Below are positions 1 through 64,000 of a stretch of DNA of 64,000 nucleotides, one piece after another. A model generated the notes under the pieces. The model saw nothing but the letters and a program-made list of their open reading frames with translations, made no database searches and was not told the DNA's origin. The DNA is from Yuukianura sp. NJ FZ-2021 (lineage: Eukaryota), in the NCBI GenBank assembly GCA_046563655.1, contig CM102289.1:4278001-4342000 (forward strand), in the 5' to 3' direction. Position 1 is the stretch's first letter. Each line of letters starts with the position of its first letter. The translations under genes and the position numbers were made by a program.

Positions 1-954
1 TTAGGCTGGATTGTAGCCCAGTTTCGGAATGGAGATTTAGTGATTTTAGAATCCAGGAAATTGGAACCCTTATTTGTCTTTTTTGGGTTCACTCCTGGGT
101 ATAAATTTCATATAACGCTTAAATCTCTTCAACAAGTACGGATTGCGATTGTCAAAGACTATGCTGGAAAGATAGTTTGGCTGAGTATAAATGCCGTTTC
201 TCTAAGGCAATATTATGAGCAAGGAAAACTAAAAGAATTCAAGGATTGGAAAGTTGATAAAAGTGAAGTTCCAAGTTCTAGTCTTTCGTTGAAGGAAGTT
301 GACGTATCTTGTTCACGATCAGTGGACGAGGGATTTCGGTCACTGTTTAGATTTCATCGTTCACTTGGGTCTCCGTCAGAACGGGCCGCATATCACCCAT
401 TTTGCAATTTGTTTATACCAGTAACAGAGTACCAACATTCCATTTTAGTAACTTCTGACTATGAACCACCGGTTGACTTGACTACCGTCTGGACAGTGAC
501 AGTTATTGCTAAGAAGGGTAAATTTAAACTTAGAAAAAGAGTGCAACCACATTCAACATTGATTATTGAAGGAATTTTACACGGGGGGCACTTTGTGATT
601 AGAGCAGAATTAACACGAGACAGTGACAATAACGTAAACATCAAATGCGAATCATATAGAGGGAAATTAAACTATGAAGAAATCATTAACCAATATTTTG
701 GAAAGCAACTTCAGGTGAATCCTAAAATGGGAATGAAATTGTTGAAAAATATTTGGGTAGATACGTATAATCCACAATGGAAGTACGACTTGTTGGTTCA
801 CAATTGTAATAGCTGGTGTAAAGAAAAACTACAGGTATTGAACATTGAAGACAAATTTAAGTCTAAATCGTACAAATTGTTTGTTGACCTTCCGAAAGAT
901 TTTGGTTTACGAGGATTTAAATTCACTAAAAAAACACACCAGAAAGTAAAGTGA
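1..954 (+). CDS. 5'-truncated ORF with a C-terminal PPPDE/permuted papain-like (NlpC/P60-type) peptidase signature
   Basis: Frame is open from base 1 (LGWIVAQFRNGDLVIL...) to TGA at 952-954. It has a beta-strand His (QPHSTLIIEG) followed ~85 aa later by YDLLVHNCNSWC, matching the Y-x-L-x-x-x-N-C motif of PPPDE/LRAT-like enzymes. AATAAA at ~1071. Confidence 0.55.
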   Translation, partial: LGWIVAQFRNGDLVILESRKLEPLFVFFGFTPGYKFHITLKSLQQVRIAIVKDYAGKIVWLSINAVSLRQYYEQGKLKEFKDWKVDKSEVPSSSLSLKEVDVSCSRSVDEGFRSLFRFHRSLGSPSERAAYHPFCNLFIPVTEYQHSILVTSDYEPPVDLTTVWTVTVIAKKGKFKLRKRVQPHSTLIIEGILHGGHFVIRAELTRDSDNNVNIKCESYRGKLNYEEIINQYFGKQLQVNPKMGMKLLKNIWVDTYNPQWKYDLLVHNCNSWCKEKLQVLNIEDKFKSKSYKLFVDLPKDFGLRGFKFTKKTHQKVK

Positions 955-1534
955 TTGTTACGTCGTAATTATTCGTACATATTTATATTTGTACTAAATT
1001 ACAAACATTGCCATTGTAATAGTTTGTAGTTACTATTTTTACTTCAAAGCAAAATATTTTAAAATGTTTAAATAAAGAAAAGTTGGAATAGTATTCTCAT
1101 ATTTTTAATGAAAATGGTGAGTTAGTTATTGTTAAGGAGAACGTCCATCCACATTGCATTCACAACGCAACTATGAATTCCAACCTCTTTTCACGTTAGT
1201 TTTGGCTGGAGTCGTTGTGACACTTGTGACCGGTAAATTTAATGGCAAGTGCTGGAATTTCGTTTTTTCTAAATCTAATGCAAAATATCTCTTTCTTGTT
1301 GCGGCATTGTGCATCTGTCGCCATGTCCTCTGAAGTGAGAAATGTGACAGTTCACTCTCGCTTTGAATGCAAGGTTATGCAGTACATGAGTTAACCGTCG
1401 CTGCACTTCAATTCAATTTTGACAACAAAAGGGTTGAAGTAAACCATATACTGGCTAATTGTACCAAACTTTTGTTTTTTGCCCTATTCGTAAATTTAAC
1501 GATTAGCGTGTCAAACTGGTACATACGCCACACT

Positions 1535-1575
1535 CTAGACTATTTCCGTTGCCGATAGGCAACGCAATAGTCTAG
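1535..1575 (+). mobile_element. Helitron-type 3' terminus (hairpin + CTAG followed by T)
   Basis: CGTTGCC-GATA-GGCAACG hairpin (1547-1564), extended by CTAGACTATT/AATAGTCTAG arms, ending CTAG (1572-1575) with T at 1576. 5' end not identified. Confidence 0.45.
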
Positions 1576-2346
1576 TAATCTAAAAATCTGTATAAAAGCG
1601 TCTTTCAGCTTTCAGGAGAAACGTCCGAGGAACATTCATACGATGAATTTTTCTGAAGGGCGCCAACAGATGCGAGCGAGAGGCAAATGCAATTGTTCCA
1701 AATTTACAAAGTTTGTGACATTGCAAATTTCCAGATTTTTACTGGATGAAATCTGTGTTGATTTTATAACGACCTGAAACTGATGATCATTTTTTAGCAA
1801 GAAGCTTTGAGAGTATGTTGTCGACAGCACGGATTTCATGGCGGATGATGCTCGACACGTGGAAGAAAAGCAGACGAAGTAACAGTTGCACTTTGTTGCA
1901 GGGATCGTAAGTAATAGTTTCACTCACTCCAACGAAAATGTTAGTTTTACGTTAAATATTGCATAAAAATGTGAATAAAAAATTTTAAACTCTAGTTTTG
2001 CGGAAAAATTATGTATGGAAGTGCTATAGTTTACACTATAAATAAAACTCAATAGTTATTGAGTAATGTGTAAAACATTTTACCGATTAGTTTGATCTGT
2101 TTTATAGTAAACGAAAAGTTTTACAATTTTACAAGCTGTTATATAGTTAAAATGAAAGTTTAAAAAAAGTGCTAACAAAAAGTAGAAATTCCGGTGGACC
2201 TAAACTCTATTTTGCAATTGCATTAACTCAGTTGGCTGGCATTGGCAATTCAAGCCTCCAGCGTTGAGAACAAAAACATTAAAAACTGGAATCAGCTGAG
2301 TACAGACTACAAAAAGTCTAACTGAAGTTAGTCATTTACTCATTAA

Positions 2347-4941
2347 TAGGGGTCGCAGACTCGAGCTTTTTGCTGAGCCTCGAGTCTCGAGGCTGAGCGA
2401 GTCCAAAGCCTTAGGACTCGAGCACGGCCTCGAGTCTCCAAAAAAAATAAAACAGCACAAGAAACTTGAAAATTTAAGCAATTCAACCAAAAATGTTATA
2501 CAGCTTATATATTTTAATAAGCTAGAATTTTCTCACTTACACTTATGTTTCGTTGAGTTGGAAGTACGATCTAAGAAAAGATAGTTGGTCCAAAGTTGTG
2601 CTGCTGAGCCTAGACCTAATTTTATTACAAAAATACCCTGAAGCTGAAAAAACTCTCTCCGATTCAACACTTGTCGGGGGAATAGTTTTCAAATATTTGT
2701 AGGCTAGTTCAAGATGGAAGCCTCTGGATTTGCTTGATTCGAATAGCGTCATTTCTTGCTTGATTGTCGCTAGCAAATTTTTGGTTTGGATTGATGGCCC
2801 CATCAAGGTGTTTGGTTCCTTTAATTTTTTCAAAGCAAAGTCAAGTTCATCTTGAAGTTCTGCGTCAACTTTACGTCGTTTTGGTAAATTTGGATCTTCC
2901 ACAATTGAAACTTCTGGATCTCCGCTGGAATGAGATTCGTCTTGCTCGGTTGGAATTTCGGGATTCAAACGTGAGATCAAATTCTTTATGATTTCAGCGA
3001 TGACCTTTTTTGTTGGAGTGGGGAATACTACTTCGTCTAGAGTGTCATCCGTTCTAGAGCCTTTGTGTAGATATTGTAGCACACCTGAAATTCCGGTTCT
3101 TCTTTCTTTTAGACGTTGTCGTAATGCGGCAGCCAGCTCCAAACTAATTCCCGAATTTTCCGAGTCCAATTTTTCCAGAACAAAGTTCAAGGCGGTGTCA
3201 GCCTGTAGAAGGTCAGAATCACGGCGACATAAAGCTATAACAGTCAATTGTAATGGTCGTAGTGCTGCAACAAGGTGATCTAGTCCTTCAAACTCGGAGT
3301 CTTCCATCTTTAATTCTGATCCCAAGTCAATCAGAGCTTTTCGAATGCAGTTTCCAATTTTGCAGAAACGTTCGAGCATGGTGAAAAGGCTGTTCCATCT
3401 AGTTTTCGTATCCAATAGCAATTTATACTCGGTTTGAAAGTCTGACTTCACGTGTTTTTGAAGCACTTCGTTTTTAAGCGGTGACCTTTTGAAACTGCGT
3501 ATTATTGTTCTTGCGTTTCTGATAATTTCCGCAAAATGTACATGTGAAACGTCTTCTCCGTCATCCTCTTGGCAAACTTCGAACCCCGAATCGTTTTCTG
3601 AGTCGTCAATTTCGGAATCTTCTTGTATATCATCAATTACACCCTCTTCGTCTTCAATTGATTCTTGGTTTGGCTTATTTTTTGGATAAAGAACGTCGAT
3701 GACAGCAAGCTGGATACCATGCGCAAGGCAAAGTTGGTGTTCCGTCGGGGACATTTTCCCGACACATCTCATGACATTTGCTCCATCAGTGCCGATGCTT
3801 ATAATGTCATCTTGAAGGTTTAGGCCCGAGTCGCTGAGTTTTAACGTGACGATTTCTAAAATTCGTTTAGATGTCATCGATCCATGTAAAGGAACAAGGC
3901 CAAGATTCAGCATGTTGTAGCCCTGCAGAGCCAGAGTAACGTTCATAAAGCGCTTCCCACTTAGTGATGTCCATTCATCAAAAAGAACACAAAACTTTTC
4001 TCCATTTTTCTTCAGTTGGAAAATCCGGTTCTTATTCGCTATCCTTAAGTCGTCAGCAAATTTCATGACAAGATTACGAATTCCGTTTCCTGATTTTGGG
4101 AGTTCTCCTTCAAGTTTTCTGGCCAGAATTCCTGAAAAATCGAAAATTAAAAGTTATAAAAGGTAGATATTTGGAATTATCTCTTCTTATGTATCTCACC
4201 GGCTCGAATATCCCTCGATGTACAAAACATTGAGAAAGGAATTCCATCCTTGGCCGCCATTCTAGCCACAACCTTGGCAACGCTGTTGTCAGCCGGCAAG
4301 AGGAACTTGGTCATTGACATTTGAGTTGACTTGGAGCTTCCGGCCTGGGCTGCAGTGAGTTAGTAATTGTGAGTAATTAGTAACACTGTTCATTGTGCAT
4401 GTCGATTTGATAATTGGCAAGAACTGAGTTGTTCAACTTACCAATTTCGTTATGAATCGGTTTCGCTTTATCGAGAACCGTCCCATGTTTTGATTTCAGG
4501 TGCTTATGTAAGGAAGAAGTTGCTCCACAGTGTTTAAGTATTGTCGAGCACTGCTTACATTTCGCAAAAATCCCACCGGCTTCCTTAAGAAAAAAGTTCC
4601 AAACGCTGTTTGGAAGTGCAGCTGGAACTTCCAAAAACTTGTAGGTAACTGACCTTGACCCGGATTGTGACATTTTTGGTTAATTGTTCAGAATAAGTAT
4701 TTAGGTTGTCTAATTTGTCCTACAGGCCTGAATCTTGTCTTTGTATACTCTCTTAAAATGTCTAGACTTTGAAAGAAGAATTTTCCTGCTCAAAAAGTTT
4801 TCCAACAACAGATGGCATAATCAAGCCTTTTTCGAGACCCGGACTCGAGTCTACAGTTATGCTGCTCGAGTCTCGAGTCCAGAAGAAATCTAGGATTCCT
4901 CGAATCTGAGCCCGAGGCCAGCCTCGAGTCTGCGACCTCTA
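2347..4941 (-). mobile_element. Full-length hAT-superfamily DNA transposon (2595 bp)
   Basis: 19-bp TIRs TAGGGGTCGCAGACTCGAG (2347-2365) and CTCGAGTCTGCGACCTCTA (4923-4941), 1 mismatch. Perfect 8-bp TSD CTCATTAA (2339-2346 and 4942-4949). Clustered subterminal CTCGAG motifs at both ends. Confidence 0.97.
2543..4673 (-). CDS. hAT transposase with BED zinc finger, 3 exons (4673-4442, 4349-4200, 4131-2543), 656 aa
   Basis: BED finger (VWNFF...CKQC...HLKSKH); catalytic D (LFDEWTS), D (GTDGA) and E (SERVFS); CxxH (CLAHG); TRWNS; C-terminal dimerization region. GT-AG introns join the exons in frame with no stops. Confidence 0.95.
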
Positions 4942-5023
4942 CTCATTAATTAACATAGAAAGTGTCATTAAATTTTAATTTGCTAGGTATTTTTCATTTT
5001 GGTGTAAGTAAAGGTTGTTAACA

Positions 5024-5828
5024 ATGGGGAGTCGGCAGAGGCGTCATGGGGACTTCATCAACACATTGCAGGGACAATATAATGCCGACGCCAAAATCAA
5101 AGCAGAGAAAGATAAGCTGGTAATTAATTAAATTACTGACTCAGGTTCCCCATTTTTGGTTTACTGTAGTAATGTTTAATATACTTTGTTTTAAACTAAA
5201 CTGTTGTTATACTGTTGTGACTGATCTTGTATTGTGTTTTGTTTTTAACCTTTTTATATTATTTGCAGAAAGAAGATGAAAGACGGCGCGAAAGGATTGC
5301 AAAAGCCGAGCGCATGGGGTTAGGTCTCGGTACTCGCCTTGGCACGTCACCTGGCAACGGTCCAGGAACAGCTACGCGACTTGACCAGGTCCAGAGGCAA
5401 GGGAATCATGTGGACAAATTACAATTAAGATATAACCAAGATGCTATAGCCAAGGAACAGGTTGACGACTCCTACTTTGTTCAATTTAGAATTTTTGAAA
5501 ACAAAATTATTTTTTTTAGGAACAAGAGGTCCAACGTTTGGAAGCACAAAAACGCCGAATCGAGTTGCTAAAACTACAGCAAGAGACTGCAACACGAAAC
5601 GCTGGAGATGGTTAGCCTGAATAAGCATATTCGCCGCAACTTCTAAGATCCACCACCAATTGTAATTGTGATTTCTGATTACGAACAGGAACTGGTGCTC
5701 CTCTCGGGAAAACTGAAGATAATGTAAACCAAGAGGAAGCCAGACGCAGGCGTGTGGCCAAACTCCAGGAAGACTACGAACGATCCAGAGCCAACAAGAC
5801 GAACGGCAACGCTCCAAGCAGTGCTTAA
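5024..5828 (+). CDS. Orphan 172-aa charged/coiled-coil protein with three internal repeats, 4 exons (5024-5119, 5269-5460, 5520-5610, 5689-5828)
   Basis: Canonical GT-AG introns keep the frame from ATG 5024 to TAA 5826-5828. Repeats: DFINTLQGQYNADA, NHVDKLQLRYNQDA, RRVAKLQEDYERSR. Confidence 0.65.
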
Positions 5829-6083
5829 AACTTCTTCCGCCTGTTTACGTATTATGCGCATGCGCTAAACTCAATCAGCATTCAAACTTCTTCCTCTATT
5901 TTGTAATTTAATGATTCTTCGCTTATCGGATGGATTTCCGGTATACCGTCCGAAATAAGTCACAAACTTTATTATTGTTTGACTAAGTAAGTAATCGTCG
6001 CGAAGCTGTGTATATTGAATTATACTTGACGTTTGTGATTTAGCATCATCTATAACGGTCCCTTTTTATTTCTAGTCTTACAA

Positions 6084-7998
6084 TTAACCACTCCCGCGCC
6101 AAATACTGTATTTATACCATTGCTTCCATACCAGTGGGTTCACACATGCCGGGTAATTTGGATAGCCCGCAATAGTTTTGCACAACTGTCCAAGTGAGCA
6201 ATCTCGGTAGGTCGAACAAAAACAGTTATCCAGGAGAGCGCAATGCTTAATTTCAGGGTCAAGGTTCATCTTCGTTCCGGATCCTCTGAGGCGATGTCCA
6301 AAGTCATTGAGAAAAATGCCATTGGGGTCATACTTGTTCATTAAGGACAAAAAGGCTGTTTTTGCTGCTGGATCCAGTTTTTGTTTCAATACGTCGGCAG
6401 AGTGGTACACCATTCCGGATTTCCCCCAGTGTGATTTTCCTCCTTGTTCATAAAACTGTTTCACAAATATGTTTTTAAAAAAGTTTAATTACTAACCATA
6501 AATGAAGTAATTAAAACTATAAAAAGTTCTGAAAAGTTAGTTTTTCTCTCACAATTGACTGTAGAATAGTTTGGTAGGCTGCTAGTCCAGCAGACGCCGT
6601 TTGATATGGATTGGCAGAATTTGTCATGTAGAATTCAAAGTGGCAAGTATTTTTTCCATAAGCGGTGGACATGTACGTGTCACTGGCAGCGGAAAATCGA
6701 AGCAGAATTCCTTGCATAGGAAATGTAGCTGGGTATTTTGAAATGACATCCTTCAAAGTTCTGGCCACGGCTGAAACACTGTTAATGTCAATACCAAATT
6801 CATTGTCTAGAATGGTCAGATTAAATGGACCGTGAAACCATGGACACTGTGCAAAACCTGTATTGTCGCAAATAGGTGCAAACATATTATGGTAGAACCC
6901 TACAGCTGGATTCGCTGCAAGGATGCCATCGTACGTGTAAATTGGTACAAAATCTGGAACGGTAGTCAGTAACGTCGCTTTCGTAAAGAGTTCAAATCCG
7001 TGCAAAAGCGCATGCGCTGCATCCGGAGCCGCCACATCAAGGAGGTGGATTGCATCTATAGCCGGATCTGCAATGACGCTGAAGGTGCTATAAAAAGACG
7101 GAACGTGATCGTTTGTCCATGCCTCTCCTGGAGTGCCAATGTCAACAATTGTCCAATTTGCGATCACAACTTTTTCAGAATTTGGAAACCAGTAGAGTGA
7201 AATTTGATCAGTATTCTGAACCATGTCAATGAACGATCCGTCGAATAGTAAGGAGTCATCAACAACGTAATTGTGACCTCGCACTTTGTAAAGTGGTTCA
7301 GTTTTCAAGGTCACGCTAATAATGACACCAAGCAGGCCTAAGTGAATTCTAAACCCGCGAAGTTCATTGCAGTCAGAAATTTTCCTGATGGTTCCATGCC
7401 CGTCAACTATGGTTACACCAATTACATGCTCGGAAATTGACGACGTGTATTTTATGGAAGAACCGTGAGCTCCAGTTCCAATTGCCCCGCCAATCGTGAT
7501 ATTGCCAAATCCTGGTGTAGTTTTTAAGCCACGCCCATTTTGTTTCAAAAATTCCGTCAATTCGTGTAAATTCACGCCAGCTCCAACAGTAACGCTTAAA
7601 TCAGGATTATTCATAACTATGCCCCCAATCCGTGTCATGTCAATTGGAATTCCATTGGTACAGACGATGTCCGTAGCGGAGTGACGCATTCCAAAAGGTT
7701 TTAAAGTTTTTCCAGATGAAACTGCCCATCGAACTATTGCAACCACTTCGTCTACTGATCGGGGGTGTTGAATTGGCGTAGAAGGAGTACAAACAGGCCC
7801 TTTGTAATACGGACTGTATTGCAAAGAAGCATTCGTCCTGGAAATGAAAAATTGCAAAATGTTGGTGAGCGACATTAATAAAAAAAACTAGTTTCCAGTA
7901 GTTCTCTAAGCTTACAACACATTCTGGACGAGACCAACTTTTGCGTTTGTCCCTGCAATGATTATGAATACAACGACGACTGAGATGGAACGTGGCAT
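6084..7998 (-). CDS. Secreted L-gulonolactone oxidase-like (aldonolactone oxidoreductase, VAO/PCMH FAD family), 3 exons (7998-7916, 7837-6553, 6455-6084), 579 aa
   Basis: Signal-peptide exon MPRSISVVVVFIIIAGTNA. FAD domain PRSVDEV...GMRHSATDIVC (putative flavinylated His) and ITIGGAIGTGAHGS, LGLLGVIISVTL. ALO domain with HWGK. Cys-rich tail HCALLDNCFCSTYRDC...C...C. Confidence 0.9.
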
Positions 7999-8680
7999 TG
8001 TGAATCAAACGAACATAATTTTTCCGCTAAATTTGAAAAAAGTGACACCGTGTTGACAGGTCAATGACAGAAAGCGTTAACCGTCTTCGAAATTGATTAA
8101 CTCTATACTCTACAAAGATTACAATATAAAAACTGTAATTTATGCAAATCCCGCTGATCACACTACAACCACTGCCGATCTTCCTTGAAAATTGCAATTC
8201 ACAACTGATAGCATCGAAATAAAGTGTCGTCATAATGACAAAAGTTGTTTCAAAAATATCGAGCGCATACTTCTATTTTTGGTAATAACTTGTACGAAAG
8301 AGAACAGTTTCAAAATTTGCCGTAACGGCACAATTGAAGCCGTTAGATCATTATAACCTCTAAAACCCTCCAAAACCTCCTTTTCTTTGGAAAAATTGAA
8401 ATGTCGTATATAGTTTGAAGTAACATCGTACACGCATTTTGAAATCAGTTTGGTTTTAGCGATAAAACCGTTACTTGAAACTATCATATATAACATTTTA
8501 TAATGGATAAGGTGCTTAAATCCCACACCGTGCGACAGTACACTGTATACCTCCGACATACCGACATGCACTGTTATTTTGACCTTCCTTGTTTTCCCTT
8601 CACAAAGCAAACGATCGTAAGAGGTGGAAAATCTGGCGTCAAACTTCGAAATTTAAAGAATTTACAGTCGAATTTATAAC

Positions 8681-9624
8681 ATGAATTTGTTTATCAATTT
8701 CTTAGTACTTTTGGTTGTTTCCGAGGCCAAGGGCGAATTGCATATCAATGTAAGTACATCAAAACTTAGTAGGAAAATATTTATATAAATTTAATATACA
8801 ACGTTTAATTATTTATAAATTATAAATAAAAGACTTCAATATAATACATGCTATATATTTTTATTTTGAAAGGAAAATAAAATGATACTGGAAGGAAACG
8901 AAACTTTCCTTGCGGATTTGGACGGAGTTGAAAAAATGTTAGGAGTCGATGGTGAGTGTACACTGAATGCAGTGGTATTGAAATTTGTGCGAGTGAAGAG
9001 ATCCATACTCGCAAATTTTTTAGCCAATTGTATCAATTTGACAACTTTGAGGTTGAAGGAAGTAGAGTGGGTGTGGAACAATGAAACGAATTTCCAAAGG
9101 ATTCACCTTCCAAATTTAAAATATTTTGCATTTGCACCAATTCGTGATCCACAATATGCTGGGAGCGTCGGACAAGAGTTAGAGTCGGTCGTCTTCTTTT
9201 ATACAATTGGAAACACAGGAACAGGGATATTCACAGTACTCCAGCATTTGAACTTTAACATTTATTTATTTACTGCACAAGATGGATTCTTGCGATTGAG
9301 CAATTCATGGTTGGCAGTAAAGAATATTAAAGATGACGCCATTTGGAGACTTTTGCACAGCATGATTCCAAAGTTCAAAACATTCGAAACAGAGTACTGT
9401 ACAATAGATGTGAAGTCGTTGAACCTGACCTATGTACAAACTCTGTCCTTGAACTACAATGACCGGTTTTTGGTTCCGAACATGGACACTTTTGATGTCC
9501 CATTATCCAAATTCTAGAAGAATTCCCATTGAAATGATTTCTCAACATCAATAATTGATGTCGCAAAATTATTTTGCGACTCTGAATTGTTGACGTTAAA
9601 GCCAAAATTCTGCCAGTACGGCCG
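8681..9624 (+). pseudogene. Signal peptide + LRR-like ectodomain segment, disrupted (frameshift near 9500-9517 and three TGA codons) upstream of the GPCR frame
   Basis: Exon 8681-8749 (MNLFINFLVLLVVSEAKGELHIN, donor GTAAGT) splices in frame to 8873. It has LxxLxL-type motifs (NLTTLRLKEV, LPNLKYFAF, VQTLSLNY) and a stop at 9515-9517. The downstream GPCR frame carries TGA at 9535, 9556 and 9583. Confidence 0.5.
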
Positions 9625-11168
9625 TTGTCAAATATAAGGCATTTGACATTCAAGAGGTGTACAATTGACGACACAATTTTAAACAATATTGGCACTATTT
9701 TTCCTCATGTAGCGGGAATTGAATTGGATATGGAGGATGTTTTAGATGAAACGTTGCTTTCAGAATATGTAAAACACCGAATTAGGGACATCAATATCAA
9801 AATACCTGCGTATGACCCTGGAGAAAAGGTCAAAAGTCAATTTAAAACAGTCATCAAAACAATTTTAAACGCAACAATTCCCGACCACACATATGAAGGA
9901 GAACACATAGTATTGTTTACCCTAAACGGAGCAGATGGCTACAGGTTTAGCTATGTACGAGCGGACACATGGCTCAGAAAAGTGTACAGGATTGCACGTC
10001 ATTTGAAATTACATGGATTCTCGGAAGACGAAATAACTGCAAGGCTGTTGTCACAAATGTACAACACGTACATGGCATTTGTTTACTGCATTTGTGGCAT
10101 TGGCCTGGCTTGTAACTGCTTGAGCCTCGTTGTGCTCATGCGCAAATCAATGCGCAGCTCAACCAGCACACATCTCTTGGGACTCACATGCTGCGATTCC
10201 ATGTACTTGATCACGTCGTTTGTCACGTCGGACGAATTCGGCAATTTGTTTCATGATAAATTACTGCGCTCAAATTTGAATGGATATTTAGCTTACCCAG
10301 TCAACAAAACCAGTAAGTATTTAAGCTTACACTCATTATGTACTTGAACTACTATATAAACTATGTCATATACGCTTAATCTTTTTCTACAGTGTACACA
10401 GCGTCGGTGTACATGACGATTTTGGTTACGGCGGAACGCTATGTTGCAATTTCGAAACCACTGCAAGTGTCATCAATTTTTACAATACGGAAGGCGCGAC
10501 GGTACACACTGCTAGTATTTGGATTTGCAACATTTTTAAATTTGCCGCGTTGGATGGAATTTGTAAAATGGAGCTACGAAGCATCTTCTCCTGAGTGGAG
10601 CAGAAGTTTCCCTCGTCAGTTGCACAGATATCCACTCTACCAAATCATTTACCAGCAACTGCTCTGGTATACATGCATCTACTTGGTTCCATTTGTCACC
10701 ATCGTCACACTCAACATACTCATCATTCGAGCGGTAAATATTAAAACAAAATGTATAATGAATACAAAGCTAAAGTAATAAAATATTGTTCATATTTAGG
10801 TAACCAATGCAAAAAGAGAGCGGCGCCTTACTGCAGCCACCCACAGTACTACGCATGACAGTTCCCTGACCAGAATGTTGCTTTCAGTTGTGTTTGTGTT
10901 CATCCTGCTTAACTCCTTGGCTGCTGCATTGGAACTCAACTTTATTCTGAAGGGAGTTGAGCCTGAAGTTGCAGCAACAATTGTCTGTCTCCCCATACTA
11001 CTCAACTCTGCTCTCAATTTCATTCTCTACGCATGTCTCGGAAACAAATTTAGAACAGAGTTGAAACTTCTACTAAAAGAAGTTGGAACATGGATTTCAA
11101 CTAAATGTACTCATAGACGAATACGCAGATCTAATTCGATTGAGTTAAGGGAACGTAGAACGATATAG
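9625..11168 (+). CDS. Rhodopsin-family peptide GPCR, FMRFamide-receptor-like (exons ..-10312, 10393-10733, 10800-11168); true start uncertain
   Basis: Seven hydrophobic helices. TM1 GLACNCLSLVVL, TM2 LTCCDS, TM3 TASVYMTILVTAERYVAISKPL, TM4 NLPRW, TM5 YLVPF..LN, TM6 TRMLLSVVFVF, TM7 NSALNFILYACLGNKFR. Introns are GT-AG and frame-preserving. Confidence 0.85.
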
Positions 11169-12227
11169 TTAAGTTATTTATTACAATGTTCAAGCATAAT
11201 AAATACAAATAAAATGTAAACAACACATCCACATATTACATTTGTTTCATAAACAATATTAAATTTTCAAAAAATTTTTGGTGAATAAATTTAGTAATTT
11301 GGTGTGTAAAGGAATCCCTGGCTAACTTACAACGACTACATTGATGCTAAACGCCAAAATCAACGATTCTAGGATTGCAATGAACGGAAACATGTGCACG
11401 CAGGTTCAACATTCCTGAATAACCAAGCTGTACTTCGAATATGTAAGTCCACTTTAGTGTCCGTCCATATAAGTGTCCGTAAGTAAATGTCCTCTCGCGA
11501 AACGCAATCGACGTGTGTGGTACGTCCTAAAAGAATCTTTTTTAAAAAAATGAATTTACTTTCTTTCAACTGACATGACGTGAGTTTTCGTCAACTGCAC
11601 CAACTGCTACAATTTCAACCAAGGCTTAAATTTTACGTCAATTGTTGAATTCCATACGACTTTTTCTCTACGATCCAATTTTCCCAAGCATGTTAGTTTT
11701 TTCGTTGGTTCCCAACGATTAGGTGTAATACCTCGCAATTTCAAAGCAAAAACTAGTCATTTTCTTGAACATCAGTTTTTTTGTATGTCATTTGATGTAG
11801 GGTTGTTTTTATGCAACCAAACTAACCTTACTTTCCTCAAGTCAAGTTAATTTAGGAAGACTCTAGGAGTAGAGAAACCATTTGAAAGGCACTGTTCAAA
11901 ACAACTTCTGTAAAAAAAATTCAAAAAAAGCAAACTTCCCAATGTGTTGAACATAAATAAAGCAAGATTAACCTAACTTTTAAATTTAACTCAGAAAAAC
12001 TGGTTTATGTTTATTCACGTGTCTGTTTCAGGGTTAACAAAACCAGTGGCTGCAGAATGAATAACGTTATTTCGTTTTTAACACGTCCAAGTATCACTAT
12101 GGTTTAAAAAGAAGTTCAATTTTGAACAATTTTTGACGTCTTTTAAAAAGTTTTCAAAAAATTTCAATTTGAGTCTTAAGAAGATTTTGAAGCTTCAATA
12201 AATTTGGAAATTTGAAGAAACTTCAAA

Positions 12228-15200
12228 ATGAAAGATCGACAGCAATCAGAAGAAATCGTGATTTCCGGAATCTCCGGGCGATTTCCACAATCCGATTCCG
12301 TCCACGAGTTTATTACGAATCTTATGGAACACCATGATCTCGTGACCTCCAACAGTCATCGGTTCACCGCCGGTCTCCATGGTCTGCCAAAAGGATTTGG
12401 CACACTAAAGGAAATTAATCGCTTCGACGCTGATTTTTTCGGGTTTTTGCCAAAACAAGTAGAAGCGACGGACCCGCAACTCCGCATTGGACTGGAAACG
12501 ACATACGAAGCGATGTTTGACGCAGGCGTGAATCCTGCCGATGAGCGCGGATCGCGAACCGGAGTTTTCACGGCGATCATTGGTCATGATGCTGTGGATC
12601 TCTGGTCACGGAAACCGGACAAAATGGACGGAGCGAACCTGATTGGTTCTTTGGGCACAATGATTCCGAATAGGATTTCGTATTGTTTTGACTTTAATGG
12701 ACCAAGTGCTAGTTACGATACTGCGTGCTCGACAAGCATTTTTGCACTGGAAGCGGCAGTGGCAGCGATTCAGTCTGGAGCATGTGATTCAGCGGTTGTG
12801 ATGGGCGCATGTCTGGTACTGGATCCGAGCCAAAGCGTCATGCGTTATCAAGCAGGAATGCTGGCCAGAGACTGTTTGCCGAAAACGTTTGATTCCGAGG
12901 GTAAGCTTTGCCCACCAAAACTCAAATTTTGTTTCAAAGATTTCATATTTTTACAGTGTTGCTGGATATCAACTTTTTTTGACTATTCGTCCAGTGGATA
13001 TCCAGTGGATAGTATATTTCATCCGGTTTCATCCGGAAGAAATGGCTGGATAAAATCAATATAAATGGATACTTCCACCTATTTTGATGTAGGTGGAAAA
13101 ATTATTTTATCCATCCAGCAACACTGTTATTAATTTTTTTTCAAAATTTCGAAATGTGAAAAATATTTAGCGACGGGATACGTTCGAGCCGAAGCGGTAG
13201 CGACAATTTATCTTCAGAAAAAGTCGGTTGCAAAACGTGCCTACGCAAGCGTCATTGGAATTGGGACGAATACGGACGGATACAAAGAGCGCGGCATTTT
13301 CTTCCCGTCGTCCACCATGCAGGGAAAATTGATTGAGGAAGTGTACCTGAGTGCAGGAATTGATCCCGCGGACGTCACTTACTTGGAGGCGCATGGCACC
13401 GGAACGCCAGCAGGAGATCCAGAAGAAATTAAAGCAATTTCACGCCACTTTTGCTTGAACAAGGACAGGAAATCCCCGCTTTTAATTGGCAGGTGAGAAC
13501 CGCAGTGACATACACAAGAAATTGCTTAATTACCCTATTTTTCTTTTTGAAATTCCCACTTGCGTAACAGTAAGCACTCAACTCCAAAATTTAAAGTTTC
13601 CACTTCTTTTTTTCAAATTTTATTTCTGGTTTGTAAAGTTAATTAGTGGGAAATTTTTGGTGGTTGTAATTTTTTTTTCAAAAAGTACAAGAAGTTATAA
13701 CTTGTTTATTGAACGTGTTTTTTTTATCAGCGTCAAGAGTAACATGGGACACGCCGAAGGAGCTTCTGGATTGTGCGCAATTGCAAAAATTGTGGGAATT
13801 TTGCAAAGTGGCATGATTCCCGCTAATCTGCACTATAACCAACCACACTACTCGATGAAGAACATACGAGACGGAAAACTAAAAGTGAACATGAGTGTCA
13901 AAATTTGAAAAATAAATGAAAAAAGTTACGAAACTACGAAACTCAATTTTTCGTTTTTAGGTCATCAACAAAAATACGGAGTGGAACGAAGGCTATATTG
14001 CTATAAACAATTTTGGTTTTGGAGGGGTCAACACCCATGTGATTTTGAAACCAATTTTGGCACCAAATTCAAACGGGCTTACAAACGGAAATGGACATCA
14101 CACAGATGACGATGGAGTCCTCCAGGAACTGATCATGCTCGGAGGAAGAACTCAGGAAGGAGTTGAAAAGAATTTGAAACATGTAATTTCGAAAAAGTTA
14201 AAACCAAAGAAATTTTGAAATTCAAAATTTACAAATTTCAATTTTCTTGAAATTCTTGCAATTTTTTAGTTAACTGACCGTGTAAACAATGATCAGCTTT
14301 ACCTTCTGAACGAAGTTAACCGTAGCTCCACCAAAGGGAAATTCCGCGGTTACGCCGTGACCGTAGCAGGAGTGACCGATACCCAAGCTGCTCCGTCGGA
14401 AAAACCGCCGTTGTGGTTCGTCATGAACGGAATGGGCAGTCAGTGGATCGGGATGGGCCGCGGACTTTTCAAATTTCCCGCGTTCAAGTCTGCTTTTGAG
14501 CAATGTTGCTCCGCCCTACTTGAATATAACTATGACCTTGACGCCGTTTACTTCTCCCAAGATCCCGCCATTTTTGAATCTCCCACAAACGCTTTTGCAT
14601 GTATCGGAGCCACTCAGATTGGACTCATCGACGTCCTGCGTCAACTTGGAATCAAACCGGACGGATTGGTTGGTCACTCTCTCGGGGAAGCTCTTTGTGC
14701 CTATGCGGACGGATGCGTGACACTCAAGGAGTCCATCGTCACAATTTACATGCGCGGAAAACCATGCGAGGACTATTTGTCCACGCAGAAAGGCTCTTTC
14801 GGAATGGCTGCAGTTTCACTATCGGCTGAAGCGACGGCCACAATTTGCCCCGAGGGGCTTACCGTTGCATGCCACAATTCGGACGGATCAACGACCGTGT
14901 CTGGTCCAATGGAACTGATTGACCAACTGAAATCAGCCAATGCCACAACGGGCATCAAGGTCACAGAGGTCAACTCGTGTGGAATGGCATTCCATTCGAG
15001 TCACGTGACTCCAGCGGCAGATGCTTACCTGAAGATGATCAAACCAATTTTGAAAAATCGGGCCAGGTCAACGGGGTGGTTCAGCACTTCAGTGCCGGCA
15101 GAAAAGTGGGAGGAGCCAAGTTCAAAAGTTTTTGGTCCGGAATACTTGTACAACAACTTCCTGTCGCCAGTACTTTTCAAACAAGCACTAGAACACATTC

Positions 15201-18200
15201 CACCGGGAGCAGTCATCGTCGAAGTCGGCGCCAGTGGACTACTACGCGGGCTAATTCAAAAAGGAACCCAAGACGCCACTGTCATTCCCCTGCAAGCCAG
15301 AAATACTGACTGTGTCACTTCCCTTCTAACTGCCCTCGGGCGTCTCTTTGTGGCGGGAATTAACTTTGATTTGAACAAGTTGACGAATCAGGAGCCTCGG
15401 TTACCGTTGCCAGGCAACACGCCCCTTCTGGGCCACTTAGTCGACTGGGATCACTCCCAGGCTTGGAACGTGCCGATGTATGGACAGGAAGTTGGGGACG
15501 GATCGAGCAAGTACGACTTTTGTTTGGCGCGAAAAGAGGATGAGTATTTGTCTGGTCACATGATTGCTGGGAGAGTTTTGTTTCCTGCCGGGGCGTATAT
15601 TTACTTGGCATGGAAGCATTTCGCAGCGTCAATGCAGTTGGACACAGAAGATGCCCCGGTTGTCTTGGAAGATGTCAAGTTTCTGCGTGCCACTGTCATC
15701 CGGTCATCCGGTAAGAAATTCTGGTCAAAATTTTGGCGGGAATTCATCAAATTGCTGATCTTGCTGAATTAGAGCCTGATAGTTCTATGGTTAGAGCTCT
15801 TCCGGGATTAGTCAGATGCGGGTTCGAATCCAACTTGGTTCTATATTTTTTCTGCACAATCATTCTTTGCTTCTCAAGACTTGTGGGCCCTGAACCTTAC
15901 AGAATTTAAAGTTCATGAGAGATTTTGTAAAAGTCAAGGTTTGGAGGGAATACATGCAATTTTTTGCGTTGCAGATACGACGGAATTTCACGTGAGCATT
16001 TTGCCGGGAAGTGGAGCTTTTGAAATTCGCGAAGGAAACACAGCTGTTTGTATCGGAAAAATTCGAACGCCCGGGAACGCCATGCATGAAGAAAAAACAC
16101 AGGAACATCGATGGCGCGAAATTGAAACTTCTGGTTTGAGTTCACTCAAAAATTTTGAAGAAACGCAAACATCTGATGACATTTACAAACGACTTCGTTT
16201 TCTCGGCTACGAATACTCCGGAGAATTCAAAGCAATTCAAAAAGTTGACCCGTCTGGAACAAATTTTCTGCTTGGTTTCAAATCCAATTGGGTCAGTTTC
16301 ATTGACACTATGCTGCAAACGACATTTCGGATTTATGGCGCCAAGGGCTACCCAACTGACTTGTCCGTTCCAACCGAAGTTTCCAAAATTTTGATTCAGC
16401 CCGGGAAATTGCGGGAACACATCGTCATGGACACGGGATCTGCACAGGTCTTTGTCAACTATGACCCGTTGACCCATATTATCAAATGTGACGGAGTTGA
16501 AGTCGAGGGGCTCAAAATGACCAAGTTGTCACATAGTGTCCATGACGAGTTCCCTACTGTGATTTCTCATCATGGATTTGATCCGTATATGTACGAATCT
16601 GGAGAACAGTGGAAAAATGATCGCTTTTCGCATGTCCTGCTCTGTGCAGCCATCGTCATGGAAAACTTCGGAACGACGCAGCGGCGTGGACAGCAACCAA
16701 CAATTTTCGAATTTTGTACCAAAGTGCAACGGTGTGAAACCGTCCAAATGGCAAACTTGATCCGCTCTGACTTTAACACGCCAGAAGTAAGTTAACGCGG
16801 TAACTTTTACAAAAAAAAAACACCAAATCCACTCGAAGATGAGTTTTTGAACATGTTCTCAGCTTATCCCAAGCGCCGGTACAAAATCTATGAAACAATG
16901 TAGTTAGTAAACTAATTTTTAATTATAAACGCTATTAATTGTTGCTGCAACTATTATTTCTTGTTTTTATACCAGTGCTTGGGGTAAGTTGAGACAATGT
17001 TCAATAATCTCTTTATCGAGTGGCGTATATGTAGCAGCTTAGCAGCTAAACAACACAAGAATACACTCGAAAGTGTGTTTTTAAAGTCGCAGAGCTTACG
17101 CCAAACCAGCACAAAATCTAGAAATAAGAAGTTGTAACAGCTAGCTTATACCTAGAAAGAATATTTTTGATTTATAAATATTTTTCATAGTTGCTACCGC
17201 TATTGTCACTAGATTTTGTGCTGGAGTTCAAGGTCACTTTTAAAAAAAAATATTTAATTTTTGTTTAGATTGACTACACCCTCTGCGCGGACTTGCTAAG
17301 CGAAGGGATTAAAAAATCTTTGGCACAGAGCAACGTGAAATTTATTCACCCAGGAGAAATCGCAAGTCTGTGGGATTACATTCAGAAGAGGTACGATCTG
17401 ATCGTAATTGACGAAATGATTCTCATCCGAAAAGTTATTTCGGGCTTGAGAAAAGGCGGGTTTTTGATTTTGAAATCTGTCCGCGGAACTATCACTCGGG
17501 AAGAACTTGAACAACGAATAGAATCAGATGACGCCAAGTACCACATCATTGCCCATAAAATCTCATTTGACTATGACATTTTTCTCATTAGAAGAGTAAG
17601 TCACTACAAATATCCAAAACTGAAAGTTACAAACAATTTGAAACTTTAATGAAACTAAAAGAAATTTTTTGGGGGAGGAAAATCTGTTTCCTCCTTTTTC
17701 AATTTTCTTCTAGTTACGGTAATAAGAATAGGCTATTAAAAGCCTACTTTAGTTGAAAGTTTGTTCAAAATTTAAAAAATACTAAATTCAAAATTTTTAG
17801 GATACAAAGAAAAAGTGCAAAGACATCGAAGTCATTTCTATCGACAGTTCAACTACTTGGGTGGACAAATTGTCGAAAACGATGATTCGGTACGAGCAAC
17901 TTGTCGAAGCCGACGTGCCGCTTCCCCGGCTGTACTTGGTGTCTACTGGAAAAGACGCCGTAGACTCTGGAGTGCTTGGACTCACTTTGTGTCTGCGCAA
18001 AGAACCGTTTACGCACTCCGTTCGTTGCATCTACAGCGCAGATCCAATGGAACTAAACTTCGACCAACCCAGTGCACTTTTGCAAGAAATTTTGGACAAA
18101 GACATGGTTTTTAACATGATTGACCAATCGGGAAGACTCGGCTGTTTGATCCACTCTGTAATTAGCACAAAAGATGCAACTGCGACTACTTCTTCGGCGT

Positions 18201-21200
18201 ACCTCGGAATTGAGTCTTTCGGTGACCTGAGCTCGTTGACCTGGAACGAAGGGATCCAGCTCGACACTTTGCCAAAACTTCCTGGCCTGGTCCCAGTACA
18301 TGTCAGTGCATTTGGACTCAATTTCAAAGATCTGATGATTTGTACGGGCAATTTGGCAACTGAACTGAAGACAGAGTTTCCACATTGCTACCAGACTCCG
18401 ATTGGTTTCGAATTTTCCGGAACTACGACGAATGGTCGGCGGGTTTTTGGAATTTGCGCAGCACAGGGCATGGCAACGCAAGTTTTGGCATCCGAAGAGC
18501 TTTTGTGGGACATTCCGCAAGGTTGGAGTTTTGAAGAAGCTGCCACTGTACCGGTTGCATACGCAACGGTAAGTGTATAAAATATTTTAGTCAAATGTTT
18601 AACTTTTTGGAATATCTTCGGAGCCACATTACTTGTAGGTAACCTTTTGTAATATTTTAGGCATATTTTGCTCTGGTGGTACGTGGACAATTGGTTGAAG
18701 GAGAATCGGTTTTGATTCATCTTGGCCTCGGATCAGTTGGAATTGCCGCCATTCGAATTGCTCTTAACTACAACTGCCAAATATTTACCACAGTGGGGTC
18801 GGACAGAAAAGTGAAGCGAATGCGTGAAATGTTTCCAGAGGTATGCACTAACCTAACTCAAAACGTAATATTTTATAAACATAATGTAACAATAAATAAT
18901 AATGTAATATTCACACAATATTGTGTTGTTACTTACTAAAGAGGATAGCATAATACAACATTGGTGCCTTATTTTAGATTCCCTCGGGAAATATTGGATG
19001 CTCGCGAGATTCTCGATTTGAGCAAATGGTTCGTACCGGTACGCAAGGAAGAGGCGTTGACCTCGTTCTGAACGCAACTGCCGGCGACCTCCTCCGAGCT
19101 TCCGTTCGTTGCCTTGCTCAGCACGGTAGATTTTTGGAAATCGGTCGTGTTGACCTCGCCAAGAATTCGAATCTCGGCCTGGACATATTTCTACGCGACG
19201 CAACTTTTCACGGAATTCAGCTCGACTTGATGCTCAGAGAAGGACGATCCGACTTGCGTAAAAGTTTGTTGACGCATGTGCAAAACGGTATCGCTTCGGG
19301 TGTCGTTAGGCCTATACCGTACCGTGTCTACCTAAAACAGCAACTGGAACCGGCATTTCGGTACATGGGGCAAGGTCTACATTCTGGAAAAGTCGTAATA
19401 TCTCTGCGTCGTTCGGAAGATGGCGGGAACGTTTCGGTTTCAGCGAAACGCAAGGTTTATTTTAACCCGTGCAAAAGTTACGTGATCCTTGGAGGACTTG
19501 GGGGCGTTGGACTAGAATTTATCAACTGGATGACTCTGCGTAATGCCCGTTACATTGTGATCACCTCCAGAACTGGGAAATTGACACCCTACTCGCGGAA
19601 TTACATCAAAATTTGGCGGGAAAGAGGCGTGGATGTCCAAGTTATTGCAAAAAATGCCGTGCGTGAAGAAGATGCTCGTGAGATTTTAAACTACGCGGGT
19701 CAACTTGCCCCGATTGCTGGCATTTTCAATCTGACTCTTCACTTGGACATTAAGCTAATGAAGCACCAAACTGCGCAGTCGTTCCAAGAGGTAATGGACC
19801 CCAAGATCACCATCACCCGAAACTTGGACAAAGTCAGCCGTGAGCTCTGCCATGACTTGGATCACTTTGTCCTCTTTTCAAGCATTTCGTCCGCTGTTGG
19901 ATTCGATGGTCAGACGAACTACGGATTTGCAAATTCTGGAGCAGAGAGATTGATTGAGCAGAGAGTCCGTGACGGATTGGCTGGAAGAGCGATCCAGTGG
20001 GGACCAATCGGAGAAGTTGGTGCGTGGCATGAAGCCTATAACAAAGATTTTTCACGTGTCCACTTCCAGGGCGTGGCTGTCCAGAGCATTTCAGCGGCCC
20101 TTGAGGCCCTTGACCTACTCTTTACAATTCCCGGTCCAGCGGTGACATTTTGTCGAAAAGTGTACTGCGAAGAATCCTCTTTAGAAGCGGCCCTTCACCG
20201 AGATGATTTCAACCTTACAGATCGAATTGCACGCATTCTCGGTCACACTTCAGCTTCCAAGTTGAACAAAAAGCACAAACTGGTTGACCTTGGCATGGAC
20301 TCCATCATGTCCATGGAGGTCACGCATGTGCTCAAAGCAGATTTTGGCCTTGAACTTTCAGCGGGAGAAATCCGGGGATACACTTTGGAGCAACTTAACG
20401 AAATGTCCAACCACAATCGGAATGAAAATGCCACAGTTTCAGCGGAAATGCCCAAAATGAAAATGGCAACGGCGGGACTTGTGCAACTCAACTTTTTGAA
20501 AAGCATCACAAAATCAAGATTTCATCACACGGAAATTTTGTATCCGATTAATCAAATGGCGCTGGATGGAGTAAAAGAACCGGGACTTGCAACTGTCCTG
20601 GTATGTAACTCCCTTGAAGGGCCGGACGTTCTCAGGGTCCTGGGATCCCTTACGAAGGCCCCCTGCTACTCACTTCAAATGTCAAGCCAAAACACAACGG
20701 CCACCTCCATTTTGGATACAGTCGACGAATTCATCGGGGTAATTTCTAACATTTCTACTAAATACAAAAAAAAATTGTAGTTTGTGTGTCCTTTACGTTA
20801 CTTGTTTTGTCTATCAGAAAATCTGTAGCTTTTTTTTGCCGTAAAGTTTCCAGGATTGTGTATAGATAGAAGAATTTGAGCGACATTTTTCGAAAAACGT
20901 GTGATTTCGTTTTTTTCAGGCACTTGAACGTGCAAATGTGAAGGGTCCGTATATTGTAGCCGGTCTGTCTGCTGGTGTGTTTGCAGCCTACGAGATGAGC
21001 GTCAGATTTCAAAAAATGAAACAAGTAAAGAAAACTAATTTCGATTTAAATTTTTTCGAAAAGTGAGTTGGAATTTTGAATACCTTTGAAATGATTGCAG
21101 ATGATAAAGTTGATTTGGCTGGACATGACGTTTGACCGGCTGAGTGCAATAGTGAGTGAAAATTTTGGCGGAGCGACGTCAATTGATGAAATTAGCGACG

Positions 21201-21823
21201 ATGAACTTTTAGTTTTCGTCACTTCCCAATTTTTTGGTTTTGACAAAACACTGGTAAGCATTGGCATCATAAAGTTTTGAAAACAAAATGTCGTCAAAAA
21301 CAATTATTTTTTGGAAAATTTTGGAACCTTAGCTGGAAAAAATTATGCGAGAAGAAACTACTTTCGAGGGGAAAATGGATCGACTGTTAGAAATTTTCCA
21401 GTCAGTTTGTGAGGGTGAATTGGATGAAGAAGGATTTCGGAAATTTGCAATTTCTGATTGGCGCTCAATGGGCAAACTCATGAAAGACTACGTTCCAAAG
21501 GAAAAGTTCACTGAGAAAACAGTTTTGGTCAAAACTACGCAAAATTTGATTGCTTACGACATCTCGGAGTACTGGGGACTGGAAAAGGTATTTCAGCAGA
21601 ATTCGAAAAAAAATAGAAACAAAAACAAAATATAAGAAAATTTTGTAGCAACTACCTATATTCTTTTGCGTAGATTTGCACGCAGGTACCCGAAGTGATA
21701 GTAGTGGACACTACACACTCGTATCTCATAGCAGAACCTGCAGTACGAGACGTTGTTGAGCTAATCAATGACTGTGTACACGTCGGTGGCGAGCTGCCGA
21801 CTACGGACAATACGGAGCAATAA
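12228..21823 (+). CDS. Type I fatty acid synthase / animal FAS-like megasynthase (KS-AT-DH-psiMT-ER-KR-ACP-TE), multi-exon
   Basis: KS DTACSTS, EAHGTGT, KSNMGH; AT GHSLGE, AFHS; DH HMIAGRVLFP, FIDTMLQ; ER LIHLGLGSVG; KR GGLGGVG, NYGFAN; ACP LGMDSIM; TE GLSAG and DTTHSY. Last exon 21674-21823 ends in TAA. Confidence 0.95.
12954..13126. mobile_element. MITE (173 bp) in FAS intron 1
   Basis: Perfect 14-bp TIRs CAGTGTTGCTGGAT (12954-12967) and ATCCAGCAACACTG (13113-13126), flanked by TTA on both sides. Internal TGGAT/ATCC repeats. Confidence 0.75.
15772..15841 (+). mobile_element. tRNA-derived SINE head or tRNA pseudogene in a FAS intron
   Basis: A-box-like TAGTTCTATGG (15780-15790), D-arm GTTC/GAGC, and perfect B-box GGTTCGAATCC (15821-15831). 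Anticodon and T stems are broken. Confidence 0.55.
16829..17023. repeat. Foldback/MITE-like element with ~60-bp imperfect inverted arms in a FAS intron
   Basis: Left CCACTCGAAGATGAGTTTTTGAACATGTTCTCAGCTTATCCCAAGCGCCGGTACAAAA aligns to the reverse complement of the right end (CCACTCGATAAAGAGATTATTGAACATTGTCTCAACTTACCCCAAGCACTGGTATAAAA). Confidence 0.7.
17106..17224. repeat. Second foldback element, perfect 16-bp inverted repeat
   Basis: CCAGCACAAAATCTAG (17106-17121) and CTAGATTTTGTGCTGG (17209-17224). Preceded by CACTCGAAAG, similar to the start of the neighbouring element. Confidence 0.65.
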
Positions 21824-23226
21824 CTTTTACTAATATGAGTTAGAACATAAATTCGTTTATCAAAGCTAAAATTCACGACTTCACCTTCACAACCTTAACC
21901 TCCTCATACATTTCAAAAGAATAAAAATTGTTTCAAGTTATGATTTTCCCATTTTCATAGACGACTATACTAAAAATTATATCAGTTAAACGCTGTACCT
22001 ACTAAAAATTTACAACTAATGTTTTTTTCTCTCCTTGGATGCTCAAATTTTTGTAGTTGTGGCTATAACACATATATAAACAGCTATAAGGTAAGGACAG
22101 TAAGATTTGAGGTTCTTTTTCTCTGAAAAAAAATCGATTGCCGGTTTGCTAATGATTTGATCAAGTAATTCTCCGCGCTTTAATTGTGGTCCAACACAGA
22201 GTTAATTGAAGAATTTTTGTAAAAATTAGTTTAACTTTGGTGTTAGTTTACGGCCTAAGGAAGACAGTTAACCTAAGTATAAACAGCTATTTTTATTCTT
22301 TAATAAGTCAGTCGGATATAATGCTTTCCTGCTTTTGCTTCCAGAACACAAAAAACAACGAACAAGCAACGTTCTCGAGGGTTATTATTCCATTAAAAAA
22401 TTATGCATAATAAACATTCTTAACTCAACATTAATATTTATCAAACTCTGTAACCTAATTTTCTGCAAGAAGCGTAACAACCTGCATGCAGGACGCTTCC
22501 CGAGATTAAAGAATTGAATTGAATTGAATTGAACTTGTGCCACACTTTTTTGTTTGTATTTTTGGTTGTTTCAGAAGCAAATGCCGCATTGAATGTCACT
22601 GGTTGCGGTCATTGGTAACTGGTCACTGGTTAACTAGGGTTGCGTTTTGATCCCCCCTCCCTTTCATAGTCCATAATGTTAGTAACAACAACAGGCCTCA
22701 AAACAGTTAACTTGTTGCGTCGCGAGCTGAGGAGCTAACCCTGCTTATCTGACAACAAAATTCAGCGGATTGGTAATGCCCATAATTTGATTTGGTGCAA
22801 GCTGTGCTGTGACGTTTTGGATTCCTGCGATTGTTCAGTTCGAACTCCTTGGATTTTTTAGAAATCAGTAGCTAACCAATTCGAAGTTATCCTGCAATGG
22901 TTATGTGTGGTTTATAAAACTCTTACAGGATTTTTTCTAAGCCTAGCTTGTCCGCTATTAGGATTCCGTACATTGATTGATTGAAAGTGTACACCCCTCA
23001 TACAAATCCGAGAAATCTGAGAAGTCCGTAATCCGACGTTTAGCCAGACCCCAATAAACAGCGGGGATGGGGAATCAAAGCATGTGCTCCGCTCCGAGTC
23101 CGAAGTCCGAACGTTAACGTTGTCTTGTATTATTGTTTTGAAGTTATAAAGTATATAGAACTCTGAAAACTGATAACTTTTAGTCACTACTTAATTTCAC
23201 ATGCGTTTTGTTTCAGTAAAGGAAGA

Positions 23227-26200
23227 ATGAATTCGTCATCCCAATCTTCCAAATTTGATCCCCATAAGAGACCAAGACCAGGAGAAACTATAGATGACTT
23301 AATCAAACTCCAATCCAGTTTTACTGAAGCCCGTAAAGGCAATGCAAGACCTGCAGCTACTGCAGTCCGGATTGGGAACGGCGATGTTGCTGAAAATAGC
23401 CGTACTTTTCATAACACCGAAGAAGATGAAATCAGAGCAAATGTCCCAGGAGAGAGTTGCTTTACTGGTTCCATTGTTGAGAAATATGTCACACCTCAAT
23501 TACAACCATCAAAGCCTCCTCAGGAAAAGCGGAAGTCGAAGTTCAGCTTGCTGAAGGCAGCGGGACCTCACCCGAAACCTCAATTTCAACCTCCATCGGT
23601 ATATAGTTCCTTCGAGACTTCACAGTTTAGTTATAACTCATCTTCGCACTCCAAAGAAGAATCGCCTTCTATGTCGAATACCAAACCGCTGCAGTGTGAA
23701 ATAAATGTTCCGAACGCTTCTGTAGGCGATAAAATCCATCCCCTGTTGGCTGGATATACAGAAGCTGACATTCTAAACGCAAGGGACGCTTTGTTATCAA
23801 GTATGCATCCGGATACGAAAAAAATCCTCCTGAAACGAAGCATCGCTGCAAGAGAAGGCAAAGCCCGTCCCGCAGTCGACGACAGCACCACTTCTTTTGA
23901 TGGAACCAGTCAAACGGTCGAAAAGTTCTCATCTCTGACATCGGTTGAACTACCGAAGATTGACATAGTGGAAACTGAGAAGCTGGAGTGGACTGGATCA
24001 GTCTGCAGTAAAAAGTCTTCTCTTCCCAACAGCAGTAATAATCCAACAGATGAAGGAAATTCCCCGCCTAGTTATCAAAAATATCGCTCTGGGCGTTTCG
24101 GGCTAGATGGACGACTTGTGACGGAAGATTTAGACTCCGATCCTACTACATGGGACCGAGGCCTTCATCACCACGGAGAAGAAATGGAACGTGCAGGGTA
24201 CACACTTGAGGAACTTTTCACACTGTCGAGGTCCACATTTCCACATCAGAGAACGTTTGGCTATGACGTTATGGCGAAAATTTTTAAAAGAGCACACGAT
24301 GGTAAATCTCAGCTGCTAACTCATTGTTTTTGTTATATCGAAAGTTGTTACTTTTTACTGTTTGTATTGGCAGGAGAATTTGATCAGAGTTTGGACATCA
24401 GCATTTTTGAAGCTTGTAATGAGCTAGATTTTGTGCATGTATTGCGAACTGGAGCCGATTTCTGGGACTCTTTATCCTTGAATGCATCCATCAATTGTTT
24501 AAGCGCTTTGATATTCCCTGACCAAGAAGAGGTATGATTCATTTAAACCACTCAGGGATGACTATTATAACTACTACTAAATATGACCTCTTCTTTCTGT
24601 TTTTTCTGCAGATCTGCTTGGATATTGCATTCAATTGGCCCAACGCAGCTGCATTTCCGTGGCTCTCAACTTCTGTGGAAAAATCTGTTACTTCCGAAAC
24701 TCAGGAAGAAATTACAGACCGTGACTTAAAAGACTTTCAATACGTGAAAAACGATCTGATTGGGTTTCTTATTGATCGCACCGACATTCTTACAAGATTC
24801 AATTACATTCTGAAGGAAGGGATGGATCTTCTTAAGGAACCCGGGGTGGAGGGAATGCTCAAAGTACTTATCCGGGTAGCCAGACATTCTCCTAATTCTC
24901 TCATGCAACACAAAGACCTACTGGGAAGTATTATGCAATACTACATGAGTCCGAATTGGGTACAAATGGGTAATTAGTTTGATCTTACATTCAAATGAGG
25001 AATCAAATGTTACCGTGATTTTGTTGTCTAAGATTCTCGTCCAGCTAACATGTCTGGGATACCGCTTGCTCCAGCAATCAAGGTGTTTCGAATTTTGGCT
25101 AGTTCGAGTGTTGAAAATGCCCAAAAAATATTCGATGAGTTCAACCCATTTCCTTCAATCATGTCATACTTGGCCTTCAAAGAGTGGTGAGTTACTTCTG
25201 ACCACAATCATTTGCCTATTTTAAATCCATGAGGCGTTGATCGGATGGAGCACGTTGAGCGTTAGTTATGGGCTCATTCGATTATTATACTGCTCACTTT
25301 GGGTATTCGACACGAATTAATAATAATTACCTGCGAATTCAAAAAATAACAGTTGGTGAAATCATAGCATATTTGTTGATTCCAGGGGCAGCCAAAATTT
25401 GGTGAAGAAGGTGGGTGCTCTTGTTTTGGAAGCCTCTAGTTTATGGGAAGTGTTTCTGAGTTATGGCATCGGAATTCAAGAATACATGTATGAAAAATTG
25501 AATATGATGATAGATGCCCTATAACATTGAAAACCACTAATTCGGAATCTTGTTTCAAAGGTCATTTTTCCCTGTTACAATGGCCTCTTTCCAGTCACTT
25601 TTGAGTCGTGACAGGTTACCGTCCTTTGATCTCGCATATTCGGCTCGATTACAATCTTTACTTGGAAAAGCCTTATCAGTTGTGCAGCAGCAACAAATGA
25701 GCTATCCTGTATTCAGAGAAAGTATTGGATGTGTTGCTAGTTTTGTTACGAAGATTCTAGCAATGCTAGGACGAGATGAAACTGTTAGTCACTTGGACCA
25801 AGTAAGTGATGTGAATATGAATACACGTTTGCAACGTTACACCTCGTTCTAATACTTAATTTTTTGTTACAGGACATGTGCCTTTTAGCAGTACTGAAAG
25901 GCTTAGAATGCCTTACTTTAGCTCAAAAGTACGAGGCATTTCCAATCGTTGACAAGGAAATATTAAAATTTGTTGCATGTGAAGCTTACGGCAGAACAAC
26001 GAAGTGCCTCACGTAACAAATCAAATACAATACTTAATACATACTACATCTACTATATTCGATTTCAACTGACTTGCCTCTTGGCTAATGCAATATGACG
26101 CGAGAAAAAATTGCCGCGTCTTTTTAATTTTAATTTTAATTGGCGTCGGATTCTGTTCGACTTACCATAAAGTATTAAGTCATGCTGAATGCTAAATGGG

Positions 26201-27741
26201 TTATTAGACGATTTTTTTTACAGAAACCACAGCTACCTACTTCTTTATACTCAAAACTCGGAAATCAAGCTAAAAAGCGAAAAGCGAAGGTATCCCGAAA
26301 ATATCAGCACATGCAATGCAATTCTGATGGGGGGTTTCCAGACTCCGATTATGGATAAAGGCTCATCCTTCGCCTTCCTAACATGTTTACTGAGATACTC
26401 GAAACATCTTTTCAAGTCAGGCGATACTATCAGAAGACTGGTTTTGAACGACAACTGCAAGTCATATCTTGACCAGATTGGGTCGAAGAAGTTCTCAACT
26501 TGCCCGAATTTTTTTCTACGATTTGAGCTATATTGTATCCGTGAACTGATCAATCTCATGCCAGCTTCAGACCGCCTGCTACCCACTTCTAAAATCATGC
26601 CATTGGTGGAAATCGGAGATGAATTATTGGCTGAAGACTTGCTCCAGATGACGATTAGCGGCACAAATGTTCCAAATCCAGAAGAACTAACCAAGTTCTA
26701 TAAGACATTCCTGTTCATTTCATCCCCAGAACTGAATCAACACAATTTCAAACGGCTGAACTCCAGGGTGGTTCCACATCACTGGATCTTAGAACCTTTG
26801 AATATTCTTTATGCATCTCTAGGGAATGAATGTTCAAGGAAGAAGCAACCTCCAGAAGCATTTTCAGTGATGATCATCAACAGTGTTCAAACTACTTTGG
26901 AATTTATCGTTTTCTGTTTGAGGAACTGTGATTTCATTCTAATTAACAGCAGCTCGAGTATTCCCGCCTTATACACGCGAATCGCTTTAATTTTCATGAT
27001 GGGTAAGTTTGATTAATGTTTAAATTGGAGTGTACTCACAGAAGAACTATACATCGTTTGAATTTTTGTCACTTACCTTACAGAAAACCAGCTATTCCTG
27101 GAGCCAAAAATTCGATCTCTTTTGAAGGATGTCTTGCTACAGCTTTTATCAAACAGAATCTGGAACAAATGCAAAAATAAGCCTATTTTCTCAAAATTCA
27201 ACGGAGCCGAAGAATTTCCTTTTACATTTACCTCGTTGTAAGTTAGGGTTAAAGTTTCCAGCTGAGTACTAACTAATAAGACAAGCAGATACCTTCATTA
27301 ACTCCATACCAAAAACTTGTTACCGAAGTGTTTTTATCTTTACAGTTATTCGGATTTTGTGGAGACGTTTGGAGCAACTTCGTTTGCTGATGATGTCTTT
27401 GCTTCATTTTTGATGCTTCCACTCAGGACTGCCGAAGATGCAGAGATCAAATCAGTATTTTGGAACGAACAAACCCTGCAATTTCTTAGAATGGGTGTGG
27501 AACAGGTATCAGAATATACTAATAAGTTTTAATCTCAATGGACAGCACTTTCATCCATAAATTTATTTAGTCGCTGATTCCACTGGACCACTTTACCACT
27601 TCGCCGGAGACGGACGCCAACATTCGCCAGATTTACATAAAAGCTATCTCTTCCAAAAGAATCACCCACGAGCGCAATCCCTTTCTTTTTGCCGTGGCAA
27701 GCTATCATGTTTCGGCGCGAGACAGACACAAGACTAATTAG
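23227..27741 (+). CDS. RPAP1: RNA polymerase II-associated protein 1, multi-exon
   Basis: N-terminal KRPRPGETIDDLIKLQSSF, EKLEWT, RFGLDG, and GLHHHGEEMERAGYTLEELFTLSRS..PHQR (RPAP1 C-like motif). C-terminal FGATSFADDVFASFLMLPL. Last exon 27571-27741. Confidence 0.92.
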
Positions 27742-30700
27742 TAGTAAGTAATACGAATATGCTTTATTAACCCTTGCTCGTTGGTTTTGGCTATTAGACG
27801 ACGACTAGTCCAATGTTATGTTGGACCAAACAACCATAGCTGTTAGCTAATTATTTTGTAATAGAACGAACTTATATTACCTACATAGCTACAGACATTA
27901 CATAAATTACCAACTTTTAATTTTCACAATTTGAGATTAGCAAAGTTGACTGGGAAATAAAGTTGAAATTGGAGATGAAAACGCGAATTCAAGAAGGTTG
28001 TGCTGTGCAATTAAGGTGAGTTGAGCGATCGAACGGTTTCCACATAACTTGTTTGAAGCTATTTACTATGGTTAATTTGAATTTTTCCTCACTTTTGCAT
28101 TATTGGGAAGATTCGTCAACATCGCGGGCTAGTGACTGTGATAGATGGCGTTGGGTTAACCTTTTTATAAGGCTTTACGGACCGAAATCAGGAAAATACG
28201 AAAGAACATTTTCGGATCTTCATACAGAGTAACTAACACCTCAACACTGCTACCTATAAAGAACACGTAATAACTACATAGCAGTTTAGGCGGGAAAGCC
28301 TTCACAGAATGATTGACAGCGGCGACGACGGTGCAAACATTTGTAGTTTTTTTTAAGGTTTTGGAACAAATTTCAACGTAAATAAGACATGTATAAATTG
28401 CGTTCAGAGAGGCTCCGATTGAAATCCTTTCCACTTTTGCTAAGGTCCAACACTGCAGAGGTGAGAAAGAAAGATGTAATAATAAAGTGGATGAGGGTGC
28501 AATTTTACTGTCATTTCAGTTCCGACATTAAAAAGAAATGTGGCGCAACTTTCAAACATTCATTGAAAATACCGCTTTCAATAGCATCAAACCAGTAAAT
28601 AATTTTCTAAAGTAAATTATTTCACCTCATTAATTTAAAGATACCGACCATTAGTAAACACTTTCCTCAAGAATGTAAAACATTCAATTCAATTCAAATA
28701 AGACTCCGCTTCAATTTCATTTTGCCACACCACCACTCAATAAAAATACCTAAACCAAGTTACAATTTCACGTTTTGTTTTCACTATTTTTGGTTTCATA
28801 CTACATCACTATACTTATGTGAAGGCGAGAAACTCGCCGGTTGGATTTCTAAAGAAAATAATTGTAATAGTATCAATGTGACGAATGAAAAACAATACAA
28901 CTGTTTAATTAGCAAAGACTTTAAATATGATTTTAGTTTTCAGCATTTGATGAGGCACTTCAGGCGAACTGCAAATCTCCTTTCACCCAAGAAAGTGATT
29001 TTAATCTCTCATCAAACATTTGTAAGGGTCCTATTGTTTTAAATTTCGGATAAAGATCAGGAATTCACAGGTTTTTTTAGTTTTTAGTTGTAGTAGTTAG
29101 GTGCCAAAGGTGATTTGTCATCAAAAATTTTTGTCATTCGTACGGGCAGATCATTGCACATTTCAATTTGAACTTGTGATCTTTATCTACTCAAAGGAGT
29201 GACACCCTCCCGCACTGCTTTTATTTTCATCGCTTTCTTGCTTTTGTTTCCAGTAGAAATCCACTGATTCAATTCTCATCATCATCCCCCTTGGAAAGGA
29301 TCTTTGTTCCTACGAACTACAGATATCCAGTCACTCCTACTTCGCAGCATGTACTTCCATTTGTTCTTCAAGTTGAACTGTGACCTACAATCGTCATCTA
29401 CACCATTTGCCCCTGCTCAATGCTCCCCAAAGTAATTCAATTTGGATCGACACATCAGACATCGCGCAGCAGCCTTTTCTTTCAAAGTGCTTTTGCAGGG
29501 TTTGATTGATTCCAATAAAAAGGAAAAGGAGAAAGACAATTCAATTCCGAAAGTAAATGTGTCTGGCCTTTGTTTCAAGTTTAGATAAACTTCGCGCGCT
29601 TTTCGTAACACGAAGTATTTAGTCGTACTATACTTTATAAGAAGTTACGCTGTACTACTATAAATTATGGAGAGACCAAAGTTCAAAGTGACTTTAATGA
29701 GGCCACTTTTGACAGGGATGAGAGGTGAAATTGTCAAGGGAGAAAGTAGTGAGATGCTTCAACATTTCTGAATAATGGAATTGAATTCAAAGTTCCCTCG
29801 GCAAAGGAAACGGAAACTCTTGCCATTAGTCCCAGGCGCCATAATTTGAAGGCTCTTTTGCGTACTTTTCACCAAGAACTAACGCTTACTCCTGTCAACC
29901 GGAAAAGTTGGGGAAAGAGGCGTTCCAGAATTTGAAAGTGGGACTTTCTAAAATGTTAAAACACAAAATAGTGACAACATTCAACTGTCTCAAGACTTCG
30001 TGTTGGATTTGTAATATTTTGCTTTAATTGCGACGCGAGTGAAGACAATGTTGTCTGGAATTTGACGTAATTCTTTTGCACGAAAAAATATCAATTGTTG
30101 GCTTTCCAAAATCGACATAACGTTTCTTCTTGAATTATTCTTTTGACGTTTTCCAAAAGAAGAAGTTATCCCGATATTTCATGCTGCTTTCGCAGAAAAA
30201 CAACATCTTTTGCTATTTTGTATTCATTTTAGTAAATGTTTAAAACTCAGTCTACACTATGAAATCGAGGAAAATTTTCGCTAGAGGGAATCTCTTCGTG
30301 CTAAGCCGTTTTCCTCTCATCCGACGAGAAAACGAGGAAAGTGAAAAGACATTTCCTTAGGGAATTCCTATTTCGTTCCTAAAATTACACGCCGTCGAAG
30401 CATCAAATGCGCCTTTACCGCTACAAAAAACGAGTCTTTCAAACGCTGAACGACTAATGCAAATTCAGAAGGCGTCATTTTCTCCTTTGCTATTCCTAAA
30501 CTATGTGTATATGCATTTGGTATTCAAATATTTGGAAAAACTTTTTCCCAACCCCGTTTTCACCAACAAAAATTCTCCATAAAGTTACAGCTTTTACTTT
30601 TTTTGAAAGTCTAGGCATGAACGTTCTTTTTCTACTCAACTGAATACTAAATCGGTCTTTAAAACAATTTAACACCACATAATGCTTGTAGTAGTAAAAT

Positions 30701-33625
30701 AATTTAGATCGATTCAAGCTGTTATATTTTCTACTCCAACAAACAATGAAAGTACAAAAGCCTCAAATTTTTCAAATGAATTGGAAGTGCGAACTCGTGT
30801 CTTAAAATTCTATTCAGAGACCTCAAGGCCTCTCTGCTGCGTCCAAATTCTGCTTCAATTGAATCGAGGTGTGAAAACGGGGTCGAATTTTGAATGGATT
30901 TACCAACAATGCGAGCAGCGTTTAGTCAAGTTCAAGGGAAGGAATGAACAGAAGATTCGATGAAGTGGAGATAAATGTCTAGAGGGGGCTTCCCCCTCCG
31001 TTGTCATTGTCACTAAACTGGGAGCATGCTTAGAATAGTACAACTCAGAATTCAAACTTATGAAGTCTACTAAACTTGTCCTTGTCATTGTTGTCATCGT
31101 GGACTTAAATCAAGACGGTTCATCGCTCATTCTAAAAGGAAAAAGCAGTTCAAGAGTGATGGGTCGAGGAGTGTGAAACGTCAAGCAGTACTTGACTAGA
31201 ATAAATTCAAAAGAAAAAAAGGATTTGAAACCTAAATCGGAAGATTATTTGGGATTTGACTGAATAAAGGAGATTACAGTAATGAAGTAGAAGACAAATT
31301 AGTATTTACAGAAAGCATCAATGGAGTATTGTTCTGTATGGGACATTTTGAGTGAGTGGAGACCAATAAAAGGTGTGTCAACTGGTCATTGTTCCCTTTG
31401 GCCTGTCACAACGTTGTTAAGTGTACAAAGGGATTACTAACCGAACCTTATTTTTTCCATCTCCTGCCCTCAATCACTTTCAATAAGGGACAAAAATTAG
31501 GACTAAAAGCTGAATTCAGTGTATGCTCATGTGCAGTACACATATCCAGTGTTAAGCAGTACTATACTGGTGAAAATAAAAGGAAATCGGAGGTGTTGGA
31601 GTAATTGTATGGCTACTTCTGGGGTACTTCACTTTCGTCCGTTTCCTTTTCTGTGTTTGACAGTATAATGCATGCATAAATAGTCTAATATTTCGTCCTA
31701 GGACATACAAATGCAATATGGCATTGAGTTAAGTCTATTCTTCCGGATTTATTGTTGTTCCTAGATGTTTTGTACTCCTAAAGGGATCTTTTGACTACTT
31801 AAACACCCTAACAAAATTTTCTAATCTGTTTATTTTCAATTTAAACTATTAAGGTATACGATGCAGTTTTTTGGCACCATAAATTAGTATTTTCTTTGAA
31901 AAAAAATATATATTTTCTTTTTTTTCGTACGTTTCTACATTTTAGCGCTACAAATTTTTTGCGTAGTGAGCGTTGTATTTAACTTCGCGGTAAAATGACC
32001 ATTACATTGGAATATCAAATTAAAAGCTAAAAATCTTGAAACGAAGTGCACTTCATATATACTGTTCAAAAACGCAGTCTAAACCGTGCCAAACTTTAAG
32101 GTAGCATCATATTACAATCATTTTGTGTGACAGCGTAACGTGATTTTTAATAATTACTACCTTAAATTTTTAATTTTGATTCAAAGTTTTAATTTATGTG
32201 TTACTGTTTACTGAAAAGCATCAAGAAGACAACGAAAGAAATAATTCCCACTGCTCATAAGAAGTGTTTGTTGCAGTGGGAATTTTTATAATTTTGTTTA
32301 CAAACTTACACTCTTGTGTATTTTAGTTGTGGAAGAGTTCCTTTGCTATTTGTGTTGTTTCTTGCAGACATGTTGGTATTTCAATCGGAATTAACAGCCA
32401 CAAGAGGCTAATGTGCTTACATTTATTTTTTGACCTGAAGTGGAGATAATGGGAATTTCACTTACTACGGAGGAGACTACATAAAGAAATGTAATGGTTG
32501 CTTATGCCAGTATACGCGGGATAATAGGTTGTCGGAGGAATTCGAGTGTACATCCAAAACTGGGATGCTGCTGATGGACCACCTCTGGATTCCCTTGGAG
32601 ATCATCCTTCTGGAAAATGTGTGGAGGGAAGATGACAATGAAAAGTGAAGTCGTTTCAACTTCTGTTCAATCAATGACGAGTAGTTTTTTGAAGCTTTTA
32701 ACTAAATTCCACATCAACGCCTTCATATCTCTCTACCCTCTAATTCAGCAACCCATATGTACTTCACATCCAAGTCGCCCGCCAGTCTCCCGTTGTCACC
32801 TGGAGGCTTGTCATTCTTAGCATTCTTCACACACTCAACCTAATAATATTAATGATTGCCGAAGTGGATTTGTGACAGACAGACGACGTTGCCGCCATCT
32901 CCAATCCAACTAGGCATGCCAAGGAAGGAGCGAGCGTTTTCTGAGAAACGAATTATGAAAACGAGTAATTACTGTAAAATGCAGAAACACGGCTTCATAT
33001 ACTGTTTTTAAGTCGAACAAGTAAAATTGCTTGCGGAATTCTGAAAGCTATAGCAAACGATAATGTACATCTTACAATCGTTCCTGCGTATTAATTGACT
33101 ACTTTTACTTTTCAAATCAGTCTAACTACTTTGAGGTTTCCAAAAACGAGTATTAAGATTAAGCATGAGTTTGGTAAGCCAAATGCCTCCAACATTTTAA
33201 AACAATCCAAAAAATTTTTTATTCTCCTGAGACTTCAAATACTTCATAACAAACGCTGCTCCAATAAAATGATTCTTGCACCGCTGGGCTATTCAATTTT
33301 TTGACTTTTGTATGAATGTAAAAAACAATAGGAACAATAGCTACAAAACGTTCATAGTGGCATTCATTTTTCAATCTGTATAGTAAAGTAAGAGTTGGTT
33401 TTATTTTTGAGTAATTATATTCATTGATGTCACCATTTTTAAGGTTTAATGATTTTTTTATTTACATCATCCTAATACACAACTTGCAGTTAGTTCAAAA
33501 AACGAACCTAATGTTATAAGACCTAAAGTTATTTTATGCTAATGATTGAGGTCGCCTCAAATTGACAAATTTCTCTACAATTTCTTCCTTTCTAATGGTA
33601 TACGTTAAATTTGTTTATAAATGTA

Positions 33626-35974
33626 TTAATGGGATTTTCTATTAGCCATTTCTCTGTATTTCTCGGAAGCAATTTCCCGGTATCGAGAAGAAAGGAGCAT
33701 GAGTGACGCCAGGGAGGGATTGTGCTGAAGAAACGTTGGCGGGTAACTTTGACTGAATCCATGGCCTGTTACTGGAGAATGGCCTGGGGGCAGACCAAGA
33801 TGCTGGTGCAGAATGGGATCATGAGGGGGTTGACCTCCCGCTGGAGAAACTGGACTGATGCTATCTGGACTGGTGTGATGGTGGGAACATCCAGATTGAG
33901 TGGCGTAACTATTGATCCTCTTGTCCTCTTTAGTAGGAATTCCGCTTGCGTTACTACTGGGTGTGTTTTGTAATTGGAGATTAGGAATGTTCCGTTCGGG
34001 GAAAGCGTCTCTGATTAAGTTCCTGTGGATGTTACATGTTGTACCTGTCCTTTGAGAGTGTGAACTTTCTTCGTCACTTGAACTTTTGTGCCTGGACTTT
34101 CCCTGCTCTTTCTCATAGTCGCTCCCTGCATCCTCTGATACCTCTGGGCTTAACTTCTTGAATGCTTTGCAGATTGGAGAAACTGGACTGGGAGCACCAG
34201 AAGAGTAGTGTTCCATGTCACAGTCGTCTTCGCTTTTAACGGATTTGGACGTCGAGGTTGGAGATGCTGGGACACCTAAATTTAATAATACAAAAAATGT
34301 GATTGAATTTTGGATGTAGGAAATTTGTTTTTTCGACACAGTTTTTGCAAATAAACTAAAATACAGAATAAAGTACAAAAGTCCTTATTTTAAAATTTTG
34401 AATGAGATTTTCATTCAAAATCATTAAATTTGACAGATGACTTTTCCTCTTGGTTCATTGATTAATTAAGGTTGAGTTAAATAGAGTTTGATCGTCGCCG
34501 TTACAGCTAATTTTTGTTTTAATGAAGAATTTTTAATGTTAATTTTATTGACCTGTTTATGAAAATGAGAAATATTTTTGAATTCAGGAATCCAGGTTGA
34601 TTCATCATCTCCGGATTTGCACAAAAAATTTACTGTAAAACAACTCCAATGAAAAAACAATATTTTTTTTGGTTGGAGTTGTTTTACAGTAAATTGAGAT
34701 TTGCCGAAAGTAACTTCATCTTAAAGTTTTTTTCACGCAGGAACGTGGAGGCAGTGATTTTTTTTTAAATAATAGGTAAGAATTTTTTCAGGCTGAATTA
34801 TGCCATCATGCAAGTGAAACTTAATAAAAAAAAATCAGTAAAAAAATTAGTCAACGATTTTGGTATTTCAATATTAGAAAATCGGAATTTCTATTTCTAA
34901 ATTTTTCAATCCAACAGAATCAAAAATGCAGAATGAAAATTGAAGAAATTAAGTACAGAACCAAATATTAGCATATAAGTACTGAATACTTTTTTCCTTA
35001 CCTGACTGCGTATTGGTTAAAATTTCTTGCTCGGGAGCCAAAAGCGACGCAACATCAAATCGCTTCCGCTCGCGATTAAGTTGGTTAAAGTTCATGTTGA
35101 GAGTCAGAGACGAATTGACCAGGATTTCGGGTCCACGCCTTGAAATAAGCGAATTTGCAAATTCAAAATTCGGTGCCACGTTGGTTGCCGCAATTGGAAA
35201 AACGTGCGGATTGAAAGGTAGGTGGGGCGGTTGAAGATGACGATTTCCAGGATGGGGGTGTAAGAGAGGGTGGTGGGGGTGGTCAGGCCAGTTGACCGGT
35301 GGGGGTGACATGGGTGGGGGGCTGGGGGAATCCGGATCGTCTACGGCAAGACCCATGTGCTTCCTCACCTTCCGTTGAGCCTTCCTCCTGCGGAAGTCTC
35401 CTTTAGTGAAATCTTCAATATTTGCTGGATGAATGGCCCAGTAGTGTCCTTTTCCATTGGCGGATCTTCCGGACTTTACAAAACAGTCATTGAGTGACAG
35501 ATTATGGCGAATAGAATTCCTCCAGCCGGGTCCCCGCGACCGGAAGTAGGGGTAGTTGTCTAAGATGTACTGGTAAATGTCACTCAAAACAAGTTTTTTA
35601 TCTGGAGATCCGAGGATTGCCATGGCAATGAGTCCAATGTAGCTGTGCTGTGGCTTGGGCTCATCTGGTGGGCGGCACAGAGCCAAGCGAGGATCAATGC
35701 GGCAGTACGAACTGTAAAGAAACGGTGCCAGTTCGGGTCTCAAGCCGGGTGGAATTGGTGGGAAGAACGCCGCTGCGGTGGCCGAAACAGATTGTGATCC
35801 TGGCGGAGCACTGCGGAGGCGTTCTGCTGCCATGGCATATTGGTAGAGCTGGGAAAGGCGGTAGTGCTCAATAGCAGAAACCATTCCGGGTAATTGTATG
35901 CCGGGGCCACTATTTGGTTGAACTGGAACTTGGTTTTGGTTCTGACTGATAGAACTGCTACTTGAATTATTCAT
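33626..35974 (-). CDS. FoxQ2: Forkhead box Q2 transcription factor (fd102C-like), 2 exons (35974-35002, 34275-33626), 540 aa
   Basis: Forkhead domain KPQHSYIGLIAMAIL...WRNSIRHNLSLNDCFVKSGRSANGKGHYWAIHPAN..DF..GDFRRRKAQRKVR, diagnostic of FoxQ2. EH1-like FDVASLL lies C-terminal to it. Confidence 0.95.
34627..34695. repeat. Perfect 23-bp inverted repeat (69-nt hairpin) in the FoxQ2 intron
   Basis: AATTTACTGTAAAACAACTCCAA (34627-34649) and TTGGAGTTGTTTTACAGTAAATT (34673-34695). Confidence 0.85.
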
Positions 35975-38900
35975 AATACGGGTTTGATTTCTTTGAGAAA
36001 TCAGATCAAAAGTCCAGAAAATAAATGTATCAATTCCAAGCTTATCTCCAAGAAAGAAAAACTTTGAAAAGTTAGAACAAAAGTTTTCAAACTTTCACTG
36101 CTTTCACCCCCTTCAGTTTTAGAAACTTTGAAATTCAAGATTTGAGAACCGTTTCTGCATTAATTCACTTTTGTTTCTGATATCCTTGAGAAAATCTTGT
36201 GTTAAATGTGATGAATAGTTGAAAAGTACTTCACTATTCTTGTCTCCACAAGAATTTAAAATTCTGAAGTGCCAACCAGATTCCGACTGGCGAGGGAATT
36301 ATATCTCGGACATTTCTCTCTGCTTGGTTGAATTTGTCGAAAACTTTATGGGGTTGCCTCCACTATTTGGCAGAATCAACTGAAAACAGTTTTTGTTCCT
36401 TTCGGGGTTGTTGGGCTTGACTTGATTTTTAGTTTCCATCTCGCGCATGAATCTCCTGAGCAGCATTCGTTGGTTGTGGACGCATTTTGGTTAGTTTTCC
36501 CGAACAAGTCCGCCGTGTATTCTTCTAATGTTATTTCTTTCCAATGGAAAACGCCCCAATGTTTCCCAAACAGCCGTGGAAACTTTGGTTGTTGAAGGGG
36601 GGAGGAGTGGGGAAATAACACAGAAAGCACTTCTATTGGCTCCATTCTCACAGTAGACATGCTACTACACAAGGATCCGCCCTGCCCTTCCTGCAATGGC
36701 ACTACAGGCCTCCGAAGGATCCATCTTCCCGCAACACCTTCGCAGAAAAAATTTACTTCTACAAACAGTAATTCACTACTCGACACACACAGTTAGTTAT
36801 TTCAAACAGCAAAATGTATACACGGCGCTTTTCAAAACATTTTTTCACATTAAACAAACTTGTCGTTTTCTACAATATTTTCAACTACGAATTCATTTCA
36901 AAGTAGTTGCGTACAAAATAATAATATATGTATTGTAAAGCGTTACATTTCCTTGGTAAGGTACATTACAACGGTAACCTCATTTCCACCGTACAAGCTA
37001 AAACAATAAAATAACTACTACCGACTAAAACAATCAACAACAAACAGTATCACTGTATTTCATGCATTTCCTAAAAATTTGTTTTAGTGAAGCGTATCCT
37101 ATCTGAATTTACATTGGAAAGGCATATTTAAAAAATTCACCCAAGAAATCCCGGTTAGATTTTTTTGAATCTGAAAAATCAGAACGTGTTCTACACACTC
37201 ATTTTGGAAATTGACCGAAGCTGAATGTTACTAAAATAGATTTACCAGACCACAACTTAACACTTTTTGAAAAGTTTGAAAAATAAACCAAATATTTTCA
37301 TTTTGTTGCATTGTTACTTTCCTCCTGTACCAGGTGCAGTTGACCGAGTGAAAGGATTAAGCGTAAATATTTTGACAAGGAAAATTGAAACGAAAGTGAC
37401 AGGCGTTTAACAATGTAATCTATGGTTAGGTTGGGACAACTCTGTTGTAATCTGTAGTAGATCTGTACTATAGTATTTAGAAACTTTTGGATCTACTCAA
37501 TTTACAGTACTCACGCAGGTTTTACGCACTGCTTGGTCAGATACAAAAAATAAACTCCAAATAAGTTTTAGTATTTAACACTAATTTTTTACCTTAACTT
37601 ATCATTTAATTAAAGTAAAGGAAAAGTTTGCCTCATATATTATGGCATGTGCTTCATTTATTACTTGAATGCTAAAACCCATGCTCTGTAAATGGAGGAC
37701 GTATGAACAAACATCGTTTACAAAAAAGAAGCTAATCATTTTTAAAAGTGAATTTAAAAAAAATTAAATTTCACTTTTTGGTGGACGGAAGAAATTGGTG
37801 AAAATTTTGTTAATACCATTAAATTTCAACTGCATCAAAGATGGATATACTATTTTTATCGCACCAATTTCGGTATTTTATAACCGTTATCTGCTGGTAA
37901 AAATACAATTAAATCAGTAATGTATTCGAGAATACTTTTCCTATTCGCATCATAAATTCCTTTGCTCATAAACTAATGTTGTAGAGTTTTATTTATTTAC
38001 CAATTGCCAAAACATAAAGTTGCAATTTTAGTTCCTCATTCGCTTCCCGAATTCAACAATTTCTGAAATACTTTCGACGACTTCGTTTTTTTTCTGTTAC
38101 AATACAAAGTATTGTGGTTGTATTTCAACAACAGTAATACTTGAAAAAAAAAACCTTACAGTTTTTGAAAACATCAGGTCAAAAATGCTTGTGTATAAAA
38201 GAAATTGAAAATATGGGCAGTCATTTTGATGCAGTACGAGAAGAAACTTGGAGTAAATTCTTCCAAGATTAAAAGACGTTTTATCAAGTGCACAAAGTAA
38301 ATAAGCAACTTAATGTTATTTTGAAATATTTTGTTTTCACAAGATCATGAACTTACCAAGGTAAACCAGGATAGAAAAGATTTAGAGTGTCAGAACAAAT
38401 TGCTTACACAAATAAATAGGTTTCTATTCGTTTTTTCTTCCTATTTTGCTTTTCTGTTCGTTTAGAAAAATATGTGACGAGAAGGCGTGACTGTTGTCAC
38501 TCAAGTCTAAGCTGTAACCCGACCCTTCAGATCCCTTAGCGCTATATGCTTCAAGCCCTTATGCTTTATTCCCTACATCTCTTTTGATTGTTTCCCTAGA
38601 ACAGCACTTTGAAATGAATCATACCTACAAGAGCTAAAAAAAACGGAGAATAAATTGACATGTCTCAGTTTTGTCCAAAAGTAGGCAGTTCTTAGGTAAT
38701 TTTGTCTAAAAAACATTTTTTAAAGAAATTTTTTAAGGTGATAAGGCTTACACTTTTCAAAAGGAAATTTAAGAGCGGTCTTAAATCTGATAACTGCATC
38801 TTTCCTTTTAATGTTTAAGGAGCTTCTTCAAATTTCCTCATGTGTATACAACATCTTTGAGTCAAAATATGAGTAAATATTTCCTTTTTTCTTAAATGTA

Positions 38901-41900
38901 AGCAATCCGCCTACTTCCTTTAGCCCAAAACGTTCCACCCTTATAAGAGTAGTCAGAATAGAGCAGACTCCTTGAACTGCCGAAGTGACGACGCTGGAAT
39001 TGAACATCAAACCCTCTTGGCCACAATTGTCTCTTTCAATTAGATTCAAAGGGACACTTGAGCTGTCCTTAGAAGGGAAGGCCCTTAAGGACTCAATTGT
39101 TCCTTTGGTTACATCTGAGGTGTCGCTCCAAATGGGCTTCTCATCATCTTTCAAGAAGAAGAATAGACACATCTATTCAGAACGTCAAATGCATAGGGAG
39201 TGGAAGTGTGAACTCTATTTTGAGCATAACAATGAAGAAATGGAACAACAATAGGACATGAATATTTTATCTGTCCGATCATGACGATCCATGTCTTGGG
39301 AATTGGTCCTAATTTACACAACAGTTTCTTCACATCATGCAGTTTCTATTAAATCAATTCCTCATCCGAACAAAGTCTGTCATTACGTTCCTATCCGCTC
39401 CCTTAATAACATACACCGCCACTTGGAAAATTATTTTGGTCGAATGGGAACGAAAGAATGGGTTTTGTGCGTTGTGTAAAAATAGATGCAGTGTGGGTGG
39501 TGACGAGTAGTGGCATATGGCTAATTTGCCATTTGAGAACAATGCTTAAACCTGTTGTCAAGCAAATTGGACAATAAGTGTGAGAAATTTAGTACAGGGA
39601 GAAAGGGAGAAGATGCTAAGGGTGACTGATATCATTAGAAAATGAGATGTTGCTCTGCATTGTAATAAATAGACGCAATATGAATCATTCAGTCCGACGA
39701 CTGTTCAGCATGTTCAAATAGGTTTATTCGGACAGCCCTTTTCTTGTTATATTGGATTATGGCTTCCTAGCTTATCAAAAAGCAGAATTGAAATTGACAG
39801 TCTCTAGAGCATTCTAACGGGTACTTACGTTTCAAACTTCTCCGCTTTTTTAAATTTTATTCTGTAGCACACTATATTCCGTGATTTACGGTATTCTCGT
39901 TTGGATTTGAGTGCGTCATAAGTTGATTTGTTTCTGAGGTTTTTCAATTCGTGCAGCAACAGTAGTTATTTGAACGTAAACAATTTGTACAATGGATTGA
40001 AGCGATTGAAAAGCGAAGCGTGCAGCAGCGTCTTTTCCTTCCGATGTCGATCTCGTTAATACTTGTTGTTAAGTTGGTTTTGGCGTATCTCGGACCTACA
40101 AATCCGTCTATTGAATGGACCCACTCTTCTAAAACTATTTAATTGTTTCCGACGAGATGTCAACCCCTCCGGTTTGAGCGTATGGAGGGGCAGTTGCTGG
40201 TTTGGTTGAAGTTATTCGCTCTATTTACAGCCTTGTCGTGTGGCGGACTTCCTAGAATTATCATTATCTTTCTACTTGAGCAGATACGACCATCAGATAC
40301 AAATGGAGTCTGTAGAAAGGACAATGACAATAATGGAGTTGCCACAACAAAGATTAGGATTTAGGCGAGACGAAAGTTTGAGCATGCGTTCAAAGATTTA
40401 GTAGTTGAGAAGCCATGACGGAGTTTAGCATTTAATGACCACTGTTTTTTTTTTGTACTGTTTCGAATCATTTCTAGGGTTGCTTTCAAGCCGGTTTCGA
40501 AAACTTCAGAAAAACTTTCCATTTCTTAAAAAAACGGGTTGCTGGGTTAGGTCTCTCAACGCTATGATGACTTTTTCATCAAACTAATCGACAGCAAGTA
40601 TTTGTTTTATAGTTCGAAGTTTTCAAAATTTGAATTCCACCAGTGAATTTTTTTGAACACTTTGATTCTACAAATCTACGAATAATTTTGGTAATAAGTT
40701 CAAACCAACTTAAACTTTAACGCTATTCAGTCAACCAAGAAATCCTCCATACTTTTCGTCCCCTTCGCAAATGCTACATGACAATCCCTGGAGATGATCA
40801 TACAATAATAACAGCAGCAGATCCAGTGGACTCCAATTTCTCATCTCTGCACTTTGACAATATCATTGGACAAGGATCCAAAGTTTCCTTTGGCTTTCGC
40901 CATTCGCTCGAAGCCTTTGAAACATGCTTTCTCAGCTCAAATCTGTCTCTGTAGAGTGGCTTGTAGAAAAAGAAAGCTTTCTCTCCCTCCCCTATCGATT
41001 GAATAGACCGAAAAAATTCTCATATTGAGTTGGAACTGATCTTTCTATTTTTTTCTCAAGATTCCAAATCTAGTTTCAGTGGATTGATATTGTTATAGGA
41101 TAAGATTGACCGAATATTATTTCCACCAAAAATCCAAATCGGACTCACGACTCGCCGTTCCACTCAGTAACAGTGGGGAATAAGTAATTCGGATTTATTG
41201 CAAAACAGTAAAAAAAAAGATATGATGGTTATTTTCAAAACTTTTTTTTTTTGCACGGCTAGTTTTTTGTGTATTTTCTTGTGCTATGTAAAACAAACAC
41301 CTCAATATTGATTAATTCCATCGCTTTCTTTATACTGCTCAACGAACGTTTGTCACCAACTTCGGAAATCAAGTAAAAATTTCCAAATTTCGAAATTCCT
41401 ACTGGTTTTGTTTGAAATTTCAGTTTCCTGCATTATTTGCAAATGCGAAATCAAAATAAAATTTCAACTCCGATATCAAATATCGCGAAGTTCCATCACT
41501 CCAACACGCGCTTAACAAAAGACGATGCGAAAAAAGAGTATTTTCGGTATTATTCTACGTTTAGAGTCTCCACCTAAATTCAAAACCACTCTACTTCTCC
41601 CGGAACTCGGCTTGTGTACGAGGATAGTGCAACGACAGAAAATCTGAAATTGAAAAGTGTACGACGATCGACGAACACGAAGTATTTTGGTTAACTTTCT
41701 TTCATTTCCCGTGAGATTTGAATGACCTGTAAGAAGCAGGGTTTACAAAGCTCCCTTCCATTGGCTTCCATCGGATGCATGCATCCATGAAAGAGGTCTT
41801 GATCCTCTTAACGGTTACAAAAATTAATCAAGAACTTCCTCACCCATTACATTCATATTATCTTACAGATCAGGCTACTTTCCCTTCACTTTCCCCAGAG

Positions 41901-43423
41901 GGAAGCTTTGCGGTGAGCTTTAGCAGGGTCTAATGCTATTAGTACTCCCCATTTGAACATGTGAATATTACATCCTAACATGTCAGTTGAGAGGGCTCCT
42001 TTTGTTCCTGGACGAGATGATATTCCGATTGCTACTCAGCTTGTTACTACACAATTCTTTGTGTCATGCCTCAAAAGCTTTTCAAAACCTAGGCGCACAC
42101 GGAATAGCACAACAAAGGAAAGTGTAATCCGCTTATTTTACAGCTTCATTCTCCAAATATTATATCCAAACTTTGCATTTTTAAACTTCAAACAGTATGC
42201 AGTATGCTCTTTTTGCGAAAAGTCGAAAATCTACCTATTGCTAGTTTTTTGGTTTTAATTACTGTTGCTTCTCATCCTCATCAGTCAATAGTTGAAGTAA
42301 AAAGATGATGCGCAAGATATTTTCAGTTTTTGGATTACAGTACTTTTCGGTTTAGAAAATAAAATTCTGATTTTTTTTTAATTCTAATTTTGAATTCTAA
42401 GTTCTTCTATAAGTGGAATTTTTGTTCAGTTTTTGGTGTTTGACGTTTGAAATCATAGGAAATAGATAAAAGATTTCGGTAAAGGAGGTTAGGCTAGTTA
42501 GTAAAAAGCGAAATAAAATGTGAATAGCTGAAACTTAGGTTACTTAGGTACAACATTTCGCTTTTCATTTCGCAAGCAAGCATTTCATAAGCTTTGCGGA
42601 GAAAGTTGAGCGCTGAGAGCGTCTATTGAAAATCAAACACGACGAACCATAAAAACACGATTGGAGGGCCCTCTTTTTGTAAAAAATCAAATCAGAGGTA
42701 TCGATAGCACCTAATTCATTAATTCATAATGCATTAAACGATTTTGTTCTAGTCCTTCGATTAAACGTTACAATTGAGGAAGTTCTGCTAATATTCTATT
42801 GGCTACTGTCAGACTGCAAAAGTTCTGCTGAAGCTATTGACCTCATAAGACACCTTCATAAGGAAGTAAATTATTTTATTATCGTACGATGAATTTGGCC
42901 AGTAGGTTTATTACTTTACATGGTTCGGCGATACCATGTGACAGACTCTTTACTACCCGCAGATACAATCACTAATGAAACCGATCCAAATTGTCTGTGT
43001 CAACTACACTCAAAAACAGGTTGTTGCGTCGTATAATTCAATAATTCGATTGTATAAAGCGCCGTACTTATAATCTGACTGCATTAGTTAAAAAGTTATG
43101 TATTCCGTTTAACCCAGCGATTTTTTTTTTTTTTTTTTTTTAAAAAACGACCAGCCCTGCCGATGCCGGTAACCCACTCCGTAGTGCAGGTGAAGAAAAG
43201 AGGAAGGAAGGATCGGCGGGATCCCGGGAAGCGTTGAACAATACAAAAACAGAAAATATTCCAGGAAGTCCAAGGCTTTATATGGACTAATAAATTTGAA
43301 CTTAACTACTTCTCAAGAACTGTAAAGTCTGCGCAGAACTGAAAGTGGATTGTTTCCGAGTTCGATTCTGCTGACATTGTCTTGGTTGAGTTTTACCAGT
43401 GAGGTCAGAAAAGAAAACCAAAA

Positions 43424-45186
43424 ATGGCATCTTCCAAAGCGTTGTTTCTGGTAACCCTTCTAGTAATTTCGTGTCAAGCGTTTCCCGAGTACCGAGAAAC
43501 TGGGCAGAAATTGGTGAAAATCAATCAGCATGAAAAGACCAAAAACGTTTTGATGATCATGAAGAAAACTGCAGTTTCGGATGGCGCTGCTGGATCAGCT
43601 CCGAGTGGAATTCCAGACGCTGCTGGATCACCTCCGAGTGGAATTCCAGACGCTGCTGGATCAGCTCCGAGTGTAACTTCAGACGCAAGGACGCATGCGC
43701 AGGCGGAAGCGAGTGCCGAAGAACCCAAAGAAGAGGAGCACACTGGAAAGGGAGCCCCTGTTGTCACCGTATCTCATGTTGGTGGCCAGGAGCATGGCGT
43801 GTCCGTCGACGGAAAATGCGTCAATCCCGCTCCGGACCATCTCGAAGTTTACTACAAATTCGTAAGTGTAATTTCAAATTTTTAATTTTCATTTAAAAAA
43901 ATCTGATTTGTTTTTATAGGCTAAAACCTTGGTGACGCACAGGATGTTCGTTCTGGCATCCAGCGGCTACTATGCTAATCAGGCTTCATTAGTTCTTACT
44001 GGCGAGCCATACAGTGAGGCAAAGGCAAACAAAGCATGCCTTCGCGTTATGTGGGAAAATCATCGGCGTCGTCTCCAAGGCTACGGTCACTCTTCCATTC
44101 TTTCTTGTACCGCTGATGACCTAACTGACATTACATGCTTTCGCGAACAAAATAGAGGTAAGATTTATTCCAATTCACAACTTCCGCTTATACTCGGTTT
44201 GAATTTTTAGATAACATGAATGGAATGTTTATTTTGATAGATGCAAAGCTTCGAATTACGTACGTGTGGAGCGATGGGAAGGCAAATGTCCTGGCGATAA
44301 TGTGTGGAAATGGCCACGGATCTTGGGCAATTCTGTCAAACGAGCGAGAAATCGAGCCACACACGCGTGAAGCCATTTTGCAAATTGTGGAGAGTTACGG
44401 TTTTGATCCAGCAGACGTTGTTGACTACGTGTACACCGAAGAGGACTGTGCCAGCTCTGTCCAGAACCAGTACCGGGAAGGCCACTGCATTGAGAATCCT
44501 GACGACCTGGAAACCATCCCTGCAAGCGAAACACAAGCAGTTAGTATTCCAATGTTACAATAACTGTATAATTCAAATGAATTTGAAAAAAGACACATGT
44601 AACTTACATTTTTTTCTCACGTAGGCTCTGGAAATCCTCCGAGGAGGCGTCTACACACCGTTGTCAAGTTACGCCAATGCCTTCGCAACTGGAATGTTCA
44701 TTCAAGGTCGTCCGGTAAAAACTGTCGATGATTTAACCAACGTCTGTGTCAAGGATACTTGGTTCGACAACGGAGAAATAGAACGGCAAGGTTTCTACAA
44801 CCAGGACGCCTTCTTGGAATGTGACGTTTCAAACTTCAACAGGATGAGTTGCATTCCCAATGAGCAGAAAGCTGACGAAGGATCTGCCAGAATCATTTGT
44901 ACTTAAACATCCAGTAGTTAGTATTTAGTCGCCATCCCTACAAAATAATTGATTACTTTTTTAATTTTCAGACAACCGACACATTAACCCGATCTGGACT
45001 GATGGCGAGAGTTATGTGCTGACTTACAACTGTTTGTCGACCCGATATAAGACATGGTCGTTGCTGTCCTCCTCCAAGGAACCGGTACATCGTGAGGTCA
45101 AGAAATTGGTTCTTGCCAAAATAGCTGACTATGGGTTTGACCCTAATCAGGCCTATGAAGCCAACTACGACAACTGCGCCAACTGA
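43424..45186 (+). CDS. Secreted protein with low-complexity linker and two tandem lipocalin-like (calycin) domains, 5 exons
   Basis: Signal peptide MASSKALFLVTLLVISCQA. Two homologous halves: WSDGKANVLAIMC...SWAILS...YGFDP...Y....C and WTDGESYVLTYNC...TWSLLS...YGFDP...Y..C. Exons 43424-43861, 43920-44157, ~44211-44539, 44625-44898, 44972-45186. Confidence 0.7.
43585..43683 (+). repeat. Coding tandem repeat, 3 x 33 bp (AAGSAPSGIPD)
   Basis: Unit CGCTGCTGGATCAGCTCCGAGTGGAATTCCAGA at 43585, 43618 and 43651 (third copy diverged at its 3' end). Confidence 0.95.
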
Positions 45187-45551
45187 AATTCAATGTAACT
45201 CCAGTTGTAACTTATTCGTATTTATCTAATAAAGTCAAACAGGACCAATTGCAGAACACAAAAATCGTTAATCTTACTTATATCATAGACCTTGCACGTA
45301 CTACTGAAAAGTCTCGATGATTATGCGGAGTATGTTAGAATTTCTTTTAGAATCGTCAAAGAAAATAGAAACCTTGCATCTATTGCAACGGACGAAATGG
45401 TTCTTATTCTCTCGAACACAAAAGTAAAAAAATGTTTTGTTTAGAATTAACTATAATTAAATGAAACAGAAATGGAAGAGTATCCAGAAAAATATGTAGT
45501 ACATAGTGTGTAGGTAAACAAATGAGTAAGAAAGTGTACTTCGGAACTAAT

Positions 45552-48001
45552 TTAGAACTTATCCTTAATTTCGCGCGGAGTCATCCGGAATCCGGGAGCT
45601 GATTTCCCAACTCCAGGGCTCTTGTTCACAGACGCTGCTGGACCCTTCGGCTGGTGTTCGTTCATTGTCGATTGGAAGATGTGTTTGTGGCTCTGAAAAT
45701 AACAAATGAAAAGCCATGAGGAGGCATGGTTTACACCACAATCGAATTAAAGCATAATTTATATAAAAATGCATTGCATGGAGTAAAAAGAACCAATTAC
45801 ACAAAACGAACAGGAAACGAAAAAGAGACGATACATTAAGCATAGAAATTTAGTGCGGACTCACTGTGAATTCAGAATAAGTAGGCGAGGGAAGATTATC
45901 TTTGGAAGTACTTGAACGAAGGGCACGTTTTGGTGTAGCTGGCTGCTCAAAAGAATACATCACGTTAGACGTTAATCAATCGCTCCCAAACTAATCGTAA
46001 TTTTAAAAAATTAGGGATGAACGGGCTTACAGGTTTGGCACTAGTAGGCGTAGTACTAGGCATCATCTTCCCGCGCTTTCCAGCCGGCGTGCCACCACAA
46101 GCACTTGGGGTCATGGGGCGTTTCCGTGTAACATTCATTGTGTTATTAGTTCCTTGTTGTTTCTGAGGAATTTTGATGACCGAGAAAAATAAATAAACAT
46201 GCATCAGTGAATTACCTTTTCGCGTATTTGCACAAGTGAGTGATTGACATTAAGACGAGGCGCTTTATGTTAACGGAAGAATGTTGATCCGTGATGGTTA
46301 CGTTTTGGTTTTTTAGGAGCGCTAACCTTGGAAATCTTCTTTTCCTCCTTTTCGCGGTTGAAGGTGTTCCAATCTTCTGCAATAACGTCCTTCACACTTT
46401 TGTCAAATATTTTGAAATTGGGACAAGACTCAGCCAAACTCGTAATCTCGTTCTCCAGTTTCGGAAGACTTTTCTCTAACCTAAAACAGAACAAAATCAA
46501 CAGGGTTCAAATAATGCTGAGATTGAAAAGAGATGAAAGGAATCCAGATTAGTTGTACTAAAAAGAATACAAAAACTCACAGTTTCTTCTGCTTTTCTTC
46601 TCGAAGAAGTGCTCCACCTCTGTTATTGAACCGATTAGGATCGTCCGCTTTAGCATCATACTCGAGCCACTGGGCCCAAAGTCCTTGTCTCTTACGCCAA
46701 AAAGCCAATAAGTTCTTGTACTCCACCTGGTACGACTTTAGACGTTGAAGTACGTTTTCATGCAAATCCAAGCAGTGTTCACTGGCTTCTACCAGCTCCG
46801 GCAAAACTTTTTCCGTTTTCATGAACAACACCTCCGACAACTGTTCGATCTCAGTGCGAAGCTTGGCGATAAAGTTTTCGAGATTCGACATTTTGTGTTG
46901 TGTGAGTCGCGCATGCTCTGCACGAATCTGCGTCAGAAGGACTCATTTGTATATGAATGCAAGCCAAACGATAAATCATGTGCTTTACTCTGGGAGAGAT
47001 GAGGAAGAGAAAAGAAAAGAAAAATCATTACCTGCACCAAGGCACTAGGAGTGTGACCCGTTGGAATAGAGTTTCCTGTTACTACATTTGGGTCGTCTTT
47101 GAGCAGTCGTTTCAAGTATTCAATCTCAGTGTTTAGTTGTTCAACTTCCACTCGGTTTGCTTCAACTTCCGAATTCAACTTTTTTTCCAGCTCCCTGCAC
47201 AACGCCAAGAAACTCAACGTTAGGAGTGGCGTTTCTTCCATCATAACTTGCTTCTCTAGCTCGCTGAGTGAAGACTTTTCAAGCATTTTCAGTAGTTGTT
47301 TGACGTTGTCCTTCATTTTCCCAAAATCCTTTTTACGATGAGCCTTCTCTGATGTCAACTCATTGAGGCTAGTTTTCACGGCGTCAATCTGTACAAACAA
47401 ACATGAAAATTAACAATCGGACTCATTTATCCGAATTCCTAAAGAAACACTTACGTCGGTTTGTCCGGGAATTCCATCAAACTCTTCCAAGTCTCCGACA
47501 ACATAATCTCCAAGAGATTCTTTAAGAGCCCTTTCCTGCTGTTTTAATAGAAGCCATTCCTTCATTTTCTCGGCCTTCTTTTGTTTGAGAATCTTTTCTT
47601 GCTCGATTAATTCGTCACATTGTGCCATGAGAGTTGTTGCAAGCATTTCCGGTACGCCTTCTTGTAAATCGCGGCTGAGCTTTGCAATAGAATCTTGGTA
47701 ACCTTTCACCTCGTCCTGTTTCTCCTTCAATCGTCTTTCTTCTTCTGTCAGCATCTCGTCGTACAAATCCTAATGACACATAAATTCGTTATAAATATAA
47801 CAGTAGTATTAGACTTATTACAATCAAAGTGGACCTTAAATCAAAAGAACCAGATACCTTGGTGTGCTTAAGCACAGCTTTGTTTCTTTTGTCAAGATTG
47901 GCCTCGGAGAAACCATAGACATTCCACATGGCAGTTAACTTGTCGTAGCATTCCGTGATGAATTCAATTAACTCGGCCCTATGTTCTTGAAGGCTCGGCA
48001 T
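45552..48001 (-). CDS. PRC1: Protein regulator of cytokinesis 1 (MAP65/Ase1 family; fascetto-like), multi-exon
   Basis: Coiled-coil N-terminus (KLTAMWNVYG), signature DPNRFNNRGGALLREEKQKK, basic TP-rich tail and TYSEF motif. ATG at 48001 follows an acceptor. A probable 5' UTR exon ends at 48572. Confidence 0.9.
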
Positions 48002-49946
48002 GCTGTACAAAAAAAAAATTAAAATAAGTAAATGTACTTTGCTTAAAATTTCACAACCGACGATACTAGTAAGGAAAAGGAAACCGCTACACCGTTACCG
48101 TTACACTTAATCCGCGTAGCCTATATCCCATAGCTATAATCCCAGGTTAATTGTTAATTCGGTTTCTCTGTGATGGGACTGACTCGTATCATTCAACCCC
48201 AATGCATTACCCAAACGACCCGACATTAACATTATTTTGGACCAAAGAAGAAAGATGTAAATGCAAAAGATACAGAGGTTCCCAAAACAGTGTTTACAAG
48301 ACTGGACTTAATTCTACGATTAGATTACCTACCTGTCTAATTTCTTGTGTCGTTTATGCAGTCGACTGTATGTTCTTTAACTGGAAAACAACTGATTAAC
48401 TATAACTCAGCTCCCAAAATAAAATCCAACAAATGCACAGGCCGGTCAGGAAGAGTCACTCTCCCGCTTTTCTAACGAACAAAAGAAAACACAAATTTCG
48501 GTTGAAGTAAGCCCATGCTCCATCTATGTAGCCACATAATTTTATGGCAACGAACGGAATTAAATACTTACCTATTCGATAATATTGCAATCAAATACTT
48601 AAAACATTTTTGATACAAGATTATTGATCGCTACAGAACTTAATGCATTAGTTAACGACTGGCTAAAGAAACGACTGGCAATATCCTGTGATCCATATGG
48701 TGAACACAAGAAGGTTTTTACACGTTGCCTCATTCGCAACTTCTCCCGCCGGTAACACTAATCCTCTGATTCCTCTGATATTCAGTCGATAGGTCGGGTT
48801 TAAAGCGCCAGCAAATCATTTTCTTATCGTAATTACAGCTTAGCTCAAAATTTTTGGGTACTTATACTTTTCGTCACACTCTCCTACGTCTTGACAACGT
48901 TTTCCTTGCGCGACGGGTAGCATTGGATAGCGCCTGGTCATCTGCAATATTTAAAGTTTAAAAGAAATGAGAATGTGCAGTAGGGAATTTTTAAAGTTAG
49001 CAGATGACCTTGTTTAGCAACGTAAGTAGTAGTGACTTTTAAGCGGCATGGTCTCTGCTTTTACCTGGCATGTATTAGCTGCGAGCTGATAGCTATCAAC
49101 TATCAGGAATGCAAACAAGATTTTCTGCCACCTATTTTAGATTTCACAAGTTTTTGAAACAGAATTTTCCTTTTTCTTCAGCAAATCCTTAACTCGCCGA
49201 TGCGGAAGATTACAGTGAGCAGCAACTGAACTCCCCTCATAGCTAGCACGTCGTCGGGGGCGTCACTAGAGTCAGAGTGTTAGTGTCACCCGTCCTTGTC
49301 CATCCGGCTCCGGCATTGAGTACATTATCCGTCTCAACTCGCAAATAACCTTTCATAAAATAGTCCGCTTCAATTCAATGGGAGAACAGCTGATCTGTCA
49401 TTTGTTGGTCTCAAAAGTAGTAAGCTACTTTGCTGTTATTTAGGTTTCACGAAGTTAAGTCAGTGTTAGTGGCAGTGGAATGCCTGTGCCAGTTGGACTG
49501 GGCTGAACATTGCTATCAGTTTAAAACTAAACGTTTGTAAATCGTTTGAATTCAGTAGAAATTTTCATTATCGAATTCTTATCTTCTTATCTTACATTCT
49601 TATCGAATTGTGACGTTGCGACTTCAAACACTTCCGCCCCCTCCACGGCCACTCGCGCATATGTGTGCCAGTGGTACGCTTCCCCATCCCCACAATTAGT
49701 TAGATTAAAGCTAAAGCATCTAACTGAAGTGAAGTTTATCAAATTCGAAGTGGACCAGTTGATTGCAGGTTAAAGGTTGTTGAATTTAAGGTAGGTTACA
49801 TGGCACAATGTTACGTCAGTTTTTTCTAATCCGGAGTGATTTTTTTGTCAAACCTGCGTTCCATTTCCCTTCATTTTTATGTCGTATGGTATCGTATCGT
49901 AACTTGTTAAAACTGTGTTTTTATTGATGTAGGTCCGCTCTGGAAA

Positions 49947-52900
49947 ATGTTATCAAATGGGGATGGATCCGTTGTACACGAAGCTGGATACCGTCATGTT
50001 GTTGAATTTCCAATTTCACACAAAGAATCACATGCTAACAACGTCGGAGTCGGAGAAATTTCGAAATGGGCAAGAGAGGCCGTGGAGCTTATGGGATCTG
50101 GAGAGTTCGATAGGGCGCTCTACTATATGAATCTATGCTTAGACGATCGAGACAAAATGTTTCCCGAGAGAATTCTCCGCGACAGGCCATTGGATTCCGC
50201 TGGCGAGAAATACAAATTGTCAGAAAGTGATGAGCTGATTCTCTTGGAGAAGCGCTGCTTAGTCCATATGCGGCTGAAGATGTACGAGAACGTATTGCAA
50301 GGAGCGGCACTTATCATCTCCAAACGACCGAACCATGGTAGAGCGTTCAAGTATATCTTGACGGCTTTATGCAAAACTAATAAGGTAAGGAGCTTTAATT
50401 TAAGTACCTTATCGATCGCAGTTTTAATAATAGTCGAACTCGGTTTATGTGTATATCGAAAAGAGAAACTGTTATCCTTCGGGATTTTGATGTTGGAATT
50501 GTAGAAATTATAGAATGTCATGAACGATTGTAAAAGCCGCCTTAGTCGCGGTCGCGGTTTAATTTTAGCGTAAGAACTATTCCAGAACATAAGGATCATG
50601 TGGCAGGAGACGGCGAATGATATGATCCGTTCGTGCTAGAGCCAAGTTAGAGCTAAATTGAGTAATTTTTATATAATCCCATTTGAGTCACTACCTATTT
50701 TATTTTAGTTTGGGAATGTCGCGGATGCTTTGAGTTTATGGAAGAAATGTGCTCCAAATGACATAGAAATGATTGAAGCCAGAACAACTATGGAAAGCTG
50801 CAGCGACGCCGTCAAGAATGGCGTTGAGCCTTCCGATGTTTACTCAAACATTGAGGAAACTTTGGGCCTTGGGGTGGACAGGAAGACTGAGCCAAAAATA
50901 TACGAGCCTCAGTGGAAATATCGCCCTGTACCGTCTGGCAATACGGCATTCGTGCTTTGTCTGCAATACCGCTTTGGTCACTGCTCACTGGGCGAGAAAT
51001 GTCCAGATGCCCACGGCGGAGAAGAACTCGAAGAATGGAAAGTTCGGTATTCCATATTGTGCGTATAAGCAACCACTTATAGCTAGGAATGTAAATTAAC
51101 CTTATTTTCAGAAATTAATCAGTAATTACTATTCTCCAAGGAATCTTACCACAATGCTTGGTAGTCAACTGGACCGGGAGGCGGCTTATGTAAAAAGCAT
51201 TCTGGATAAGCTTGACAGTGTGCACGATCAAAGGGAGGTCATTGCGGATGAAATTCCGGGAGTGATTTTAAGGTCAGTTCGGTGTCTGAGTTTTAATTAC
51301 TCTGTCGTAAAAATTAGTAAGGCTAGCACTCAAAATTAGCATAATTAAACTAAGATAATGAATGATCAACCATTTTGAATAGTTGCTCCGAACCTTCACG
51401 GAAACAATTTCATTCGACTACAGTGAGATGCCACACTTGGAATTTTGCAATTCGTTCAACTCGGCTTTTGAAAAGCGTTTGCCTTCTATTCGACCATCAT
51501 AGACCTTACTTCAAAATACACTCCGCCGTGTGTTTAGGGAATTCAAGTTCGTTGAATTTAATAACTGGAGAAGCGGCTTCAAACTCTTCGGTGAGATTTG
51601 ATCATATTTGATTTTATGTATTATAGTTGTAATTGTGTTTTTTTTCCAGTTGCAACTGCTTGAAATTTCTCTGTCTCCGGCCGCTCCACATGCCACAAGT
51701 TCCAGCTCAGGTGTACATAGTTATGCCATTGAAGTCGCTTGCACCCCAGACGTGTTCGGGACATTTAGGCAAACCGTAGTATTTGACTTCGAACTCGACG
51801 GAGTTCCTAAGCTAAAGAAGGATATATCGATAGAAGTAGTACCTCCAACGGAAGAGGTTTGTAGAGATGAACCTCCCGCTCCGCCAATCCAAGCGTCAAT
51901 CGTCCCTGGGAAAAAGGATTCTCCGTTCGCCAGTAATTTACAGACCAAAGGAACCTGGAACTTTGGCAACGCCGATATCGTTGATTCCGTTACCGGAAAG
52001 AGAGTGGACTCGGCAAAGATCGGCTTTGCCCTCATGTCTTCCGCGGGTGTGAGGAATCCTTGTGTGGCAGGAAATGACAAGCAGTCTCCCTATTTACTGA
52101 CTAAGGAAACATACAGAGACCAAATGCGTATGAAAAACGAAGTGTTTAATTTAATCAAGCTAACAAACAAGGTTTATGAAGAAAATATTTGTTTTCTCAG
52201 GTTCGTTCTTGACGGAGGAAGAGAGATGCCGACAGGTCATCCTGTCAAAATACAATATATCCGCCCATCTTGCAATTTCTGATAACATCGTCGTGACTGC
52301 AGGGGCAAGTGAAGGAACGCGTTACAGCATTGACGGTAACCTTTTCGCCCGCATGACTCTTTTTCGGTAATTTTGATTCGGTATTATAGTATTTCTTTAC
52401 AATATGTTATCTGTGCGCTCGCAACTCACCCAAGCACGAAGCGCAACTATTGTAGAATCGGTATTCCAAACTCAAGTCCTCACACCATTTCAGTTTTCAC
52501 GTTATTCGATTCTGTATTTTTATAAATATTTTCAGTGACATTTGTGAAGACACTCCCGTCGGTCGGCTTATTCTCCGCAACTGTAACTCGGTTCTGCTAG
52601 CTAAAACTCTAAATCTCTGCCAGACTGATGTTCCCGACCCCAAACCCAGGGTGTACTTGTGTCCAATCGTTGAGAAGACGAAGAATTCCATGTTCTTTGA
52701 AATTGGGAATGCCTGCGTCAAGGAGCTAAACCTTTCAGTTTCAGAAGTGTCTTCATTTGACATTCAGTTTCAACTTGATCGAACAACGTTTCTGGAGCAG
52801 AAAAAAGTCATAGATCAGCTTACAGATTTGCACCTCGACATGCTTTTTCCAGATTTCGTCAAAGATTTCCAGATACCGTGGAATCCATTTCTGTGAGTGT

Positions 52901-55900
52901 AAACAACGCTTTGAATTGTTTCCGGTTAACCACTTACTTAGGTTAGTTCTGGACGAAAGAACAATTTATATAATGAAACTTATCTATTTAAGGCAATGGA
53001 ACTCATCAGTTGAATCAAAATTTGTCCGCCTAAATCCAAAGCAAAAAGAAGCCTTCAACGCTGTCACAGTTAAAACAACTCGAACACCGCCCATCTTGAT
53101 AATTGGTAAGGAAAGGCTTATGATTGGGGGCATGATTTGATTATTGTTGGGAAGCAGTCGTTACGTTGACATTGCAGTTACACAATTGTAGCCAGTGATT
53201 TTATTTGTGCAGGACCTTTTGGAACTGGGAAAACCTTCACTTTGTTTCAGTGCATCAAGAAGTTACTTCTTAGCGACGATGACTGCAGAATCATGATATG
53301 TACGCACTCAAACAGCGCAGCAGATTTGTAAGCAACCAATAAATAACTTATATCATTAGAATTATAACTTTGTAATCGTATCAACATTTTTAGATACATC
53401 AAGGAGTACCTTCATCCCATGGTCAAAGAGGGATGCGAAAAAGCTAGACCGCTGCGTATTTACTATTCCCTCAGAAGCAAGCTTACCGTGCAGAACGAAA
53501 TTCGCCCGTATTGTTTATACGACGATATGGACCGCTTTAGATGTCCCACGAAAGAAGAAGTTTTGAAGCATCGTGTAATCGTTGTCACCCTCAGTACCTC
53601 GTTTATGCTAATCGACTTGCAACTACCTTCAGGTTTGTTAAAAATAAAATTCTATTGCAGTGTGAGCATGGTCACACATGATGGTAAGAGTATCTGGATA
53701 GTTACCCTGTTATAGCTGAAGTAACGTATATGTGATCATGTTTTTTTTAGATACATTCACCCACATCCTGCTGGATGAAGCAGCACAAGCAATGGAAAGT
53801 GAGGCTATAACACCACTTCTGGCTGCTGGTGAAAATACCAAAATAGTTCTGGCGGGCGATCACATGCAGGTTAGCCTTTCAATATCAATATCAATATCAG
53901 TATAACAGTTCTCTTTTCGATAAGTTGAGGTAATTTTAATGATTGAAAACTGATTTTCTCATTTTGAATTTAGCTCAGCCCCGAATTATTTTCTGGAGAT
54001 GGGAATCATTTTCATTTGTCGCTTTTGGAACGCCTGCATTGCCTTTATCCCGATAGTCACCCATGCAAACTAATGCTGTGCGAAAACTACAGGTCACACT
54101 CCAGCATTATAAAGGTTACAACTTATATACTTATTGTAAACTTTTCTATGAAGAAATATGAAAGGATGAAAACCCATTGATTACGTTTGATAAAACTTTC
54201 CTTCTAGTTTGCCTCAGATTCATTCTACCAAAGGAAGTTGGAATGCGGAATGAATCAACCTGTTCATGAGAAGTATTACCCACTAACATTTTTTGCCGCC
54301 AGAGGTGAAGACGTGCAAGATCCAGACAGCACATCTTATTACAACATGGCAGAGGTACATATAAGTGACAGTACACGTATTTTGAATCCAAGCGTCACCC
54401 GGAAGGATTTGAATGCCCATCAAATATGGAACATCTATAAATGATAGCAAAGAAAACAGTTTATAAAGTAGTCATTACACAAATTAAGACTAAAAACTGT
54501 CCTCATTTTAGGTATTCGAAGTAACTGAGCGTGTCAGCGACCTAATTGACACTTGGCCTGAAAAATGGGGAAATTGGAAGAAAGATAATCAAATTGGGGT
54601 TCTTACGCCATATCCGGATCAGGTTAATCGTATCCGACAGCGATTACGAACGAAGGGCCTGTATTCTGTATCTGTGGAACGAGTCTTGAATGTTCAAGGT
54701 GAGTGCAACCCGCCCGCGAAGCTATACTGGCTTTTTTAAATACATCTTTAACGAAAATCATGTTTTTAGGAAAGCAATTCCGAGCGGTATTTCTTAGTAC
54801 CGTGAGGACACACAAACCCTGGCTCCGAGTCTTGCCGGAAACTGTCTCCGGGGAAGTTGATTTGGGATTCTTCTCGAATCCAAAATTACTCAATACGGCA
54901 TTGACACGAGCCCAGAGCTTGGTAGCAGTTGTGGGAGATCCAGTTTCTTTGTGTGCCCTGGGAAAATGCAGGTAGCATAGTTGTCGCATTTGCAGAATGT
55001 TTACAAAGATATACGCTTACTACTAGCTTTTTACGTCGTGGGAAAGGTTTGTCATTTTTCACTGTTTTATTAGGCGACTCTGGGAGGATTTTATAGGCAT
55101 TTGTGAAGAAAATGGATCACTGCATGGGATGACATTGAGTCAAATCAAGCTGAATATCCGCGGTGTTGAAATGAGACTTAAGTGGGGACTAAATCCAATG
55201 GTATGCTTTTGCAAAGTTTAAAATATTTGACAAATTAATAAGTTGCTTAGTGATTTGTGTGTGTTTTGTGTTCAAGGCAAAAGAATTTGAAGTGAATGAT
55301 TCTCAACCAGTAACAATGGAACCCCTTACATTATCAACCACTTCGATTTCGAATACGACAATGAAACCTGTACCGCCTGAATCGCCCAGCATCCATTTAG
55401 GTTCAAGGTCTGATAAAAATGAAGTCTCGCAAACATCCGAATCCGCTGTCACAGCGTTTAGCAGCGTACCAAATCCTTGGCAGAATATCAAAACGTCACA
55501 AAATTTCTCCGCAAACATTGCGCAATGCCCCGTTTCGAGTGAAATGACGGGAACAGGGCCAATGGTAATTTCTATATTTCTTCAAACAGTTAAAAATTTT
55601 GTTGGAGATTCTGAATTCGGGAATGAAACTATTTTTGCTACCGTTTGGTTTAAAATTGGGTCTAAACTTCAAATGTTGCCTAAATTAAATTGCTTTGTAT
55701 TTTTCAGATGCCAATGGCAGGGAATCAAGGACCGGTACCCACGTTCATGTCTGGACCACGTCCATTTCCCTCGCCGTCCTCCCAGGCATACCCGATTCAA
55801 GTTATGCCACGAGCATCTATTGGATATCCACCAATGGGGCAAGGGTATATTGCAGTTCCGATTCATTCTCGGCCACCTTCGGCGTTCGCTCAATATCGAG

Positions 55901-57285
55901 CGCCACATCAGCCTCCACGACTTGCGGTGGCTGTTCCAAATTTTCCAATAGCTCCCACACGCTTGGGCTATCCCACAATGCTGCCGCGTCATACTATTAT
56001 GCCTCTTCCGATGGCACCCATTACCGATGGAAACCTCCAGCCTCATATGATTCGCCACTTCGACAATAATCCTTGGGGACAACAATATGCACACGGATAT
56101 AACTTCCCTGGACCGTCACAACAGTATATGCCAATGGCAATGTCATCTGATCAAAGACAAGGCAATTTCGTTCCTTTGTCACACCCGTCGAAATTTTACG
56201 TGCCCCAGCCACCAATGCAGCAAAGCAGCTTCACGCAAGACCCCAGATTCGCTACTTGGATGCCTAATCCACGCCCAATGACGCACATAACAGGAAGTAG
56301 TGGTCCTGCTCAAAATGAAAAGTTGTTACCGGAAGAAATACTCCTTTTGCAACGACTTCTGGATGAGCAAAAGAAATCCTCTACAGCACCCGATGCAGCA
56401 ATTGAGTCCATCAAGGGGAAGTTAGCCCATGCGGTAAGTGGTGGAAATGGGGAGTATCCTTTCGGTCATTCCGTTGTAAACCATCATTCGGCTAACTTAA
56501 ATAAGGATCAGCCCTCCGGTTTGAATTTAAATAACCAAATTGCTGCTGTTGCTCTGAATACCTTGGGTGGATCTTCTTTGTCCCGTCCAAATAATAGCGT
56601 GGGAGCTTCTCTTAACACGGCATTTAACCCGCATGGTGGTGATGGATTAGCGCAAGCTCAAATACCTAATGGGCTCAGCTACAACACCATGGCAACCAAT
56701 AAGTATACATCGTTTCCTCTTCCCTACCCCCCTGGATACAATTACGGGGCAATGGAAGCTTCAGACCTTGGAATGAATGCGGCAAATGGACATGGTTATA
56801 AGAGTCTTGTCCGACCAGTCTCCACTGTTAATGCCAATGGTGACCAGGCCCAGCGAAATAACCCACTATTTTTCAAAATTGAGGGGCCAACTAATGCAGA
56901 ATTATCGATGGAATGGTTGAAAACAAACAGTGATTCAGTTCCTACTAACAATCATAACTATACCAATGCAAATACTGGTTCTACCGGAAATTATAGCTCA
57001 ACCTCTGCTACGGGTCGTAGTTATGCCAATGCAGTTAAACAACCTCTAACGCAGACAAATTCTTGCTCGCCACTACTTACAACGGAAGGTGCTGAACCAG
57101 ATCCCCAACAGTTAAAACAGTTGAAAACTACTTCATCAGTTCAACCCAAGCCACTTATGGAAATGAACGTAGACTTCTTCCCACCAATTCACTCATCATC
57201 ACCGCAACGCACTCGTGGAAGTAGTACTCCGCCACCCAGATTCCGTACGGCCAATACAGCGAAGAAAAGCAAAAAGAAAAAGTAA
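49947..57285 (+). CDS. HELZ: Helicase with zinc finger (SF1/UPF1-like), multi-exon
   Basis: TPR-like N-terminus; CCCH finger [27 protein letters not shown]; Walker [51 protein letters not shown]2-like LNPM/AKEF spans an intron. Long P/Q/N-rich tail. Confidence 0.93.
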
Positions 57286-58024
57286 AAAAAAAAAAGGAGA
57301 AGACTGAACAACATTTGTTCTGTTATTAATTAATTTTCTGTTATATGTGTCTAATTTGGCAAAGTCTTCATATTTTTCACCCGTAAGTGTGTAAATGTTT
57401 CACTTTTCAGTACACTACATGCACCCAACTTTAATGTATTGGACTTTTTACTATATTTGGAGCCTTTCACATTATAATCGTTACAGTAATTTGACGCTAA
57501 TTGGAATTTGTTTCTGAACTGACTTTAATTTGCAATCGTCATGTTTAGGCTACTGTAGTATTTGGTTAATTTAAAGTCTAAAGTGTTAACGTGCTTATCG
57601 ATTAGGTAGCTTTTAAATATTTTTCTAAACTCGGCAACGACAGCCATTCTTTAAAATTTATCTCTCGTAAAGTAAATTTAAGCAAAAGTTATATGTCACA
57701 TTGGCCTCATTTATACGAGTTTATCGACCAAATTCGGAAAACTAAGTAATTCCTTAGCTTATCTATTTTATAATGTACGATTTAAATGTTATATTTTACA
57801 ATGTCTTATTTTATTGTTTTATTTTTACGATCCATATTGTCGTTGTTGTGACTTATGAGTATAAACCTAGCTATTTACTTTCCATGGGGAAAATTTAGCT
57901 TGTGTATTTGCAGTAATATTTACAGTAGATTGCACGTTACTGCGCATCGACGCTCTAAATATTTAAAGTTAGTAATACTCCGTACGGCTCATACTGGAAC
58001 AAGATCATGTTATTGAACAAAGGC

Positions 58025-58270
58025 GTTTAGGTTAATGTTAGGTGTGTATGAGACGTCTGTCTAGCTTACATAACATAAAGTGTAGTTCATGTAAAATGAA
58101 TTTTGAGGATGATTGTTTAAGTCAATGAATAATCAATCCCTTGTGTAAGGTTTTTTCTGCCTTTTGAAAATGGGTTTTTTCCTTACACTTTAACATGTCA
58201 TCGTTAAAGGCGAATGCTGAGGGACATAGAGATACAATTATGATGTTATCGGTTAAGTCAATATTGCTAA
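58025..58270 (+). repeat. Copy 1 of ~245-bp direct duplication containing an ENE-like U-rich internal-loop hairpin (58143-58188)
   Basis: Near-identical to 58508-58750. Contains GTGTAAGG-TTTTTT-CTG-CC...GGG-TTTTTT-CCTTACAC. Confidence 0.9.
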
Positions 58271-58304
58271 CTAGGCCATCCTTGGCGCCGCCTATCGGCG
58301 GCGC
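58271..58304 (-). mobile_element. Helitron-type 3' terminus between the duplicated units
   Basis: On the minus strand GCGCCGCC-GATA-GGCGGCGC, a 10-nt spacer, then CTAG ending at 58271, followed by T. The equivalent position in copy 2 is an empty A|T site. 5' end not resolved. Confidence 0.6.
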
Positions 58305-58507
58305 TCGAACTAATAGGATAACAATTGCAGCTAATCTTATGGTGGCCCCAGAGTTCCAAAGGTTTAAAATGGTTCGTCATTTTGTTATTCAAATACCATT
58401 TTAATTGCGTTTCTACGTTAATTTCAATTGCATTGGTATTTTTATTCTCGTTTCACATGCAATTGTATTTTGAATACAATTAAATCATGTTTTCATTTAA
58501 CTGTTAA

Positions 58508-58750
58508 GTTTAGGTTAATGTTGGGTGTGTATGAGACGTCTGTCTAGCTTACGATACATAAGTGTAGTTCATGTAAAATGCATTTTAAGGATGATCAAGG
58601 TCAAGAAATAATCAATCCCTTGTGTAAGGTTTTTTCAGCCTTTTGGAAAATAGGTTTTTTCCTTACACTTTAACATGTCATCGTTAAAAGCGAATGCTGA
58701 GGGACATAGAGATACAATTATGATGTTATCGGTTAAGTCAGTATTGCTAA
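58508..58750 (+). repeat. Copy 2 of ~245-bp direct duplication containing an ENE-like hairpin (58622-58668)
   Basis: GTGTAAGG-TTTTTT-CAG-CC...AGG-TTTTTT-CCTTACAC. AATAAA follows at 58807-58812. Confidence 0.9.
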
Positions 58751-59049
58751 TATTAACTTTGCACTCATTGGTATTCCTGTTCAACATATTCTCATAACAG
58801 CAGCCTAATAAAGAAACTAGACTGAAACAAGCCATTTGAAACTTCAGTGTAACCTGGTGCAGTATTTTTTCGCAACAGTTTAAGCATTATATTTTTGTCT
58901 GCAGTCAGCAGTCATCAGTAACACGAGGTTTAAACATTAGAGTCGGATTTCAAATATGGTTGATTGTGAATTGTGATTAACATTATTGGTGATTTGTGAT
59001 TTTATGCCGTGAAAATCTCCCTGATAACAGCATGCTTAAGGTGATTTAA

Positions 59050-59748
59050 TTAGGATTGAATATCTTTTTGGAGCACATTTTGAATCACCAGAATTATACA
59101 TCCAGGGGCCGCTAAAATTGTTTAAAAATGCAACAATTTTCTTAAAACGTTGGTCCTTTTAGTTAATATGGTTTTAGCTACTCTCTTACCCAATGTTGCG
59201 AAAATTTCATATCGTTTTGAGGATATTCGAATCATTTCAAGGTGATTCGTAGGATCAACTTCCCGTATGGCGAGCAAACACTTTTTGTAAATTGAGCTCA
59301 TACGACTAACGTAGTATACGGTAGACGTTTGGTCAATTGTAGTTCGCAGGGGTATTCCTAAAAAGAGACAAGCTGAATTAAAATGTTGCAAGAACTTAAG
59401 CGTATAGAAGGAATATCCATCATGCTTTGCCACTCATCTACGTCGCATCAACTCAACCAGTATATAACTCAACCTAACCAACCTTCGTAGTTTTAAACCA
59501 ATTCATTGTAATTGTCGAACGTAATGTAAGCTTACAAATGCATTTACAAATTTGATTTATTAGATTTACTCACCATCTTCATCTGTTACAATCACCGCAA
59601 ACACTCCTGGGGAACAACTAATTCGACGAATTGCCTTGTCCAACGTTTCGAGCTGCTGCAAATAAAATAAAAATCGCGAAAAATTTCTGTGAACTTCTTG
59701 CATTTTGCTGATCATTGGTTATGCACCTTTGTAACAGTTCCTTACCAT
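59050..59748 (-). CDS. Divergent dynein light chain Roadblock/LC7 family protein, 104 aa (coding exons 59748-59746, 59655-59574, 59357-59190, 59111-59050)
   Basis: Spliced product MQLETLDKAIRRISCSPGVFAVIVTDEDGIPLRTTIDQTSTVYYVSRMSSIYKKCLLAIREVDPTNHLEMIRISSKRYEIFATLAAPGCIILVIQNVLQKDIQS follows the roadblock pattern (GV..IV...GIP..T, R..DP.N.L..IRI.SK..EI, LVIQN). Confidence 0.85.
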
Positions 59749-60346
59749 TGATTTGCAGTCCTTCAACGTTAACAATTTCTGGGTCTAAATGATATAGCAC
59801 TATCCGGTTACCTAATGTCGGTCACAAGCGTCTCGAAAATGCCCCTCCTCGTCCCCAACCTATTGCTCAAAAAGCTAAAGCGTCATCCTCTTTTTTGTGA
59901 ACCCACATACAGTACAACTGGTAATAAAATGAACGGAAACGGATGACTTCAGAAACTTTCACATGGTACGAGACGTAACCGCTTGAATACATGTCCTGAA
60001 AACCGAGGATTCTAATCTACTATATAGACTTCAAAAAACTTTTTAAACCATTGGACTTTACATAAGAGCCTCCAAGTGGAACGTTCCGTTCGTATTGATC
60101 GCTACAGAACAGACACCGCTTGGGTCAGACGAAATTATCGGAAGAAAGAAAGAATCGAAGCGTGTTCGAATCTTGGTATGATGATATGAAAGCAAAATGA
60201 AAATGGACTTAGCTCATTCTAAGTGCGACACTTCCTAATCGCCTTTGTAAAAGGTAAAAAAACGCTCATTCCAAATAGAACTATAATCAACCATTCATTT
60301 CAATTGTCCGGTGTTTGCTACGTCAAACACAGGCTCTTTAAGATAT

Positions 60347-62475
60347 TTAATTGGGTTTCTTTTGCTGTTTGCTGTAAATATCTGGGTCACTGAAGTATTC
60401 TTCTACATCGTCAGAAATTCCTTCGTTCGGTTTTGATGATGATAACTTTCTGTAAATTGTCATTGCCTGTAAAAGAATGCATATATTTTAATAGGACTGA
60501 CTTTCATTCTGTTGAAATGTTTTTTTTATAGCACTACCGTCAACGAAACGCTGGAACTGCTACCTAAGCGATCTTCAAATCGTGAATGATTTAATATTTA
60601 TTTACCTGTGCAACCATCCCAGGAACATTTGAGGCATCTGACGGTAGCATAATGGTATTCGACTGTTTAGCAAGCCCAGCGAAAGCCTTCACGTATTGCT
60701 CAGCAACTATAAAACTTGAGGCGTTCTTCCCGTCGTCCTTTCCTATGGAGTTCCCAATCATTTCAATTGATTTTGCTCGGGCCTCTGCTTTAGTCAGCAA
60801 AGCCTGTGCCTCTCCCAGTGCGAAGTTGATTTTCTCCTGTTTCTCAGCCTCTATTAAAATATAATGTCACAAACAGTTAAAAATTTTACAAACAGAAGCA
60901 CCTCATAATGAAGGTTCCTAGTCCCGGCAGAAAAAAAAATAATAAAACGCTTGATTTTACCAGAAGCGAGAATTCGGGATTTTTTCTGCCCTTCTGCAAC
61001 GTTGATGGCGGCCTCACGAATTCCTTCAGATTCTAAAATCTGCGCCCGCTTTTTCCGTTCAGCTTCAACTTGCATTTGCATAGCATCTTGAATACGACTG
61101 GGTAGCTTGATGTCACCTTAACGAGAAGAAATAAGACTGTTTAGTAATCAAACCATACTACAATCTACAATTGTTCCCTCTAGGGGTGACAAAGTTCCGC
61201 TTCGTTTCTCAATACAAACAGAAGAACTTTCTCACCCCTAGCTCCCACCACTAACTGTCGGAAACTTACGAATCTCGTAACGCATTGCCAGTAGTCCCCA
61301 TGCCTCACTAGCTTTATTGATGGATTCGACGATGCAAATGTTCAGATTCTCCCTTTCTCTAAATATTGTGTCCAGTGAAATTTTTCCAAGCTCGGATCTC
61401 ATTGTTGTTTGTGCCAACTGGGTAACCGCAAATTCTGGATCCTCAACGCCATAGCTTGCGTTATAGGGGTCAGTAATTCTTAGGTACAAAACACCGTCCA
61501 GGGCTAAGGCCACGTTATCTGAAACGACAAACACAATGTATCGTAAATATATTTCTTCATTTCATTTCATAGCACATTCTTTAAGCTTTCAAGTCGACAT
61601 GCTTTGGAACTTAAGAAGTGCATGCGTGCAAACCAAATCCGCATGGGTTTGGAACGAAGAAGATAGTTAGGGAAACCAGCATGACCGACAGTGAAACAAA
61701 GTTTCCATTACATTTACCCGGAATGTGTATTAGTTTCATGCATAGCCATATACACACAAACGTTGTTTCAGTCAATTAAATGAACAATGTTTGTACTCTA
61801 TCTACTTTCATTCTCCATTGGAATAATTAGATGCCTTCCCGTTATACTCACAGGATTATGGTAAGTCGATTGAATTAAACTATAAATGTATAACCTTTTG
61901 TAATAGCAGTCTGTTGAGGGATGTCGATAGCAATTTCTTTGAGACTATTCACATACTTTACTTTATCAATAAATGGAACGAGGAAGTTGAGGCCTGGAGC
62001 CAAAATTCTGTGGAACTTCCCCATCCGTTCGATTGTCCATGCCTATTATAATCAACAATAGAACAAACTGTGTCATTAAACAAAATTGAAGGTATAGATC
62101 AGATTCAGATTGAGTAACAAATCATCTGATGAAGTAGAAGCTTATGTTTAGTACTAATTGATTGAGTAAATACCTCCTGTTGTGGAACAAATAACATTAC
62201 TGTGTTCAATGGCGTTGATGTGGACTTGGTCCGCAATGGAACAGCAAAAGACAGTCCAGACTTAAGGAATAACTACAACAGCAAAATAGTAACGATTTAA
62301 GTTGGGTAATTTTTGCCAATAGCGAATGAAACTAACAACCTTATAATTAATTCTTTTCTTATTTTCTTCAATTTTGAAAGCAACGCATACATCCTAAAAG
62401 TACGTACTATTAAAGTTTATGTTTCACCTCATTTGTAGCAAAACCAGTGATTGACCTCAAAATCGGCATCGGCAT
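60347..62475 (-). CDS. STOML2: Stomatin-like protein 2, mitochondrial (SPFH/band 7), multi-exon
   Basis: NTVMLFVPQQEAWTIERMGKFHRIL, DGVLYLRITDPYNASYGVEDPEFAVTQLAQTTMRSELGK, MQMQVEAERKKRA, and VAEQYVKAF. Proposed first exon MPMPILRSITGFATNE resembles a transit peptide; the start is less certain than the rest. Confidence 0.93.
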
Positions 62476-64000
62476 GTTGGATGAGATAGAGAAACGTAAA
62501 CTGGGACTTAACATGTTGCCTACGACTCTCAGTCCTGAGCACAGTACAAGTTAACGTTCGTAAAAAACGATTTACAAGCTAAGAACTTGGATTACAACTA
62601 CACAAGCCACGAACGACTATAATAAAAAAACCAAAACAAAGGTCGAGAGGATAATAGTACTCCTAATGGTCTGATAAATCAGAATCCTCAGCGTCCACAT
62701 GACCGAAAAAATGGATTGACTAAAAGTCTGAATTTTGATCTGAAAAAACTGGTGTCGAAGTTGTGGGCACTTGTAGGATTACTTTCTTGCAAGTTATTCT
62801 TAAGTTACGCATTAGACTTCTTACTTGTAATAAGGCGAGGTAAAATGCAACCCCATAATTAATGTTAAGGATTATAACATCATCCTCATTTTCGATTTAA
62901 TTAACTATCCTACCAGGAATATGATTAATGTTCGGAATCGGCTGAATTATTATTGAATTAAATTGATTTGAGACCCGAAGTTCGCGTTTTGCGTCCAATG
63001 AATTAATAGGGAATAGCAAACAGAATGCGGAATCGAATCAAATAAAAAGCTTTTACGATCTTTTAGAAAGAGGTCAAATTCAGCTTTTGAGTTTTTCGAA
63101 CATGTTGGAGTTTTGAATCAGACAGCAAAATATATCCAACCAATGATTCTGCCTTTCTGACGACATCTGGAAATTCGGAGCTACGAATACAAGTCCTATA
63201 AAACCCTGACTTCAATCCCAAAACTACATTTGCACTAAATCCGAAACATGTTGAATTCCGAGCTTTAGTCAGTCCCAATTTTGGTTTAAGTTTACTCTCT
63301 CTATTTGTAGTGGATGGATGACAGTTTCAATCAACTCAGGGATGTTAATCTTCTTTATTGATTACATTACTTGATTTATTTTATGTGTATATAAATAAAA
63401 TATAGTGAACCTCGCTGTCTTCAACGCTGTACATAGTGAAATTCTTGACTTATGGTAAGCATGAAACACAATCTAGCCCAGAGACAAAACAATATAACTT
63501 AAATTAATAATTGTTTCACCTTTAAGCTACATACCATCCTATAGTCATTTGCTAACTAACTTTAAAATTGGTGTGTAATACTCATGGAATGTAGAGCTAA
63601 TTACTGGTTCTTTATTTTGTAAGTGACAATTTATTCCCACCGATAATCATTTAGTGTAAAGCATGACGTGGACGAAGTCCCAACAATCTGGAAATGAAAA
63701 CACTGTCGAGGACAATCAGCGGAAAAAAATGGAGCCAGACGCGCTGTTTACACTGTTTGCGAATCACTGGACTCAGGTCTCCCATATAATGGAACGCTAT
63801 CGGGTGAGTGGATATCAAACTCATGTGAAATGAGATCACAATGTGGAAAACTAGAAGTTCTTTTTTTTTTAACTAAAATAAACTTGTAACTTACCTAAGC
63901 CAGCCTACTCACTCGTCAACTTATGAACATTGTAATCGAAATCGGCGCGATAGTTTTAAGGACTTCCTAACAAAAACTTGTTTTGTCTGTTCGCTCCTCA

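Follow-up and report, generated by a model that had tools for sequence, protein, structure and literature searches.

An ENE is defined as a U-rich internal loop adjoining G-C pairs that serve for A-minor contacts (PMC7583470). The hosts given there are viral lncRNAs, MALAT1 and MEN-beta, dicistrovirus genomes and transposons of plants, fungi, slime moulds and fish, and insect polydnaviruses are hosts as well (PMC4378190). In the dENE, two U-rich loops lie in one hairpin with a short duplex between them, and an end-binding pocket has been described (PMC13541005); the lower dENE domain carries a 3–4-nt bulge (PMC7583470). The ENE of the Evade transposon opposes CCR4a, and its loop-flanking G-C pairs are required (PMC12501189). 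MALAT1 has its 5' tract as the Hoogsteen strand and pairs the A strand with the tract preceding the bulge; following the A strand, one meets the A-minor contacts first (in part from PMC6633196). According to PMC13541005, ENE effects are most evident in RNAs that lack introns. Hosts named in the reviews consulted are viral and transposon RNAs and two vertebrate lncRNAs, with no ordinary spliced animal mRNA among them. At the level of titles and abstract openings, the literature that we searched mentions no ENE in an ordinary arthropod mRNA and none in a four-way junction, and primary surveys may list arthropod or inverted ENEs.

Here we examine a duplicated ENE-like hairpin in the genome of what is probably a springtail. 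It lies in a stretch of 64,000 nucleotides, called the window throughout, to which all coordinates without a contig or locus name refer. Judged from its sequence and modelled folds, it is quite possibly a single-domain ENE-type element with inverted strand order, situated in the 3' UTR of the HELZ mRNA some 140 nt upstream of a poly(A) signal; this is the reading that we favour, tentatively, and set against its alternatives below.

The gene upstream of the hairpins is a multi-exon coding region on the plus strand (50061..57285). The original prediction called it HELZ (helicase with zinc finger), and three lines of evidence agree: an AAA_12 domain in one exon (E 5.6e-9), homologues named 'probable helicase with zinc finger domain', the best match being an Orchesella dallaii protein (84%), which points to a springtail as the probable host, and a tblastn comparison in which the Orchesella protein P0002 aligns to the window in 12 pieces over 50061-55203. 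The terminal frame (55684-57285) closes with TAA at 57283-57285, which is the end claimed earlier. Human and fly HELZ bind CCR4-NOT via the C-terminal region and PABP via a PAM2 motif (PMC6769256); a PAM2-like motif, LNPM|AKEF, is present here, split by an intron near 55190-55285 as read by eye from the tblastn alignment. The A12 run at 57284-57295 straddles the stop codon; it is an internal-priming hazard for oligo(dT) and, conceivably, an in-cis third strand. The putative HELZ 3' UTR (57286..58830, plus strand) is delimited by the first AATAAA at 58807, and nucleotide skew does not single it out, T exceeding A in all 200-nt bins from 57300 to 59299. Facing it on the minus strand is part of a roadblock/LC7 dynein light-chain-like gene (59050..59657; Robl_LC7, E 3.7e-5, and translations), whose stop, read by eye, is near 59050 and whose 3' UTR is directed towards the ENE-like element. 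The gap between its stop codon and that of HELZ is 1.76 kb. Further along, at the border of one exon of a minus-strand stomatin-like (band 7) gene, lies an 18-bp inverted repeat (61180-61241; 94% complementary, arms 26 nt apart).

Alignment bears out the two near-identical units of about 245 bp that had been proposed between HELZ and roadblock. Copy 1 occupies 58025..58270 and copy 2 58508..58750 on the plus strand, the latter terminating at an empty A|T site (58750/58751); 20 of 247 columns differ, giving 92% identity (divergence about 7-8%). By DNA search and pattern search the unit has only these two matches in the 98.7-Mb genome, and its flanks (57290-58030 and 58750-59060) are single copy, a DNA search without a match being no proof of rarity. 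Both units open with a GU-rich stretch holding TTAGG (58027-58042 in the window; twice in copy 1), the arthropod telomere word, probably there by chance.

Each unit contains one ENE-like hairpin, and its anatomy is seen in the alignment and in the folds as it was first described. Hairpin 1 (58143..58188, plus strand) has an 8-bp Watson-Crick lower stem (58143-50/58181-88), U6 tracts at 58151-56 and 58175-80, a CUG bulge and a CCU/GGG upper helix. In hairpin 2 (58622..58668, plus strand) the corresponding parts are a lower stem at 58622-29/58661-68, likewise of 8 Watson-Crick pairs, U6 tracts at 58630-35 and 58655-60, a CAG bulge and a CCU/AGG helix; the 3-bp upper stem thus carries U-G in copy 1 and U-A in copy 2. 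Two G-C pairs adjoin the loop on each side, together with the 3-nt bulge, in both hairpins. In four folding contexts, one of them the whole of 57286-58830, the lower stem pairs with a probability of 0.64-0.99 and the upper stem with one of 0.81-0.92. The isolated 46/47-nt hairpins give z = -3.1 and -3.4; the whole units are not exceptional when folded (z -1.7 and +0.1). The lowest-energy fold of copy 2 allows its CAG bulge to take up two U from the right-hand tract, and with this modelled pairing copy 2 may be the weaker copy. The flanking hairpin GGAUGAU/AUCAAUCC noted earlier lies in the most-changed region and is rivalled by a longer helix. An Rfam search of 56000-62000 returned 5 matches at E<=10, all far below gathering and none on the hairpins.

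Joint folding places the hairpin as one arm of a predicted four-way junction whose helices abut without unpaired linkers. In copy 1 (58137..58224, plus strand) the ENE arm is joined by P1 (58137-42/58219-24), P3 (58189-94/58203-08) and P4 (58209-11/58216-18); in copy 2 the domain spans 58616..58704 on the plus strand, and 0 of 200 shuffles were as stable. When the 88/89-nt domain of either copy is folded by itself, the junction comes out as the most stable structure (z -2.5 and -3.5). In unit-wide and wider folds P1 and P4 fall to near 0 in both copies, as does P3 in copy 2, where adding 60 nt of flank abolishes all three. Abutting helices occurred in 18 of 20,000 random genomic flanks, in 121 of 20,000 with 1 nt of slack and in 133 of 8,000 with 2 nt, which puts the chance of an abutting junction at P 0.0009-0.017 depending on the slack.

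Comparison of the two copies, which are paralogues and the only two sequences available for it, shows 26 of 26 pairs kept, with two one-sided changes (G-U/A-U) and no two-sided ones. Since both paired-site substitutions exchange G-U and A-U, the plus (HELZ) strand is favoured; on the minus strand they become A-C mismatches. When the 18 events are placed at random, the junction domain escapes any structure-breaking change with a probability of 0.014 and the ENE alone with one of 0.10, and the test is anti-conservative because 13 of the 18 fall in 58025-58142, upstream of the hairpin; gene conversion could mimic the intact pairing. The U tracts and lower stem are invariant, as had been pointed out, but the invariance alone is not significant (P about 0.10). 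Taken together, we consider that the ENE-like fold is probably under selection.

The poor alignment of the unit flanks is real, but its cause is a transposon fragment lodged as a spacer, and not conservation of the unit alone. The fragment (58271..58500, minus strand), recognized from its matches in the genome (10, self included), is a truncated transposon made up of a Helitron-type 3' end and part of a palindromic repeat. It begins exactly where copy 1 ends: read on the minus strand, an 8-bp GC hairpin (58285-58304) is followed after 10 nt by CTAG (58271-74) and then by T. The A|CTAG start recurs in 6 of 6 aligned spacer copies, and the end motif has 11 exact pattern matches in the genome against 0 in the control. 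Helitron ends are characterized by a 3' hairpin, a CTAG end and insertion between A and T (PMC4344730). The spacer resembles a non-autonomous Helitron in its 3' hairpin, CTRR end, A|T insertion site and dispersed copies, and differs from one in that the 5' TC end is missing here, the copy being truncated at about 58500. Relative to its sibling L070 it is 89% identical over 230 bp and then breaks off. The palindromic repeat, about 360-430 bp long, is dispersed (58339-58500 in the window, L070, L071, L076 and L078); in L070 it is joined to the Helitron-type end, and in the window it is truncated.

The end of copy 2 is an empty A|T site equivalent to the place in copy 1 where the insertion occurred, and the borders of the units are breakpoints. 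Target sites are not duplicated by Helitrons, and the 245-bp duplication therefore needs a second, recombination-type step. In the simplest history the element would once have been single; a Helitron would have inserted just after the unit, and an allele carrying the insertion and one still empty would then have undergone non-homologous crossover or repair, leaving the order unit, Helitron fragment, unit. An 8-nt word, ATCATGTT, is shared by 58005-58018 and 58484-58500, a short way upstream of each breakpoint, and may have served as guiding microhomology in the duplication. An assembly artefact seems unlikely given the 7-8% divergence and the non-homologous junction. With the unit borders set by a Helitron-linked event, the presence of two ENE-like copies is accidental: the double ENE put forward in the original prediction is not supported as a designed device, the hairpins being separate and 479 nt apart. 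An LTR pair or TRIM is ruled out by the lack of TG..CA ends, the single locus and the Helitron-like spacer. A high-copy dispersed transposon fragment, which would have undercut the ENE reading, is ruled out by the two copies of the unit in the genome.

The alternative that survives best takes the hairpin for a genuine ENE that is a relic of an old retrotransposon, a DNA transposon or the 3' end of an endogenised RNA virus, inert or drifting behind HELZ. Most of the more than 200 known ENEs are in transposon or viral RNAs, those of insect viruses included (PMC7583470; PMC4378190), and this locus has taken at least one transposon insertion. Against such an origin stand the single-locus status of the unit and both flanks, within the caveat on DNA searches given above, pairing that has stayed intact through about 7% divergence, and the outcome of our pattern searches, which found no related sequence in viral or metagenome contigs. 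Four scans of viral contigs gave 0, 18, 7 and 2 matches. The 18 were folded and none resembles the unit; of the 7, four were folded and only one, L130, is an ENE, which we take from its sequence and fold to be the KSHV PAN locus. Among metagenome contigs 46 pattern matches were folded; none resembles the unit, and a lower stem of 8 occurred in 0 of the 46. A two-sequence covariance model run on 22 sources (128 kb) recovered only its own two source copies. On this evidence we regard a relic as unlikely.

Somewhat less likely again is that the hairpin is a chance or mutational by-product, in which a GG-T6-C direct repeat and a short inverted repeat mimic an ENE and the duplication feigns conservation. 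Tandem GG-Tn-CC repeats yield such a core automatically (L082/L092, L068), duplication accounts for the identity of the copies without selection, loose classes are common, and with many genomes scanned rare chance events are to be expected. We gauged this with order-5 Markov sequence trained on this genome (runs of 1.41 Gb and 1.18 Gb), all descriptors having been picked after the element was seen. Weak cores with GG/CC on both stems arise 5.3 and 7.4 times per genome in this null, close to the 5 other matches that a similar pattern finds in the real genome, so the null reproduces the weak-core frequency. Nine or more pairs are reached 0.28 and 0.34 times per genome, and the strict class, which demands GG/CC on both stems and at least 11 pairs, is absent from 2.59 Gb of simulated sequence, a bound of 0.23 per genome. 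Short inverted repeats are 1.6 times commoner in real DNA than in the null (102 in 287 kb); extrapolating with this excess allowed for, the strict class with both G-C flanks is unlikely by chance, at about 0.05-0.1 per genome. Looser classes are expected 1.7 (G-C on one stem), 2.8 (8-bp stem, any flank) and about 110 (loose) times per genome. In the genome itself the core pattern matches these two sites only, with 0 control matches, and looser patterns match 7, 13 and 1 times against 13, 24 and 0 in controls. Apart from the strict-class null, a chance origin has to contend with the abutting junction (P 0.0009-0.017), with a strand and position that suit a 3' UTR and with G-U/A-U changes that are both compatible with pairing.

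Two other hairpins of this general appearance came to light. One, at 17650-17720 of the window (plus strand), has a U6/U5 internal loop and an A-U-rich lower stem (z -3.5), lies in an intron of a fatty-acid-synthase-like gene (named by eye) and belongs to the loose class of about 110 per genome. The other, single copy at L085:1501-1542 on the minus strand (= G000:C7:7864428-7864469; z -4.6), has GG/CC on both stems, U7 and G-U5 tracts and a 9-bp upper stem. It is situated between PARP16/ARTD15-like and PAS-domain genes, apparently in a 5' intron or intergenic, with no obvious 3' end nearby.

The original prediction put the first canonical AATAAA after the HELZ stop about 140 nt past the second element; that position holds, the motif at 58807..58812 (a candidate distal poly(A) signal) being the only AATAAA on the plus strand in 57286-59100 and lying 139 nt past the copy 2 hairpin. 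Left out were an ATTAAA at 58479..58484 and weaker hexamers at 57671 and 57860. Sequence downstream of the AATAAA is only moderately U/GU-rich (T+G 0.5). The ATTAAA is within the transposon fragment, where sibling L070 has ATTCAA, and with the GU-rich start of copy 2 next to it is a possible proximal signal. The claim that no genomic A tract follows is confirmed by zero A5 tracts between 58190 and 59123.

These signals bear on a reading in which a functional ENE is carried by a separate plus-strand polyadenylated non-coding RNA, or a transcript with an internal start, between HELZ and roadblock. HELZ transcripts could stop short of the element at one of the weak hexamers (57671, 57860), and the known cellular ENEs of animals sit on lncRNAs (PMC7583470). 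The stop codons are only 1.76 kb apart, however, no canonical AATAAA precedes 58807, and ARAGORN and Rfam found no tRNA-like element or RNA family; we judge this improbable, slightly more so than a chance origin.

Least likely of the readings that we weighed at length, and very doubtful, is a structured RNA with another job, for example an element of the HELZ UTR that binds a protein or localises the message, or else a fold on the minus (roadblock) strand: a four-way junction appears in no published ENE account that we examined, and a roadblock UTR could cross copy 2, the first minus-strand AATAAA past its stop being at 58446, but folding is less stable on the minus strand (-8.8 kcal/mol) than on the plus strand (-12.4 and -13.4 kcal/mol), the G-U pairs become A-C mismatches there, Rfam gives no match and the loop flanks match PAN. 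Other candidates were set aside briefly. A minus-strand coding exon is ruled out, with no Pfam match and a frame that ends early in copy 2; an H/ACA snoRNA because its ACA would be 18 nt away from the pocket and its guide would consist of A alone (our reading); a Pol III gene by the internal U6, which would terminate Pol III; and a telomerase template because TTAGG, although present twice at the unit start, is on the wrong strand.

If the hairpin is an ENE-type element of the HELZ mRNA, the poly(A) tail would fold back into the U6/U6 loop, forming up to six U-A-U triples and shutting out deadenylases. With the strands swapped relative to PAN, the A-minor contacts would involve the apical CC/GG pairs, next to the 3-nt bulge; the tail would dock there, with its 3' end pointing down to the 8-bp basal helix and on to the four-way junction, a possible brace or cap for the tail end that recalls the dENE end-binding pocket. 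The outcome would be slower deadenylation of HELZ mRNA. This complete picture, an inverted PAN-type ENE in a four-way junction by which HELZ mRNA, itself encoding a helicase that recruits CCR4-NOT, clamps its own tail with the 3' end in the junction and resists deadenylation, is doubtful as a whole. An ENE would oppose deadenylation by any route, so nothing ties the element to the HELZ protein, and autoregulation of HELZ through it is speculation. Were the picture true, the poly(A) sites at 58479 and 58807 could yield one-ENE and two-ENE isoforms after the duplication. If an arthropod's own mRNA did carry a functional ENE, this would mean that hosts use a viral and transposon trick on their own messages, and the swapped strand order and basal junction would extend the known ENE design rules. 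If the hairpin is not an ENE, it would be a useful false-positive case for ENE searches.

Among described systems, MALAT1 shares with the element an AAGG/CCUU basal stem and a CCU/AGG upper stem (PMC6633196). Unlike the MALAT1/MEN-beta ENE+A, the element has no C/G interruptions in its U tracts, and the MALAT1-like downstream A-rich tract and tRNA-like element are absent here (no A5 in 58190-59123; 0 genes by ARAGORN); it is not MALAT1-like. Nor is it a dENE, its loops being in separate hairpins 479 nt apart. With the plant and fungal transposon ENEs and dENEs (TWIFB1, Evade) it has in common the U-rich loop, the flanking G-C pairs and a 3' UTR location, putative here; in contrast to them it forms no repeat family in the genome, and the Helitron fragment is beside the element, not around it. 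The differences from PAN are a strand order swapped relative to both PAN (L130) and MALAT1, with the bulge after the 5' tract and the bulge-side helix apical; an apical helix of 3 pairs as against 6 in the PAN A-minor stem; U6/U6 with a 3-nt bulge in place of U5/U5 with AU; a predicted four-way junction at the base; and a spliced cellular host gene (putative UTR) where PAN is a viral nuclear lncRNA. The ENE-like reading is upheld by the core itself, which matches the PAN ENE, frames its loop with G-C pairs at either end and is on the HELZ sense strand. The PAN locus reads GG-U5-CCUU ... AAGG-U5-AU-CC, 95 nt before AATAAA, and the springtail element AAGG-U6-C(U/A)G-CC ... GG-U6-CCUU, 139 nt before AATAAA. 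Both thus have a pure-U internal loop between helices, flanked by GG-Un-CCUU and AAGG-Un-bulge-CC, and both lie about 100-140 nt 5' of an AATAAA without a downstream genomic A tract.
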